Positions 1-64,000 of a stretch of 64,000 nucleotides of DNA are shown here, piece after piece. The DNA comes from an uncultured virus (IMG/VR IMGVR_UViG_3300002461_000499) (taxonomy: Duplodnaviria; Heunggongvirae; Uroviricota; Caudoviricetes), in the IMG/VR virus record IMGVR_UViG_3300002461_000499; one strand, given 5' to 3'. Positions within the stretch are counted from its first letter, which is position 1. Each line of letters begins with the position of its first letter. A model generated the notes under the pieces. That model ran no database searches. It was not told the DNA's origin and worked only from the letters and a program-made list of their open reading frames with translations. The translations under genes and the position numbers were made by a program.

Positions 1-318
1 CCCCCCCAACTTACAACGCGCGGCTGGTTTGAAAACTGGCTTTATCAGCACGGAATATTTGAAACGCAAGCCGCCGCAATTATGGATTACGTCATTCCGA
101 AAGTTGACGCGCAACTCGAAGCGGCCGCGCAACCCGGCGACACGGGATATAAAATCACCTGGAACCGTCCGGCCAGTGAATACCCTGAATCATTTTACGG
201 GGTAATGATATTCACGCAAAAGATCAAGCAACACGTTTACGACTGGGCCGAACAGAACATGCCGCTTGCATTCTGGAAACCGATGTTCGATCCGAATTTT
301 AAAGTACCTGGACAATGA
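1..318 (+). CDS. Hypothetical protein (5' truncated by window edge)
   Basis: Frame of ORF 82..318 is open back to position 1 (PPQLTTRGWFENWLYQ...); ATGA overlap with next gene. Confidence 0.6.
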   Translation, partial: PPQLTTRGWFENWLYQHGIFETQAAAIMDYVIPKVDAQLEAAAQPGDTGYKITWNRPASEYPESFYGVMIFTQKIKQHVYDWAEQNMPLAFWKPMFDPNFKVPGQ

Positions 319-917
319 AAAAACGCACGATCAAAACCGCCCTTGCTGACCTCAAATTCGAGCAAGTACCGAACAGCGACGTTCCGCTGTTCGGCTTATG
401 GGTCAAACAATACCCCGTCATTTCAACCGCCGTTTATTTCAATCACTCGACCGGTCAACTGTTTTCGATAAAGTTCGCGAACGATTTTGAAATGTTTGAA
501 CGGGTTTTCGATGCCGAGCCGAAAGGGCTGTTCACGCATATTCAAAAGACCGACCTTTTGAAATCGGTCAACCTTCAACAGATTGTCACGGCTGACGAAC
601 TCGATCAAGCAATGATCTTTTTTGAATTCCGCTTTGAAACTGACATGATCGAAAGGTCGTCGAAAAACCCTTATTTGTCCGGCGACCGCGTCGTTTGCTG
701 CAAAGGATCAAAAGGGTTCTTTGTCGGCATTGTGATCGGCAGTACGTCCGGCGGCGTCCTTGTCAAAACCGAATCGGGGAACGTGACGGTCAAACTGAAA
801 AACATGGCCGCCGTCACGAGCGAAATTTTAATGACGAACGCCGGGGTCGTGTTCGCTGAACATCAACGATTGATAACATCGGCAAAACTGAAAAGTATTG
901 TCACAGTCCCTTTTTGA
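315..917 (+). CDS. Hypothetical protein
   Basis: 200 aa ORF overlapping both neighbours by 4 nt. Confidence 0.65.
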   Translation: MKKRTIKTALADLKFEQVPNSDVPLFGLWVKQYPVISTAVYFNHSTGQLFSIKFANDFEMFERVFDAEPKGLFTHIQKTDLLKSVNLQQIVTADELDQAMIFFEFRFETDMIERSSKNPYLSGDRVVCCKGSKGFFVGIVIGSTSGGVLVKTESGNVTVKLKNMAAVTSEILMTNAGVVFAEHQRLITSAKLKSIVTVPF

Positions 918-2740
918 AAATGGAAAACGTCGTCAAATTTATAAACAAGTATTATCAATTCGATTTTGATAAAACGATCAGCAGGAAATCTTTTTCGGGC
1001 ACCTTGCAGGATTTCGCGCGTTTGTACGATCAAGACAAGGCACTCGTGCAAATGAAACTCGCAGTCGACGCCGGGTATTTGGAAGTTGTTGCAATCAAGG
1101 CAAAGCGGTTCCTTTATGAAATCGCAAGTCAACAGGTAAGTTCGCCGGTCAAAAAAATTCTTGATAAAGAATTGACACGGCGGCAACTATCGGCCCGGAT
1201 AAATCGACTGCTGAAAATGCACGAGGAAACCGACGCCGTCATCAACGCGTCGGCGCTTACAAACGAAGAATTATTAAGTTATGAAGCGGCTTTCGACGAT
1301 GTCATCGCGGGAACGACGACCTTTTTCCAATTCACGCCGGGGCAATTCACGTACGACACAAAACTTTTGACGCACAAAGCAATCGTCGTCAGTTCGACAA
1401 ATCGAAACATCATTGATTCATTGCCGGAAACGGCGCCCGGTGAAACAATGTGTTATGTCGTTTTCAAGATCGAACCTGAATTGGCGTACAGCCATTTTAT
1501 TTTTGCATTCGTCAGCGGATCGACGAAAATAATTGCGACCGACAAAATGCTGTTTGCAACCCCGAACATTGCCGAGCGTTCCCGCAACCCCTGGCGGCGT
1601 GCCGAAAAAAAATTCGATACCGGTATGCCTTACGCTGAACTGTTGAATCTTGTTGAAAATTCGACGGCGGTTGTTTCGACTGCTGGTCAGTTTTACGACA
1701 TTTTCAAAATCGAAGATTGCAAAGATGGCGGCGTATATGTTCGCAGTTTTGCGCAAATGATTTATCGCGTTCTTGTTTCAAGCGAAATCAAAAATGTAAC
1801 CTGGTCAACGGACATCAAAACAAAATTGATCGGATCAGGTGAAAGCCCGGCCGATGCACCTGAACAGGATACGTTGACCGGATGGGGCATTGCATCGAAA
1901 AAACGTTTCGAGGAAATAATCGAAGCGAACGAAACCGTCCGGCATTTGCCCGCCATTGTTTCTTACAATATCGACGCCGTACGTGACGACGATTGGTTCG
2001 ATACACCCGAGAACCTTAAACGTCGCGCCGTTTATATGGCCCTGGAAGAAAGTCGAATCGCGATTCAAAGTTCGTTGCCTCGTGCGGAAAGGATCAAAGA
2101 AGATTTAAACGATTTTGCCGTTCAGCGGGCCGAATTCATCCGGGAACGTTTGTTGTCGGCACAAAAAATTTACTGGGTGCAAGATGACTATTCAACGAAC
2201 AATGAGGCGGGCAATCATTTCAATTTGAAACAGGGCAAAAGTCGGCACGTCTTTACTTTATCCGAACTTTCAGAAAGGAAAGATTTATGGCCTGATATGG
2301 ACGTTTCAATTTATCAGGGCAGCCGGTACGACCGTGAATGTATTTGCCCGATCACCGGGGCGAAAGCAAATGTCAAGATCGTCGCGACGTTGAAATCTTC
2401 CGACGCAATTGCCTGGCTTTTCGGCGTTGAAAAATCTGAACTTCCGCAATTCTGGAAAGCGTACAAACATCATTCTTTGTTGCCGTACACGGGAAATTCG
2501 ATCCTTGACAGTGTTCACCCTCACGCGCTTGTTTACGACCTTGCAAGCGAACGTTATCCGAACGGCGTGAACCTCGTGTTCTACCTGTCAAAATCCGGTT
2601 ACAAAAAGATTATGAAGGACAAGCCCGACGCGAATACTGTTGTTTACGATGCGGACACGAAACAAACCTTTGTCATGGAAAATCAAGCGGTCGAAAGATC
2701 GGATCAACACGGGGCCGTAATAAACTTTTTTAAAGGATGA
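914..2740 (+). CDS. Hypothetical protein (608 aa)
   Basis: Long ORF coupled to neighbours; no motif recognised. Confidence 0.75.
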   Translation: MKMENVVKFINKYYQFDFDKTISRKSFSGTLQDFARLYDQDKALVQMKLAVDAGYLEVVAIKAKRFLYEIASQQVSSPVKKILDKELTRRQLSARINRLLKMHEETDAVINASALTNEELLSYEAAFDDVIAGTTTFFQFTPGQFTYDTKLLTHKAIVVSSTNRNIIDSLPETAPGETMCYVVFKIEPELAYSHFIFAFVSGSTKIIATDKMLFATPNIAERSRNPWRRAEKKFDTGMPYAELLNLVENSTAVVSTAGQFYDIFKIEDCKDGGVYVRSFAQMIYRVLVSSEIKNVTWSTDIKTKLIGSGESPADAPEQDTLTGWGIASKKRFEEIIEANETVRHLPAIVSYNIDAVRDDDWFDTPENLKRRAVYMALEESRIAIQSSLPRAERIKEDLNDFAVQRAEFIRERLLSAQKIYWVQDDYSTNNEAGNHFNLKQGKSRHVFTLSELSERKDLWPDMDVSIYQGSRYDRECICPITGAKANVKIVATLKSSDAIAWLFGVEKSELPQFWKAYKHHSLLPYTGNSILDSVHPHALVYDLASERYPNGVNLVFYLSKSGYKKIMKDKPDANTVVYDADTKQTFVMENQAVERSDQHGAVINFFKG

Positions 2741-3354
2741 AAACGGCGTTTTGTCTTTTCGAGGAAAGCGGCGTTTTTGCAAATTTATTGCGCAATGCCG
2801 GTTTTAATGTTGTCGCTGTTGATTTGCGTCTTGATCCACCGGTCGACATCTTTAAATTCAAGTACAAAGAATATGAAAATGTTCAATGGGTTATATCACA
2901 TCCGCCGTGTACTGAATTTGCCGTCAGCGGTACGCGGTGGTGGAAATCGAAACCGCCTGAACTTCTTGACCTTGGTATTCGGCTTGTGGAAACTACTTTA
3001 AAAATAATTGATTATCACAAACCTGAAACGTTCTTTTTGGAAAATCCGGTCGGTCGCATTGAATCATGTGTTCCAACATTGAAAAGCATGTTTAAATGGG
3101 CTTTCGATCCTTGTGAATTTGCTTTGTATGCTGACGACCCGGAATCGGAAGCATATACGAAAAAGACAATTCTTTGGGGAGATTTTACCCCCCCCCATCC
3201 ACGATCAATTTTTCCGGCGCTTGGCAGTAAAATGCACCTTTTACCACCAAGTCCAGAACGGGCGGCGCTTCGCTCAAAAACCCCGGAAGGGTTCGCCCGT
3301 GCGTTTGTTCAGTATAATTTGAAAAGAGATCGTCAATTAAAACTCAATTTTTAA
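2737..3354 (+). CDS. Phage DNA cytosine-C5 methyltransferase (short Dcm-like)
   Basis: Motif I-like LFEESG, catalytic HPPCTEFAVSG, motif VI LENPVG, YTKKTILWG, RSKTPEGFA. Confidence 0.8.
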   Translation: MKTAFCLFEESGVFANLLRNAGFNVVAVDLRLDPPVDIFKFKYKEYENVQWVISHPPCTEFAVSGTRWWKSKPPELLDLGIRLVETTLKIIDYHKPETFFLENPVGRIESCVPTLKSMFKWAFDPCEFALYADDPESEAYTKKTILWGDFTPPHPRSIFPALGSKMHLLPPSPERAALRSKTPEGFARAFVQYNLKRDRQLKLNF

Positions 3355-3361
3355 AAAATGT

Positions 3362-3772
3362 ATGGTAACAGGATTTGAAGAATACACGAAACCCCTGACG
3401 GATGACGAAAAGATTCTCGCTGTTCACCTTATGAAAGGCTTTGAACGTCGGACGATCAAGAACCCGATTGTTTCCCGTGACATCATGGCCGGCGTGAACG
3501 TTCGCCTTGCTGATTACGGCGTCAAATCAAAATTAACCGAGGCGCGATTGCGTAAAATTGTCAATCATATTCGGGCGCATTCTTTACAGCCGCTTATGGG
3601 CACAACGCGCGGTTACTATTTGAGCGACGACCCGGTCGAGATCAGGCGACAAATTCAGTCGTTGAAAGATCGTTCCGATGCGATATTGCACGCCGCGCGT
3701 GGCCTGGAAGAATTTTTAAATCCGAAATCACCGGCGGTCGCTGAACCGCCGAAAACGCTATTCGATCAATGA
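3362..3772 (+). CDS. Putative winged-helix DNA-binding protein
   Basis: EARLRKIVNHIR...TRGYY followed by a helical tail, typical of small phage wHTH proteins. Confidence 0.55.
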   Translation: MVTGFEEYTKPLTDDEKILAVHLMKGFERRTIKNPIVSRDIMAGVNVRLADYGVKSKLTEARLRKIVNHIRAHSLQPLMGTTRGYYLSDDPVEIRRQIQSLKDRSDAILHAARGLEEFLNPKSPAVAEPPKTLFDQ

Positions 3773-4038
3773 AAAACGACAAAAGCATTTACATCAAAGC
3801 ATTGTGTAAGTTTTGGAAAAAGAAACTGAAACACATTAAAAAGCCGCGCATTCGGAAACGGAAAATTGTTCAACAGTACGCATTTGCAACGGCTGTTCAT
3901 TACGGGCGAATGAGCGCAAAAACCGCGCAAATTTCAGGATTTTCGGAAGTTATGGAGCAACTTAAAATCCGGCTTGAAAATGAATTGAAGTCGCAAGGGC
4001 ACGAATTAATGTACACCGTTTACGACGATCTATTATGA
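3769..4038 (+). CDS. Hypothetical basic protein
   Basis: ATGA-coupled ORF. Confidence 0.55.
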   Translation: MKNDKSIYIKALCKFWKKKLKHIKKPRIRKRKIVQQYAFATAVHYGRMSAKTAQISGFSEVMEQLKIRLENELKSQGHELMYTVYDDLL

Positions 4039-4238
4039 AAAACAAGGGCCGAATACATAAAGCAAACAGCGGAAATTGTAAAGGTTTCCTTACTGGAATA
4101 ACAAGGGATGTCCGCAAAATGGGCCGGACGCCAAAAACTCACTACCCGCGCGGCGTTTCCAGAAACTTTATAAAAAAGGCTTGGTCAAAAAGGGTTCGCG
4201 GTTATTTCAAATCACAGACAAAAGACATTTTTCAATGA
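4035..4238 (+). CDS. Hypothetical basic protein
   Basis: ATGA-coupled ORF. Confidence 0.5.
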   Translation: MKNKGRIHKANSGNCKGFLTGITRDVRKMGRTPKTHYPRGVSRNFIKKAWSKRVRGYFKSQTKDIFQ

Positions 4239-4720
4239 AATTATTCTTTCACCCGTTTTTGATGGAATCAATCGTTCCCGAGGAACCCGTCAGAATGTCC
4301 CGCTTGAACTGGGTCGTCCTGAACGATGAATGCAAGATCGTTCGCGGGTACTCATTCAACATCGACCCGACCGACTGGGGCATGACTGAACAGGGCGCCG
4401 TCAATCAGACAGGCGATTCTTTTGACCGTATCGCTACAATCGGGCACCCGGTCGCGACTGTCCTGCAAAAGTTCATCGACGACCATGACGCGTGCGATAC
4501 CGTGTTTTGTGTTGACTGTGATGCGGCGTTCGCAATTCTCATTTATGAGGCAAAGCGGGCGGGATTGCGGGCGAACAGGCCGATCACTGATCGGCGGTCG
4601 ATGAAAGAATTCACCGACAAGTTACCGGACATGAAAAACGGTATGCAGCCGCTTGTCGATTTCTTTATTCGGAAATGCCCGAATGAATTCTTTGAATTCA
4701 CCCCTGTCAGTGAATTATGA
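4235..4720 (+). CDS. DnaQ/DEDDh exonuclease-like protein, catalytic residues apparently lost
   Basis: Pattern MKLFF...RMSRLNWVVLND...SFNIDP...GHPVATVLQKFIDD...DTVFC follows the DEDDh scaffold but lacks DxETTG and HNxxFD; start at ATG 4235 (ATGA overlap). Confidence 0.5.
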   Translation: MKLFFHPFLMESIVPEEPVRMSRLNWVVLNDECKIVRGYSFNIDPTDWGMTEQGAVNQTGDSFDRIATIGHPVATVLQKFIDDHDACDTVFCVDCDAAFAILIYEAKRAGLRANRPITDRRSMKEFTDKLPDMKNGMQPLVDFFIRKCPNEFFEFTPVSEL

Positions 4721-4932
4721 CAATCGAGGAATTTTTCGGGGATCGTGCATTCGACGTTTTTCAGGGGCACGCGTTCGCTGATACTTTTGTCGTCGCGTAC
4801 GCTGAACCGCCCCGAATTTATGTTTCCGCCGGGTTGATAAAGTACATCACGACGGAAGTGAAAGCGGGCGGGGAAATCGAATTCATTCGCAATCTTAAAA
4901 TATCAAAAGCATTCAAAAAAACGCCGTTATGA
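4717..4932 (+). CDS. Hypothetical protein
   Basis: ATGA-coupled ORF. Confidence 0.5.
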   Translation: MTIEEFFGDRAFDVFQGHAFADTFVVAYAEPPRIYVSAGLIKYITTEVKAGGEIEFIRNLKISKAFKKTPL

Positions 4933-5414
4933 TAACAACAGCCGAGGAATTTAAAAAACTTGATTCGCGTACGCGATGGAAAATAGCTCAGGAAATAAAC
5001 GGCTTTGTCACCTGGCATTGTGAATGTTGCGAAGCGATTGTCGACGACGGCGTCATGCCTCGTCGTGTGATGGATGGTTCAGTTCATTGCGGTAATTGTA
5101 ACGCAGTTTTAACCGAGCGGACAGGCGGCGGGCAATTTGACCCTTTCAATTTCACATTCAGGGTCGGCGGTTTGAAGCCGGAATCGCTGGAAAATCGCGT
5201 CGTCATTCAGGATTTAACCGCGCGGAATCAAGGTGTTCCCGAACGCACATTGGCCGATAATTCGCAAATCAGATTTGAGATAAAAGGCGTTCATTTCATT
5301 GTCGCAATTGACCCTGTTCGTGAATGCCTTGTCGTTCAAAAAAAGCCGAAAGACTTTAATCTCGATACGATTGTGATAAACCCGATTCATCAAAATGCAA
5401 TTTTACTGAAATGA
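4929..5414 (+). CDS. Hypothetical protein with CxxC-CxxC zinc ribbon
   Basis: HCECCE...HCGNC; C-terminal domain similar to the next ORF. Confidence 0.6.
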   Translation: MITTAEEFKKLDSRTRWKIAQEINGFVTWHCECCEAIVDDGVMPRRVMDGSVHCGNCNAVLTERTGGGQFDPFNFTFRVGGLKPESLENRVVIQDLTARNQGVPERTLADNSQIRFEIKGVHFIVAIDPVRECLVVQKKPKDFNLDTIVINPIHQNAILLK

Positions 5415-5653
5415 AGAAAGTTTCAATTGTTGATAAAAAAGGCGTAGTTGTAATAATGGAACCGGCCGATTCTGGCGAACTTGAATTGGATGAAACCGAT
5501 TCAGTACGTTTTGAAATCGACGGGCTTTTTTTTGATGTCAGAATCGACCGGCGCCTCAAACTTTTAATGATTCAGAAACACAACGCGCCCGGCGAAACTG
5601 TGACGCCGATACTGATTCAGCCGATTGATAATACAACTTTATTACTGACATGA
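5411..5653 (+). CDS. Hypothetical protein, paralogue of the C-terminus of 4929..5414
   Basis: VRFEIDGLFFDVRID..LMIQK vs IRFEIKGVHFIVAID..LVVQK. Confidence 0.6.
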   Translation: MKKVSIVDKKGVVVIMEPADSGELELDETDSVRFEIDGLFFDVRIDRRLKLLMIQKHNAPGETVTPILIQPIDNTTLLLT

Positions 5654-5970
5654 ACAAAACGCAGATTGACAGGGCGCAACGACAGGCGTTGAAATATCGG
5701 CGGATGTTGGAAGAAAGGCGCGGTGGTAACTTCGATTACTGGTCGGACAAGTTCGACGACATGATCGAAAATAAAGGATGGAACCTTGCGTCGATTACGA
5801 CTACCCGAGGCGAACAACTGTCGATTTATTCGTCTGAAATTGCAAAAGAAAAAGTCAATCAATTGCGGGCCGCTGGAAACTTCGCCCGCGTCGTGTGCGG
5901 CTACGAACGCAACGTTCAGCGTCGAAAAACATATTCTGTTATCTATAAACCGAGGGCAAAAAAGGCATGA
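5650..5970 (+). CDS. Hypothetical protein
   Basis: ATGA-coupled ORF. Confidence 0.6.
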   Translation: MNKTQIDRAQRQALKYRRMLEERRGGNFDYWSDKFDDMIENKGWNLASITTTRGEQLSIYSSEIAKEKVNQLRAAGNFARVVCGYERNVQRRKTYSVIYKPRAKKA

Positions 5971-6419
5971 AAATTTACCTGGATTTTGACGGCACGGTCG
6001 TCGAACACTTTTACCCGCAAATGGGCCGCGTGAATTTCGGTTGCCTGGAAGTGATCCGGCGTTTGCAGGATGCCGGGCACGAAATTATTTTGAACACGTA
6101 CCGGGTCGAGTTCAAAAACGGCACCCTGGCGGCGTCACTGGAATTTCTGAACACGCACGCCTGGGCCTATCTGAAACCCGACACGCCGAAAGATTTTTAC
6201 CCGCATCCGATAGAAAAGCACACCGAAACAAAGTTGCACCCCTGGCCCTGGGATTGGGACGTCATGCACATGGAAGGTATCATAATGATCGACGACGTCG
6301 CTGCCGGTATTCCGCTGAAACCTGCCGTCATGTTGCCCGGTCAAATGGTCGACTGGGATGTCCTGAACCTTGAATTCGATGCACACGGCATTTATTCACT
6401 TGTAAAAAATGAGCAATGA
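5967..6419 (+). CDS. HAD-superfamily hydrolase
   Basis: Motif I YLDFDGTVV, motif II ILNTYR, motif IV MIDD. Confidence 0.8.
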   Translation: MKIYLDFDGTVVEHFYPQMGRVNFGCLEVIRRLQDAGHEIILNTYRVEFKNGTLAASLEFLNTHAWAYLKPDTPKDFYPHPIEKHTETKLHPWPWDWDVMHMEGIIMIDDVAAGIPLKPAVMLPGQMVDWDVLNLEFDAHGIYSLVKNEQ

Positions 6420-6712
6420 AAAAGTTTGAATTTGTAATTGAATTTCAATTGCCCGGCGGCGGTAAAATGAAAGTCAACCTCGAAGCCGACAGCCCCGACG
6501 ATGCCCTCGACGAGCTGTTCAAGGCGATACGGGCAAAGACAAAGATTCACGCCGTCGACAAGCCCTTGACCGAACGGAACAAGCGTGCCGACGATCAGGA
6601 ATCAGCCGAGGAATTGATCGACACGGTTTTCGGAAAAATGCGCGTCAATCGAAAGGGCAAAGGCAGCGACATCATTGACGACCTATTGAATCAATTCAAA
6701 AACGGAAAATGA
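6416..6712 (+). CDS. Hypothetical protein
   Basis: ATGA-coupled ORF. Confidence 0.6.
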   Translation: MKKFEFVIEFQLPGGGKMKVNLEADSPDDALDELFKAIRAKTKIHAVDKPLTERNKRADDQESAEELIDTVFGKMRVNRKGKGSDIIDDLLNQFKNGK

Positions 6713-7101
6713 GAACACGCGCCCAGTACAAAGCATTCAAGGAATCGCGGCCGTTTGCCCGGATTAAAATTCGCATCCGCAATCCGTCGAAACAAACGAT
6801 CAAACGGATAATGCGCCGGGCCTGGGCCGCACATTATTCTGATTCGTGGCAATGGAACCCGAAAGACGAGAACAGTTACTTTCTTTTCAACTGGGTCGGC
6901 GCCCGGCTTTACACGATGTCGAAGGGCCGAATTTGCAACCGCGAACCCCGAGGGTACGGTTTTTTGAGGGATGAAAAGCATTGGAAGCGGTACAAGATCG
7001 TTACCGAGGTCGAAGCCGTCACCGATCATTCTTTTGCCTTTCAGGTCGCAAAGGATAATTTCAGGGCAAGTCGTTTCAGGGCACGAATTTTGTCACGTTG
7101 A
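6709..7101 (+). CDS. Hypothetical basic protein
   Basis: ATGA-coupled ORF. Confidence 0.55.
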   Translation: MRTRAQYKAFKESRPFARIKIRIRNPSKQTIKRIMRRAWAAHYSDSWQWNPKDENSYFLFNWVGARLYTMSKGRICNREPRGYGFLRDEKHWKRYKIVTEVEAVTDHSFAFQVAKDNFRASRFRARILSR

Positions 7102-7145
7102 AAAATTATCCTTATTTTGTGGTGTAAAACAAAACAAGATTGCAC

Positions 7146-7490
7146 ATGAACCTTTTTTTCTGGCGAAGGCCAAAACCGATTTTTGTCATCGGATTGCCTA
7201 CCGATGTAACTGAATACGACGACATGATGACAAGAATGGCGAAATATGATGCACACGATAAGGCAATTCATATTTTGAAAGACAACGAACAAAAGTTTCA
7301 CGGGCAAGATTATCATGTACTTGTTTATACTACGACATTGCCTGAACCAACTTTTCAAGTTTTCCATGAAAAGGATTTCAAGAAAGGCGAATTTGAGGCA
7401 TTACAAGCGATTGTCGATAATGCGGTTCAGCAACAGCGAATTTTTATAGAAGAAATGCGTGAAAAATACCTGAACGATGGCAACAGTTAA
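7146..7490 (+). CDS. Hypothetical protein
   Basis: ORF from ATG 7146 after an A-rich leader. Confidence 0.6.
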   Translation: MNLFFWRRPKPIFVIGLPTDVTEYDDMMTRMAKYDAHDKAIHILKDNEQKFHGQDYHVLVYTTTLPEPTFQVFHEKDFKKGEFEALQAIVDNAVQQQRIFIEEMREKYLNDGNS

Positions 7491-8055
7491 GAAAGGAAAT
7501 ATCACCGACATCGTTTTCGACGATCACAATGCGAACGAAGGCACCGAACGCGGTCAACAACTGATCGAGCAATCAATCGGCAGCCTGGGCCTGGGTCGTT
7601 CCGTCGTCGTCGACAAGAACAACAAGTTAATTGCAGGTAACAAGACGACAACCGGTGCGATTGACAACGGCGTCGACAAGGTCATTTTTGTCGATACGAC
7701 CGGGGATGAACTTGTCGTCGTCCGCCGAACCGATCTTGACCTCGACGACAACGACGATCAGCGGGCGCGGGCGCTTGCCCTTGCTGACAACTACACGGCA
7801 GCCGAAAATTTGAAATGGAACCCGAGCGAAATGTCGATTCACTTCGACGCCGTTATCGCGATGGATATGCCCGATTTTAAATTCGACCTGAAAGTCGACG
7901 ACCCCGGAAACAAGAAAGGCAAACACGACGACCTTTCGGGCAACCTGGAAACACTCTACAAAATCGAAATCGAGTTCGACGACGAAACAGCACAGCGCGA
8001 AGCGTACGAAAAACTTGAACAAATGGGTTATGTATGCCGAATTTTGACATTATAA
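7477..8055 (+). CDS. ParB/Srx-like N-terminal domain protein
   Basis: DDHNAN...IEQSI..LGLGRSVVVDKNNKLIAGNKT...ALALADN. Confidence 0.75.
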   Translation: MATVKKGNITDIVFDDHNANEGTERGQQLIEQSIGSLGLGRSVVVDKNNKLIAGNKTTTGAIDNGVDKVIFVDTTGDELVVVRRTDLDLDDNDDQRARALALADNYTAAENLKWNPSEMSIHFDAVIAMDMPDFKFDLKVDDPGNKKGKHDDLSGNLETLYKIEIEFDDETAQREAYEKLEQMGYVCRILTL

Positions 8056-8729
8056 AAACCGTCAACGTCGCATCGACTTTCCGTAACGCTTCCGTGATCG
8101 GTATGTTCGACCTGAAACCCGATGCGCAAACAGAAAGGTTCGCCGGATCGTTTGAATTCCCCGAGGGCTGGCAAATCGGCGTCATCGTCGGCAATTCCGG
8201 CACTGGCAAGTCAACAATTGCGAAAGAACTGTTCGGGGCGAATTTCATCGAAGGCGGCGGGCAAATCCCGAAAGATGTTTCTATCGTTGATGCGATGCCC
8301 GTCGGCGCCGGTATGCAGGAAATAACAGCGACGTTCAATGCGGTCGGGTTCTCGTCGCCGCCGTCCTGGCTCAAACCCTACGACGTGCTGTCGAACGGCC
8401 AGAAAATGCGGGCCGACCTTGCTTTTCATATCCTGGAAGAAAGACCGCTGATTGCCTTCGACGAATTCACATCCGTCGTCGACCGTACTGTCGCACAGAT
8501 CGGATCGTTCGCCGTGCAAAAGGCAATCCGCCGGACGAAAAAGCAATTCGTCGCCGTGACCTGTCATTTCGACGTCATCCCCTGGCTTATGCCCGACTGG
8601 GTGTTCGACACGAACGACATGACTTTCCGCGTTATGTCCGAAAAAAAAAACGACCCGACATTCGCGTCGACATATTCCAAACAAAAGATAAATCAGTCTG
8701 GAAGGTGTTTGCAAAGCACCATTATTTGA
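8034..8729 (+). CDS. ABC-type ATPase (N-terminal half of a probable ATPase-GNAT fusion)
   Basis: Walker A GNSGTGKST, signature LSNGQKMR, Walker B IAFDEFTSVVD, H-loop VTCH; no transmembrane partner. Confidence 0.88.
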   Translation: MPNFDIIKTVNVASTFRNASVIGMFDLKPDAQTERFAGSFEFPEGWQIGVIVGNSGTGKSTIAKELFGANFIEGGGQIPKDVSIVDAMPVGAGMQEITATFNAVGFSSPPSWLKPYDVLSNGQKMRADLAFHILEERPLIAFDEFTSVVDRTVAQIGSFAVQKAIRRTKKQFVAVTCHFDVIPWLMPDWVFDTNDMTFRVMSEKKNDPTFASTYSKQKINQSGRCLQSTII

Positions 8730-9121
8730 ATCACAGTTTCAATAAATCCGCTGATACATTCGTCATGTACGCAAACGGGGAATTGTGCGGATTTACTTCG
8801 ACCCTTACTTTCGTACATCCAAAAGTCAAAAACACGAAACAGGGGCACCGTACCGTTATCCTGCCGGATTTTCAAGGCGTCGGCCTGGGCGTTTACTTGC
8901 GTGACTTCATTGCCGAGCATTACCGACAGAACGGGTTTTCATACATCACAACGACGTCGAACCCCGCCCTTGTTCATTCGATGAAAAATTCCCCGAAATG
9001 GATATGCACCCGATACGGGCGGACGGTCGCGGTCGCCGGGGCGCAAAAGGGAATCGGGAGTTTAAAGAAAACTATATCGGGCGGCGCAAGGATCACAACG
9101 TCATGGCGTTACATAGGTTAA
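8642..9121 (+). CDS. GNAT (Mom-like) acetyltransferase domain, probably reached by -1 recoding at the A10 run
   Basis: -1 frame reads KKKRPDIRVDIF..WKVFAKHHYL...RTVILPDFQGVGLG (acetyl-CoA motif A Q-G-x-G) ..TSNPAL. Confidence 0.75.
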   Translation, partial: KKKRPDIRVDIFQTKDKSVWKVFAKHHYLNHSFNKSADTFVMYANGELCGFTSTLTFVHPKVKNTKQGHRTVILPDFQGVGLGVYLRDFIAEHYRQNGFSYITTTSNPALVHSMKNSPKWICTRYGRTVAVAGAQKGIGSLKKTISGGARITTSWRYIG

Positions 9122-9131
9122 AATAATTAAT

Positions 9132-9830
9132 ATGAGTACGATAAAGAAATTCGATTCAAAAACCGGCATGATGGTCACATTCGATCAGTTCCATGCCTTA
9201 CGCGGTGATGACGGCGTCGGCGGATACAAGAACACCGACGAATGGGATCACTTGCCGGAAATCGTGAACGCCTACGACAGCGAAGCCGATACCCGAAAGC
9301 ACATTGCACGGGTCAACGAACTGTTATTGAAGGCGTCGCAAGAACTGATCCGTCGAGGAATCGCACACGACGCGTCGAAACTGGGCGAATACGAAAAGCC
9401 GTATTTTGACCGCGAAGGCAATACTTTTGCCCGCATCGAATTCGGAACGCCTGAATACACGGCAGCGATAAACCGACTGGGCCCGGCTTTGCAAAATCAC
9501 TATGCGGAAAACTCGCACCATCCGCAGCACTACGAAAACGGAATTCTGGGAATGGATTTGTTCGACCTCGTCGAAATGCTTTGCGATTGGAAGGCAGCCG
9601 GGGAACGTGACAGCGGCGGCAACATCGTTCGTTCGATTCAGGTCAATGCAAAGCGGTTCAATATTCCCGAGGCACTTGTCGAAATCCTGACGAATCATGC
9701 CGCACGACATTTCCCGACCCCGTCACATCAAAAAGCCCCTGAACAAGACGTTCCGAAAATAACCGTTGAAATGTTCGACGAACAGAACATCGTTCTGAAC
9801 ATACGGCATAAACCTATCAACGCAGTGTAA
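9132..9830 (+). CDS. HD-like metal-dependent phosphohydrolase (DUF5662-like)
   Basis: H...HDASK...HY..NSHHPQHY..G..GMDLFDLVEMLCDW. Confidence 0.7.
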   Translation: MSTIKKFDSKTGMMVTFDQFHALRGDDGVGGYKNTDEWDHLPEIVNAYDSEADTRKHIARVNELLLKASQELIRRGIAHDASKLGEYEKPYFDREGNTFARIEFGTPEYTAAINRLGPALQNHYAENSHHPQHYENGILGMDLFDLVEMLCDWKAAGERDSGGNIVRSIQVNAKRFNIPEALVEILTNHAARHFPTPSHQKAPEQDVPKITVEMFDEQNIVLNIRHKPINAV

Positions 9831-9843
9831 AAGCAGTGTAATC

Positions 9844-10095
9844 ATGGCGATTACTTACAAATGTTTTCTTTTGCAGCCAGACAGTACGACGATTTACGGC
9901 GTCATCACTGAAAACGCGTCGACAATCGGTTTACAACGAATGAGGTTGTCGTCGTTCGGCAAACTCATACCCGCGCACTGTCCGCCGATTTATGAGGCGA
10001 AAGTGTTCATCAAGTCGGCGAAGTTCATACCGACGAAAAACGAAGCCGAGGCAATCGAACACGTTGAAACTGTTGACAGAATCAGACAATTGTGA
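9844..10095 (+). CDS. Hypothetical protein
   Basis: 83 aa ORF filling the gap before terS. Confidence 0.45.
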   Translation: MAITYKCFLLQPDSTTIYGVITENASTIGLQRMRLSSFGKLIPAHCPPIYEAKVFIKSAKFIPTKNEAEAIEHVETVDRIRQL

Positions 10096-10137
10096 ACGCG
10101 GCCGGGGCGAACCCCGGATCATTCAAACGCTTGTATC

Positions 10138-10551
10138 ATGGAAGTTCACCAAGACGATAATTTGCCGGAACAAACCGACGGTTCCCGCCCTGGAAGAAAC
10201 GGCGGCACTTTGCAACCCTGGAAGCCGGGGCAATCAGGCAACCCGGCCGGGATGAAAAAGGGAACGCTGCATTTTAATACGATTATGCGGAACATCCTTG
10301 CCGAGGAAGTCGTCGTTTCATTCAACGGCAAACCTGTTGTGTTGACACGCGCCCAGGCAATCATGTTGGAAAAGATACGCCTTGCGACAAGTTCCGAACA
10401 TGACGCCGTTCGTTTGCGGGCAATCATGGACATCGAAGATCGGATCGACGGCCGTCCGGTTCCTGTCATACCGGCAGCCCCGGACATTGACGAGGAAGGC
10501 GTCGTTTTTTACATACCGAACGCGAATTCAAGGCGCCGAAAGGATCAGTAA
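10138..10551 (+). CDS. terS: Terminase small subunit (DUF5681-like)
   Basis: WKPGQSGNPAG motif and DRIDGRP; upstream of terL. Confidence 0.7.
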   Translation: MEVHQDDNLPEQTDGSRPGRNGGTLQPWKPGQSGNPAGMKKGTLHFNTIMRNILAEEVVVSFNGKPVVLTRAQAIMLEKIRLATSSEHDAVRLRAIMDIEDRIDGRPVPVIPAAPDIDEEGVVFYIPNANSRRRKDQ

Positions 10552-10578
10552 ATTTTATCATTCAAACCTATAAAGTAC

Positions 10579-11070
10579 ATGAAACGTCACATCTTTTTTA
10601 CCCTGGCACTGTTTTTTTGTGCCCTTGCCCTGAATGCGCAATCCGATTTTAACTTCGCCTTTTACCCGCCGAACTCGTATGTCAAATATGAAACCGAGTT
10701 TAAAAAAGACAGTACCGGCAAATTCGTCGCTGTTGTCGATACTTTCCGGGGACAGGTTGCCGTGTTTATTGAAAAGACCTTTGCGAAATTCGTGATCCGG
10801 CATTTGCACGATATGTCGTTGACGTCCTACGAAAGCAACGTTCGTTTTAAAGGGACGGCTGCCGACGGGACGCTGTCTTATGAATCAATTGCGACAGCGG
10901 GCGAAATGGTATTCGTCAATCCGGGGCAAGGTCGTTGCGAAATTGTGTATCAGCGATGTTTCGAGGAACCCGCCGATAAAAAAGGGTACATCAAAAAATA
11001 TTGCAACGAAACACGACACGTTTTTGGTAATATTGCCCCGCCGATACTGCCTGTCACAGATAAAAAATGA
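10579..11070 (+). CDS. Secreted hypothetical protein
   Basis: Sec signal MKRHIFFTLALFFCALALNA/Q with Gln at +1, typical of Bacteroidota exported proteins. Confidence 0.7.
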   Translation: MKRHIFFTLALFFCALALNAQSDFNFAFYPPNSYVKYETEFKKDSTGKFVAVVDTFRGQVAVFIEKTFAKFVIRHLHDMSLTSYESNVRFKGTAADGTLSYESIATAGEMVFVNPGQGRCEIVYQRCFEEPADKKGYIKKYCNETRHVFGNIAPPILPVTDKK

Positions 11071-11073
11071 ATC

Positions 11074-11568
11074 ATGGCCTGTTGCGTTTCCTCACCTCTT
11101 TTACCTTGCGATTGCGGCTTTGAAAGCCCCGTGATTCAATTGCCCGCCCTGTCTATCAAACAGCCGATGGCCTCGCTTGTCGTGTTCGGCTTGAAAGGGC
11201 TTGAAATACGAAGCCGCCCGACAAAGGTTCGCGGGCGGGTGATCGTTTGCGCATCGCTGAAACCGTACGTCGATCCTATGCTCGACCCGGACAATCCCGG
11301 CCTGATCCTGAATGACGCCCGGCAGTATATCGACCGCATGGGCGAACTTGCTTTGTACGGGCAAGCGATTGGAATGATCGACATTGTCGGCTGTCGGTTG
11401 ATGACGCCCGACGACGAACAACGGGCACTGATCGAATACATCCCCGGCACCTATGCCTGGGAACTTGCAAACCCGACCGAGATCGAACCGTTTCCCGTAA
11501 CTGGTCAATTATCCTTTTTCAAAATACCGGCGAATAAAGTGATCGTAAAATGCGGGCTTCATTGCTGA
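11074..11568 (+). CDS. ASCH domain protein
   Basis: ALSIKQPMASLVVFGLKGLEIRS...RGRVIVCAS...YAWEL..P..PFPVTGQLSFF. Confidence 0.85.
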   Translation: MACCVSSPLLPCDCGFESPVIQLPALSIKQPMASLVVFGLKGLEIRSRPTKVRGRVIVCASLKPYVDPMLDPDNPGLILNDARQYIDRMGELALYGQAIGMIDIVGCRLMTPDDEQRALIEYIPGTYAWELANPTEIEPFPVTGQLSFFKIPANKVIVKCGLHC

Positions 11569-11577
11569 CGTTTACTT

Positions 11578-11585
11578 ATATTTGC
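11578..11585 (+). promoter_or_regulatory. Candidate Bacteroidota -7 promoter box (TATATTTG, position approximate)
   Basis: Matches TAnnTTTG in the intergenic gap before 11628. Confidence 0.45.
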
Positions 11586-11627
11586 CACTCATAAACAAAT
11601 ATTCTTTTCACACAACCCATCACGAAA

Positions 11628-12032
11628 ATGGCATTCCTTGACAACCTGGGCACACTGATTACCCAGAACGTAAATTTTAACGACGATCAACTCGAAACCC
11701 TCGTCGAAACCCTGATCGAAAAAACGACCGCAACGGCAACCGCTGGCGTCGAATTCGTAAATCTGGCCGGCGACAACGCAGCGACAACCGCTGCCGGTGA
11801 AAGCCTCGTCAGCCTGGCCGGTGAAATCGGTACGGCGTTCCCTCACCTGACGGCGGAACAAGCCGACCGTTTTAAAGGCATCGTCGCGAACGTGTACGAC
11901 AATCCTGATCCGGCTGTCGATGCGGCCGCGCAAAAAGTATTCGATACTGCCGTCGATTCTGTCGTCGCCGCACAGGCCGTCAGCGATTACGTCGCAAGTA
12001 CAGAAACGGACACGGGCACCGAGGGCGAATAA
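11628..12032 (+). CDS. Acidic Ala/Thr-rich hypothetical protein
   Basis: ORF with its own candidate promoter and terminator. Confidence 0.7.
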   Translation: MAFLDNLGTLITQNVNFNDDQLETLVETLIEKTTATATAGVEFVNLAGDNAATTAAGESLVSLAGEIGTAFPHLTAEQADRFKGIVANVYDNPDPAVDAAAQKVFDTAVDSVVAAQAVSDYVASTETDTGTEGE

Positions 12033-12065
12033 ACCCGACCTGAACTTGACCTTTGTCTCATGGGG

Positions 12066-12100
12066 AACGTGCTGTCAGAAATGGCAGCACGTTTTTTTTG
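12066..12100 (+). terminator. Intrinsic terminator
   Basis: AACGTGCTGTCA-GAAA-TGGCAGCACGTT followed by a T run. Confidence 0.8.
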
Positions 12101-12146
12101 TCCCGTGAATGTTGGTATATTTGCGATACATTCAAACCGTCAACAC

Positions 12147-13094
12147 ATGGTAAATACTATCGAACGCATTCACCGCGACTTTTCTGTCGACTTGCTGGAA
12201 GAATTGCGGGCGGCAAACGAAGCCGCTTTTCTGGAACGAATATGCCCGCCCCTTGTAAAAAAGGAAAAATTTATCGAGCGGGTCACGCATTACCGACAAC
12301 ACTATCCGACATATAATTTTGTAACCGAGCAACAGATCGAGGAAATTTGTATTCGGTACGGGCTTGTTTTCGGATCGTTGATGACATTCAGCGGGACGAT
12401 ACCGGTGAAAAACCGCCTTGAAATCAGAAACTTTAATTTGCGGGCTGCCGATGCGACGTTCGTTGACGCGTCCTTGCCGGGGCGCATTTACGGGCTTGCA
12501 CTGAACAACGGATCAGCAACACAAATCACAGTGCCGGAACGCGGCGGTCACGGAACAATCGACTTTCGGTCGGGCTTTCTTCCTGCTGATCCCGACCGGC
12601 CGTTCGACGTGATCCCTGTCGGGGAACACTTTACCCTTGTGCGCAATCCTGACGAAACAAGTTATCGGCTTTACCTCGAAATTGACGTGTGCGGTTCGCC
12701 CTGGCTGATTCAGTACGGCGTCGCTCGAATCAATTTCGGCGAAGTGTTCATCACCTGGCGGGCCGAGCGTTTCGGCAATCGGATCATTCAACAGTCGGAG
12801 GTCGGATTGCGCCTGACGATGCGGCAAATTCAAGAATCGAGGGAAATTTGTTTGCGTCGCAATGTTTCCCCGATGGTCGTCGGCGACCGTTCAATGTTCA
12901 CCCGTTTCGGTGATGCTGTCGAGACTGTCGGGCACCGCCTGAAATTCAAGCGGGCGCAAATGCCGCCCGGCGGCGCCTGGATTTTCACGAACGACCCGAT
13001 CATTTTGCAGCCTGTCCCGTACGGGTACCTTGTTGTTACAAAGTGGGGCGCTGAATCAAACATTCCCGAGATTATCGACGGCCGATCAAACTGA
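12147..13094 (+). CDS. Conserved-type phage hypothetical protein
   Basis: Start placed at ATG 12147, downstream of the terminator and a TATATTTG box (12116-12123); C-terminal DPIILQPV..GYLVVTKWG.E. Confidence 0.7.
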   Translation: MVNTIERIHRDFSVDLLEELRAANEAAFLERICPPLVKKEKFIERVTHYRQHYPTYNFVTEQQIEEICIRYGLVFGSLMTFSGTIPVKNRLEIRNFNLRAADATFVDASLPGRIYGLALNNGSATQITVPERGGHGTIDFRSGFLPADPDRPFDVIPVGEHFTLVRNPDETSYRLYLEIDVCGSPWLIQYGVARINFGEVFITWRAERFGNRIIQQSEVGLRLTMRQIQESREICLRRNVSPMVVGDRSMFTRFGDAVETVGHRLKFKRAQMPPGGAWIFTNDPIILQPVPYGYLVVTKWGAESNIPEIIDGRSN

Positions 13095-13146
13095 TCGGTT
13101 ATGACAGGGCCGGGGCAAATAACGCCCCGGTCATACTTTTTTTTGA

Positions 13147-13413
13147 ATGAACGAATGGCCCTTTAATGGAAAATCTGCCTGGTCAACCTTGTCACCGGGT
13201 CAAAAATTCGCGGCGTTCGTCGGCGTCCCGATCTTTCATTTGATGTTTCGGTCGGCGCTTTACCTTGTCGATACTTCAATCCCCTGGCTTTGGCTTCGCA
13301 TCTTGTTTGCCTTTTCGCTGTTTTTCATATTGCCATGGGTTTATGTAAACGGTATCGGTACATTAATTGCAATCGGGTTTGAAATAGTATTGAAAGCGAC
13401 GCGGCGAAAATGA
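13147..13413 (+). CDS. Small membrane protein
   Basis: Two to three hydrophobic segments; ATGA overlap with terL. Confidence 0.6.
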   Translation: MNEWPFNGKSAWSTLSPGQKFAAFVGVPIFHLMFRSALYLVDTSIPWLWLRILFAFSLFFILPWVYVNGIGTLIAIGFEIVLKATRRK

Positions 13414-14927
13414 AAGAAGAAATCGGGCCACAACCGGGGTTTCAGGAAAAGGCGGTCGATTGTGCCGCTGATATTGCAATCATCGGCGGCGCTGCCGGTG
13501 GTGGAAAATCTTGGTGTTTGCTTTACGATCCGGTAAAGTATGTGTTCGACGGTTCACCCGGTTTCAACGGCATTATTTTTCGTCGAGAATTAACACAGAT
13601 CAAGACGACCGGCGGTTTATGGGACAAGGCAAAAGAACTGTTCAGTAAAATGCCCGCCGGTTTCCGTCCCGCTGCATTCGGCGGCAACACACATTTCAGG
13701 TTCAAGTTCCCCGGCGGCTTCGATTTACAGCTCGCACACCTACACGACGACAAAACAATTTATCATTATCAGGGCACGGAAATCGCCTATATTGCTTTTG
13801 ATGAATTGACGCATTTCACCGAGGATCAATTTTTTTACATGCTGTCGCGTAACAGGTCGACAGGCGGCGTTGAACCTTACGTCAGGGCATCGACGAACCC
13901 CCAGGGCGAAGGATGGGTCAAACGTCTTGTTGCACCCTGGATTTATCCTGACGATTATCACATCGAAGGTTTGCGCGGCGCCCCGATCCCTGAAATGCAA
14001 GGCGTTTTATTATACCTTGCCCGTGTCGATGGCGTCGTAATAATGCGCGAAACACCTGAACAGGTATTGGAATCAATGCCGCCTGACATCGCCGAAACAT
14101 TCCCGGTTGATTCGATTCGCTCGATCACTTTCGTCGCCGGTAAACTTGCCGAGAATCAGATTTTAATGAAGTCAAACCCCGGTTATTTGGGTAACCTGTT
14201 GGGCCTGTCTGAATCAGAACGGGCGCAATTGCTTGACGGTCGTTGGATCAACCTTGACAGCGATGCAATGCGTTTGTATTCAAACAACGCAATTTCTGAT
14301 ATTTTCAGTAATTTTGTTGCCGGTGGCAAAACGCGGTATATCACGGCCGATATTGCGTTCGAGGGTTCCGACCTTTTTGTCATCGCGATTTGGGAAGGCT
14401 GGCGGCTTGTTGAACTTCGCGTGTTCCCGAAATCCCTGGGTGACGAAGTGTTGCGGGAAATACAAAAAGCGGCGTCTGATTGGAGCGTGCCTCGGCGAAA
14501 TATTGCGTTTGATGCGACCGGCGTCGGAAGCCCGTACAAAGGATTTTTGCGCACCTCATACGCGTTTGTTTCAAATGCTATGCCGATACCTGAAAAACCG
14601 AAAACGTTTACACAGGGCAAGCAACAACAGCAAATGAAGCCCCTTTACTATAATCTTCGATCACAAGTGTTCTTTTATTTGCGTGACATAATAGAGAACT
14701 CCGAAATGGAAATCGTTGACGACACATATCGGCGGGAAATCGAGGAAGAATTAAGAGCGATTCGGAAGATGGAAACAATCGACGGAAAATTGCGGATCAT
14801 ACCGAAAAAGCAAATCGTTTCAGCGATTGGTCGTTCACCTGACTTTGCCGACGTGATTGCAATGCGGGCAATTTTTGATTTAATCCCGACATTCACGCCG
14901 CCGCCCCGAATGTTTAAATCATTTTAA
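13410..14927 (+). CDS. terL: Terminase large subunit
   Basis: PQPGFQ, Walker A GGAAGGGKS, Walker B IAFDELTHF, ASTNP, nuclease TADIA..GSD, FDATGVG, GRSPDFAD. Confidence 0.95.
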   Translation: MKEEIGPQPGFQEKAVDCAADIAIIGGAAGGGKSWCLLYDPVKYVFDGSPGFNGIIFRRELTQIKTTGGLWDKAKELFSKMPAGFRPAAFGGNTHFRFKFPGGFDLQLAHLHDDKTIYHYQGTEIAYIAFDELTHFTEDQFFYMLSRNRSTGGVEPYVRASTNPQGEGWVKRLVAPWIYPDDYHIEGLRGAPIPEMQGVLLYLARVDGVVIMRETPEQVLESMPPDIAETFPVDSIRSITFVAGKLAENQILMKSNPGYLGNLLGLSESERAQLLDGRWINLDSDAMRLYSNNAISDIFSNFVAGGKTRYITADIAFEGSDLFVIAIWEGWRLVELRVFPKSLGDEVLREIQKAASDWSVPRRNIAFDATGVGSPYKGFLRTSYAFVSNAMPIPEKPKTFTQGKQQQQMKPLYYNLRSQVFFYLRDIIENSEMEIVDDTYRREIEEELRAIRKMETIDGKLRIIPKKQIVSAIGRSPDFADVIAMRAIFDLIPTFTPPPRMFKSF

Positions 14928-14942
14928 AAATAGGTTTTCACC

Positions 14943-15716
14943 ATGACATTACTTGACAAAGCCCTCGAACTGTACAAGGGCGTTCTTGAAGCGAAACCGC
15001 GAACCGATCCAATGGTTTTGCAAATTCAAGCCTATATCGTCACCCATTGGGGGCACGAAGGCACGAAAGGCACCCGAGCCGTCGAGGAAGGGCCACTCGA
15101 ATACAAGTACAAGAAAGAACAATCCGGCGTCCGGCCGATGCGGACTTTCAACGAACAGCCCGCCGCCGAACCTGACGAACCTTTCACGGTCGAGCAAGGC
15201 GAAAACGCCCTTGCAAAATACGAGGCCGATTATAAAAAGATCGGCGCGGAAATCGCGGGATTGCCTTACGACGATCCGAAACGGGGGCAACTTGTAACCG
15301 CCGCCGCTGATTTGCGAATCAGGATCAACGCTTTTTCCGGCGGTCGTCCGGCGGCACCTGTCGCAACTTCGCCCGTTCCTGAACAGCCTGTCGGCAACGT
15401 TCCCGAGAAATCGAACATCCTGGCCGAAAAAGCGAAGGAAGCGGGAAAGGGAAAAGCCCCGTCCAACTCCCCAACCCCGCGCAAGGATGTTGCGGCGGAT
15501 AAAAAGGAAGTGGCCGGCACTGACGGGGCCGCGACTGAAATGCCGGTGATGGATGTCGCACACCTCAAAACGTATCGTGCGAAAGCCCTGGGCGAAGCCT
15601 ATACGCCCGAGGTGTTAAAACACTGGCTGTCGCAAATGAACGTCACGCCGTCCGGCACTGAAAGTCGTACGCAACTTGCACAGCTCGTTTTGCAGCATAT
15701 CAAAACGGAAAAGTAA
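14943..15716 (+). CDS. Hypothetical protein (Pro/Ala/Lys-rich linker)
   Basis: 257 aa ORF directly after terL. Confidence 0.7.
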   Translation: MTLLDKALELYKGVLEAKPRTDPMVLQIQAYIVTHWGHEGTKGTRAVEEGPLEYKYKKEQSGVRPMRTFNEQPAAEPDEPFTVEQGENALAKYEADYKKIGAEIAGLPYDDPKRGQLVTAAADLRIRINAFSGGRPAAPVATSPVPEQPVGNVPEKSNILAEKAKEAGKGKAPSNSPTPRKDVAADKKEVAGTDGAATEMPVMDVAHLKTYRAKALGEAYTPEVLKHWLSQMNVTPSGTESRTQLAQLVLQHIKTEK

Positions 15717-16664
15717 ATGATTCAGGGTACTTTAAAGAGGCCGGACGGGGGCACGTTAATCGCTTTCGATATACCGGAAAGATTATCCGAAGTGCCGTTA
15801 TCACGGTATATCGACTTTTTGATTCACTGTCGAGAATTCGACGATACAAGCGCGACCGCGATTGCCGTAATGGCGAAAGCGGTTTCCGCTTTTCTTGGCA
15901 TTGACCTGCAAACCGTTTTGAGCGCATCGGCTGGCGTTTTCGACGCCGGTGAAAGATCGTATTCGGGCGCCGTATCGAACTTGCACGGGTATATCGTTAA
16001 AATGATCCGGGAATTTAAACCCGAAATCAAGTCGGCATCGGCGGCGGCGTTCACATACAAGGGGCAACAGTATTTTATCCCGACGATCATTCGACAGGCA
16101 ATCGAAGGTGAATTCACTTTGCCCGACCTGTCTGTCGCCGAGGTGATCGAAGTTGCGGAAATATCCCGGTTCAAACAACAGGTCACGCAAACGCGCGGTG
16201 ATCGGGACGGCGTACTGTTGAAAAAGATAAACGACCTTGCCGCAAAGCAAATCAAGGACAACGGCGGCAAGGATCAGGACGGCGAAATCGCGAAAGCGGC
16301 TGACAAGGTTTATCGAATGGAAGTTGAAAGGGCCGGTGATCCTGACGGGTCGTTGTCATATACCTTTTACCTGCAAATGATTGCCGTGCTTTGTCGGTTG
16401 CCGGGTGAACAATTGCCCTTTGAAGATTCAGCGCGGGAATCATGGATTCAAAACCGGGCGTACTATTTTCAGGACATCGACGCAGAAACAGCGCTGAACC
16501 TGGATTTTTTTTTGACCAATACTTTACCATTCTCAAATCAAAGGCCGGTTGCCGTTGGTTTTTTGAGAAACCACAGTTTCGCCGTCGTGGCGGCGACCCA
16601 GTTAAAGAGCGCGAAGCGTTCGAGCGGTCGGTCGCGCAATCGGAAGAAACCTATAAAAAGGTAG
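15717..16664 (+). CDS. Probable tail assembly chaperone (0-frame product)
   Basis: IPERLSEVPLSRYIDF N-terminus; ends shortly after a GAT TTT TTT TTG slippery site. Confidence 0.6.
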   Translation: MIQGTLKRPDGGTLIAFDIPERLSEVPLSRYIDFLIHCREFDDTSATAIAVMAKAVSAFLGIDLQTVLSASAGVFDAGERSYSGAVSNLHGYIVKMIREFKPEIKSASAAAFTYKGQQYFIPTIIRQAIEGEFTLPDLSVAEVIEVAEISRFKQQVTQTRGDRDGVLLKKINDLAAKQIKDNGGKDQDGEIAKAADKVYRMEVERAGDPDGSLSYTFYLQMIAVLCRLPGEQLPFEDSARESWIQNRAYYFQDIDAETALNLDFFLTNTLPFSNQRPVAVGFLRNHSFAVVAATQLKSAKRSSGRSRNRKKPIKR

Positions 16665-16801
16665 GGTGGCGACAATTGGTCGTGACACTTTTGCAAAAGG
16701 GGTGGTTTAATTCGCCCGATATGTCGGCAATTCAATCTGTTCTGTCTGCCTGTTTTGAAGATGCCGTCCGACTTTTATCAATCGAAAATGCGTCGAAATG
16801 A
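16505..16801 (+). CDS. Tail assembly chaperone -1 frameshift extension (gpGT-like)
   Basis: -1 frame open from the T9 run (FFFDQYFTILK...GWRQLVVTL..KGWFN) to a stop overlapping the next ATG; no good start of its own. Confidence 0.6.
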   Translation, partial: FFFDQYFTILKSKAGCRWFFEKPQFRRRGGDPVKEREAFERSVAQSEETYKKVGWRQLVVTLLQKGWFNSPDMSAIQSVLSACFEDAVRLLSIENASK

Positions 16802-17559
16802 ATCAACCTGTTAATTTGACAATCACAGACTTTTACCGGATTTGCCGTAACAGCGTTCGGTTCTTTCCTGCTGACATCGACGGTCGCACCTGTCATCAAA
16901 TTCAAGCCTGGCGCGTCTTGCAGCGCGACCCGCGCATGATGCACGAAATCGGTACCGATACCCTGGGCGCCGTTCCGACCGATGCCGACAGCCCGTTCTT
17001 TTGGTCGCGAAAATGGGAAAACGAATCATTCGACCCCGGCAAACTTTCGTACGATTACCCGCTTTTGACTGCATTCGAGATCGTCAACGAAACGACAGGA
17101 AGTGTCTTTCAGGGCAATGTGTCACGAACGTACACGGTCGAACTTGCCGTTCTGGAAGCGTTCAAACCTGAATCGTGCGTGCCGAATTCCGAATCGTGTG
17201 AGGGACGGCCGATCAATCAAATATTTCTCGATACGGAAATGCTGCTCGATTCTGTTGTCGGCTACATAGGCGGCACGGTTGCCGCAAAACTTCCTGATAA
17301 CAAAGTCGTTATCGGAAACCTGGATATGTTAAAAGCCGAATACGGAAACAGCGTCGACGTGTTGCTCGATTACGGCCGGATTTGGCAATCACAGAACCCG
17401 AGGCTTGTATTTTCACGCGTCGAATTTCCTGCAAAAAACATATACGGGACAAAAACCCGTGTGACGTTCAAGGCTGAAAGATGCCCGACGGTAAATTTCA
17501 ACTTTAAATTACCCGAGCCGGGAATCGTAGGATTTGAGGCCGGTTGCACAAATTGTTAA
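16798..17559 (+). CDS. Hypothetical protein, possibly tail completion/terminator
   Basis: Position in morphogenesis region only. Confidence 0.55.
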   Translation: MNQPVNLTITDFYRICRNSVRFFPADIDGRTCHQIQAWRVLQRDPRMMHEIGTDTLGAVPTDADSPFFWSRKWENESFDPGKLSYDYPLLTAFEIVNETTGSVFQGNVSRTYTVELAVLEAFKPESCVPNSESCEGRPINQIFLDTEMLLDSVVGYIGGTVAAKLPDNKVVIGNLDMLKAEYGNSVDVLLDYGRIWQSQNPRLVFSRVEFPAKNIYGTKTRVTFKAERCPTVNFNFKLPEPGIVGFEAGCTNC

Positions 17560-17581
17560 TCACATCAAAAATTCTTACACT

Positions 17582-19093
17582 ATGCAACGTTTGAAAGATG
17601 CCCGTTTCGGAATAGGGGCAATACTTCTTTACCTGGGCATCATGTTTTTCAGCCGATGCACCGAACCGACAAATCCGCCGATAGTCAAATGCCCGTGTGA
17701 ATGTCCGCCGGTCGATACGATTATCACGAACCCGCCTGTCGATACTTCAATCGGCCGGGAAATCCTGTTCGGTGCAAATACGAACAACTATCAGCCGAAA
17801 GAAAAACAGGCGCAAATGCAAGGCGTCCGTTTTTACCTTCCGATTGGTTGGGTATTTACCCCGCAAGGTTTTTACGGGGAACCTCAAAAGCAGGGGCAAA
17901 AGCAATTCACCGGCGTCGACACTTATCTCGAATATATGAGGTCACAGAATGTCGATGTTCTGTTGACCCTTATGCAATCGCCTGACTGGCTGAACGGTCA
18001 AACGGCCGGGCCTGGATTGAACACGAACGACTTTCCGCCGATTCGCCCCGGTCTGAATCGCGAATTGCCGTCGTCGTTTTCGGATGTCGCCGGGATTTAC
18101 AAGGCGTTTTCGATTCGTTACGGTTCCCGTACCTGGGCACCCGGATCGTACCGAATTGACCCGGCGCCGCCCCGCTGGACAAATGACGGGCCGCAACAAT
18201 TCAAATCAGGTTTGAACCTCGTGAAATTTATCGAGGTCGGGAATGAGCCTGACAGGTGGTGGGACATCGGAACGCCGAAATACATGACGCCGAAAGAATA
18301 CGGCGCGATGTTGATTGCCGCTTACGATTCAATCAAATTCGCCGATCCTTCCTTGCAGGTAGTTATGGCCGGCCTGACGAATTTCGACCTGAAATATTTG
18401 ACTGAAATGAAAGTGTATTGTGATGCACGCGGGCGCAAATTCCCCGCTGACATTATCAATGTGCATCACTATTCGTCGACCGGTAATCTGACGGGCGTAC
18501 ATCCGCCGACCTGGCCCGCGAACAGCGGATGCCCGCCGGAACTCGACAAGGACATGAACAGCCTTGCGAAGATCGTCACGTTCGCGAACGGTATCGGGCT
18601 GCCGACCTGGGTCACTGAATACGGGTACGACGATCAGACAGGTTCGCAACTTGCCCCGGCGCCGCTGATCCTTGTCACGAACAGGGATTTGCAAGCGCAA
18701 TGGAACGTCCGTTCAGCCCTGGAACACATACGCCTGGGCGCGTCCCGATCCTATGTATTCACAATGGCCGACGAGGCGAACGGCGGATCGGGTACGTTTC
18801 AAACGTCCGGCCTACTTGGGCGCGAATCTGTCGGGTATGCAGAAAAACCGGCATTCACTTTGTTCGCTACTATGTGCAAAGAACTGAAAGGGTTCAAATA
18901 CCTGGCCGACGAATCGACAGCAACGACCCGCGTAATGAAGTTCAGGCACCCGGACGGCCGATTCGTTTATGCCTACTGGTCGCCGACCGCATCCGCAAAA
19001 ACGTTCGCCGCGACAATTGCAGGAAAGGCGGTCGCCGTAACCGAAACAGTTCAGTATTTAAAAACGTCCGCAAATGGTCAATATCTTCAATGA
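17582..19093 (+). CDS. Lipoprotein glycoside hydrolase, clan GH-A (GH5/GH39-like)
   Basis: Acid/base EVGNEPD, INVHHY, nucleophile WVTEYGYD; N-terminal hydrophobic stretch ending FFSR/C. Confidence 0.8.
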   Translation: MQRLKDARFGIGAILLYLGIMFFSRCTEPTNPPIVKCPCECPPVDTIITNPPVDTSIGREILFGANTNNYQPKEKQAQMQGVRFYLPIGWVFTPQGFYGEPQKQGQKQFTGVDTYLEYMRSQNVDVLLTLMQSPDWLNGQTAGPGLNTNDFPPIRPGLNRELPSSFSDVAGIYKAFSIRYGSRTWAPGSYRIDPAPPRWTNDGPQQFKSGLNLVKFIEVGNEPDRWWDIGTPKYMTPKEYGAMLIAAYDSIKFADPSLQVVMAGLTNFDLKYLTEMKVYCDARGRKFPADIINVHHYSSTGNLTGVHPPTWPANSGCPPELDKDMNSLAKIVTFANGIGLPTWVTEYGYDDQTGSQLAPAPLILVTNRDLQAQWNVRSALEHIRLGASRSYVFTMADEANGGSGTFQTSGLLGRESVGYAEKPAFTLFATMCKELKGFKYLADESTATTRVMKFRHPDGRFVYAYWSPTASAKTFAATIAGKAVAVTETVQYLKTSANGQYLQ

Positions 19094-19304
19094 TCCCGGA
19101 TTGTCAACCCCGCCCGATGCAAATGTCGAAGGCGGGATCGTTGAATCTTACGTGATTGATCCGGCCGACATCCGCCGGGATGGTGACGGGTTTCTCGACC
19201 TGGGCATCAAAAACGGCGTCGTCACGAAAATCAATATGAAACGAAAAGGCACGTATCACGGCAAACGATACGACCGCCCGATTCAAAAATTCACTTATAA
19301 GTAA
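19074..19304 (+). CDS. Small protein resembling the tail-tube N-terminus
   Basis: GGIVESYVIDPADI...IKNGVVTKINM vs GGIVKSFAAKLSDI...ITSGVISNFTM in 33014..33562. Confidence 0.45.
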   Translation: MVNIFNDPGLSTPPDANVEGGIVESYVIDPADIRRDGDGFLDLGIKNGVVTKINMKRKGTYHGKRYDRPIQKFTYK

Positions 19305-19312
19305 ATCAGACA

Positions 19313-20269
19313 ATGAAAAAGATTTTTCAAAAACTTGCCTACGGGCTGCCGTTGCTGCTGTTTATCGGTATGTTTTTACAATGTACTGAAAATCAATCAG
19401 ATACGACAAAAAAGACTGAAACGGAAACGAAGGTCGTCAGCGATTCGGTCGCGTCGCCTGAATGGTTCTGTTCGGCAATCGAAAGGTACCCGGCCGACGC
19501 CAACAGTGCGCAACGCGCCGTCGGCGGCAAAAACAAATTCTGGCAGACAGGAACCGTTTTGCGCATCGGCTTTATCGGCGGAACGGCTTCGCAAATTGCA
19601 GCCGTCAAACAGTACGCCCCTGAATGGGTCGCGCCCGGCGCCGCAAACCTGACGTTCAGTTACCCGACATCGGGGCCGTACGACATCCGGGTCGCATTCA
19701 ACCCGAGCGGCGGCGCCTGGTCATACGTCGGAATTGACGCGAAACTCGAAACGAATCAGAACAAACCGACGATCAATCTGGGATGGATCGGCCGCGACGT
19801 AATCTGTCACGAATTCGGTCACGCCCTGGGCCTGTTTCACGAGCATCAAAACCCGAACGGCGGTATCTGTTTCAACGAGGCGAACGTCATTGCCTCATTA
19901 TCAGGCCCGCCGAATAACTGGTCAGTTGCGCAAATCCGTTTTAATGTTCTCGACAAACTGAACGCAAACGACGTATTAACAACGCCCTGGGATCGTGTTT
20001 CCGTCATGCACTATAATATCCCCAGTTCGTGGACATGTAACGGCGTCGGCATCCCCGGCGGCGTTGTCATTTCGCAAACTGACAAGGACTTTATTCGTGC
20101 CCGTTATCCTGGAACCGTTGTTGTTCCGCCTGTCACTTCCGTCACCCTGACGTCAACGCAAATCGACGAGATCGTGACGATGCTGAATACCCGACAGACT
20201 GAAATCGACACGACCGCCGCCCGCTGGCGCTCGACAAGTACACGAATCAGAACGATACTGAAAAGGTAA
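19313..20269 (+). CDS. Lipoprotein metzincin metalloprotease (astacin/M12A-like)
   Basis: HEFGHALGLFHEH zinc motif, Met-turn SVMHY, WSYVG; signal ending MFLQ/C. Confidence 0.88.
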   Translation: MKKIFQKLAYGLPLLLFIGMFLQCTENQSDTTKKTETETKVVSDSVASPEWFCSAIERYPADANSAQRAVGGKNKFWQTGTVLRIGFIGGTASQIAAVKQYAPEWVAPGAANLTFSYPTSGPYDIRVAFNPSGGAWSYVGIDAKLETNQNKPTINLGWIGRDVICHEFGHALGLFHEHQNPNGGICFNEANVIASLSGPPNNWSVAQIRFNVLDKLNANDVLTTPWDRVSVMHYNIPSSWTCNGVGIPGGVVISQTDKDFIRARYPGTVVVPPVTSVTLTSTQIDEIVTMLNTRQTEIDTTAARWRSTSTRIRTILKR

Positions 20270-20805
20270 TGACGAACCCGACACAAAGTTTGCTGGTCGA
20301 CATTATGCTCGAATTACAACAGGCGCTCCGTGATGAAATGGCAGCGCAAGGGCATACGTTGACCGGCAAACTTTCGGATTCGATCACGTTCGAGATTTCG
20401 ACCGACGGATCGGAAGCCGTCGCGCAAATGTTTTATGAAGATTACGGCATTTTTGTGAATGTAGGCGTCAAGGCGCAAAACATCCCGTTCGGCGGCGGTC
20501 GGTCGAAGGGCGGAAAATCAAAGTACATTCAAGGCTTGATCGACTTTTGGGAAAATCGCGGTTTGTCAGGGCGCGAAGCAATCGGGGCCGCATTCGCGAC
20601 CGCGCATGTTCACGCCCGCGACGGTATGCCGAGCCGGGCAAGTTATCAGTATTCCAGCACGGGGGAACGTACGGGTTTCGTCCGTGATGCGCTGGAAAAG
20701 CATATCGACAGAATTACGGGCACGATAGAGGAAAGGTTTGGCGCTTCGCTTGAACTGGCATTTGCCGAACAAATACGAACACTCGAAAACGTATCCGTCG
20801 CATGA
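20269..20805 (+). CDS. Probable neck/tail completion protein
   Basis: GHTLTGKLSDSI...YGIFVNVG motif; directly upstream of the tape measure. Confidence 0.6.
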   Translation: MTNPTQSLLVDIMLELQQALRDEMAAQGHTLTGKLSDSITFEISTDGSEAVAQMFYEDYGIFVNVGVKAQNIPFGGGRSKGGKSKYIQGLIDFWENRGLSGREAIGAAFATAHVHARDGMPSRASYQYSSTGERTGFVRDALEKHIDRITGTIEERFGASLELAFAEQIRTLENVSVA

Positions 20806-23800
20806 AATTAATATTTGAACTCGTTGTTCAGGACAATAAAGCCGCCGTACAACTTGACCTGTTGAAAGGTAATTTGCGCGAAATCAACAAGGAATTAAAA
20901 CTTGTCGATCAGGACAGCAAAGCCTTTCAATCGCTCGTCGAGGAAGCCGCTACGACCCGGACTGAAATAAAGAAATTGACCGATCAGCAAAAGGAACTCC
21001 GAAAGGAATTTCAGGCGGCAACCGTGCCGACCGATTCGCTGGCCGGATTGCGCATCGAGTATTCAAAACTCGTTGAACAAATCACGAAATTAACGAAGGC
21101 CGAACGGGAATCAGACGCCGGAAAGAAACTGATTGCAAACGCCGGGGCCGTTAAAAACGAGATCAACGAAATTCAGGAATCGGTCGGCAACTTTACCGGC
21201 AGCGTCGGTAACTATAAAGGCGGCATCCTTGCCGCATCCGAAGCCCTGGGCATATTCGGCGGCACGCTGTCGAATCAAACGCAGTTGCTACAAACGGCCG
21301 TTTCTGTACTGGAAACCGGCGGCGCCGCTGCAAAAAAGTTCTACGACATAACGAAGGCGGGCGGACAGGCATTCCGCGATAATGTTTCCCAGTTCCGGGA
21401 ATACCTGTCCGGCTTGCGTGATTCAAAGAAAGCGTCTGACGAGGCGGCGAAGTCACAAGGCGACGTCGCTGACGCTGTCGAGGAAGTCGCCGACGGCGGC
21501 GAAGCGGCGGGCAAAGGACTGGCCGAAAGTGCAAAGGGCGCCGGGCTGTTGTCGCGTGCTGGCGGGGCGCTTGGAGGCGTCCTGAAAGGTTTGGGCATCG
21601 GCCTGATTATAACACTCGTTACAAGCCTGATCGGCGTATTCACCCGCTTCGCACCGGTGATCGACTTTGTCGAACAGGTTGTCGACGGATTGTCGGCAGC
21701 GTTCGACGTCCTTGTTTCCCGAGCCGCAAAACTTGTCACGGCGTTCGGGAAATTCTTTTCAGGTGATTTTTCAGGGGCGTTCGACGATGTCGGCGACGCT
21801 GTTTCCGGCCTGGGGGCACAAATGGTCGAAGCCGCCGCCGCCGCCGCTGCATTGCGCAAGGAAATGCAGGATTTGGAAGATGCGCAAAAGGATTTTGAAC
21901 TGACAACCGCCCGCAATGAAGCGGCCGTCGCGAAACTGACTGTCGCGCTGAAAGACCGTACAAAATCCGATAGTGACCGGCTGAAACTGGCCGCGCAAAT
22001 CACAAAAATCGAGACGAACAATTTGAACGAAAAAACGGCGCTGATCGACAAGGAAATCGACATCGAACGCCGTCGCCTGTTGTTGACCGGACAGGTAACA
22101 AAAGAACAGGCCGATCAGATTGCGGCGGGCAATTTCGTTCTTGCTCGTCAGTTGGAAGATGAATTCAAATTGCAAGCGGATCAAACCGACCGCATTCGGG
22201 AACTGCTGATTAAACGCACCCAGGCCGAGGGCGAATCGGCCGTCTTGCTGGAACGTATCGACAACCGTCGAAACGCCATTCTTGAAGATCGTCAGGCACG
22301 TCAGGAACGCGCCGCACAGAAAGCCGCCGCCAGTGCGGAAAAGGAAGCGAAAGCCCTTGAAGCGCAAATCGCGCGTATCCGTGACCTTGAAAAATCTATC
22401 CGTGACCTTGACGCGTCGACAATCACGAATGACTTTGAACGTCAGGCTGTCGAGATCGAGAACAAACGCGCCGAGGCACTCGCAAAGGTCGGCGAAGCCC
22501 GTGACGTCCTGACAAAGAAAATCGCTGAACAGAAAGGCGTATTAACCGAGGCCGACAAAAAGGAACTCGCTTTGATTTCCGAACAAACCGGGTCGATCAT
22601 TGCTGCATACGATTTACAACAGGACGCACTATCAGAAGCCCGCGACCGTGCGGTCGAAAAGCAAAAGGCGGAACTTGCCGCCCTTACCCTTGACATTGCG
22701 CAACTTGCCGAGGAAAACGCGCAACGACTTGCCGAGGCTGAATCAGAAATCGCGAACGCTGATTTCGCACAACAGCGCAACGAATTACTTGCCGTTCTGA
22801 ATGAGCGAAAAAAGGCACTGACTGAACAACTGATCGACGGGTCAATCAGTCAAAAGAAATTCAAAGAGGAATATTTGCGCGAACAGGAAGCGTTTAACGT
22901 CGGCAACCTGGAACTTGAACGCAAGCGGGCGTCCGAAATTAAGCGCATAAACGACGAACTCGAATCAGCACGGATCGAAGCCGCGAAGGCCGCACTTGCT
23001 GTTCGCCTTGCCGCAATTGAAGCCGAAACAGAAACAGAAATTCAGGCAGCAAAAGACCGGGCGAAGTCGGAAGGCGGCGACGCCGGGGCGGCAATCGACG
23101 CGATTAAATTGAAGGCAATCGAAAAGCGTACGACGGCCGAACTTGATTTCGATAAAACTGTCCGTGATGCAACCGAGGCGAACAAACAAGCGCAACTCGC
23201 AGCAATCAAGGACGTCGACGCGGCGAATGAAAAAACGCATCAAGATCAAATCGCACGGATCGAAGATGAAAAGGAACGGCGAAAGCGTTTGCGGGATGCG
23301 ATTATCGAGGCAACACAGACGATTGCCGGGGCCGCATTCGAGATCGAACGCAACAGGATCGACCAACAGGCGACGGCACAAACGGCCGCACTTGACAAGG
23401 AATTCGAGCAACGGCGGGAACTTGCGCAAGGCAATACGGCCGAACTGGAAGCGCTCGACAAAGAGTATCAGAAACGGAAAGAAGCAATCGAAAAAGAGGC
23501 GGCGCAAAAACGCAAACGCCTTGCCGTCACGGAAGCGATAATACAAGGCGCCCTCGCTGTCGTAAAATCCTTGCCGAACCTTTTACTTGCAGCTGTCACC
23601 GCTGTCGCAACGGCAGCACAGGTCGCCGTCATCAACTCGCAAACCTTTGCGCAAGGTGGTATCGCACAGTTCCGCAAAGCCGGAATGTTCAAAGGTCGTT
23701 CGCACGCGCAAGGCGGCGTCAACGGGTATTTTTCCGACGGTACGCGTGTCAATGTAGAGAAAGACGAGGTGTTCGTCATCCTGAACAAACGTGCATCCCG

Positions 23801-24089
23801 AGAACTGGCCGGCCTGTCAGAACACAACTATCGTCACGGCGGTCGACGCTTCGATGCGGGCGGTTCGCTTGACTTTACGCCACAATTCCCGATCCCGAAC
23901 GAAAGCGGGCAAGGGCAAATCGTCATCATTGCACGCGCCGAGGTTTCCGACGAAAGTGTCGAAAAAATGGCCCGTGAAATTGCCGACAAAACATCAACGA
24001 AAACCCAAAACGCAGTCGTCGCCGGGCTTGACGAACGGAACCGGACTGCCGAGCGGGAATTATTAATGGAAGAAAGCCGACAGGTATGA
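20802..24089 (+). CDS. Tail tape measure protein
   Basis: 1095 aa Ala/Glu/Lys coiled coil, SVGNY, hydrophobic segments, C-terminal FAQGG..G.SHAQGG. Confidence 0.88.
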   Translation: MKLIFELVVQDNKAAVQLDLLKGNLREINKELKLVDQDSKAFQSLVEEAATTRTEIKKLTDQQKELRKEFQAATVPTDSLAGLRIEYSKLVEQITKLTKAERESDAGKKLIANAGAVKNEINEIQESVGNFTGSVGNYKGGILAASEALGIFGGTLSNQTQLLQTAVSVLETGGAAAKKFYDITKAGGQAFRDNVSQFREYLSGLRDSKKASDEAAKSQGDVADAVEEVADGGEAAGKGLAESAKGAGLLSRAGGALGGVLKGLGIGLIITLVTSLIGVFTRFAPVIDFVEQVVDGLSAAFDVLVSRAAKLVTAFGKFFSGDFSGAFDDVGDAVSGLGAQMVEAAAAAAALRKEMQDLEDAQKDFELTTARNEAAVAKLTVALKDRTKSDSDRLKLAAQITKIETNNLNEKTALIDKEIDIERRRLLLTGQVTKEQADQIAAGNFVLARQLEDEFKLQADQTDRIRELLIKRTQAEGESAVLLERIDNRRNAILEDRQARQERAAQKAAASAEKEAKALEAQIARIRDLEKSIRDLDASTITNDFERQAVEIENKRAEALAKVGEARDVLTKKIAEQKGVLTEADKKELALISEQTGSIIAAYDLQQDALSEARDRAVEKQKAELAALTLDIAQLAEENAQRLAEAESEIANADFAQQRNELLAVLNERKKALTEQLIDGSISQKKFKEEYLREQEAFNVGNLELERKRASEIKRINDELESARIEAAKAALAVRLAAIEAETETEIQAAKDRAKSEGGDAGAAIDAIKLKAIEKRTTAELDFDKTVRDATEANKQAQLAAIKDVDAANEKTHQDQIARIEDEKERRKRLRDAIIEATQTIAGAAFEIERNRIDQQATAQTAALDKEFEQRRELAQGNTAELEALDKEYQKRKEAIEKEAAQKRKRLAVTEAIIQGALAVVKSLPNLLLAAVTAVATAAQVAVINSQTFAQGGIAQFRKAGMFKGRSHAQGGVNGYFSDGTRVNVEKDEVFVILNKRASRELAGLSEHNYRHGGRRFDAGGSLDFTPQFPIPNESGQGQIVIIARAEVSDESVEKMAREIADKTSTKTQNAVVAGLDERNRTAERELLMEESRQV

Positions 24090-24379
24090 GATTTAAAAAC
24101 ATGGCCCGCATGGGTACCGTAAAACTGTTGCACATCGTCGAAACGCTGACGGAATTTAAAACCGGAAAGCGGGCAATCGCGAAAGTGTCCTTTGCCTGGA
24201 ACATCGGTTTCGGGTATCACCGCCGCGTCGAGGAAAACAGCGTCGTCGAGTTCTATTTGTGTCCGTTTACCCTCGTGACGATCACAACGTTTTCACTGGG
24301 CGGAACGATCCCGAATGCAAATGCCGGATTTGCCGCCCGCCTGGAAGAAACATTCACCGAAAAAAATGAAATCGTATGA
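24086..24379 (+). CDS. Hypothetical protein
   Basis: ATGA-coupled on both sides. Confidence 0.5.
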   Translation: MRFKNMARMGTVKLLHIVETLTEFKTGKRAIAKVSFAWNIGFGYHRRVEENSVVEFYLCPFTLVTITTFSLGGTIPNANAGFAARLEETFTEKNEIV

Positions 24380-26088
24380 TCGTCATAACGAAACAGCCGC
24401 CGCACATTGAAGATTTTTTCGATGAACAGGCGCCGCCCGTGCCGCTGTCTGATTGTATCGAATATTGTTTGCAGCCTGATTCGGCTGACGTATTCGTTTC
24501 AACCGGGGCGAAAGCAAAGGTCGTCATCACAATTCCAGCGACAGCGTCGACCGTTGCCGACGGCACGCCTTTCACAATCTGGGGTCACGATTTCATGGTC
24601 GATTCAGCGACGCCCTTTTCATCCGAATCATTCGAGGTTGAAACCGTCGGATTGCTGACAGCGTCAAACCTGGGCAATATGTTTTCCGCGAACATCTTTT
24701 TCCGACGCGCTACGACGCAAACCCTGGAACTTGACGGGTCAAATTTTGTCCTGACTGTCGAATGGCGCGAATGCCGCGAACAACCGAATTTCGCCGGTAC
24801 AAATATGGATTTGGCCGTTTTCTCGTCAATCGGTGGCAGTGCCGTCGCAACGAACGGCGTCAGCCCTGTTTATGTCGAGGCGTACCGGTTGCTTGTCGGC
24901 GCCGCCCGATGGGACGACACGACATCTTTTTATTTGCCCCTGGGCGCCCTTGCCGGTTTGGAAGTCGAAAAATTATGCGACACGGTCGGCGAATTGTGCC
25001 TTGAAATAAACCCGAGGGTCGCCGACGACCTGTTTACCTTGCTGCCTGAACTGACGAATACATCGTTCATCCCCGCCGAGGTCAACGGCCGGTCAATGAT
25101 GCAGTATTACGCGCTGCAATACGGTTGGACTTACCGGGAAAATTGTGTTCCGAAATCCGGCACGACAAAAAATTCCGATCTTGTTTTGGCGCTGAACGCC
25201 GCATTCGACATCGACGACCCGTATCAGATTCGTCGGTACTGGAACGGGCATCCCGACGGGTTCCCGCCCGGTCAATTCGTGCCCGATTTCCTTTCGACAC
25301 AACCGAAAAAAATAAAGTTGTGCCGCGATTCTTTCAAATGGCTTTGGTTGCTGAATCACTGGCACGACGAGGGGTTCGGCGCTTATACCCTGATTGCCCG
25401 ATGGGTTGAACAGGATGCAAACGGCAACTATGTCACCGAATACCGCGAAGTTATAAGCGACCCACTGACGGAAGATGCACAGCCTTATCAGCCTGTTTCT
25501 TTCAACGCATCACCGGGGCATTTTTACGACATCCTGGGCGCGTCGCCGAATTCGCCGACGTATTTGATTCAAGTCATCGGCGTCAATCCGTTGGATCACG
25601 AAGAAATTTATTTCAACGCATCCGAATACCTGGAATTCAACGTCGAACGCTGTTGCGACGATCATACTGATTTGTACTTTCTTGGCCCGCCCGGCGGCAT
25701 TGATACCGTCGTCGCTCGTGTTGATAAAGTTGAAACCTTGCAAGCGGACGGGCAAGAAATTATCGTCAATATCCCGTGTGACGCGTCGCGTTCCGACCGG
25801 GCATCGTACGGCGGTCGCACGCTGACGGCCGTACGTGCATATCAAAAAGTTTATATCAGCATTGAAGGCGCCCGGAATGATGAATGGTCGCGATGGATGA
25901 AACATTTACGGCAGTCGCCGCAAAGGTGGATTCGTGTAAAGGATGAAGGCGGAAACCCGATTGCAAAAAAAATCCTGTTTGAAAACGGGGCCGTCATTAC
26001 GAAGCAATCAGGCGGCGGCGAACCGTTTGAATTTGTAGGTTATTTGCAGGACATACCGACCCAACAGGGCACGGAAAAAAGGTTTTGA
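24376..26088 (+). CDS. Probable tail/baseplate structural protein
   Basis: Downstream of the tape measure; LYFLGPPGGIDT and L.QSPQ.W pattern. Confidence 0.6.
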   Translation: MIVITKQPPHIEDFFDEQAPPVPLSDCIEYCLQPDSADVFVSTGAKAKVVITIPATASTVADGTPFTIWGHDFMVDSATPFSSESFEVETVGLLTASNLGNMFSANIFFRRATTQTLELDGSNFVLTVEWRECREQPNFAGTNMDLAVFSSIGGSAVATNGVSPVYVEAYRLLVGAARWDDTTSFYLPLGALAGLEVEKLCDTVGELCLEINPRVADDLFTLLPELTNTSFIPAEVNGRSMMQYYALQYGWTYRENCVPKSGTTKNSDLVLALNAAFDIDDPYQIRRYWNGHPDGFPPGQFVPDFLSTQPKKIKLCRDSFKWLWLLNHWHDEGFGAYTLIARWVEQDANGNYVTEYREVISDPLTEDAQPYQPVSFNASPGHFYDILGASPNSPTYLIQVIGVNPLDHEEIYFNASEYLEFNVERCCDDHTDLYFLGPPGGIDTVVARVDKVETLQADGQEIIVNIPCDASRSDRASYGGRTLTAVRAYQKVYISIEGARNDEWSRWMKHLRQSPQRWIRVKDEGGNPIAKKILFENGAVITKQSGGGEPFEFVGYLQDIPTQQGTEKRF

Positions 26089-26089
26089 T

Positions 26090-28745
26090 ATGGCAAAAAA
26101 TACCGTTGTAACAATTACGAATTTGCCGTCCGAAACCGCTGCATTGTTGGGCGGGCGTACGTCTGTCGACCTGGAATTGCCGGGCAAATATTCTGTTCGA
26201 TTAAGTAAATCCGTCGAACAATTATCGGTCGTGAATAAAATCAGCGTCGAGGGCGCATTGGGATTTTCCGCCCCGTTCACCCCGATTAACAACACGATAT
26301 TTGCTGAATACATGACGCCCTTGACACTTGACCCGAGGGATACTTTTTTTCAGTGTCACGTTCTGATCGACGGCATACCGATTCAGTTTTCCCGGTTATT
26401 CGTCAGGCGTAAAAATACACGATCCCGCCAGTGGGAACTGGAACTTGCACGCAACCCGGATCACTGGGTCGAACTCGCTTCGCAAGTCAAAACGAACGAA
26501 CTTGATTTCGGAACCTTTCAAATGGCCGGCGTCAATATTCTTGCATCCTGGGACGTGCCCGCGTACGAAGGTGATTACCGGGATTTATCCGGCGGGTACC
26601 CTGTTTACTGGCCGCTGATTGATTACGGCGGATGGGCCGACCAGACGTTGCCGCCGCAAGGCGCGACCGGTCGTTTCAAGTCCGTCGCGGTCGAAGATTT
26701 CCGCCCCTGGCTTTCCTTCAAATACATTTTACAGGCCGGTTTTTGCAAAATTGGGTGGACAATTGATTCGGTTCTGTTTGAATCTGACGTGTTTAAAAGG
26801 TTGTGGGTTTACGCCTTGCGCCCTGATTATTACATCGCGTCGGAAAATCAACGAGGCGGACGGGTGAACGGCGGTATCTATACACGGCAATTATTCAACG
26901 ACGGCGACAAACTTCTTTTGGAAGATGTCAACGTCCTGGCCGATTATCGCGTCATTGATAATTCAACTTTACCTGTCAAGCGATTCGCCGGGGTAAAGAA
27001 CTTTCCGGGCGTTGCCCTGAAATACCGGTTCTTTTTCAAAGGTGAATTTCATAACGACAGGGCGTTACCTTTTACCGCTTTCTTTTCCGTCATGGAAGTC
27101 GAGGAAATCGGCGGCGCCTATACATTCACCGGCGAAGATTTGTCCGCTGCACCCCTGCAAATTGACTTTGCACCGAACGAAAAAAAATCGGTCACGTTCG
27201 ATCAGACTGTGACACTTGCGCCCGGTCAAATGGCCGCAATTCATGTTCCCGTCTTGCCGAACACTGTCGGCTTTTTTATTGAAAAGGGGTTTTATTTTGC
27301 CGTGTATCCGGCAAACGAATCGTATATGACGGATGACATTATCGACGTTCGCCTGTCCGTGTCTGACGATATGTCCATACTTGATTGGACAAAGGCTTTT
27401 GTTCAGTGCGCGAACGGTCGGCTTGAAACCGATTGGGAAACGAAAACCGTCACAGTCTTTCCGAACAAAACATCAAATGTTTGGGGCGAAGTCGCGCCGG
27501 GCTTCCTGTTGNNNNNNNNNNNNNNNNNNNNNNNNNNNNNNNNNNNNNNNNNNNNNNNNNNNNNNNNNNNNNNNNNNNNNNNNNNNNNNNNNNNNNNNNN
27601 NNNNNNNNNNNNNNNNNNNNNNNNNNNNNNNNNNNNNNNNNNNNNNNNNNNNNNNNNNNNNNNNNNNNNNNNNNNNNCCGAATCAGGTCGAACCGATCTT
27701 GAACCCGTTCATTGAACCGACTATCGAGGGAATACCGGCGGAACTTGCGTCCGGCGCTGGCGGTCGAAACCCGCTGCCGTACTTGCCCCGGTTGTGGGAC
27801 AATACCGAGGGTCGACGATCATTCACGATTGCCCCGCGCGTGTTGTACGCATACGGAAACATTCAACAGGAAAACCCGCGACCGGTCAATTCCGTCAATC
27901 AATTCACGTCGCTTTTTTTCAATCACGAATCGAACCCCGCAAACACTGGATTGATAACAACGTTCGGTTACGCAACGCAGTCGCCGACCTGGCCGATCAT
28001 ACCGACGCCGTCATCGGTCGTCGACTTTGTGTTCGGGGTAAAGTCTCGTGACCTGTTCACGACCTTTTATCTGGGCTACACGCAGGACAACCGATCAGGC
28101 ACGGTTGCCGACCTGTTGATGACGATGTCAATGTCCGATTATATGCAATACAATTTCCGGTCGTTGTTCAGGTTCAAACACGAGGGGTTGCCAATTATCG
28201 CGCCGATGATTTCAATACGCGACTTTGTGCCCGGAATAACCCCGGCGCAATTTTTCGTCGAACCTGCTGACCTGGATTGTTGCGACCTTCCGTGCGGATG
28301 TCAATTTGTCGAATGCGAATACTATCAGGATTTGTCGCCGAAAATGCGACAATCAACCCTGAACACCTGGCGCGTCGCTTCCTTTGTCGTCGACGGCGTC
28401 GAACTCATTACGACGCCGGTTTCTTTCGGCAGCCTGAAAATAATCGACATCGGTGGCAAGCCTTACCCGACAAACCTTGTCGACGTACTGAACGGGATCG
28501 GGGCGCCTTACTTTTCCTTTGAATATTCGACCCGAGAGGAAGCGGGCAAAGGCTTGCGATTTTTCAAAATGAAACATTTGGCTTGTCACGATTTTCGTAT
28601 CCTGATTACTGTTTCCGGCGATGACGGGTATCAGTACACGCAAGAATCACAAGGACAGGCGATTTTTCAAGCCGGGTTCGCCGCGATGGGATATGCCGTC
28701 GAGATCGACGAACCTGAAAATTGTTTAACAACAACAGAATATTAA
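26090..28745 (+). CDS. Probable tail tip/hub protein, interrupted by an assembly gap
   Basis: Protein-like sequence on both sides of the N run (27512-27677); YWPLIDYG, DFRP motifs. Confidence 0.65.
27512..27677. other. Assembly gap (N run)
   Basis: 166 undetermined bases. Confidence 0.99.
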
Positions 28746-28749
28746 AGTC

Positions 28750-29550
28750 ATGCCAGTCAAAAGAAAACCGAAAGTCGGCGAAGCGGAAAAGCAAGCCGTC
28801 GAACTTTACAACAGATTCAAGGAATTGCACCCGATGTCGAAAGAAAAATTCGTCCTGACATCTGCAAATGTTCATCGCTGGAACTGGTCAATCAAACAGG
28901 CAGAATCGCGTAACAGCGTCGAACGTCAGCCGTTTGGTATGCCTGACGACCGGAAAGCGAAAGTCCTTGCGAAGTCACGCGCGGTCGGTACGTTCAGCCG
29001 TATGCCGCCGATGACGCGTGACCGGTTCCTGACTTTGGCATCATTATTTCCCGGCCGTAAAGTGTACGCGACAGGGTCACGCATCACCGGGGAATTTGTC
29101 GACGCCGATTCGCCGTCAAAGATTCGCACAATGCGCGTCGCGTTGATGAAAGCGGACAAGGTTGTCAGCGATTACGACGTGACGCTCGATTTCAAACCGG
29201 ACGATGTTTTCGACGAGTTAAAAGCACGCGTTCCGACCTGGGGCGACCTTATCCTGAACGTTCCAAAAGATGAACCGAAAGTCGAAATACCTATGTGGGA
29301 CTTTGAAAAACTACCTGTCGAACTTCATTCGGTTGTCGTCGACCTCGTCGAACGCAAACAATGGGGTCAACTTATGTCGATACATAACGACTACGACCTT
29401 TCGGGTACGACGTTCTGTTGTGATTCGGCACCGGCTGAACGTTGGTTCACCTGGGCCGTCGATACCGGCGTGATAAAAAAACAGGTACCCGAGCAAGCGC
29501 CGCCGCCGAAACCACCGAAACCGCCAACACCAAAACCAGAACCCGGATAA
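28750..29550 (+). CDS. Nucleotidyltransferase-like protein
   Basis: VYATGSRITG ... SDYDV resembles the pol-beta superfamily GS..DhD motif with a longer spacer. Confidence 0.55.
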   Translation: MPVKRKPKVGEAEKQAVELYNRFKELHPMSKEKFVLTSANVHRWNWSIKQAESRNSVERQPFGMPDDRKAKVLAKSRAVGTFSRMPPMTRDRFLTLASLFPGRKVYATGSRITGEFVDADSPSKIRTMRVALMKADKVVSDYDVTLDFKPDDVFDELKARVPTWGDLILNVPKDEPKVEIPMWDFEKLPVELHSVVVDLVERKQWGQLMSIHNDYDLSGTTFCCDSAPAERWFTWAVDTGVIKKQVPEQAPPPKPPKPPTPKPEPG

Positions 29551-29822
29551 TGAAACATAAACGCCTGTTAATCAATTGGTTACAAAACTTTATAGAGGTT
29601 ATTTGCGAACTTTCGGAACACGACTTTCGCTTGCATGTGTATTCGGGGCAATCAACGCTGTTCGTTCCTGACGATATTCTTTTGATCCTGAAACGTCGGT
29701 CGATCATTGAATCGACTGCAATGCCGAATGACTATTTTTTCACATTCACAAACGATTCGGGCGCTGTTGTCGTCAAAGTTGCCGCCGATCCTTTGTTGAA
29801 AAACGGGCTTGTATTGAAGTGA
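29550..29822 (+). CDS. Hypothetical protein
   Basis: ATG 29550 overlaps the upstream TAA. Confidence 0.5.
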   Translation: MKHKRLLINWLQNFIEVICELSEHDFRLHVYSGQSTLFVPDDILLILKRRSIIESTAMPNDYFFTFTNDSGAVVVKVAADPLLKNGLVLK

Positions 29823-30121
29823 TAAAAGATGCACAAATTAAAAGGCTTGAACAGGAAATCGAACAGATCAAGCGGCAACGGTTTGAACTGATGGCGATTC
29901 GGCTTGCGAAACATCTTGACCTTGCTGATTGCGACAACTTCGACGACTTGCCCGGCGACATCCGCGACTTGCTGAACGGCTACAAATATTTTGACCTGAT
30001 TTTCCCGCTTATGCAAAAAGATCGGGACGAACTTTCGTTGTCGTACCGGCAACTTGAAATCAAGTACGGCGTACCGAAATCAACGATTCAACTGTACCTG
30101 AACGACCCGAAAAAAAAATAG
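29819..30121 (+). CDS. HTH protein
   Basis: C-terminal SYRQLEIKYGVPKSTIQLYL helix-turn-helix. Confidence 0.65.
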   Translation: MIKDAQIKRLEQEIEQIKRQRFELMAIRLAKHLDLADCDNFDDLPGDIRDLLNGYKYFDLIFPLMQKDRDELSLSYRQLEIKYGVPKSTIQLYLNDPKKK

Positions 30122-30210
30122 TGTCCAACTTCGCACGCGTTGGACGCTTCCTGTTTGACACTGATACCTGATTTCGCCTTTTCGGCAATTCCTTTGCAGG
30201 AAAGTTTTTC

Positions 30211-31155
30211 ATGCCGAACGAATCACAAAATATTGACCTTGCTTCGCTGCCGTTGAATCGCGACATCGAGCAATTTTTGATGACATCCGAATTCCTCGAA
30301 ATAAATTACGAGTTCGGATGGCAGCAAATGAACGCCTATACGCAAGACTTGATGTTCTTGCAAGCGGGCGGCAAGTTCAAAGACCTGGGCATTTCCGAAC
30401 GTCGCAAGTCGGCGCTTCCGTCGCTGATTGTCCCGCAATCGGCTGAATCGTTCACCCTCGTCGACAATTGGGATATGATGATGGGCGACACGCCGCCCGG
30501 ATCAATTGCCCTTTTGAAACTGTCCGGCGTAATGCGCACACAAAGCGCGATTTCCTCACCTGGAATCGACCGGCTGTCGAACGATATGCGTTCGGCGTAC
30601 AATAATTCAAACATCAAAGGGATCATTGTCGACACGTATTCCGGCGGCGGTGAAAGTTCGGCGGGTAGTGTCTTGAAATCGGTTTATTCTGAACGGAATA
30701 AACCTGTCGTCGTATTCGGGCACCTCGTCGCGTCGGCAGCATTCAGGGCGTCGAGCGGCGCCGACGAAATCGTGATGTCGTCGATGAATGCCGAGGTCGG
30801 TTCACTTGGTACAATGATACCGATTGACTTGAAAATCCTGAACAGGATTCGGGAAACGACAACGACTTTTTACGGGGCCGACGCTCCGAATAAAAATATC
30901 GAGGAACGCGCCGCAATCGCTGGCGACTTTTCCGTCCTGCAAAAACGGGTCGACGAATTGACCCGGCAATTCCATGATGAAATAAAACGCGACCGCAATT
31001 TGCAAGGCGACGCGGCTACAATAAAGGAAACGCTTTCCGGCAAAATGTTCACGGCTGCCGACGGTAAACGTCGCGGCCTTGTCGATGCAATCGGCAACCT
31101 GAACTTTGCAATCCGGCGGGTAAATGCTTTACAATCAAAGTATAAAACATCTTAA
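30211..31155 (+). CDS. Prohead protease, S49/SppA family
   Basis: IIVDTYSGGG, KPVVVF...ASAAF, EVGSLGT, GLVDAIG. Confidence 0.85.
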   Translation: MPNESQNIDLASLPLNRDIEQFLMTSEFLEINYEFGWQQMNAYTQDLMFLQAGGKFKDLGISERRKSALPSLIVPQSAESFTLVDNWDMMMGDTPPGSIALLKLSGVMRTQSAISSPGIDRLSNDMRSAYNNSNIKGIIVDTYSGGGESSAGSVLKSVYSERNKPVVVFGHLVASAAFRASSGADEIVMSSMNAEVGSLGTMIPIDLKILNRIRETTTTFYGADAPNKNIEERAAIAGDFSVLQKRVDELTRQFHDEIKRDRNLQGDAATIKETLSGKMFTAADGKRRGLVDAIGNLNFAIRRVNALQSKYKTS

Positions 31156-31157
31156 AC

Positions 31158-31697
31158 ATGAAATTCGACGCATCCAAATCACAGCTGTATCAACAGATTA
31201 TGGAAGCCGCCGTCACCTTTTTGGGGTTGGATGCGGCGACCGCAACCGAAACTGACGTTCACGCGGCTTTTGACGGTAAAAAACCCCTGGCCGACCTGAT
31301 CGACGAAGCGAAGTCGACGGCCGTCGCCGACCTGCAAAAGCAGTTCAACGACATGAAAACCGATTTCGACAAAGGCAAAGAAGAAATGGACACTTTGAAA
31401 AAAGATGTCGAAGCCTTCAAACTGGCCGAAAAAACGAAAGACGACCGAATCGCTGATCTATCGAAAGACCTGGCCGATCAAAAACTCGCAACGGACGCGA
31501 TGAAAGATCAGCACAAAAAAGAAACCGCACGACTGGCCGGGGAAATTGCCGCCGCGAAAGCGGGCAAGGCAATGGAAGCCGATGTCGTCGACGATGTCAG
31601 CGAAGCGGGCAAGGCGGACAAATCGAAAAACGGTGCATCCGTGATCGTTGCGCAAGGTGACGCCCTGCAAAACCTGACGAAAAAGCAAACGGTGTAA
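31158..31697 (+). CDS. Probable capsid scaffold protein
   Basis: Charged coiled coil between protease and capsid genes. Confidence 0.6.
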   Translation: MKFDASKSQLYQQIMEAAVTFLGLDAATATETDVHAAFDGKKPLADLIDEAKSTAVADLQKQFNDMKTDFDKGKEEMDTLKKDVEAFKLAEKTKDDRIADLSKDLADQKLATDAMKDQHKKETARLAGEIAAAKAGKAMEADVVDDVSEAGKADKSKNGASVIVAQGDALQNLTKKQTV

Positions 31698-31771
31698 ACG
31701 GCGCCGAGGGCTGTAAAAAAAGTTGCTGACCGGTACGATAAAGGTTCTGTAAACTTTTAAATTTCAACGCC

Positions 31772-32974
31772 ATGCCACAAATCGAGGGTGGATTTTCCCT
31801 TACAGGCGATGCCGCCGGTCGGCAAATTTCTTTGACGACCGAATCAGCATTGCAAATTTTTGACAACATTTCCGTACTGCAAACCGACCCGTTCGCGCGG
31901 GCGCTTGGCATTTACGGCGACGTGACGCTCGATTCAGAACTCGAAGGTCGTTTCCTGTCGTTCTCGACGCCGAAACACCTTTTGTCGTCTCGCAAAATGG
32001 GCTGTACCTGGAACCCGAAAGGGGGTATGCGCCTGAACGTCGACACGTTCCCGACCTGTCCGGTCGAGTTCGACGGCGAACAATGTATCGACACTTTTTA
32101 CGGCACCTGTTTCGAGCGGCTTTTCGGAAGCGGCAATCAGGTTCGCGAATTCGCATCGACGGAAGCGGGCCAGAAATTGCTTGCCGAAATGCTTCGCAAG
32201 ATTTATCAAGGTTTGGGCAACTCGTTTTTCGATTTGTACCACTTTGCAAATCACCCGCTGATTACGCAAGCGAATCTCGATTCGTTCTACAAAGTAGGCG
32301 CGAAGGAATGGCTTGATTATACCGACCAGATGCTTTCGGGCAAATGCGGCGGTCTGATTACGCAACTCGACACGCTTGCCTCGATGGGCGAAAAGTATTA
32401 CAGCCGACAAATCGAACTCGACGACCTCGACATCGCACGCAACCGCTTTACCGGTGACGTGATCCAACTGTTCGAGGGACTTGTCGACAATGCAAGCCCT
32501 GAATTGCAGTCGATGGTCGATACCGGTATGATGGTCAACGGTGTAAACCGCTTGCCCGTCCTGATGGTCACTTCCGACATTTTCCGCGCTTACAAAGCCT
32601 GGATCACGTCGAAAGCCGGAACGAACGAACTTGCGTACCGATACACGATTGAACGCGAAGATGGAACGACGAAATTGATGCACAACATCCTTATGTGGGA
32701 CGGCTTGCCGATCATCAAATGGGATGCAAACAGCCGTTTCGACGCAATCACCGGCACGCAATCGCACCGGGCCGCGCTCGTTGCTCCGCAAGTATTCGGC
32801 GTGTTGCACGACGTTCGCGACCTGAAACAATGGGAAGGCATGGGCCTGATGGTCGAGCAATCTACCCGTTTGCAGGACAAAGGCAAAATCTTTATGTCGA
32901 CGACGTTCCGTTGGGGCGCCGGTATCGCCAATAAAGACATGGTTTCCATGGCGTCGCGCATCCTGCACCCTTAA
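31772..32974 (+). CDS. Major capsid protein
   Basis: 400 aa, follows protease/scaffold, GCTWNP, EQC, GLITQL pattern, strong codon bias. Confidence 0.7.
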   Translation: MPQIEGGFSLTGDAAGRQISLTTESALQIFDNISVLQTDPFARALGIYGDVTLDSELEGRFLSFSTPKHLLSSRKMGCTWNPKGGMRLNVDTFPTCPVEFDGEQCIDTFYGTCFERLFGSGNQVREFASTEAGQKLLAEMLRKIYQGLGNSFFDLYHFANHPLITQANLDSFYKVGAKEWLDYTDQMLSGKCGGLITQLDTLASMGEKYYSRQIELDDLDIARNRFTGDVIQLFEGLVDNASPELQSMVDTGMMVNGVNRLPVLMVTSDIFRAYKAWITSKAGTNELAYRYTIEREDGTTKLMHNILMWDGLPIIKWDANSRFDAITGTQSHRAALVAPQVFGVLHDVRDLKQWEGMGLMVEQSTRLQDKGKIFMSTTFRWGAGIANKDMVSMASRILHP

Positions 32975-33013
32975 TTAATTCACGCATTCCGTTAACCATT
33001 AAATTTTAAAGAC

Positions 33014-33562
33014 ATGGCTTGTGGACTTGTTGGAATTAACAGTGTGACGGATTGTTTGCCGAATTATGGCGGTATCGTCAAATCATTCGCGGCAAAACTT
33101 TCTGACATTACAGGTGTGACGATCACATCGGGGGTAATATCCAACTTTACAATGGCATCGACCGGCCTTTGGGAAGAATACGTTTACGATGCCGACGGCA
33201 CCGCGAACTATAACCAAACGGGCGCGCTCAATAATAACCGGTTCCAGAACGAACAGGTTGCATTTATGAAGTTCAAGGGCATTAACGCCGCTTATGTTTC
33301 CGCCGCGAATCTGGCGAAAGACTGTTGCGACGTCGTGTTCGTTCACGTCCTGGCAAATGGTACCCGCCTCGTGCAAGGTATCGAAGCCCAGGCCGCGACC
33401 GGCGCCCCTGACCGTACGTTCAACCGTTCAACCCGGATCATTCCGAACATCAACACGGACACAACGCAAAACGAAGCCCGCATGGAATTTACCGTGTCGG
33501 GTAGCTCGAATTCGTTTTCCCTGACGACTTCGCTGTCTGATTCGGCAATCCTGGCGCTGTAA
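33014..33562 (+). CDS. Major tail (tube) protein
   Basis: MACGLVG....DC...GGI N-terminus typical of Bacteroidota siphovirus tail tubes; 182 aa. Confidence 0.65.
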   Translation: MACGLVGINSVTDCLPNYGGIVKSFAAKLSDITGVTITSGVISNFTMASTGLWEEYVYDADGTANYNQTGALNNNRFQNEQVAFMKFKGINAAYVSAANLAKDCCDVVFVHVLANGTRLVQGIEAQAATGAPDRTFNRSTRIIPNINTDTTQNEARMEFTVSGSSNSFSLTTSLSDSAILAL

Positions 33563-33574
33563 ACTCGTAACATC

Positions 33575-33820
33575 ATGCCGACGATCAAATTTCAGGTAAA
33601 CCCGGAATACTTAAAAAAGTACCCGGAATCTGTCACCCTTTACGAAGGGGAACCGGTCGCTTTGTCGGGCAAGGAAATAACCGTCACCCGTCCGGGAACG
33701 GTTACACATCCGCCGACAAGCCGCACGATTAAGGGCGCTACACAAACCGCTTTGAAGTATTTGAAAGAGGTTGAAAAGAACCCGCATATCGACGAAATCA
33801 CGGTCAAAGACGAAAAGTAA
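33575..33820 (+). CDS. Hypothetical structural-region protein
   Basis: ATQTALKYL C-terminal motif; position. Confidence 0.6.
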   Translation: MPTIKFQVNPEYLKKYPESVTLYEGEPVALSGKEITVTRPGTVTHPPTSRTIKGATQTALKYLKEVEKNPHIDEITVKDEK

Positions 33821-33833
33821 AAAAAGCAAAGGA

Positions 33834-35312
33834 ATGTCCGATCCGACAACACAGGAAATTGAACTGAACGAATGTTGCCCGGAAACGGAAGCGACAAACC
33901 CGAAACGTGATTTGTTCCGCCGCAAAGCGAAACGATTCGATCACCTGTTCAGTTTGAAAAACCCGATCCCGGATGAAGTAAAAGACAACGACGATTTAAA
34001 GACACTTTTTAAACGTTGGAACTTCATACCGTACGCGGGCACGTTGTTGGAAACCGGGCATTCCTTGCTTACCTGGGAAAACATGTTGTCGAAATTGTCG
34101 GCGACGAACAATGCGGCAATCACGAAGAAAATAAATTTCGCCGTCGGCGGCAAAGCCCGTGTCATTCGATCAGTTGACCCGGAATTTGAAACCGGCGACG
34201 AACTTGTTCCGGTGGAAAGTGCCGAGGCGAAAACGTACATCGAAGCATTAAAAACGTTCATTGAATTTCAGGGCGGGATTTCAAAATTTCATAACCGCAT
34301 CGGCTGGCAATACGAATCAAACGGGAACGGTTGGATCGAATTGTCATTCGCGTCGGTAATGGGACAGGGCCGCGTTTCCTTGACATCGCACCGGACGACA
34401 AATTGCATGTACCTGAACACGGCGCCCGGCGAAAACCGGGCTGTCGCTATTTCGCCCGTTTGGACTGACAAGTATCTGAAAAAGCACGCGCCGCGCGTTG
34501 TGCCGCTGTACCCTGTTTTCAGGAATGACGGCGGCGTTTTGCGTACGATGTTTCATTTGAAAGCGGGTGATAATGAATGGTACGGCCGGCCACCGAGCGA
34601 AGGCGCCGACGTTTACAAGTACCGCGAAGTTCAGGACGCGATTTATCAAGTACGTGCGGCGGCAACGAATTTCACGGGGCAACTGCTGATCGAAGTCGAG
34701 GACGACAACCCCGAGTTTGCAACCGAACCGGACGAAAAAGGAGCTGTCAAAGCCGGGTACACGGGATTCGTTAACCGCATGGAAGAAAATTTCACGAACA
34801 AAGGTGACGACCCGCAATCGGTTTATTTCGCATCGCGGCCGTACGGATCGAAACAAATGTTCGTGTTCCAACTGTCGCCGAATACGAAAGAACAGTGGTA
34901 CAAAGTCACCGGCGAAATGGCCGAAAATCGGATTTTGCGTGCGCACGGATTGACGCCCCGGTTCATGGGCTTCGACGTGTCAAACGGCTTTGCATCCGAC
35001 GTTTATATTTCTGATTACATCCTGAACGTTCAGCCGGTTATTCAAGACTTGCACGACGAAATAATGAATTTCGTCAATTCTGTTTTAACGCAAGCCTGGA
35101 AACTCGTAGGGCACGAGGAATGGAATGTTTATTCACTTGCATTCGCGCCGCCGATTCAGTCGACCGTCGAGGAATTCAAGGTCGGACAGGACAAGGCAAA
35201 GCAGCAAACGCAACCCGACAATTCAAAATCTGACCCCGAGGCCGAACAGGAACAACCGAACGCCCCTGATCCAAAGAAAAAACCTGATCCAAACAACGAC
35301 GACGAGGAATGA
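33834..35312 (+). CDS. Portal protein
   Basis: IPY.G, SATNNAAITKK, NGNGWIEL, WYGRP, ILRAHGLTPRFMG; start at ATG 33834. Confidence 0.8.
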   Translation: MSDPTTQEIELNECCPETEATNPKRDLFRRKAKRFDHLFSLKNPIPDEVKDNDDLKTLFKRWNFIPYAGTLLETGHSLLTWENMLSKLSATNNAAITKKINFAVGGKARVIRSVDPEFETGDELVPVESAEAKTYIEALKTFIEFQGGISKFHNRIGWQYESNGNGWIELSFASVMGQGRVSLTSHRTTNCMYLNTAPGENRAVAISPVWTDKYLKKHAPRVVPLYPVFRNDGGVLRTMFHLKAGDNEWYGRPPSEGADVYKYREVQDAIYQVRAAATNFTGQLLIEVEDDNPEFATEPDEKGAVKAGYTGFVNRMEENFTNKGDDPQSVYFASRPYGSKQMFVFQLSPNTKEQWYKVTGEMAENRILRAHGLTPRFMGFDVSNGFASDVYISDYILNVQPVIQDLHDEIMNFVNSVLTQAWKLVGHEEWNVYSLAFAPPIQSTVEEFKVGQDKAKQQTQPDNSKSDPEAEQEQPNAPDPKKKPDPNNDDEE

Positions 35313-35956
35313 ATCTGACAACCGAATTTGAAGTCTTAATGTACTCCCCTGCCGGGTTCGATTACCCGACGGATTCGTTTTGTATTCTCATTCCGCAATA
35401 TGAACTCGAAATGCGTCGCGCGTGCCTGGGTCGTCCCCTGTTTGATTTCATGGTCGCATCGCTGACGCCTTACCCGGTCGGCGTGACGCCCTGGAACAAA
35501 ACAAAGCAGTACGGAATCGGAAGCGTTGTCGTGCGTAACGCTTGCACCTACATATCAGACGCCGATTGCAATACGAATGATCCATCGAAACCGAATTCGG
35601 ATTGGTCAAAATTCAAGCGGTTCACGAATGACGGTTGCAATGAACTTTGGGAAAAGTTCTTGCGCCAGATTATGGCCTACAAAGTTTTTATCGGCAGCCT
35701 GACGTCGACAACATATCGAAGCGGCGCGGGCGGAATGACCGTCAACGCCGGGGACGGCACCGGAACCCGAGCGGTCAACAAAACCGAAATGCTGACGAAC
35801 CTGACGCAATACAACGGATTTGTAAAGATGACGATTGAAAACATGGAGGAATGGTTGCGCGACAATTACAAAACCTACGAACTGCCGGTTCCGACTTGCG
35901 CCGGAAATTGTAAAACCGTGTCGAATGCGACGCGTAGAATTGCCTTCCGTCGATGA
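35309..35956 (+). CDS. Probable head-tail adaptor with a CBM5/12-like insert
   Basis: After portal; WNKTKQYGIGSVV...Y......N..P....W insert. Confidence 0.55.
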   Translation: MNLTTEFEVLMYSPAGFDYPTDSFCILIPQYELEMRRACLGRPLFDFMVASLTPYPVGVTPWNKTKQYGIGSVVVRNACTYISDADCNTNDPSKPNSDWSKFKRFTNDGCNELWEKFLRQIMAYKVFIGSLTSTTYRSGAGGMTVNAGDGTGTRAVNKTEMLTNLTQYNGFVKMTIENMEEWLRDNYKTYELPVPTCAGNCKTVSNATRRIAFRR

Positions 35957-36252
35957 ATATTTTTAACGAGGCATTGAAAATACTTGCAGATACGGCGCTC
36001 GTGCATGAACGCGTCGACGCAACCGAGAAAGCCCGACGCCTGGGCATTTGTGAGGCTTGCACGTACTTCGATCCGGTGAACAGAAAATGCACCGCCTGTT
36101 CGTGTTTTATGGATGTCAAGTGCGGCGCAAGAACAAATTTTAATCCGAAGGCGGGACGTAACGAAATCACACATTGTCCAAACGGTTTTTGGGGTGATGT
36201 CGATACGGCAAATTTTTACCGAGTGAAAGACGGCATTTCGCCGATAGTATAA
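35953..36252 (+). CDS. Cys-rich small protein (DUF6171-like)
   Basis: RRLGICEAC...CTACSCFMDVK...CPNGFW. Confidence 0.65.
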   Translation: MNIFNEALKILADTALVHERVDATEKARRLGICEACTYFDPVNRKCTACSCFMDVKCGARTNFNPKAGRNEITHCPNGFWGDVDTANFYRVKDGISPIV

Positions 36253-36271
36253 ATTTTAAACTTGAATTGTC

Positions 36272-36991
36272 ATGTATCAAAAAAATGCAGTTGACGGACA
36301 AAACGCCAACAATTTTCTGAAAACGACATCCGGCGAAATGGGTTGTTGCGGCAATGTTCCGGCTGAATGTCAAAGCACTGCCACCTATACACAGGCGAAC
36401 AGCGTGTCGGCAATCACTGTCGAAGAAAACGGGGTCGATGTTCCGTTGCCTTTGACGATTGCGGGCGCCGCGACCGCCGCACAGGTGAAAACAGCAATCG
36501 ACGCCGCACTCGTCGCACACGGCTATTATGACGACGACAATGTCGATTATCCGGGTATCGTAGTCACCGACCTGGGAACGACGCTTGAAATCGTCATCAC
36601 GGGCCGGATCAAAGTAAAAACGCTGACGGCAAGCGGCGGAACCTCGACGTTCGACGCCGATTGTATCAAGCAAAACCTTTGCACGTTCGCGGTAACGGGT
36701 TTCACAGCGGGCGCCGGTTCGACACTTCACACGAACGGTTCTGTTCAATCCCTGGGCACGATCACGCCCGGCACGACAACCGCTGCCGACGTGAAAACTG
36801 CCGTCGAGGCTGCATTGCTGGCCGAGGGCATTACCGCCGTCGCAACGGTTACGACAACCGGTTCCGGCGGAACGCAAACGTACAATGTCAGCATTGCCGC
36901 AATCCCGTCGAATACGACGCTTTACCTGGTCGGCGCATCCGGTGTAAAATTTTACCTGGAAACGTCGAATTGTGTTCAGTCGTACAATTGA
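36272..36991 (+). CDS. Probable structural protein with an internal duplication
   Basis: TAAQVKTAIDAAL / TAADVKTAVEAAL repeated; Thr/Ala/Gly-rich. Confidence 0.65.
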   Translation: MYQKNAVDGQNANNFLKTTSGEMGCCGNVPAECQSTATYTQANSVSAITVEENGVDVPLPLTIAGAATAAQVKTAIDAALVAHGYYDDDNVDYPGIVVTDLGTTLEIVITGRIKVKTLTASGGTSTFDADCIKQNLCTFAVTGFTAGAGSTLHTNGSVQSLGTITPGTTTAADVKTAVEAALLAEGITAVATVTTTGSGGTQTYNVSIAAIPSNTTLYLVGASGVKFYLETSNCVQSYN

Positions 36992-37068
36992 CGCCCTGTT
37001 TGCTTTATCGTACCAATACCATACGCCGGGGCGGTTCCGTACCCGCCCCGGCAAACTTTGTTAATCCG

Positions 37069-40000
37069 ATGACAAAATCGCTGAAAATTTTTCTGTTCGT
37101 CCTGTCGTGTCTGTTTTCGTCTGCAATCGCAACGGGACAGACATTTACTTTTGAATGCCTATGCGCTCAACTGACCGGCGACAGCTGTGATTTATGCCCG
37201 ACGAATACGGCCCTGTTTTCACGGTCGTTCAAAGGATTGTTGATTTACAGGAACGGCAATCCTTATAAATGGATTGATTCGCCGTACACATCGCGGCGCC
37301 TGAAAAACAACACGATCCAATTTATCGAGCAAATCCCGAACCCCGATCAGGTTACGATTGCATTGTTTCAAACGCAATTTTCAACGATGCAAGGTTTTGT
37401 CGATTCGACGTACTGTCAGTGCGGCGACGTCGGCACGACATACACGGCCGGGCCTGGAATTGTCATTTCAAACGATACGATTTCGGCGGTCGATACTTCC
37501 TACACAAACGAATTACAGCACATTGACACGCTGTTGATTCTTTCAGGTAGTTTGTACGTTTCCCTTTCAGACGACGGTGTTCCGGCGTCTGTTGTCGTTT
37601 TGCCGGTTCCTGACGGATCGGAAACGAAAGTCAATGCGGGCACCGGAATATCAGTGACCGGGATCGGCACAATTGCGAACCCGTATGTCGTCACGAATAC
37701 GGGTGACTTGTCGAACACGAATGAACTTCAAACGTACGGGCACGCTGGAACGACGACGTACACGAACACGCTGTCGAGCGGCGGCGGTTCCTGGTCGATC
37801 ACCGGCGCGGGCATTGCCGTAATCAGTCAGACCGGGGGCGCGATTACCGTCACGGCAACCGAGGTCGACGGATCGACAACAAATGAATTGCAGACGTACG
37901 GGCACGCTGGAACGACGACGTACACGAACACGCTGTCAGGCGGCGGCGGTTCTTTTACTTTACAGGCATCCGGTATCGCTTCGATCAGTAATTCAGGCGG
38001 TACCGTAACGATTTCAGCGACCGAGGTCGACGGATCAGTCACAAATGAAGGCGTCATCGGCGTCGGCGCTGGCGGCGCATCGTCATCGGTAATCACATCG
38101 ACGACATCCGGCGCGACCGGCGTGACTGTCAACGTTGCCGGTATTCTTTCAATCAGCGAATCAACAGCGTCGAACGGCGGGTCGATTACTTTGACAGCGA
38201 CCGAGGTCGACGGATCAACGTCGAACGAATTGCAGACGTACGGGCACGCTGGAACGACGACGTACACGAACACGCTGTCGAGTGGCGGCGGTTCCTGGTC
38301 GATCACCGGGGCCGGTATCGCTGTCATAAGTCAGACCGGCGGCGCGATTACTGTCACAGCGACCGAGGTTGACGGATCAACGTCGAACGAACTTCAAACG
38401 TACGGGCATTCGGGAACGACGTCGTACACAAATACCCTATCAAGCGGCGGCGGCGCTTTTACATTACAGGCATCCGGCATCGCTTCGATCAGCCATTCAG
38501 GCGGTACCGTAACGATTTCAGCGACCGAGGTTGACGGATCGACAACGAATGAACTGCAAACGTACGGGCACGCTGGAACAACGACGTACACAAATACGCT
38601 GTCAGGCGGCGGCGGTTCCTGGTCAATCACCGGCGCGGGTATCGCTGTCATAAGTCAGACCGGCGGCGCAATTACCGTCACGGCAACCGAGGTCGACGGA
38701 TCGGTGACGAATGAAGGTATTATCGGCGTCGGCGCGGGTGGTGCATCGTCATCCGTAATCACTTCGACGACGTCCGGGGCGACCGGCGTGACTGTCAATG
38801 TGTCGGGCATCCTTTCGATCAGCGAATCAACGGCGTCGAACGGCGGTTCGATTACGCTGACGGCAACCGAGGTCGACGGATCAACGACAAACGAAGTTCA
38901 AACGATCAGTGCATCGGGCGCCGGGCCGACGTCGTACAATATCGACCTGAACTTGTCAGGCGGTTCGGTTACGGTTGCCGAGGGATCAGGAATTGATTTG
39001 ACCCGTTCAGGCAACACGATCACGATTGCCGCAACAGGATCGACGACCGCTTATGTGAACGGCGGTAACTCATTCGGCGCAAATGCGACGATTGGTTTGA
39101 ATGATAATTTCCGATGGGACTTCAAAACGAACAATCTTGTTCGGGGCGGCATAAATGCGGGCGGTACTTGGTGGATCGGTGCGACGCCGCTGACGACGGC
39201 AGCCTTTAACATCAACGGTTTGCAAGGGAATGGCGGCATTTTAATTGCTGGCGGCGGATCACTCGTCGGCCCTGACTTTATCACTTTGACCGGATCAGGC
39301 AGCGGATCAGACGCGACACTTTTGACCGGCGCAATGAGCATGGTAAACGGAACCGTTCTGATAAACGCCGAAAACACATCGTCAACAGGTAGCGGGGGGG
39401 CTGTTATACAAACTGTTGTTGCGGGCGCATCCACAGGCGACCCGAAATTTCAGGCTGAAACAGCAACAACAATTTGGACATGGGGCATTGACAACAGCAT
39501 TGCCGGGGAACCCTGGAAACTTCGACCTGCTGACGACATCGGTTCGACCGCCCTGGGTGTGACCGTTCTTGTATCTGGATTTACCGGCGTCAATCAAGCG
39601 GCACCGGTTCAGGAATTGCAAGTCACCGGAACCGGCGGCATCGGCTTTCCGAGGGGCACGACCGCGCAACGCCTTGCGTCGCCGACGATCCCGATAATTC
39701 GTGCAAATAACGAATACGGCGGAACCGAAATTTATGATCCGTCAAAAGGTCAATGGTATCGGTATTCTTGCACGTCGTCACCTACGTTTGCCGTCGGGGC
39801 GTCGGCCGGAACCGGTGCGTCGGCCGGTATTGTTGCCGGAACCGGGTCGAATGACTTGACAGGCGTTTTTTCTGTCACAACAGGAACAACCCCAGGCACG
39901 GGAACCTATGTGACGGCGACATTTTCATTTGCTTTTGATGGAACGACGACCGTCGTGCTGATTACGCCAGCAAACGACGCCGCGATGACAGCGTCGAATT

Positions 40001-40101
40001 TGTGGCGCAGGGACGTTCAATCAAATACGGGTTTCACGCTTCGCGGTGTTGGCTTGCCTGCATCGACGACGTTTCAGTTCAATTATCAAGTGATGCAATA
40101 A
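37069..40101 (+). CDS. Tail fibre/adhesin-like repeat protein with signal peptide
   Basis: Start ATG 37069 (MTKSLKIFLFVLSCLFSSAIATG/Q); TNELQT..TEVDG repeats; C-terminal PRGTTAQR fibre motif. Confidence 0.75.
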   Translation: MTKSLKIFLFVLSCLFSSAIATGQTFTFECLCAQLTGDSCDLCPTNTALFSRSFKGLLIYRNGNPYKWIDSPYTSRRLKNNTIQFIEQIPNPDQVTIALFQTQFSTMQGFVDSTYCQCGDVGTTYTAGPGIVISNDTISAVDTSYTNELQHIDTLLILSGSLYVSLSDDGVPASVVVLPVPDGSETKVNAGTGISVTGIGTIANPYVVTNTGDLSNTNELQTYGHAGTTTYTNTLSSGGGSWSITGAGIAVISQTGGAITVTATEVDGSTTNELQTYGHAGTTTYTNTLSGGGGSFTLQASGIASISNSGGTVTISATEVDGSVTNEGVIGVGAGGASSSVITSTTSGATGVTVNVAGILSISESTASNGGSITLTATEVDGSTSNELQTYGHAGTTTYTNTLSSGGGSWSITGAGIAVISQTGGAITVTATEVDGSTSNELQTYGHSGTTSYTNTLSSGGGAFTLQASGIASISHSGGTVTISATEVDGSTTNELQTYGHAGTTTYTNTLSGGGGSWSITGAGIAVISQTGGAITVTATEVDGSVTNEGIIGVGAGGASSSVITSTTSGATGVTVNVSGILSISESTASNGGSITLTATEVDGSTTNEVQTISASGAGPTSYNIDLNLSGGSVTVAEGSGIDLTRSGNTITIAATGSTTAYVNGGNSFGANATIGLNDNFRWDFKTNNLVRGGINAGGTWWIGATPLTTAAFNINGLQGNGGILIAGGGSLVGPDFITLTGSGSGSDATLLTGAMSMVNGTVLINAENTSSTGSGGAVIQTVVAGASTGDPKFQAETATTIWTWGIDNSIAGEPWKLRPADDIGSTALGVTVLVSGFTGVNQAAPVQELQVTGTGGIGFPRGTTAQRLASPTIPIIRANNEYGGTEIYDPSKGQWYRYSCTSSPTFAVGASAGTGASAGIVAGTGSNDLTGVFSVTTGTTPGTGTYVTATFSFAFDGTTTVVLITPANDAAMTASNLWRRDVQSNTGFTLRGVGLPASTTFQFNYQVMQ
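37718..38900 (+). repeat. Coding tandem repeats, seven units of three types (A-B-C-A-B-A-C)
   Basis: Units of about 54-61 aa bounded by NE(L/G)...TATEVDGS. Confidence 0.9.
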
Positions 40102-40682
40102 TGCCGACCGTAAATTTAACATCTCCGAATCTCGACATTCAGGTCAATGAAGGCGACACGCTGGAATTTTCCGTCGTCGTGAATAGTACGGCCATAACGA
40201 ATTTAACGGGATGGGATTTCGTCTTTATAGCAAAAAGGAAAACCGGGCAAGTAGAGATCGAAACAGCCCTTGGCGAATACATCACGCAAACCGGGCCGCT
40301 TGCATTAAAAGTCAGCATTCCGCCCGAGGAAATCGACGGCATTGTCGGTTATGGAACATATTTGTTCAGGGCAATTAATCCTGACAATGTAAAAAGGGGT
40401 TGGTTTTGTGGCAAATTAACGCTTGGGAATCCTTGTTGTAACAATGAATCAGGCGAGGGCAACGGCATCACCGTCAACATTTCCGACTATGTAATCACGC
40501 TCGATTTTGACGCCGGTATGCCCCCCGATGTCGGCGGATACTTTGCTACTCTTTTTGCAACTCCATACCCAAACGATACAGCCGCCCGGAATGCCGGACT
40601 TGACACTGGCGACCCGTATGTTTTCGCCCTGAATACCGATGTCGGAATCGCGTACACTTTAAAATTTGTACAACCTTTATGA
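40101..40682 (+). CDS. Probable baseplate/fibre adaptor protein (BppU-like)
   Basis: DIQVNEGDTLEF...NLTGW pattern; between fibre genes. Confidence 0.55.
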   Translation: MPTVNLTSPNLDIQVNEGDTLEFSVVVNSTAITNLTGWDFVFIAKRKTGQVEIETALGEYITQTGPLALKVSIPPEEIDGIVGYGTYLFRAINPDNVKRGWFCGKLTLGNPCCNNESGEGNGITVNISDYVITLDFDAGMPPDVGGYFATLFATPYPNDTAARNAGLDTGDPYVFALNTDVGIAYTLKFVQPL

Positions 40683-43600
40683 GAAACTTAATTTTCCTGC
40701 TTTGTTTTTTGCCTTGCATGATGTTCGGGCAAACCGGAACCTGGCCCGTCGCATACGGAAACGGCGCCCCGAGTTACACGCCGAGCGGCGCGGGCACGCA
40801 CATCTATATCGACAGGCTTACGAATGACATTTATACTTATTCGACAACCTGGATTTTAAAAGGCCGGGGCATTGACCAGATCACGGGAACGATTGCCCCG
40901 CTTTATACACCGGGGCCGGGACAATCGCAATTCGCGATAAATAATGCAACCCCGGCGGAATTGTACCGGCACATCGGCGGCGGCGTCTGGCAGTGCATCA
41001 ACTGCATACCTGATCCCGGCGGCGACCTGTCCGGCACGATTGACGACATCACCGTCGAAGCGATTCAAAATATTCGCGTATCGACCGACGATCCCGTATT
41101 AAATGAGGTGATGAAATTCGATGGCACCGAATGGGCGCCCGGTAAGGATAGTGCGGGCGTATCAGACGGGAATAAAGGCGATTTAACAATCTCTTTAAAT
41201 GGTACGGTCTATACTGTAAATCCGGCAGCCATAACCGGGCCGAAAATCTCGCAAGATGGTGCGTTTTTGAATGATGCCTGGCTTTGGAACGGTGACGCGT
41301 GGATACCGTCTACAATCAACAATACCTCAATATCTGCATTTCGATACTGGATGTCGCCTGTCGGGAGCGATGCAAATAGCGGGTTATCTCCCTTGCTTCC
41401 GAAAAAAAATATTTCTTCATTAACAGGGCTTTTAAATTCGCCGAAAAGCGTCGGTTTTAAATCAGGAAGCCTTTGGCGCGAACAGATTTCGGCAGCGTCA
41501 AACAATCTGTCGGTAGGCTCTTATGCACGATCAATTGTGTATCCATACGCTATTTTGGACGGCGCTCAAACAAATAATGCCGGATGGACAAGCGTATCAA
41601 ATTATTTTACGAAATCAATTCCGCACAACATCACCTCATTGGATGGATATAATAATGTGATGGTTATGGAAATTGATACCGCTATGGAGCGGTACGCGCC
41701 ATTTTCGGCAGTTAATTATTTGACATATAAGGTCAACACGTCTTTGGTAAACAGCAATCCGGGGTCTTTTACATATACAAACTCAAATCCTACTATTGTC
41801 GCTATTCGTCCGACCTCTGGGGCGCCCGGATCGAATAAGTACAGGTATGAAGTTGTAATAAGGAATGCGGGTGTTTTGGCATATAGTTACGATAACATCA
41901 ATGTTTCAAACCTTTGGGTTCGTAATGCTGGACAAGGGTACGGGCCTATAAGCGCGGGTGATAACACTACGTTAAACAACGTAATTATTTCCGGCGCTGG
42001 AACACACCACTTTGTAATAAAATCCGGACATATAAATAATGTGTTGTTTGGCAGGGTTAACAAAGACCTTCCAAGTGGAAGTACAGCAGCAACATTTTAT
42101 GAAGTGGCCGGCACCGGCAATGTTTCTTCGATTCGCAATTCTATTTTTTATAAAATCCCGAATGGGTTCATCGCTCACACATCCGGCGGCGGCAATCATC
42201 AAAAAATTGTGATGGATAATTTGTACGCCTTCGGAGACAGCAGTCTATATAGTGGTTATAACTTTTTGGGGGCGGATCAAGTCGATACATTTTTAATCAA
42301 CAGATTATATGTAAATCAGTACGCTGGCGTTGGAAGCCCTTACGGTGCTTATATTGCTATCCGAAATTCCGTTTTTAATAATATTACAGAATTTGTGTTT
42401 CGTTTCGAGCATCCATCATCACCGACACAATTAATCGACCTTGATAATATATTTTGGAAAAGTTACGCTACAAATGCAAATCAAAGCGTACTTAATCATT
42501 TCGCTGGATTGCTATATAAGCCGAATGCAAACGCAACAGTTCGACTTAAAAACAGTACGCTTCATGTAAAAAGCACTTGGACTATTGGGGGCGATAGCAA
42601 TGGCGGGTGGAACTGGGTTTCCAGCGTAACAAATAGTATTGTCATTGCTGAAATTGAAGCGGGACGCGCTGTAAAAAACGGATCGCCTACAATTTCGGAA
42701 AACAATGTATATATTTTACTGAAAGGCGACGGTTTTCATTGGGCTGTGAATCCGGCATTGAACGGAGGAAACCCAAATTGTTTTTCATTGGCTTTATGGA
42801 AATCTATTACGGGGCTTGACCAAAATAGTATTTTCATTGATCTTCGCAATAATCCTTTGGGCTTGCGTGCTGTCTTTTCTGATCCAGACGCCGGTAATTA
42901 TACTTTGCTGCCTGGCGGGCAATATACAGCTCAAATAAATGCTTTAAAGGCCGGGATGTCAACGCCAATTCGTTCCTTTATTGAAACCCCGACAGAAGAG
43001 CAATGCGCTGAATCTGTAATGTCGTCGTCGGTTCCGTTGCTTTTGGACTGGAAGTTGCCGTTCTCGGGTTCAAATTATAACGTTCCGACAAATTATGTCA
43101 AGTGGGCACCACAGGTGCTACACGCAAATCGTATACCTTATGTTACTGCCTTTAATACGATTCAGGACACAACACTGTTAACATATACACCGGGAATAGG
43201 GGTGTTTATGAAGGGAGGGAATAACAGTACAGGGGCGGCACTTGCCGTACAAAATTCAGATGCAGTTCCGCTATTGACGGTAAATAATAATCGCGATGTT
43301 TTAATAGGGGCGCAAAGTAGTACAGCAAATACAACGACTACTGTTCAATTAATTGCAACGGATGGTTCAGATGCGCGAAACTCACCGGGGATTGCCTTGC
43401 ATAGCAACCAAAACGGAAGTGTAAGTCCACCAAATTTAACCTGGCAAACTTATATCAATGGAAATAAAAAAAATATATATCAAATACGCGGGACATTTTC
43501 CTCTGGATTTGTTCAAAGAAGCCCTGAAAATGGCTCTATATGGTTTCAGGGCGCAAGCTTGGATCAAAGCACAGCGGTAACAAACAATGTTACTACATTG

Positions 43601-44122
43601 CCTGAATTATACCCTTATGTTGATTTGCCTCAATTGGCTTATTTCGGCAAAGGTACTATTGTTGTCGGGCGGGATATAGCGTCAAGCAATGACGCACAGG
43701 ACGGGGAAATTCGATCAGGACAGAAAAACAACTCTGTTGTTCCTTATAATTCAGCCGCATCAAATCTGACAATTAAGGCCGGTAGGGGGCTTGGCCCGGT
43801 TGCCTCAAATAAAGGAGAAATATACTTTACGACCCCAGACGGAGCCGCAACCGGAACCGTGCAACCATACACTGTAAAGGGCGCAATAAAACAGGACGGC
43901 TCCGTTTCATTTGGAACTATATCGCCGTCGCCGTCAGCGAAGATGCAGTTGAACAGTGTAACACAAGGTTTTTTGCCGCCACGAATGACGTTATCGCAAC
44001 GTGATGCAATTTCCAGTCCCGCCACTGGATTGATGATTTATTGTACTGATTGTGTTGCGATAGATAGCAGTGTAGGGGTTTCTCAAACTTATAATGGCTC
44101 TGTATGGAAAAGCCATTGGTAA
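40679..44122 (+). CDS. Tail spike/depolymerase-like protein (beta-helix) with signal peptide
   Basis: MRNLIFLLCFLPCMMFG/Q; GSDANSGLSP..P, Asn-rich beta-helix-like core; C-terminal QGFLPPRMT..QRDAI.SPATGLMIY. Confidence 0.7.
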   Translation: MRNLIFLLCFLPCMMFGQTGTWPVAYGNGAPSYTPSGAGTHIYIDRLTNDIYTYSTTWILKGRGIDQITGTIAPLYTPGPGQSQFAINNATPAELYRHIGGGVWQCINCIPDPGGDLSGTIDDITVEAIQNIRVSTDDPVLNEVMKFDGTEWAPGKDSAGVSDGNKGDLTISLNGTVYTVNPAAITGPKISQDGAFLNDAWLWNGDAWIPSTINNTSISAFRYWMSPVGSDANSGLSPLLPKKNISSLTGLLNSPKSVGFKSGSLWREQISAASNNLSVGSYARSIVYPYAILDGAQTNNAGWTSVSNYFTKSIPHNITSLDGYNNVMVMEIDTAMERYAPFSAVNYLTYKVNTSLVNSNPGSFTYTNSNPTIVAIRPTSGAPGSNKYRYEVVIRNAGVLAYSYDNINVSNLWVRNAGQGYGPISAGDNTTLNNVIISGAGTHHFVIKSGHINNVLFGRVNKDLPSGSTAATFYEVAGTGNVSSIRNSIFYKIPNGFIAHTSGGGNHQKIVMDNLYAFGDSSLYSGYNFLGADQVDTFLINRLYVNQYAGVGSPYGAYIAIRNSVFNNITEFVFRFEHPSSPTQLIDLDNIFWKSYATNANQSVLNHFAGLLYKPNANATVRLKNSTLHVKSTWTIGGDSNGGWNWVSSVTNSIVIAEIEAGRAVKNGSPTISENNVYILLKGDGFHWAVNPALNGGNPNCFSLALWKSITGLDQNSIFIDLRNNPLGLRAVFSDPDAGNYTLLPGGQYTAQINALKAGMSTPIRSFIETPTEEQCAESVMSSSVPLLLDWKLPFSGSNYNVPTNYVKWAPQVLHANRIPYVTAFNTIQDTTLLTYTPGIGVFMKGGNNSTGAALAVQNSDAVPLLTVNNNRDVLIGAQSSTANTTTTVQLIATDGSDARNSPGIALHSNQNGSVSPPNLTWQTYINGNKKNIYQIRGTFSSGFVQRSPENGSIWFQGASLDQSTAVTNNVTTLPELYPYVDLPQLAYFGKGTIVVGRDIASSNDAQDGEIRSGQKNNSVVPYNSAASNLTIKAGRGLGPVASNKGEIYFTTPDGAATGTVQPYTVKGAIKQDGSVSFGTISPSPSAKMQLNSVTQGFLPPRMTLSQRDAISSPATGLMIYCTDCVAIDSSVGVSQTYNGSVWKSHW

Positions 44123-44158
44123 GAAAATTCATTCACAACCGAATCAACAACCCGTAAA

Positions 44159-44545
44159 ATGCTTATTGCCTTTTCATTCGTTCTTTTATTCGTGGCCGGC
44201 GCGACCTGGGGCGTTCACGAAAAAATAAGTCATCACTGGTCGAAATTCGCCGCCCGGTTCCCTGGATTGAACCCGCAATTCTGGAACCCGGCAATTTCCT
44301 GGACAAATAAATATCGTGCATGGCCTGACGATAAACGTCGCACCTGGGTTCCCGTTTTCTTTACCGATGCAAAACATTTGCTTGCATCCGGTTCACAGTT
44401 GGCACTTTTCGCGGGCGGTATGCTGTTGAATATCGGGATCGGCGACGGGCGCCCGTTCTGGTATCACTTGCTTTTTTCGGTTCTTGGCTTTGTTTCTTAC
44501 ACGGTCGGCAACTACATATTTTTTAATCTGATTTATCGCCGATAA
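44159..44545 (+). CDS. Membrane protein (possible lysis component)
   Basis: Three hydrophobic segments, FWNPAISWTNKY, FTDAKH. Confidence 0.65.
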   Translation: MLIAFSFVLLFVAGATWGVHEKISHHWSKFAARFPGLNPQFWNPAISWTNKYRAWPDDKRRTWVPVFFTDAKHLLASGSQLALFAGGMLLNIGIGDGRPFWYHLLFSVLGFVSYTVGNYIFFNLIYRR

Positions 44546-44589
44546 ACTGGCACTACATTTGAACCTGTCGAAACAAAGGCTTTACAATT

Positions 44590-44991
44590 ATGGCGTATTG
44601 GAGTATCATTGACACCGGACTTTCACTTCTTAAAAGGATCGTTCCGATTTTTATTATTGACCGGCGCAAGGATCGTTTTTTCGATAAATGTGCCGCGTTG
44701 TTTATGATTGCACAACAAGACGGAACTATCATCGAAGTGAACGACGCGTTCGCCCGTACACTGGGTTACACAAAGGAATCGCTTTCAGGTACGAAGTTTA
44801 TGCGCCTCGTGCATTCTGCCGATCATGCAAAGACGCGTGACGTCATGGAAGAATTATCAATCGGCGCCGTCCTGCAATGGAATTTCCAAAACAGGTATCG
44901 AAAGGCAAACGGCAGTTACGTCATACTGGAATGGCTCGCGTCAAAAAACGGTTATGACGAAATCTATGCGACGGCCCGAATTATCGAATAA
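44590..44991 (+). CDS. Stand-alone PAS domain protein
   Basis: DGTIIEVNDAFARTLGYTKESLSG..FMRLVHSAD...NRYRKANGSYVILEW, canonical PAS/PAC. Confidence 0.85.
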   Translation: MAYWSIIDTGLSLLKRIVPIFIIDRRKDRFFDKCAALFMIAQQDGTIIEVNDAFARTLGYTKESLSGTKFMRLVHSADHAKTRDVMEELSIGAVLQWNFQNRYRKANGSYVILEWLASKNGYDEIYATARIIE

Positions 44992-45029
44992 AGTTCAATC
45001 AGTTTCTTTTCACCATAAATCATGTACAC

Positions 45030-45473
45030 ATGAAAGTCATTCAAATTCCCATCAACTGGGCAGTTCATATCCCGAAATTCCGTGACCGGGGTTTGGGTAT
45101 CGAAAACCTCGTCGCGGTTGCGATTGATTCTGTCAAGGTTGCCCGAGCGATTGCGACGGCACTGAAAGACGGCATCCAACTGTCGGACGCGTTCACGCTG
45201 TTCAATCAGTTTCCCGCGATTCAGCACGTTGCCGAAATCGCGCCGACTGCATTCAGCGAATTGCGCGACCTGACGCCCGAGGAATCGGCCGAGGCCGCAA
45301 AACGCATCGCCGACGGTACCGGTTTGCCGAACGACGCGTCCCTTTGGGGCAAAGTCCGTCAAGCCCTGGCGCTGTCCGCCCGTACTTACAAAGTCGTTGA
45401 CGACGGCCTCGCTGTCGGTCACGAATGGAAAAACCTGTTCGAGACTTCGCCGGAACTGGCGCAAGCCGCGTAA
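45030..45473 (+). CDS. Hypothetical helical protein
   Basis: ORF between PAS gene and endolysin. Confidence 0.7.
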   Translation: MKVIQIPINWAVHIPKFRDRGLGIENLVAVAIDSVKVARAIATALKDGIQLSDAFTLFNQFPAIQHVAEIAPTAFSELRDLTPEESAEAAKRIADGTGLPNDASLWGKVRQALALSARTYKVVDDGLAVGHEWKNLFETSPELAQAA

Positions 45474-45491
45474 AGTAAAACGGTTTGAATT

Positions 45492-45525
45492 GAAGGGCGG
45501 ACAGGCGAAAGTCGGTTCGCCCTTC
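45492..45525 (+). promoter_or_regulatory. Stem-loop with GAAA tetraloop upstream of the endolysin
   Basis: GAAGGGCGGAC-AGGC-GAAA-GTCG-GTTCGCCCTTC. Confidence 0.6.
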
Positions 45526-45539
45526 TTAATTTTACACCT

Positions 45540-46139
45540 ATGTTCGAGAAATTAAACACAACCGCTTTTTTTGACGGATTGCGTACGGCGTTAAATCAGC
45601 CGATCAGCCCGACGCAAATGCGTTCGGTTTACCTGATCCTGAAACAGATCGACAAACACGAGATCACCGACCGCAATCAAGTCGCGTATATCCTTGCTAC
45701 CTGCTGGCACGAATGCCGGTTCAAGTCGATTCGCGAAATCCGGGCGAAGCCTGGAACGCGGGTTTGGCGAATGCAAAATGCCTACTGGTCGAGCGGGTAC
45801 ATGGGCCGGGGATTTTCACAACTTACCTGGCTGAAAAACTATCGAAAGTTTACACCGGTCGTCGGCGTTGACCTCGTCAGGTACCCGGATAAAGCACTGA
45901 TCCCCGAGATCGGCGCCGAAATTCTTGTTTTCGGAATGAAAAACGGATCGTTCACAGCGGCCGGGCTTTATTCAAAAAACGGCCTGGCAAAGTATTTCCC
46001 GCCGGGCGGTACACCTGGCACTGTAAATTGGATCGGGGCACGATCAATCGTGAACGGTAATTTTCAGGCCGACAAAGTTGCGACGGCAGCTGTAAAAATT
46101 TTGACTGTAATTGTTGCGCATGAATTACCGGTGACGTAG
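45540..46139 (+). CDS. Endolysin, glycoside hydrolase family 19
   Basis: QVAYILATCWHE, YMGRGFSQLTWLKNY, ARSIVNG. Confidence 0.88.
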   Translation: MFEKLNTTAFFDGLRTALNQPISPTQMRSVYLILKQIDKHEITDRNQVAYILATCWHECRFKSIREIRAKPGTRVWRMQNAYWSSGYMGRGFSQLTWLKNYRKFTPVVGVDLVRYPDKALIPEIGAEILVFGMKNGSFTAAGLYSKNGLAKYFPPGGTPGTVNWIGARSIVNGNFQADKVATAAVKILTVIVAHELPVT

Positions 46140-46251
46140 ATTTGTCGGGCAAGAAAGGGGTATCCGGCGGCACGATCAGACATAAATTGTTTTAAATGTC
46201 GCCGGAACGTTCAAACTTTAAACTTTTCATGAGATTATATACGGGAAACCG

Positions 46252-46284
46252 GCCCGGTGCAAAAGCGCACCGGGCTTTTTTTTT
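46252..46284 (+). terminator. Intrinsic terminator ending the late operon
   Basis: GCCCGGTGC-AAAAGC-GCACCGGGC followed by a T run. Confidence 0.85.
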
Positions 46285-46324
46285 GGGAAAAATCAACCTC
46301 ACCCATTGTTTATTAAAATAATGA

Positions 46325-46357
46325 CAGTATTTTTGTCCTGTCAAATTGATTAAACAA
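46325..46357 (+). promoter_or_regulatory. Early promoter, copy 1
   Basis: CAG-TATTTTTG-TCCTGTCAAATTGATTAAACAA; TAnnTTTG -7 box; identical to 48821-48853. Confidence 0.75.
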
Positions 46358-46370
46358 CAACGAAAAGAAA

Positions 46371-47318
46371 ATGGCAAACATCTCTATTTCTTCGCTCCAC
46401 ATTTCCGTATTGTCATACGCTGAAAAACTTGAACGTCAAGGATTTACCGTAATTACTTACAAATTTGAATCAGGCAGACACATTCAACTGGGGCCGTCTT
46501 ACATCGAACTCGAAGTTAAAAAGGGCGATACCTTTATCGTGAATGTCAATATCCTTGCAAACGGATACGGTGCAACGTGCAACTATCAAATTTCAACCGC
46601 TGACGGCTGGAAGAAAGCAAAGGCAGAAATTCAAGCAAGGATCGACGAACGGGTCGCTGAACGCGTCGACGACATTCAGGTCACGTCGGAAGATTTTGGC
46701 AAATTGCAAATCGAATCCGGTGATCGTGAAAAACTTTTACAAGGAAAATGGATCGACAACGACAGCGTTGTCGTTGTGACTGATTCGCCCGAGGCTGAAA
46801 CGATTGACAATGTCTTTACCGCAACATTGACCGATATACTGCCGACCGACGTTGCATTCGAGGAATTCACACATTTCAAGTCTGAACAGTTTGAATACCT
46901 TGCAGAAAGGGTAAAATTGATTCAGGCGCAAACGTTCGCGGTCGGCGACGAGGTTCTTTATTCCCCGTCGCATATCAATTTCGAGCCGTCGAATCAAAAT
47001 CAATTCGGCGTCGTGTCGTCAGTATCCGGCGAATATCCGGCACAAAGGGTTTGGGTAAAATTCAACGGCCCGACCGGGGAACTGACGCCCGTCGGTCGAC
47101 TGATTAAAAAGAACACCGTCTTTTTTGAACAGCTGTCGACAGCCGATGCCTTTCATCGTAGTCGCTTTTTCCTGCAATGGCCGGCCGATAACGTCGGCGA
47201 ATCTGTCAGCCTTCGCGGACTTCGCGGGCAAGTGTTTAACGCCGTCCTGGAAGATCATATCAAGCGTGCCGAGAAAGACGGGAACGCTTGCGTCAACTGG
47301 AAAGACCGCTGGTTTTAA
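46371..47318 (+). CDS. Early hypothetical protein
   Basis: 315 aa ORF after promoter. Confidence 0.7.
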   Translation: MANISISSLHISVLSYAEKLERQGFTVITYKFESGRHIQLGPSYIELEVKKGDTFIVNVNILANGYGATCNYQISTADGWKKAKAEIQARIDERVAERVDDIQVTSEDFGKLQIESGDREKLLQGKWIDNDSVVVVTDSPEAETIDNVFTATLTDILPTDVAFEEFTHFKSEQFEYLAERVKLIQAQTFAVGDEVLYSPSHINFEPSNQNQFGVVSSVSGEYPAQRVWVKFNGPTGELTPVGRLIKKNTVFFEQLSTADAFHRSRFFLQWPADNVGESVSLRGLRGQVFNAVLEDHIKRAEKDGNACVNWKDRWF

Positions 47319-47354
47319 TGTCGAACTTTTCATCACTTATCGGAACATAATTTT

Positions 47355-47663
47355 ATGGATTACGCAAAATTATTGCATCAACTTGTCGAACATGCCTGCA
47401 TCGACGGCGATGTTTTGGAAGGTAAAGTTCACATTCTTGATATGTCGGATGAATACCCGAGTTATGAGGGTGAAACAAAATATCGCATTTATCATAAAGA
47501 CGGGTACTGTGTTGACATATCGAAAGAACCCGACAAGGTGAATGACCTGACAGATCAGGTAAAAACCTGGGAATATCATTACACGCAAGAATGGCCGGGG
47601 TTTGATACAATTGATCCCAGTTTTTTTTATAAACTCGTCAAACAAGAACTTTCACGTAAATAA
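47355..47663 (+). CDS. Hypothetical protein
   Basis: ORF in early operon. Confidence 0.6.
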   Translation: MDYAKLLHQLVEHACIDGDVLEGKVHILDMSDEYPSYEGETKYRIYHKDGYCVDISKEPDKVNDLTDQVKTWEYHYTQEWPGFDTIDPSFFYKLVKQELSRK

Positions 47664-47674
47664 ATCACTGTCAA

Positions 47675-47905
47675 ATGGTAAAGATCACAACGACCGTCAA
47701 GTGCCTGGAAGGCACCCCGGTTCACGTCAGCAACTATCGAAGGAAGCCCGCGCAATGGGAAACCGGCGTCGTCATGGATGTCGAAATCAAAGTCCGCAAG
47801 GACGGTACAACGCGCAACACATACCGCGTTCGACTTGATCGGCCGTCGGCCCTGGGCAACCTCGTATTTCTTCACGTCGGCGACGACGCAATCAAAACAA
47901 CATGA
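47675..47905 (+). CDS. Hypothetical protein
   Basis: ORF in early operon. Confidence 0.6.
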   Translation: MVKITTTVKCLEGTPVHVSNYRRKPAQWETGVVMDVEIKVRKDGTTRNTYRVRLDRPSALGNLVFLHVGDDAIKTT

Positions 47906-48399
47906 TACGCTGTCGAAAATGCAATCGAATTTTGAAAAACCCGGCCGCAATTGAAAAGGGAATCGGCCCAGTATGCGAAAAGAAAGTCGGCCTGTCTCGT
48001 AGTGTAAAGCAACAGGAAGGCGATACCGACGTCATCGTTCCGTACGACGGCGGCGACTTCTTTATCGAACGGCTGCCTTGCGCAACACTGAACGGTCACA
48101 CCGGGGAAACTGAAATGTTAAAACACAGTGCAAGCGGGATCAAAACGAACGTTCAGCGTCGTATTTACAAACACAGCCCGACGGGGTATAATTTCGGGTA
48201 CGGCGGTTCTGGCCCTGCTGACTTCGCCCTGAATATCTGCCTTGCCCTTGTTCATGCTGACGACGCATATCAACACTATCAGGACTTTAAATTTAAGTTC
48301 GTAGCAATCGGCAAGGCTGAATCTGATTCGCTTTTGATCGTTCGCGAAGCGGCTGAACAATGGTTCCGGGATCGGGGCGTCAAACTACTTTCGGAATAA
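47902..48399 (+). CDS. DUF6011-like zinc finger fused to DUF6166-like domain
   Basis: CRKCNRILKNPAAIEKGIGPVC; HSPTGYNFGYGGSGPADFAL. Confidence 0.7.
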   Translation: MIRCRKCNRILKNPAAIEKGIGPVCEKKVGLSRSVKQQEGDTDVIVPYDGGDFFIERLPCATLNGHTGETEMLKHSASGIKTNVQRRIYKHSPTGYNFGYGGSGPADFALNICLALVHADDAYQHYQDFKFKFVAIGKAESDSLLIVREAAEQWFRDRGVKLLSE

Positions 48400-48432
48400 T
48401 CTTCAATCACATATCAACGTCAAATTTTAAAC

Positions 48433-48693
48433 ATGAAAGATTTATTTGTAATTTTTCGCACGGACAAAACCGGCAAATCAGGAACCGGCAGCATGGTCGC
48501 CGGACAAACAACCGACAAGACTTTGCCGAGTATCAAGGACATCACGAGGAAAGCGACAGGCCAAGAACCGCAAACGATTCTGAAAGCCGAAACGCACAGG
48601 ACGGTAAACACCGAAGATTTTCAAGTCGATTTCATCAACAAAGACGATTTGAGAGCGGGCGGCATGACGTCCGTTTACGACGTCATTGATTGA
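48433..48693 (+). CDS. Hypothetical protein
   Basis: ORF followed by terminator. Confidence 0.55.
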   Translation: MKDLFVIFRTDKTGKSGTGSMVAGQTTDKTLPSIKDITRKATGQEPQTILKAETHRTVNTEDFQVDFINKDDLRAGGMTSVYDVID

Positions 48694-48715
48694 CAGCGTA
48701 CGACACAACAGATTG

Positions 48716-48750
48716 AAACGTCCGGGGCGAATTGCGCCGGGCGTTTTTTT
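48716..48750 (+). terminator. Intrinsic terminator
   Basis: AAACGTCCGGGGC...GCGCCGGGCGTTT followed by T run. Confidence 0.7.
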
Positions 48751-48820
48751 GTGTCCTTTTTGACCGGACAAAAATACTTTTAAAAAATATTACGACGCCC
48801 ATTGTGGTGTAAAATAAAGC

Positions 48821-48853
48821 CAGTATTTTTGTCCTGTCAAATTGATTAAACAA
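48821..48853 (+). promoter_or_regulatory. Early promoter, copy 2
   Basis: 33 bp identical to 46325-46357. Confidence 0.75.
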
Positions 48854-48866
48854 ACGATTCAAAGAA

Positions 48867-49187
48867 ATGAAAAAGAACGTCCTTGCTTTCACACTTGCCG
48901 CACAAATTCGCCGCCTCGATCCGATCAATACCCGTCGCATGGCCTTAACGCTTGCCTGGAAGATCGTAAACAGTTACACCGACCTTGCATTGCTTCAATT
49001 TACAAAAGTAGACGGTACCGTTTGCCGTCGCGTTGTTTCTGCTGACTGGTCGAAATACGAAGCCCCGAAAGGCACCGGCCGTCCTGTTAAACCGGGTTTG
49101 CACCTGTTCGCCGACATCGCGAAATTCCTTGTTGCAAAACCTTGCATCATTTCAGCATACGAAAATAAATACAGCCTGGCCGCTTAA
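48867..49187 (+). CDS. SH3/WYL_2-like beta-barrel protein
   Basis: AL.LAWK...FTKVDGTVCRR...KGTGR. Confidence 0.55.
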   Translation: MKKNVLAFTLAAQIRRLDPINTRRMALTLAWKIVNSYTDLALLQFTKVDGTVCRRVVSADWSKYEAPKGTGRPVKPGLHLFADIAKFLVAKPCIISAYENKYSLAA

Positions 49188-49253
49188 TCGCGCCGCTGTT
49201 GAACGATCACCGTCCGGGGCGGTACACACGCCCCGGACACAAATAAAAAACGC

Positions 49254-49577
49254 ATGACACAGCCTTTAAAAGAATGGTACGACAGCACTTCCTATTCGCG
49301 CGGGCAAGAACGCGTCCCGACATGCTGGTCGTATGATACCGGCGAATTAACAATCACTGTTTTGAACGGTCACAGGTATTACCCGAATCAATGGATCATG
49401 CACTGTTATCAATTGCATATAGATACGGCAATAATGAAAGCGCCTTTCGATACGCCCCTGAAAGATGTTCAGGAAGCGGCAATCAAATTCGTTCGTCGGC
49501 GCCTGGGTAAAATGCTCGCATCAATGCCATCACTTGAACCTGAAAATTTGAATGAAGATGTCACAAGCAACACTTGA
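49254..49577 (+). CDS. Hypothetical protein
   Basis: ORF in early operon. Confidence 0.6.
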   Translation: MTQPLKEWYDSTSYSRGQERVPTCWSYDTGELTITVLNGHRYYPNQWIMHCYQLHIDTAIMKAPFDTPLKDVQEAAIKFVRRRLGKMLASMPSLEPENLNEDVTSNT

Positions 49578-50082
49578 AACTCGAACAGACGGATATTTTT
49601 GTCAGGTTGGCGACGCCGGAAAATTCTTCCCGATCAAACAGTTCGTCGGGTATCACGATGCACAACAGGCGGCGCTTTCCTGGATACACGAACAATCCCG
49701 TTTTCAAAATGCCGGGTATTCGCTCGATCAGTGTGTCGTGTGCGTGTCGCGCCTTTACGAACTTGCGATGTCGGTCGCTGACGGGTTCCCGAGACTGAAC
49801 ACCGATTTCCGTTTTGTGATCGACGAACACTTTCGGTCGGTCGCTGTCATTTTCGGGTCGCTGATCGTGACCGGTTCGGAACGCGGTTTCAATATTGAAC
49901 TTGTTACGAACTGGCTGACGAAACGCCGGGAAATAATTTGCACGGATGTTCCTTTCGAGGTTGCGAAATCGGTGATCCTGAATTCACCGGCCAGTCAAAT
50001 GTTTTCCGACCTGGAAGCGCAAGAACTGTTTTTATCAGATTTCAACAGGGAAATATTGCACATGATTTGTGTTGTCGAATAA
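49552..50082 (+). CDS. Hypothetical protein
   Basis: ORF in early operon. Confidence 0.6.
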   Translation: MKMSQATLETRTDGYFCQVGDAGKFFPIKQFVGYHDAQQAALSWIHEQSRFQNAGYSLDQCVVCVSRLYELAMSVADGFPRLNTDFRFVIDEHFRSVAVIFGSLIVTGSERGFNIELVTNWLTKRREIICTDVPFEVAKSVILNSPASQMFSDLEAQELFLSDFNREILHMICVVE

Positions 50083-50107
50083 TAACGGTATTTTTGTCAC
50101 GTCAAAA
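50066..50107 (+). promoter_or_regulatory. Promoter, copy 3
   Basis: TTTG-N19-TATTTTTG-TCACGTCAAAA. Confidence 0.65.
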
Positions 50108-50108
50108 G

Positions 50109-50441
50109 ATGAACGATAATTTCGATTTAAAAAACCCGGAACACCGGAACCTGGCTGCAAAGTTGCGCAATTCAGTCGTTGACTTGAATTTTTACGCCTG
50201 GCAGTTCTTGAACCTGATCGGGTTGCCGTCAACCCCTCGAACGGGCCTATCCGATGCGATTGAAATTGTTGCAACGGCTGTTCGATACGGTAAACCGCCG
50301 CCCTCATTATGGCCCGATGAACTGGATTTAATTATCAATCAGTATATACAAATCAAAAATTGCAAACCCGAAAACGCGAACGCGCTATTTTATGAAACCT
50401 GGCGCTTTGTTCACGATTTCGACTACCTGTTCAGAAAATGA
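50109..50441 (+). CDS. Hypothetical protein
   Basis: ATG 50109 just after promoter. Confidence 0.55.
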   Translation: MNDNFDLKNPEHRNLAAKLRNSVVDLNFYAWQFLNLIGLPSTPRTGLSDAIEIVATAVRYGKPPPSLWPDELDLIINQYIQIKNCKPENANALFYETWRFVHDFDYLFRK

Positions 50442-50950
50442 CTTTTGATAAAATTCAACGACAAATCGACCCCGCCCGTCTTGTTTCCCGGCAACATGCA
50501 ATCCCTTTTGAAATTCGGCAATTCGCCGGACAGGAACAATTGAAGTTCGTCGGCAACCGAGGCCGAGGTCGCGAAAACGTCCCCGCGCTTGCCGACATTT
50601 ATCACGCCTTGATCCTGGAAGGTTTGGAGCATATCGAAAAAGCCGAATGGATTGCGCCGCCTGTTTTCCGTGAAATCGGACAGCCCGAGAATTGCGCAAT
50701 GGCAAAAATCCGAATGGACATCGAACTCGATCAAAAATTGCGGTCGCTGAAAGCAAGTGCGGACGCCGGACAGTTCAGCGTCGTTCCGGCTGCTGACAAT
50801 GCCCGACAGGTGAAAAAAATCAGCCTGATTTCCCTTGCTGTTAATTTGATGCAAATTGCTATCAAGGAACGCGAAAATCCGTCGCCGACATACGCCGACG
50901 TAATGAAATTGCAGGAACCCCGGAAAACCCGAAAATCAAATCGCAGTTAA
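50438..50950 (+). CDS. Hypothetical protein
   Basis: ATGA-coupled ORF. Confidence 0.6.
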   Translation: MTFDKIQRQIDPARLVSRQHAIPFEIRQFAGQEQLKFVGNRGRGRENVPALADIYHALILEGLEHIEKAEWIAPPVFREIGQPENCAMAKIRMDIELDQKLRSLKASADAGQFSVVPAADNARQVKKISLISLAVNLMQIAIKERENPSPTYADVMKLQEPRKTRKSNRS

Positions 50951-50967
50951 ACTTTTAAATTTTTCCA

Positions 50968-51990
50968 ATGAGTACAACGTCAAATGGTACACAAATGCCC
51001 GGAACGGAACCGGGAATCGAACCGCTTGCCCCGCTTTACCTGGCACCCGGTTTTGAAATGCTGATCGGCCGGATCGTTCAGCAAAAAATTTACCGGGTCG
51101 AGATCGGCGCCGGTCGTCATTACCGGAATGAAGCCGGGGAAACATTCAAGTCGATCACGACTTTCCTTGACGCGGTTATGCCGCCGAACTTCTTTCTGAA
51201 AAAATGGCGTGAATCGAAAATCGAGGAACTGGGCAGCGTCAAAGCCGCAACCGAATTCGTTCAGGCGACAGCTGATTTCGGGACAGCCTTACACATCGCG
51301 ACCGCTGAATTTTGCCGGACAGGCGGCGTCGACTGGCGCGAACACGAATCATGGGCGTTCGATTATTTGATGACGCTGAACCCTGGAACGCACACGTTAC
51401 ACGCTGCCGTCGAGGAATTACGCGACGACTTTGCCGCGATACTTGCTTTCATTGCTGATTACGAAGTGCAAATCCTTGCCGTCGAAATTCCTGTTTTTTC
51501 AAAAGACGGTTACGCGACCCTGATCGACCTTGTCGTCGATATGAACGATAAAAAGTACACGGACAAAACACCGCCTGAAAAACGGAAACGGATATTCGCC
51601 GGGATCAATTTAAAGTCAGGCAAAAAAGGATTTTACGAATCACACTTGTTTCAACTGATCGGGGAACGCCGGGCTTTTAACGAAACGTATTCGACACTGA
51701 TCGGTCACGAAATGGTCGAAGTTTTCAACCTTGCCCCGACGAACTGGCTGACCGCCCCGAATTACAAACTGGGCCGACACACGGAAACGATCACAGAAAA
51801 CGAACTCGAAGCCGAATTTTCCTTGTATGTTGAACTGGGGAAAAAGCGGGGCGTTCTGGGCAAACCTTCAAAGAATTTTCGTATGTTTGAAGGCGTTACC
51901 CGCATGGGCGAAAACCCTGTCGCAAACATGATCGTAATGAATTACGACGATCTTGCAAACCGCCGGATTGCTCGACGCGAACAAAAATAA
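50968..51990 (+). CDS. PD-(D/E)XK exonuclease-like recombination protein
   Basis: SITTFL, ADFGTALH, VEIP, ATLIDLV, INLKSG, HLFQL. Confidence 0.7.
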   Translation: MSTTSNGTQMPGTEPGIEPLAPLYLAPGFEMLIGRIVQQKIYRVEIGAGRHYRNEAGETFKSITTFLDAVMPPNFFLKKWRESKIEELGSVKAATEFVQATADFGTALHIATAEFCRTGGVDWREHESWAFDYLMTLNPGTHTLHAAVEELRDDFAAILAFIADYEVQILAVEIPVFSKDGYATLIDLVVDMNDKKYTDKTPPEKRKRIFAGINLKSGKKGFYESHLFQLIGERRAFNETYSTLIGHEMVEVFNLAPTNWLTAPNYKLGRHTETITENELEAEFSLYVELGKKRGVLGKPSKNFRMFEGVTRMGENPVANMIVMNYDDLANRRIARREQK

Positions 51991-52024
51991 AAATGATCTT
52001 TTCAACCTTGTAAATTATTAAAAA

Positions 52025-53086
52025 ATGAACGATTCAAGCAATGCAAAGTCCACTTTCGCAACGCCCGAGGCCGGGCAACTGCCGAGCGGCAAACAGGAAT
52101 TTTACCCTGAAATTGAATATTCGACGATGAAAACACCGGGGCACCTCGCATCGTCGATCACGCCTGAAATTGTAGCGAATGCACGCGCGACTTTTAAACT
52201 GGGCTTTCACTACTGGGACAAGTTGAATTCAACAAGTGTCGCAATCGACAAATTCACTTTCGCAGTCCTGGAAGTTTACGCAGCAATTGAAGGAAGCAAA
52301 GAAACCGAACCGGGAAAGTGGATCAATTATTTTTCAAACTATGTAAAGAACAGCCGGAACGAACCGTTTGCCCTGTTTCAAAAGGGGATCAAACGCCCGA
52401 TTATGAAAGGCTTTTACACTCCGAAAAAAGATGAAAACGATGTTCCGAAACTGATCGACAACGGCGTGCCGAACAATCTGCCGAACGGCGCCGGGTTTCA
52501 TCAACATTTTATTCTTTACTGGATTGAAGGCGATAGAATAATGGATTTGCCGTTGACGACGATGGTTTCCCGGGAAATCAAAGAATCAATCAGTCGGGCC
52601 GAGGCACGCGCCGGACGAAAAGTCAAACCTGATCGGGTCAATCTTTTCGCCCTGGCCGACGGCGGCGCTTTCTGGGGTTTCGAGGTTACGAAGTTCCGCC
52701 GGGTCAACAAGGACGGAACGCCGCACGACGGTCGTAGTGAAATGTTTCTCGTGCCTGATTTTAATTCGGGCGTTATCAAAGCCGAGGGGGACGGGGCAAA
52801 TCCTGAATTGTACGCGATATGCGCCGGCCATCAAGCGACGATCCGGGCTGCATACGAAGCGGAAAAAGTACGTCGGGCAAAATTCGGGGTCGAAAATTCT
52901 ACGACTGAACAAACCGAAACAGCGGCCCCAGGCAACGACGCGAATTTTCCGACCGATCAACAGGGCGGAACCTTTCGGCAGCAACATGACAATTTTCAAA
53001 AACGTCAGGACACGCCGCCCGCTGATCCTTTCCCGAGTTACGAGGCACCGCCGCCGCCGACAAATTTTGATGACTTACCGTTTTAA
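52025..53086 (+). CDS. Probable ssDNA-binding/annealing protein
   Basis: Acidic disordered tail ending DDLPF; follows the exonuclease. Confidence 0.6.
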   Translation: MNDSSNAKSTFATPEAGQLPSGKQEFYPEIEYSTMKTPGHLASSITPEIVANARATFKLGFHYWDKLNSTSVAIDKFTFAVLEVYAAIEGSKETEPGKWINYFSNYVKNSRNEPFALFQKGIKRPIMKGFYTPKKDENDVPKLIDNGVPNNLPNGAGFHQHFILYWIEGDRIMDLPLTTMVSREIKESISRAEARAGRKVKPDRVNLFALADGGAFWGFEVTKFRRVNKDGTPHDGRSEMFLVPDFNSGVIKAEGDGANPELYAICAGHQATIRAAYEAEKVRRAKFGVENSTTEQTETAAPGNDANFPTDQQGGTFRQQHDNFQKRQDTPPADPFPSYEAPPPPTNFDDLPF

Positions 53087-53725
53087 ATGATGAAATCACG
53101 CAAGATCACATCGAAAGGTTTTGTGTCTGATTCTGGTCAGTTGATGTTGCCACGTTCTGTTATGCAGGGCGTGGCAGCGCAATTTTCAGGACGTGACATT
53201 TTTATCACCTTTGAAGATGCGGCCAGCATCCGCACACCGAATCAAAACGGGTACTACTGGGCCGGGATCATTGAACCGATCACTGAACGTTTTAACGAGC
53301 TGGGCGAACGCTTCGACGCTGATACGGTACACGAGATTTTAAAGTACAAGTTTTTACGTGTCATCATTCCGAACGAAGAAACCGGCGAAGTCCTTGCCGA
53401 ATATGTCAGGTCGACCGCTTCGCTGAAAACATACGAGTTCGCCTTTTACCTGGAAGATTGTATCAGGTACGCGGCCGAATCTTTGGAACTTGTAATCGAG
53501 CCGCCGCGCGTCCGCCGTTACGATTACATCTTTCCGATCTTTCCGGGCAAAAAAGAAACAAGGGAAAAGTACATCGGACGCATTCGCGAATACGTTGACG
53601 ACATCTTTGACATTGCACACCTCGTCAGATACTTCAATCAAAATCAGGAATGGGAATTCGACCCGGAAATCAAAGCCGTATTTGCCGAGCGGAAAGAATA
53701 CCTGAAACGATTACGGGCTGCATAA
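53087..53725 (+). CDS. NinB-like recombination protein
   Basis: RTPNQNGYYW...VHEILKYKFL...RSTASL.TYEF. Confidence 0.6.
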   Translation: MMKSRKITSKGFVSDSGQLMLPRSVMQGVAAQFSGRDIFITFEDAASIRTPNQNGYYWAGIIEPITERFNELGERFDADTVHEILKYKFLRVIIPNEETGEVLAEYVRSTASLKTYEFAFYLEDCIRYAAESLELVIEPPRVRRYDYIFPIFPGKKETREKYIGRIREYVDDIFDIAHLVRYFNQNQEWEFDPEIKAVFAERKEYLKRLRAA

Positions 53726-53741
53726 ACTTGCCGATCTTTTT

Positions 53742-53782
53742 GACGGGATAAAAAAAATCAAATTTTTATCCCGTCTTTTTTT
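53742..53782 (+). terminator. Intrinsic terminator
   Basis: GACGGGATAAAAA...TTTTTATCCCGTC followed by T run. Confidence 0.75.
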
Positions 53783-53829
53783 GCCATTGTCAATAAAGCC
53801 GTTATTTTTGTCCTGTCAAAATGATTAAC
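53780..53829 (+). promoter_or_regulatory. Promoter, copy 4
   Basis: TTTG-N19-TATTTTTG-TCCTGTCAAAATGATTAAC. Confidence 0.7.
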
Positions 53830-53845
53830 ATAAAAAACGGTAAAA

Positions 53846-54700
53846 ATGGACTTAAAAATCGAAACATTACCCGGTTCCCTTGCTTATTACTGCATTATTG
53901 GAAACCTTCGCGAAGCCTTGAAGTACGGCCGCGAAGCGATGGGCCGAAACTGGTTTACAATTCTCGACGGCGAAATCTTGCCGGACGATCACCAACAGGC
54001 CGACCCCGAATCGGTTTATAAATTCGTTGAAACGATTTCGCAGTCACAACGAGGTCGCAAGGGTGACAAGACAGCCGCCGCGCAACAAGTTCTGAAAGTG
54101 CTGAACGCAATCAAAAAGGGCGTCGAAGATTTCAGCAACATCGACGACGAGCAACCAACCCCGCCGGAAACATCAAAACAACCTGAACAACCTGTCGTCG
54201 TACCTGTCGAAAACAAATCCGACGTTGCCGACGACTTGAAAGAACGGTTCTTAAACTGGTTGATGTCGTTGACGAAACTTGACGTTGTGTTCGGCGTGAC
54301 ACTTGCCGTCGCTGATTACGGCTTGACATTCTTGCTCCATGAAATGGGCGTCGCCGCTGCCGTCGTTTACACAATGATTTCATTGCACGCCCTGGGCATG
54401 GCAAAAGACCGGTATGCAAAGAACACCGCGCGAACCGGTATCGCTGCCGTTTGGCTGCTGGAAATCGGCGCTTGCGTGATTCACCTGACAATGTTCAACC
54501 GCCGAATCTGGTCGATCATTGACGACATGCCGTTCCGCGTCGAAGATGTCACAACCGAAAGCCGCCCGTTCTGGATTGCTGTCGTTCTTGCAATCCTGTT
54601 CAGCGGCGCCGGGATTTATGCCGTATCGACAACACTTGCCGTCGTAACAGAAAGGAATGAAGCCGAGGAAATCGAAACGAAATACGGGGTCAAATACTGA
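53846..54700 (+). CDS. Membrane protein (soluble N-terminus, about 4 TM)
   Basis: Hydrophobic segments in the C-terminal half. Confidence 0.7.
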   Translation: MDLKIETLPGSLAYYCIIGNLREALKYGREAMGRNWFTILDGEILPDDHQQADPESVYKFVETISQSQRGRKGDKTAAAQQVLKVLNAIKKGVEDFSNIDDEQPTPPETSKQPEQPVVVPVENKSDVADDLKERFLNWLMSLTKLDVVFGVTLAVADYGLTFLLHEMGVAAAVVYTMISLHALGMAKDRYAKNTARTGIAAVWLLEIGACVIHLTMFNRRIWSIIDDMPFRVEDVTTESRPFWIAVVLAILFSGAGIYAVSTTLAVVTERNEAEEIETKYGVKY

Positions 54701-54733
54701 TTAAAAACGTCAAATTTTAAACATAAACAAGTC

Positions 54734-55294
54734 ATGCAAACCGAACAAAAATTGCTCGTAAAATTCAACCCTGAACACTGGTTTTTCAAACATTGCAATC
54801 CCCTGGAAGTCGACAGGCTTTTGACGGAACAAGCGACGATCACCGGTTATTTACCGACATTCGGAACGCTCAAATGGCAGTTAAAAGACTACGACAGTGC
54901 CGGTTTTAAATGCTGGAACATGGGCGGTCGCCTCGAATCAACAACGCGTTTTTCAGACGAGCCGACGCAAATGCCTTTTCTTGTCAACATGGTAGATGTC
55001 GAACGCGTATTCCTGCCGATCAAGCGGGAAATTGACGACTTAAACCCTGACGACGTGAATACGGATGACCACTTTTGGGACACTTTCGGCAAATCGGAAA
55101 CCGAATCAACAATGCGCTGGCTGATAAAAGAATGTCAGAAACAAGGGCACTTTCGTTCCGGCATTCAGGCGAAAGGAATCGGCGAAAATTTGTGCCTCGA
55201 TGGCCTTATAACAGATTTGGGGGGGGGTGGCTTCCTGCCTACACGAAAAGCAATCCGGGCGCTGGCCGGCGCCGGTTTTTGGAAACCGCTTTAA
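54734..55294 (+). CDS. Hypothetical protein
   Basis: 186 aa ORF. Confidence 0.6.
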   Translation: MQTEQKLLVKFNPEHWFFKHCNPLEVDRLLTEQATITGYLPTFGTLKWQLKDYDSAGFKCWNMGGRLESTTRFSDEPTQMPFLVNMVDVERVFLPIKREIDDLNPDDVNTDDHFWDTFGKSETESTMRWLIKECQKQGHFRSGIQAKGIGENLCLDGLITDLGGGGFLPTRKAIRALAGAGFWKPL

Positions 55295-55308
55295 ATACCT
55301 GATCGACA

Positions 55309-55836
55309 ATGAAACTGTTCGCATACATCCGGGATGTTATCGGTTTGGGCAAGTTGCCCGACCTGGCGAACTATGAAATCAAGCAACGCCCGCGCAACAA
55401 ACCCGAGGTCACAGAATCGAGAACGACGACGACCCGTGTTGTTGACGGCAAAGCGATGCGCGATGCCGTTGAACCTGACGGAACAATCGTGACTACTATC
55501 GGCAAAACAAAGCCGAAAACGACAGCCGAGGTCGAGGTCGACGCGTTCGACGAAGCCTTGCTCGATTTCGTTGTCGGCGTAAAATGGCGCAAGGATCGGG
55601 AACGTGCGGCGGTTATGAAATGGCATTGGATTCAAGGGCATTCAGCCCGGCAAATCGAAGTCGATCACACCGACAAGCAAACAAGCGAATTGCAACGCGG
55701 TTACAGCGAAAGGACGGCAGCCGAGTTTATCAAGGCGTTTTTCGATGCCGATGACGAACGCGAAAGCAAGGGGCGACCACGGTTGCGGGCGGGACGCTAT
55801 ACACCCGGCGACATCAAGAATGTAATTGAATGGTGA
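55309..55836 (+). CDS. Hypothetical protein, possible C-terminal HTH
   Basis: WIQGHSARQIE...YSERTAAEFI. Confidence 0.6.
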   Translation: MKLFAYIRDVIGLGKLPDLANYEIKQRPRNKPEVTESRTTTTRVVDGKAMRDAVEPDGTIVTTIGKTKPKTTAEVEVDAFDEALLDFVVGVKWRKDRERAAVMKWHWIQGHSARQIEVDHTDKQTSELQRGYSERTAAEFIKAFFDADDERESKGRPRLRAGRYTPGDIKNVIEW

Positions 55837-55881
55837 AAGGTTAAAATATTTGCACTATCTTGCACCGAAAAAACATTCAAC

Positions 55882-56424
55882 ATGGAGTTTGTCTATATTT
55901 TAAAATCGGGTAAAATTTACAAAATAGGATACACAACAAACCCGAAATCACGGGTTTGCACGATCCGATCTTCAAACCCTTCGACAAAACTGATTGCGCT
56001 TTATTGCGCGTCAAAAGAAGATGAATCAGTCTTACATTCTTTGTTTCGCGACAAGAAAGTCAGTAACGAATGGTTTGCACTTGACGAATTTGATTTGCAG
56101 CACATCGACACTATTTTGGGCAGCCGAGAACAAAGAAAAGATTTGACCCGATTGATTTGCAATCTGATAAACGGAAGCGTTCAGGATAAAGCAATCAAGG
56201 GAGCCGCAAAAAAGGCAGCGATGTTCAAATCGGCAAAACTTACAGAAACCGAAAAAGCGGGTTTGTTGAATCGGAATGTTTCTTTGAAAACCGGTAAAAT
56301 GATAAAGGGTATTTGGCTGGAAAACCCACATTTTACCGGTCAACAGTTGGCGGACGAATGCGGGCTTTCATTGCGAACGATCCGAAATGCGATGCCGATT
56401 TTTGCATCCCCTATCGACGGGTAG
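55882..56424 (+). CDS. GIY-YIG/T5orf172-like domain plus C-terminal HTH
   Basis: FVYILKS..YKIGYTTNP..R...E..LH..F......EWF; TGQQLADECGLSLRTIRN. Confidence 0.75.
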   Translation: MEFVYILKSGKIYKIGYTTNPKSRVCTIRSSNPSTKLIALYCASKEDESVLHSLFRDKKVSNEWFALDEFDLQHIDTILGSREQRKDLTRLICNLINGSVQDKAIKGAAKKAAMFKSAKLTETEKAGLLNRNVSLKTGKMIKGIWLENPHFTGQQLADECGLSLRTIRNAMPIFASPIDG

Positions 56425-56490
56425 TTATTTTGATATTTCGCCATGCAATTGGGTGCGGAGAAAAATTGCACCCCTGAAAACCAACAAATT

Positions 56491-57285
56491 ATGAAATACA
56501 CTTTTGCACCGTTGGCAACGGAACCGGGGTGCAATTACATGCAAAATTGGTACGATATGCAACAAAACAATTTCACTGAATTCGGTACGGACGGCACAAA
56601 CATTCGTACTATGGAACACAAAGGTTTGACGCTCGTTTATTCGGAAACTGACGGCCGTTTTATGTTGCCTCAACCGCAAGGGGCGAAAGCGAAAATCCTG
56701 TTTGATGAACAGGCGCAAACCTTTATTCAAGTTACGATCACCGACCCGTCGTTTGTGTACCGTGACCGGACAGCAACGTCGCCGGACGGTACTATCGTTC
56801 AGGAACGATTGTTCATCGCAAAAGACAAGAACGGCAACGAATTGCAGTTGCCCGACATCGACTTTCAGAAAACGATTTTTGAGGGTCAAGTCATGGAATT
56901 CAAACGTCGTGCCCTGGAAATGGCAATGGGTTGGATGCCCGTTTTTTACCTGGGCGTGATCGTTTGCATGGTGTCTTTTTTCTGGCAGTTGGCCTATCAA
57001 TCCGGGTTACTTGCCGAGGCATTCGCAGCCGGATCAACAGCCGCAATTGCCGAGGTCGGTTACTTGCTTGCCTGGGCGGGCGGGCTTGTTGCCCTTGCCG
57101 TTTTCTGTTACTATGTGCTGCCGGTTCTGTTCAGGGCAAAACGCCGCGCATCGGTAATCGAGAATGATTTATTTGAACAGGGTCAATCGCAAGGCGAACC
57201 GACGAACACGACGAACATTGTCGTCAACAACATTCAGGGTTCGGGGAACACCGCGCAAGATTACATCAACCGTCGAAACGTATGA
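56491..57285 (+). CDS. Membrane protein (2 TM)
   Basis: Two hydrophobic helices in the C-terminal half; start could also be 56443. Confidence 0.65.
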   Translation: MKYTFAPLATEPGCNYMQNWYDMQQNNFTEFGTDGTNIRTMEHKGLTLVYSETDGRFMLPQPQGAKAKILFDEQAQTFIQVTITDPSFVYRDRTATSPDGTIVQERLFIAKDKNGNELQLPDIDFQKTIFEGQVMEFKRRALEMAMGWMPVFYLGVIVCMVSFFWQLAYQSGLLAEAFAAGSTAAIAEVGYLLAWAGGLVALAVFCYYVLPVLFRAKRRASVIENDLFEQGQSQGEPTNTTNIVVNNIQGSGNTAQDYINRRNV

Positions 57286-57878
57286 AAAACGAGCAAGTAA
57301 AAGCCGAGGAAAAAGTACAAGCCGAATATTGGTTCCTGTACAAAGCCGCGAACGCAGCTGCATTACTGTTCGCGCTGATCCTGTTTTATAACGGTCACTT
57401 GTTGACCGGCCTGTTTGCGTTGCTTGCGATTGCCGTATTCAACGCCGTACGCGTGCCGATCATTACTGACGTATTTGACGACCGTATGAAACACATCGTT
57501 TTCAAGACACAGATTGAAAACCTTTACGTCGTTTCGGAATATGCCGATCAGCCGGATACAACCGTCGTCGCGACATTCAAATCAACGGTCAATTATCTGA
57601 AAGAGGTCGGCAACAAACACGAGGTTCGCGTACACCTGATTATTTTTCAGGACGTCACCCGCTTTACCTGGTTTTGGGACGCAAAGGGTAATTTGCAAAA
57701 ACAATCGAAGCCGCGCGACGTGTTGTCGTCGGCTGAAACCTGGGACGAATATTTGCAATCAGTTGAAAAATTCAAGATCACCGACCGGGATGAACGGTTG
57801 CGCCAGTTGCGCAAGGATAACGCCGGGTTTGACTGGGTTAACGAAAATGTATTATGGCAACAACCCGCCGAAAATTAA
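57282..57878 (+). CDS. Membrane protein (2 N-terminal TM)
   Basis: AAALLFALILFY..LLTGLFALLAIAVF. Confidence 0.65.
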   Translation: MKNEQVKAEEKVQAEYWFLYKAANAAALLFALILFYNGHLLTGLFALLAIAVFNAVRVPIITDVFDDRMKHIVFKTQIENLYVVSEYADQPDTTVVATFKSTVNYLKEVGNKHEVRVHLIIFQDVTRFTWFWDAKGNLQKQSKPRDVLSSAETWDEYLQSVEKFKITDRDERLRQLRKDNAGFDWVNENVLWQQPAEN

Positions 57879-58411
57879 AGATCGTGCAACGCCGGTCGTC
57901 GGTGACGATCAAAAAGGGCGGCACCTGGAAACCTCGTCACCAATCACAGGAACGAATCTTTCAAGAAACGTTTGTTTATTTGATGACGAACATACCGGTT
58001 TTTTTCCTGAACAAATTCGGGATTTCAGACAAGACGAAAGCCCGTCGTAAAACCGTTTCCGACACAACGTTCGGGGCGGTTTTCACGATTTTGTCGATGA
58101 ACCTTGCGTTCGGGCTTTCTGTCGAACAGTTCGTGCATCATGTTTACCGGTTCCAGCGCGTACACTTTCAGACAGGATCGGGTCGAACTGAATGGTTCAT
58201 TGTCTTTTCGCCGATTGTCGGGTCGCTGATCCTTTGGGCGAATTTCAAATTCGCTTTGAACCTGACAACAAAGCAACTTGCATTCGGGTACTTTACGCCG
58301 TTCGTTTGGCTCGACGGCCTGTTCTGGCTGTTCGTGTTCCGATCCCTGAAATTGGTGTTTATTTTTTTTGTCGTGTTTTTTATCCTTTACTGTCTTGCAC
58401 ATTTGAAATAA
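57854..58411 (+). CDS. T5orf172/GIY-YIG-like domain fused to C-terminal TM helices
   Basis: FVYLM...KFGIS....R...VEQFVH......GRTEWF then hydrophobic segments. Confidence 0.55.
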   Translation: MATTRRKLKIVQRRSSVTIKKGGTWKPRHQSQERIFQETFVYLMTNIPVFFLNKFGISDKTKARRKTVSDTTFGAVFTILSMNLAFGLSVEQFVHHVYRFQRVHFQTGSGRTEWFIVFSPIVGSLILWANFKFALNLTTKQLAFGYFTPFVWLDGLFWLFVFRSLKLVFIFFVVFFILYCLAHLK

Positions 58412-58505
58412 AGTGGCGTTCTTTGTACCCGAAAGTAAATCGTTTTGAGGCGACCCCGATCCGGGGGTCGAATGTCCGCAAATCGTTTTTGTTTATCATT
58501 TGACG

Positions 58506-58547
58506 AAAAAGGGGTGATCGTTCCGAAAGGGGCGATTGCCTTTTTTT
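58506..58547 (+). terminator. Terminator with GAAA loop and several G-U pairs
   Basis: GGTGATCGTTCC-GAAA-GGGGCGATTGCC-T7. Confidence 0.7.
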
Positions 58548-58616
58548 ATTTCAGCCCTTTGGCCTTTGAAATAATGCCGTTATATTTACCCCGTCAAATT
58601 TTTTAAACAAAACTTT

Positions 58617-59465
58617 ATGGACTTAATTTTCACTCACATTTACGAGGCTGCACGCTCCGAAATGGGATTGACGCGCGACGAATACGCGCTTTGCAATTAC
58701 ATTTCGGTTTGGTCGGCACATCCGGCATCCGCCCGGCCTGGATGGTGTAATCGAACACTGAAACAAAAAGCAAAATGGATCGGTGTAACTGAACGCGGTT
58801 TGACAAAGATGCAAAACCGCATGATTAAACTGAACCTGGTCGAAAAGGATTCAATCACCGCACACACCCGGACGACGGTCGCTTGGTTCGATATGGTCAA
58901 CCGGGCGAAATCAAAGGAACAAAGTTCCCTATCAGGTGAGGAACAAAGTTCCGTCGATCAGGGAACAAAGTTCCGTCGGCATAGGGAACAAAGTTCCGTC
59001 GGCATAGGGAACAAAGTTCCGCCACATAGTAATGTTCCTTTATTAATCCTTGATAATGATTTTGAAGTAATAGAGGGCGCCGAAAAAGTTTCGGCTTCGC
59101 CTGTCGAAGTTGTTATCGAATTCCTGAATCAAACTTTAAAACCTGTTCGCCCGTATAGTCCGAAAACAAAAAAAACGGTTGAATCAATTAACGCCCGCCT
59201 GAAAGAAAAGTACACTGTCGACGACATTTGTCTCGTGATCGAATTCAAAACGCAGGAATGGTCGGGGAACCCAAAAATGGAACCCTACTTGCGCCCGGAA
59301 ACGTTATTCGGAACACAGAAATTCGAGGGATATTTGATTGCGGCAAGCAACTGGCAAGCGAAAGGAAAACCAAAAAATAAAAATGGACATGGAACAAACG
59401 GCATTAATTCGGCAGCCCCAGACATTGCCAGCGACGCAACTGTCGGGGCTTTCAGCGACTATTGA
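58617..59465 (+). CDS. Replication initiator/replisome organiser
   Basis: N-terminal wHTH-like region; C-terminal INARLKE.YT...W......YLRPETLFG..KFEGYL conserved phage domain. Confidence 0.8.
   Translation: MDLIFTHIYEAARSEMGLTRDEYALCNYISVWSAHPASARPGWCNRTLKQKAKWIGVTERGLTKMQNRMIKLNLVEKDSITAHTRTTVAWFDMVNRAKSKEQSSLSGEEQSSVDQGTKFRRHREQSSVGIGNKVPPHSNVPLLILDNDFEVIEGAEKVSASPVEVVIEFLNQTLKPVRPYSPKTKKTVESINARLKEKYTVDDICLVIEFKTQEWSGNPKMEPYLRPETLFGTQKFEGYLIAASNWQAKGKPKNKNGHGTNGINSAAPDIASDATVGAFSDY
58916..59020 (+). repeat. Iteron array, probable replication origin
   Basis: GGAACAAAGTTCC at 58916, 58940, 58962, 58985, 59008, followed by an AT-rich tract. Confidence 0.85.
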
Positions 59466-60792
59466 AAGCACGGGCGCGGTCAATATGTTGCAAGCGTCGA
59501 TCCCGGCTGTTGCCCGGTGCATCGAAGCAATGCGAAACGATCCGTTGTTGAATGCTTTTCCTTTCGACAAAGTTACTTTCGCGGAAATTGTGTTGCGTGT
59601 AATCAGACAGGGCACGCCCCTGGAACGCGCCGCAATGGCAAAGCACCTCACGCCCGAGGCTTGCTTTTTCTTTCCGTCGACATCGCAAACGATCAAAGGT
59701 TCGGTCAATGTTCAGGACGTGATCGACAATGTATTCAAACCGATGTTCGGTTTGTTGTGCGACCATTTCGGCGTGAACTTTTTCGGCAACATGGACACGG
59801 TCGCTTATTCGTTGATGACGGAATTCGGCGGGCTGTCGTACGCTGATTTTATGTTGTGTTTCGAGCGGGTCAAAAACGGCCGGTACGTTCGCGAAACGCA
59901 ACACATAATGACGCGCGGTATCAATGCCGAATTTATGTCCGCCTGGCTGAAACAATACGCCGAGGAAAGGGAACATTGCCGGGATGCTGCATATAAACAG
60001 TACAGCCCGGAAAATACGCCGATCACCGGCGGCGACCCGGTGACGGGTGAACGAATCGCAGAATACAATCGAGCGAAAATTGGCGCGAAGCAACGGCGCG
60101 ACGATTTGCAACACATTGCGGATACGGCGTTCGATGAATGGGAAAACGACCTCTATACATCCGGCGTGTATCGTCAAGGGTTCAAAACGATTTTTGTTGA
60201 ACGCGATGATCTTGACGAAAACGGTGATAAGCAGTACAATTCCGACGGCACCGTGAAAAAGAAAAGTGTTCGACAGGAAGTGTTGTGTGCATCCGACGAC
60301 CCGAACGTTTCGAGATTCGACGACTATGCGATTCGAGTGCCGAAACCCGGCGCCCTGGAACGCAAGGTCAAGCGGATCATTTACGAATTTATTTGCGACG
60401 GTGATCGTCAAGCAATGGAAACTTACTTTGCCGAGTTCATCGAACGCGTACGGAACAAATACGCTGACGAGGAAAACCCGTCCGCTTTCATAGAATCAGA
60501 ATTGAAGATAATTCTTTCCGCATTCACGACAGTAAAGCGAAATTTGCCGGGGGCGAAAATGATTGAACAAATGTATCGGGCTGCATATCCCGATGCGACG
60601 CAAGGCGAAATCGCTGCATCGGTTCGGCGTGACCTCGACGACATTGACGTTCAGTATTTCGATGATTATTTGCCGCACTGCATACAAAAGAAATACCCGC
60701 GTTTGGATCGTGACGAATTTGTCATTGTCGTATCTATGGCCGGGTATTTGAATCAAGGATTTCCCAACGTGTTCAAAGGACTTTTTGAATGA
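59383..60792 (+). CDS. Hypothetical replication-associated protein
   Basis: Follows initiator; LSYADFMLCFERVKNGRY segment. Confidence 0.65.
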   Translation: MDMEQTALIRQPQTLPATQLSGLSATIESTGAVNMLQASIPAVARCIEAMRNDPLLNAFPFDKVTFAEIVLRVIRQGTPLERAAMAKHLTPEACFFFPSTSQTIKGSVNVQDVIDNVFKPMFGLLCDHFGVNFFGNMDTVAYSLMTEFGGLSYADFMLCFERVKNGRYVRETQHIMTRGINAEFMSAWLKQYAEEREHCRDAAYKQYSPENTPITGGDPVTGERIAEYNRAKIGAKQRRDDLQHIADTAFDEWENDLYTSGVYRQGFKTIFVERDDLDENGDKQYNSDGTVKKKSVRQEVLCASDDPNVSRFDDYAIRVPKPGALERKVKRIIYEFICDGDRQAMETYFAEFIERVRNKYADEENPSAFIESELKIILSAFTTVKRNLPGAKMIEQMYRAAYPDATQGEIAASVRRDLDDIDVQYFDDYLPHCIQKKYPRLDRDEFVIVVSMAGYLNQGFPNVFKGLFE

Positions 60793-61142
60793 GCAAACAA
60801 GATCACTTTAAAACGACGCACGGTCTGAAACTGAATGTTTCTGAAACGTCACCTTTTCCCGGTTACGCCGCTTTTTCCCTGGGCGGCGTGGCCGGGTTTT
60901 TCAGCATCCCCCAGGCGGATATGTCGGTCGACATTATATTCGGCGACATCGTCATCGGTGAACACATTCAGGACACAATCGAATGGTTCGAGGAAACCGC
61001 CCGAGAAATCAACGCAATCGGTTTGCGGGTGATCGGATGCAAAGACAACGATTTGCGGGCGTACTTGCGCGACAAATACGGCTTTCAAAATATTCGCGAC
61101 GGCGTCCTGTTGAAAACGATTGTTAAAATTGTAATGAACTGA
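60789..61142 (+). CDS. Hypothetical protein
   Basis: ATGA-coupled ORF. Confidence 0.55.
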   Translation: MSKQDHFKTTHGLKLNVSETSPFPGYAAFSLGGVAGFFSIPQADMSVDIIFGDIVIGEHIQDTIEWFEETAREINAIGLRVIGCKDNDLRAYLRDKYGFQNIRDGVLLKTIVKIVMN

Positions 61143-61465
61143 TGGCCGGCACTCTATTTAAACCCGTCGCCGTCGTCGGCCCTTTTTACAAATCCGATCC
61201 GGGCGGGTTGCTATATTATGGAACCGATGAATGGTCACGGTTCTACGACGAACAAATCGCCGGGCCTGGATGGATTGCGCAGCTCGACGCGCTTTTCAGT
61301 AAACCGAACGAATGGAATTTCGATGAATTCAAAGAATGGGCGCCGGACGAAAAATTCGACGAGGTGTTCAATAATGTTTTCAAAAAAGATATTGACGTGC
61401 TGCCGTCGCTGGAATCAATATTTGAATTTTCCGCCTTACTATTCAAAAACGTATTCAAGATATGA
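61142..61465 (+). CDS. Hypothetical protein
   Basis: TGATG-coupled ORF. Confidence 0.55.
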   Translation: MAGTLFKPVAVVGPFYKSDPGGLLYYGTDEWSRFYDEQIAGPGWIAQLDALFSKPNEWNFDEFKEWAPDEKFDEVFNNVFKKDIDVLPSLESIFEFSALLFKNVFKI

Positions 61466-61959
61466 CACGTTTCGGCAAGTCCTGGCGCAAGATCAAACAG
61501 GACGAAAAGACCGGACAATTCTACACGTCCGAATCAGACTTGCAAAAATCTTGCGTTCAGCGTTTTCACACGATTCATTCAGAATTCGCCGACCTGTTGT
61601 TCTCGATCCCGAACGGCGCAATCGTCGGCGGACTTGTTGCAAAGTCCGGGCACCCGGTCGCCGCTTCAATCCTTGTCGGCGAAGGGATGAAAAAAGGCGT
61701 GCCCGATCTTTTCCTCGCTTTCCCTCGTGCCGGTTTTCACGGCCTGTTTATTGAAATGAAAACGATTGTCGGGTCACTGTCAAAGGATCAGCGCAAATAC
61801 CTGAAATTGTTTGCTGCAAAAGGTTACGCCGTTGCCGTCTGTAAAACGATTGACGAATTTGATTCGACGATTGAATCGTACATGAAAAGCCTGTTTGTAC
61901 AAACGCCAGTCTGGGCCTACAAACGGGAAATCGCAGCACTTGAAAAAAAAGTCGCCTGA
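61462..61959 (+). CDS. VRR-NUC domain nuclease (Holliday junction resolvase-like)
   Basis: SESDLQ, IPNG, GVPDL, LFIEMK, SKDQ. Confidence 0.85.
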   Translation: MTRFGKSWRKIKQDEKTGQFYTSESDLQKSCVQRFHTIHSEFADLLFSIPNGAIVGGLVAKSGHPVAASILVGEGMKKGVPDLFLAFPRAGFHGLFIEMKTIVGSLSKDQRKYLKLFAAKGYAVAVCKTIDEFDSTIESYMKSLFVQTPVWAYKREIAALEKKVA

Positions 61960-62029
61960 ATTTGTTAATGTGTTTGCCGGGATAAAAACCCCGGCGTAAT
62001 ATTGCACAACTTAAATTCGCAATCTCATT

Positions 62030-62446
62030 ATGAAAATGATTACTGTAAATTTTGACGGGTCGTGTGAACCTGTCAACCCCGGCGGAAACATGGGGTTCGG
62101 CGCCCTTATCAAGCAAGACGGCAAAACCGTTTTCGCCGGTTCCGGGTCTACCGCCGCGAACCCTGCAAACTCGAACAACGTCGCCGAATACAAGGCACTT
62201 GTTTTGGCGCTCGAATGGCTGATCGAAAACGGTCACACGGAAGATTCAATCGTCGTTCAGGGCGATTCGCAACTCGTCATCCAACAAATGGCCGGCAACT
62301 GGCGGGCGAAAGGCGGCATGTACTTCGCGACCTACAAACAGGCGAAAGAACTTGCCGCAAATTTCAGTCACATTTCTTTTCACTGGATACCCCGTGCCGA
62401 AAACGCCGAGGCCGACAACCTGTCACGATCCGAAGCAATTCAATAA
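62030..62446 (+). CDS. rnhA: Ribonuclease HI
   Basis: FDGSCEPVNPG, NNVAEY, GDSQLVI, WIPRAENAEADNLS. Confidence 0.92.
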   Translation: MKMITVNFDGSCEPVNPGGNMGFGALIKQDGKTVFAGSGSTAANPANSNNVAEYKALVLALEWLIENGHTEDSIVVQGDSQLVIQQMAGNWRAKGGMYFATYKQAKELAANFSHISFHWIPRAENAEADNLSRSEAIQ

Positions 62447-62486
62447 ATTTCCCTCATACTTTTCACCATCAAAATTTACGAATGCC

Positions 62487-63191
62487 ATGTATCAAAAGAA
62501 AGAAAACCCCGAAAAGCAAGAACAACTCGATCCGGCCGGGTACAAAGAAGAATTCAAAGTCCCCGGTGATGAAATGCCGAAAGGCAAAGCAATCGGGTAT
62601 ATGCGATTTGTCGTGATGGAACTTGACGAACCTGATCCTGTTACCGGCGCAAAACACGTCATGCTGGCAGACGGCAACCCGAGCGAATTTACTTTTTTCA
62701 AAGTCCTGGTCGATTACCTTGCCGAAAGTGATGACATGTATCGTCGTTTTTCGGTTGCGATGGAAGCGGCGACCGCAATGCGCAAACTGAACGAAGGCGA
62801 CATCATGGGCTTGTTTGAAACCCTGGGCAAAACCGTACGCGAAAGAACCCGGTCGCGCCGGTTCCCGTCCGGCGGCTTTGGCGACGGCCTGTCTGAATTG
62901 CGCGATTTCTTGACCGGGGCACAACGTCACAGTTCCCGCAAATTTCGCACACCTGATATTGAAATGAAAATCGGCGTCCTGGGCGGCGACGACCTCGCTG
63001 AACTTATGAAGTTTTTACGCGAAAACGATGACGACGAAACCGATACCGATACGCTTGCCGCAATAATGCGCAAGGCGACCGGCGGTAAAGGTTGCGACTG
63101 TGACGAATGCCGGGCCGAACAAGCCCGCGTCGCGAAGGAAAAAGCCGAAAAGGATCAGGCACCGCCGGACATTCAGCCGACGCAAAATTAA
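62487..63191 (+). CDS. Hypothetical protein
   Basis: ATG 62487; CDCDEC near C-terminus. Confidence 0.65.
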   Translation: MYQKKENPEKQEQLDPAGYKEEFKVPGDEMPKGKAIGYMRFVVMELDEPDPVTGAKHVMLADGNPSEFTFFKVLVDYLAESDDMYRRFSVAMEAATAMRKLNEGDIMGLFETLGKTVRERTRSRRFPSGGFGDGLSELRDFLTGAQRHSSRKFRTPDIEMKIGVLGGDDLAELMKFLRENDDDETDTDTLAAIMRKATGGKGCDCDECRAEQARVAKEKAEKDQAPPDIQPTQN

Positions 63192-63277
63192 CCGGCACTT
63201 GCCGACAGCATAGGGGCGGGAAAGGTTCGCCCGCCCCGACTTTTTCACAAAATTTTCACCCGTCAAATTTTCAACAA

Positions 63278-63721
63278 ATGACAAATTTATTTATCCCCGG
63301 CGACGGTACTGTGATCGAAAACAAAATGTTCATGGAATCGAACGCCGACGAAATTCTCGAAGGTCACGAATACCGACGCAAACTTACCGAGGAAGAAATC
63401 GAAAACGAGAAAACCGAATTCGCCGAACGGTCGATCAAGGTTGAACGCCTGAACGAAGAAAAAGCGGCGATCCTTGCCGAAATGAACGCAAAGATCAAAG
63501 CCGAAACAGCCCTTGCGAAAAAGGCACTGAACCTGATTCGTCGCGGCGAAATGACTGTAACCGAAACCGTGTATCTGGTCAAGGATCAGAACGAAGGCAT
63601 GGTCGGCACATACACCGTCGACGGCGTGCTGATCGACGAACGCAAAATGCGGGGCACCGAGCGCCAGAAAACGATTTACACGAAAGAAGCGGTCAACTAC
63701 AAAACCGGTACGGACAATTAA
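63278..63721 (+). CDS. Conserved-type phage hypothetical protein
   Basis: ATG 63278; coiled coil then GMVGTY..DG.LI.ER. Confidence 0.7.
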   Translation: MTNLFIPGDGTVIENKMFMESNADEILEGHEYRRKLTEEEIENEKTEFAERSIKVERLNEEKAAILAEMNAKIKAETALAKKALNLIRRGEMTVTETVYLVKDQNEGMVGTYTVDGVLIDERKMRGTERQKTIYTKEAVNYKTGTDN

Positions 63722-63779
63722 ACCGAACTGAAACAATTTTAAAAACGCGACATTGTCGCACCTTCATCATTTCTTTAAA

Positions 63780-64000
63780 ATGGATAATATAAAAAACAGT
63801 TTCGTATTGCCCGAGGGTACATCCGAATTAATCATTCGCGAAGGTCAAGCGCCCGACGTTGTTCAGCCTGACCCCTATAAATTTTCGGGCTTGCTCGATG
63901 CACCCGGTATTTATTTCACAAAGCGACAGGCAGCCCAGGGCGGGAAATATTTCGACCCGCAACATTCCGTCGTCGAAGTCGATTACGATGCGCAAAAAAT
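63780..64000 (+). CDS. Hypothetical protein (3' truncated)
   Basis: Open frame MDNIKNSFVLPEGTSELIIREGQAP... to the window end. Confidence 0.6.
   Translation, partial: MDNIKNSFVLPEGTSELIIREGQAPDVVQPDPYKFSGLLDAPGIYFTKRQAAQGGKYFDPQHSVVEVDYDAQK

Follow-up and report, generated by a model that had tools for sequence, protein, structure and literature searches.

The locus analyzed here raises the question of what a PAS domain that stands alone, encoded just 5′ of an endolysin at the end of a phage late operon, would be for. The window (the whole 64,000-nucleotide stretch of DNA that was analyzed) probably derives from an uncultured phage of Bacteroidota with a genome of roughly 68 kb, whose late operon is closed by the PAS and endolysin genes. 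Lysis timing in Bacteroidota phages is poorly understood. Should small PAS proteins encoded next to endolysins prove to regulate lysis, the bursting of the host would be tied to a sensed intracellular state; to our knowledge, the proteins for which such control over lysis has been demonstrated at the bench, RI/RIII of T4 and S107 of lambda for example, are all very different.

The explanation we tentatively prefer, as a possible reading that falls short of an even chance, is that the 133-residue protein is a membrane-proximal, cytoplasmic PAS regulator of host lysis timing. It would be made late and remain in the cytoplasm, where its amphipathic and weakly hydrophobic N-terminal helix would tether it to the inner surface of the cell membrane, or to a membrane-bound partner. 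From there it may tune the moment of lysis in the manner of an antiholin or a holin co-factor, through protein contacts set by the ligand, redox or energy state of the PAS core.

The end of the late operon

The genes follow one another on the + strand in the order three-segment membrane protein, PAS protein, all-helical protein, hairpin and GH19-type endolysin (Table 1), and every element of this order listed in the original prediction was found in place. The PAS gene begins 44 nt 3′ of the membrane-protein gene, on the same strand, and lies two genes 5′ of the endolysin; that a complete, stand-alone PAS protein is encoded just 5′ of the endolysin, within a same-strand late gene run, is thereby confirmed. 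The label “lysis cassette” fares less well: the PAS gene does lie near the endolysin in the late run, but a function in lysis is shown for neither of its neighbors, and relatives of both neighbors occur elsewhere in other phages, where neither a PAS gene nor a homolog of this endolysin accompanies them.

Table 1. Features at the end of the late gene run, in window coordinates
Feature	Coordinates	Strand	Basis or remark
Membrane protein, 128 aa, three hydrophobic segments	44159..44545	+	Hydrophobicity; no family match
TACATTTG box	44554..44561	+	In the 44-nt gap, 36 nt 5′ of the PAS start codon
PAS protein, 133 aa	44590..44991	+	Pfam, NCBIfam, AF2, Foldseek
Helical protein, 147 aa, soluble, all-alpha	45030..45473	+	AF2; virus-dominated family
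Hairpin, 11-bp G+C-rich stem, then CUUCUUAAUUUUA	45492..45525	+	Folding; ends 14 nt 5′ of the endolysin start
GH19-type endolysin, 199 aa	45540..46139	+	PHROG 181, homology
Intrinsic-terminator-like site, 10-bp stem, 8 G-C pairs, T8	46251..46286	+	Closes the late gene run

The arrangement is seen again in an independent wastewater run (X4), in which a 1,277-bp contig, ~99% identical, runs from the 3′ end of the PAS gene through the helical gene and hairpin into the endolysin. Both substitutions in the helical gene of this contig are synonymous (2/2), and no base differences are listed within the hairpin. All three substitutions seen in the PAS gene in other samples are likewise synonymous, and the gene is under purifying selection. 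An RNA run (X10) contributed one contig of 192 nt, confined to the endolysin, and Atlas look-ups returned only viral “hypothetical protein” clusters.

The endolysin matches PHROG 181 “endolysin” with an E-value of 8.3e-19. Its score against the Pfam GH19 family (PF00182; 17.4 bits) is under the cut-off of 25.5 and covers residues 82–118 only. A tblastn search retrieved 303 phage records, with annotated GH19 endolysins among them at about 31% identity over 94–98% of the length (for example 31.7% over 94%). Aligned with the endolysin g077 of Cellulophaga phage phi14:2, it has H57, E58, E66 and the stretch G89-R90-G91..Q94.T96...N100-Y101 invariant, and thus both the Glu pair and the GRG..Q.T...NY block of GH19 homologs are conserved. 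A profile that includes g077 matches 4ok7 (E = 2.7e-14); direct phmmer comparison of the endolysin with the PDB gave no match. The C-terminal tail of the enzyme (residues 180–198) is hydrophobic to amphipathic.

The PAS protein and its relatives

Pfam assigns the protein to PAS_3 (PF08447; 44.2 bits, cut-off 25.6) and PAS_9 (42.4 bits, cut-off 27), and above cut-off also to PAS (33.3 bits, 22.6) and PAS_8 (25.8 bits, 21.8); its score against TIGR00229 is 48.6 bits (cut-off 22.9). The AF2 model has a mean pLDDT of 82.6, with the core (residues 34–131) at 84–95 and the helix before it (3–33) at 51–58. Strands at 37–42, 46–50, 99–104, 110–119 and 124–131, with helices between them, make up a five-stranded antiparallel PAS sheet. 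The best Foldseek match of this model is PDB 8px4 (TMt 0.92–0.94, rmsd 1.1–1.2 Å, 32–33% identity), the PAS domain of the Leptospira interrogans diguanylate cyclase LIC_11128, which is the top match by sequence as well (E = 2.3e-19). Unlike the protein studied here, that domain is part of a larger enzyme; no report of a ligand for it was found in the part of the literature we consulted. The phage chain stops at residue 133, directly past the PAS core (~34–131), and so has no output domain.

The N-terminal helix (residues ~3–33) is amphipathic (Eisenberg μH 0.45–0.54) and of borderline hydrophobicity (KD 1.54), and between it and the core lies a basic cluster, DRRKDR. The helix is conserved, being kept in six relatives. 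By the positive-inside rule, a basic cluster after the helix would put the PAS domain in the cytoplasm. Computed over 19-residue windows for the PAS protein and three of its relatives (P0004, P0158 and P0193), the KD of the helix is 1.25–1.92, against 1.84–1.89 for the true membrane anchors of two other phage PAS proteins, g078 of phi14:2 and MA9V2_249 of Chryseobacterium phage MA9V-2. A SAR-type or true transmembrane N-terminus was rejected as the default description because D8, K15 and R16 lie inside the helix, and is kept only for the bolder reading given further on.

Full-length relatives number six (the three above together with P0106, P0157 and P0156), and the window is the sole known genomic context for the family, which counts against a role in lysis timing. 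None was found in IMG/VR, where the one match (L004) is a 632-aa multi-PAS ORF, in a pattern scan of GTDB representative genomes, or among GenBank phages at E-values up to 1. A metagenome scan with the PAS protein yielded 79 loci, all at ≤59% identity over partial stretches and cellular in appearance, and the N-terminal helix region was found in none of the 79. Beyond the small family, the nearest sequences are individual repeats within large multi-PAS proteins (29,618 matches at E ≤ 0.001), the best of them at about 30–40% identity in proteins of 500–4,800 aa. A further view of small proteins is given by the 168 sequences of 69–237 aa that match at E ≤ 1e-5. Stand-alone bacterial PAS proteins, such as the 146–154-aa zinc-ribbon-PAS proteins of Gemmatimonadota MAGs, resemble the phage protein in having a PAS_3-type core (35–42% identity) and no output domain, but they are cellular, align only to residues ~25–130 and lack the N-terminal helix. 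There is no close host donor, identity to any cellular PAS domain being at most 42%, and the taxonomic placement of the closest cellular PAS sequences is uninformative.

Neighboring genes and transcription signals

The original observation that no canonical holin or spanin is recognizable was borne out: no such family was matched by the 79 window ORFs searched against PHROGs or the six searched against Pfam, and the tail-fibre gene aside, no ORF with a lipobox was found. The 128-aa membrane protein matches no family in Pfam, PHROG, NCBIfam or PADLOC, and hence no holin family; only its position makes it a candidate holin. Its hydrophobic segments span residues 1–19 (KD 2.16), 74–92 (1.45) and 104–122 (1.61), and its C-terminus (...LIYRR) has two charged residues only. 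Aligned with relatives at 41–51% identity, it has an invariant loop motif, WG.HEK..HHW..RFP..WNP..SW.NKY..F.DAKH.LAS. This loop is far more conserved than is usual for holin loops, which again counts against the lysis-timing reading. Relatives of the membrane protein occur in three other contig groups (L084/L087/L091, L088 and L089/L090), and in the DNA fetched around them a homolog of the window's endolysin, the only kind of endolysin covered by this check, was near none of the three. The phages with the closest endolysins (L001–L003, 43–44% identity) have holin-like and spanin-like genes, and no PAS gene, between the tail fibre and the endolysin, which argues that this slot serves lysis accessories.

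The AF2 model of the helical protein is all-alpha (pLDDT 84.5), and the family alignment of 20 sequences is virus-dominated. No significant match was found in the PDB with Foldseek (best E 0.44); in BFVD the best hit (E 0.48) is a protein named “Holin” whose TM score of 0.31 is not meaningful, and in VIA wide the best Z of 6.0 is too low to mean anything for helical bundles. The sole relative that could be located in a genome (on L084) is flanked by head genes on one side and a tape-measure-like gene on the other, in a morphogenesis region, which argues against lysis timing. Another relative, P0278 (73% identical), lies on a 45,455-bp contig, equal in size to that of the PAS relative P0158.

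The TACATTTG box said to precede the PAS gene is present, and it fits what we take to be the Bacteroidota −7 promoter consensus, TAnnTTTG. Over the whole window, the more general pattern TANNTTTG shows no enrichment, with 38 copies found against 35.5 ± 6.5 expected. Seven of its 17 + strand copies are intergenic, however, in 6.3% of the DNA, where length alone would predict about 1.1, and five of these seven lie 36–51 nt 5′ of a start codon. On the other side of the helical gene, a 76-nt stretch containing the hairpin folds at −27.8 kcal/mol (z = −4.56; none of 200 shuffles folds as well), and the hairpin is predicted to be terminator-like or an attenuator/stabilizer. The gap between the hairpin and the endolysin start is too short to hold a promoter; hence the endolysin must be expressed from RNAs that run through the PAS gene.

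As consensus matches, the box before the PAS gene and the hairpin after the helical gene are equally compatible with these two genes being an independent pair. Such a pair may be accessory, moron-like cargo with a promoter and terminator of its own in the tail fibre–endolysin slot, with a role unrelated to lysis, for example in modulating host physiology or some other phage process. We regard this as somewhat unlikely, yet it is a serious alternative. The position of the box is like that of the other intergenic boxes, the strong hairpin has a U-rich tail, and the P0158 and P0278 relatives appear to co-occur on the 45,455-bp contig. Other genes fill the slot in L001–L003, and the PAS gene is missing from these as well as from the L084 contig. 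More generally, none of three records with relatives of the endolysin, the membrane protein or the helical protein (fragments of 29–42% completeness) has a PAS gene; relatives of all three proteins thus occur without it, which indicates that the PAS gene is optional. Against such a unit, the box lacks the extended CCATTGT...AATAA motif seen in three clear promoters (46328, 48824 and 53803), and the endolysin, starting so soon after the hairpin with no promoter of its own, argues that the pair is not fully insulated from the late operon. Nor would random cargo be expected to recur beside endolysins in the form of unrelated PAS genes, as is the case in phi14:2 and MA9V-2.

PAS genes beside endolysins in other phages

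A check proposed at the outset was whether PAS genes recur beside endolysins. They do so in both cultured phage lineages retrieved with the g078 query, the only ones examined, and both are phages of Bacteroidota. In phi14:2 (NC_021806.1), g078, a “PAS fold protein” (70355–70984), overlaps the start of the endolysin g077 (69795–70358; GH19, 44.9 bits). Like the window protein, it has a hydrophobic N-terminal helix before a cytoplasmic PAS domain, has no enzymatic or DNA-binding output, and is encoded 5′ of a GH19 endolysin. It differs in its length (209 aa) and in its build of a true transmembrane anchor (KD 1.84), a coiled coil of ~55 residues and a PAS_4-like domain (22.8 bits), whereas the window protein, its core starting at ~34, has no coiled-coil linker and its less hydrophobic helix is interrupted by charges. 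The spacing differs as well: g078 adjoins its endolysin, while in the window the helical gene and the hairpin come between. No functional study of g078 was found in the portion of the published literature covered.

In MA9V-2 (OR513085.1) the order is a GH108 enzyme (MA9V2_247), a lipoprotein-like gene, the PAS protein MA9V2_249 two genes after the enzyme, and a single-TM coiled-coil protein. MA9V2_249, annotated as “regulatory protein,” is similar to the window protein in being a PAS protein among lysis-type genes. It has a transmembrane anchor, accompanies another endolysin class, and is related to g078 (30% identity) but not to the window protein. The g078 sequence has no detectable relation to the window's PAS family (hhalign probability 0.3%), and searching the window with g078 and MA9V2_249 by tblastn gave nothing better than E = 0.14. 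With the window, a second PAS lineage is seen in the same position; its lack of sequence relation to the first speaks for selection and against shared descent. Both phages are in culture, and the connection between PAS proteins and lysis is directly testable in them.

A bolder version of the preferred explanation, which we consider unlikely as a whole, is that Bacteroidota phages brought PAS domains into the neighborhood of the endolysin on at least two independent occasions, once as PAS_3 with an amphipathic helix and once as a PAS_4-like domain with a TM anchor and coiled coil. Together these would form an undescribed class of cytoplasmic sensors that make the triggering of the holin, or the release of the endolysin, depend on an intracellular cue, and the charge-bearing helix of the window protein would be a reversible tether dependent on membrane state.

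Less likely still is that the protein acts as a dominant-negative decoy. It would pair with the PAS domains found in sensor kinases or c-di-GMP enzymes of the host and so, late in infection, dampen host stress responses or signaling. PAS domains commonly pair via the beta-sheet and N-cap helix, the nearest outside relatives are repeats of multi-PAS proteins and the best solved match comes from a diguanylate cyclase. But a decoy would not need the conserved hydrophobic helix, there is no close host donor, expression from the last part of the late operon would be late for host takeover, and the idea leaves the recurrence beside endolysins unexplained.

The role we tentatively assign to the PAS protein has its closest parallels in antiholins and lysis-inhibition proteins (RI/RIII of T4, S107 of lambda, LydB of P1), small proteins encoded near lysis genes that set timing via contact with the holin. 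These have no PAS domain, and their action is bench-proven. A PAS receptor through which a phage sets the time of host killing is also on record. VqmA of vibriophage VP882 is such a phage-encoded receptor and controls the switch to lysis (10.1101/2021.04.15.439952); it differs from the window protein in having a C-terminal HTH DNA-binding domain and in acting on qtip transcription as the phage leaves lysogeny for lysis. The window protein lacks an HTH of this type and any other output domain, and is the product of a late-operon gene; of the 22 PDB sequences that it matched at E ≤ 1e-5, none is a VqmA structure. The original prediction knew of no characterized system of this kind. This stands in that no bench study emerged from the part of the literature searched, but GenBank already carries annotated examples, and VqmA of VP882, though different in its output domain, is a characterized phage PAS receptor.

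The PAS protein and its relatives

Every element of the original prediction was found where it had been placed. The 133-aa ORF carries a complete PAS domain, as claimed, scoring over the curated thresholds for TIGR00229 and for four PAS models in Pfam, and its core (residues 34-131) has a high-confidence predicted fold that matches the 8px4 structure (PAS domain of Leptospira LIC_11128) with a TM of 0.92-0.94 and an rmsd of 1.1-1.2 A. The chain ends with this core and, since nothing lies after it, there is indeed no output domain. A single helix is predicted, with low confidence, for residues 3-33; the first ~20 residues are amphipathic, as had been proposed (muH 0.45-0.54), residues 5-23 are borderline hydrophobic (KD 1.54), and a DRRKDR cluster comes next.

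An exhaustive HMMER search with this protein gave 29,618 hits, a number as expected for a PAS domain, including large multi-PAS proteins and the short end-to-end relatives P0004 (135 aa, 57-58%) and P0106. A profile search brought P0158 (138 aa, 52%), P0193, P0157 and P0156, and the N-terminal helix, an RK/YR-RFFD junction and the core are common to all seven proteins (the query and six relatives). About 160 further short PAS proteins match in the core only (168 short hits altogether); a zinc ribbon is present in many of them, and Gemmatimonadota MAGs are the named source of some. PAS proteins lacking an output domain are therefore common in bacteria, and what is particular to this one is its N-terminal helix and phage setting. 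In other samples, all differing positions are synonymous in the PAS gene (3/3) and in the helical gene (2/2), and the endolysin has five synonymous and three non-synonymous changes. The PAS gene is a real, conserved gene, optional in distribution and under purifying selection; also established are the fold of its product, which has a conserved helix with a basic cluster and no output domain, and the late-operon position.

Features of the window discussed in the text
Feature	Coordinates	Strand	Remarks
Phosphoheptose isomerase-type ORF	5967-6419		
Overlapping ORF pair	8034-8729, 8705-9121		
Small multi-TM ORF	13147-13413	+	88 aa
Large terminase	13410-14927	+	PHROGs
Head maturation protease	30211-31155	+	PHROGs
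Two ~1,146-aa proteins	36661-44122		
Tail fibre C-terminal segment	43886-44107		
Membrane protein	44159-44545	+	128 aa
Promoter-like box	44554		
PAS protein	44590-44991	+	133 aa
Helical protein	45030-45473	+	147 aa
Hairpin	45492-45525		
Endolysin	45540-46139	+	
Endolysin tail	46077-46133		residues 180-198
Strong terminator-like site, end of unit	46251-46286	+	3' of endolysin
Promoter-like motifs	46299-46335, 48795-48831, 53774-53810		

Neighbouring genes and the lysis cassette

The PAS gene had been assigned to a lysis cassette. The late run common to it and the endolysin bears this out only in part; both neighbours are lysis proteins by position only, because their relatives sit elsewhere, the downstream one has no known fold match and no holin or spanin family was recognised among the ORFs scanned. 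The 128-aa protein upstream has the three hydrophobic segments described, and its family (also L084:2450-2899, L088:4917-5372 and L089:4729-5133) occupies quite different genome contexts: 3' of a tail fibre and 5' of head genes in contig L084, surrounded by unrelated genes on the 127-kb contig L088, and among early genes (L089/L090), with no homologue of the window's endolysin near the relatives on these contigs. A loop rich in His, Glu, Lys, Asp and Trp is strikingly invariant (WG.HEK..HHW..RFP..WNP..SW.NKY..F.DAKH.LAS), and at the sequence level the family's conservation looks more like that of an enzyme or specific binder than of a holin. Some members have an additional N-terminal signal-like segment. 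The 147-aa protein downstream is, as anticipated, predicted to be all-helical; its predicted fold matches nothing known, and its sole locatable relative is flanked by head genes and a tape-measure-like gene.

The hairpin, with z -4.56, has a stability well beyond that of shuffled versions. Since just 14 nt separate its end from the start codon of the endolysin gene, the enzyme could be made only from transcripts crossing the PAS and helical genes, a further point for the cassette. This last gene encodes an endolysin of GH19 type, as described, with a Pfam GH19 score of its own under threshold; the closest endolysins are those of phages L001-L003 (43-44% identity). Its C-terminus forms a hydrophobic/amphipathic tail (KD 1.64) absent from the relatives in L001 and L003; in some endolysins of Gram-negative hosts, tails of this kind are known to aid action on membranes.

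The absence of a recognisable holin or spanin holds, in that none of these families matched among the ORFs scanned. In L001-L003 the slot between tail fibre and endolysin contains no PAS gene; it encodes 88-aa single-TM coiled-coil, 106-aa lipoprotein-like and 154-aa multi-TM proteins, plausibly a spanin pair and a holin, which speaks for a lysis role of the slot. The only other small multi-TM ORF of the window, with three hydrophobic segments and no family in NCBIfam or PADLOC, fills the gap directly before the large terminase gene; as a membrane protein of holin size its product is an alternative candidate, encoded at a long distance from the endolysin. Between tail fibre and lysis-like genes, L001 and L003 also encode a 243-aa protein (L001:4065-4796, L003:2348-3079) with no PHROG match, whose HSGHG...DTCYSE pattern we take to resemble a caspase-like His/Cys dyad.

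PAS genes beside endolysins and possible roles

In Cellulophaga phage phi14:2 (NC_021806.1), the 'PAS fold protein' gene g078 (70355-70984) shares 4 nt with the start of the 'endolysin' gene g077 (GH19, 44.9 bits). The g078 product combines an N-terminal TM helix and a coiled coil with a domain that resembles PAS_4 (22.8 bits, slightly below cut-off). Its relative MA9V2_249 of Chryseobacterium phage MA9V-2 (OR513085.1; 30% identity) lies two genes 3' of a GH108 protein, with genes for a lipoprotein-like and a single-TM coiled-coil protein on either side. No sequence relation of either to the window's PAS family was detectable. The proposed linkage is seen at a distance of at most two genes in the window and in both cultured lineages found with g078 as query, with PAS proteins of different lineages and endolysins of different classes; the association is suggestive only, because the cases were found through their nearness to endolysins.

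The closest comparison is with g078 and its Chryseobacterium relatives, annotated but unstudied, which have the same setting and general layout and differ in lineage and anchor. The variant seen here is an output-less PAS protein that bears a distinctive N-terminal helix and is encoded beside the endolysin in the late operon of a phage; it matters mainly as one more independent case of PAS proteins beside phage endolysins, a theme that recurs. As the original prediction had it, no characterised system of this kind emerged: openly available literature on PAS with holin, endolysin or phage contained no study of such a protein. Closest in spirit among characterised systems is VqmA of phage VP882, a phage PAS receptor whose DNA-binding domain acts at the switch from lysogeny and so triggers killing (10.1101/2021.04.15.439952), whereas the window's PAS protein has no output domain.

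We infer a membrane position, a change of state and an effect on lysis for the PAS protein, and would tentatively see in it a membrane-proximal cytoplasmic regulator of lysis timing. The N-terminal helix would hold it at the inner membrane face or on a membrane partner, a cytoplasmic cue would alter the state of the PAS core, and the protein would thus delay or promote the lethal membrane step. Classical antiholins have the role proposed here, and no domain in common with it. The main rival, only a little less likely, makes the PAS and helical genes an accessory pair with a function unrelated to lysis; consistent with this, they are bracketed by the promoter-like box and the hairpin, and P0158 and the helical relative P0278, both assigned to a 45,455-bp contig, give at least one more instance of the two together. 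A decoy, suggested by the resemblance to kinase and cyclase PAS repeats, is improbable and fits neither timing, helix nor recurrence.

Phage genome and probable host

The window is most of an uncultured tailed phage, with every substantial ORF on the + strand, no tRNAs, and no integrase recognised among 79 ORFs scanned; the protein collection assigns the PAS protein to a 68,223-bp contig. Further PHROGs names are methyltransferases, exonuclease, NinB, replication initiator, resolvase and RNase H. A host within Bacteroidota is probable, because Shine-Dalgarno-like pentamers are few (any before just 2/78 ORFs, AGGAG or GGAGG before 0/78), TAnnTTTG, the -7 promoter consensus of Bacteroidota, clusters between genes on the + strand (7 of 17 copies within 6.3% of the sequence), and full-length terminase relatives among cultured phages belong only to phages of Bacteroides, Phocaeicola and Parabacteroides (26-29% identity). 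Near-identical DNA was found in activated-carbon runs, from which the window may itself derive, and in one independent wastewater run.

After the terminator, the next gene's start is preceded by a promoter-like motif that occurs three times in nearly identical form (CCATTGT, ~8 nt, AATAA(A/T)G, ~4 nt, TATTTTTG). Each copy stops exactly 36 nt 5' of an ATG, and its box begins 43 nt 5' of that codon. Placed at the head of early/replication genes, the three copies probably represent a phage-specific class of early or middle promoters.

The two ~1,146-aa proteins have N- and C-terminal tail-fibre segments in common with other viral contigs. The C-terminal ~55-75 residues of the tail fibre at 43886-44107 (...LPPRMT..RDAI..P..GL.IY...) are 43-57% identical to L001:1108-3372 and L003:1-1662 and look like a conserved module, judging by these alignments; the tail fibres of L001 and L003 differ otherwise, the N-terminal ~100 residues also being common with L001. 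One ORF matches a PHROG named phosphoheptose isomerase, and phi14:2 annotates such a gene too (g060), which is therefore an accessory gene common to both phages. The two overlapping ORFs match the first and the second half of phrog_11143 (profile positions 8-203 and 217-350, respectively); a split gene, a frameshift or a programmed shift may explain this.
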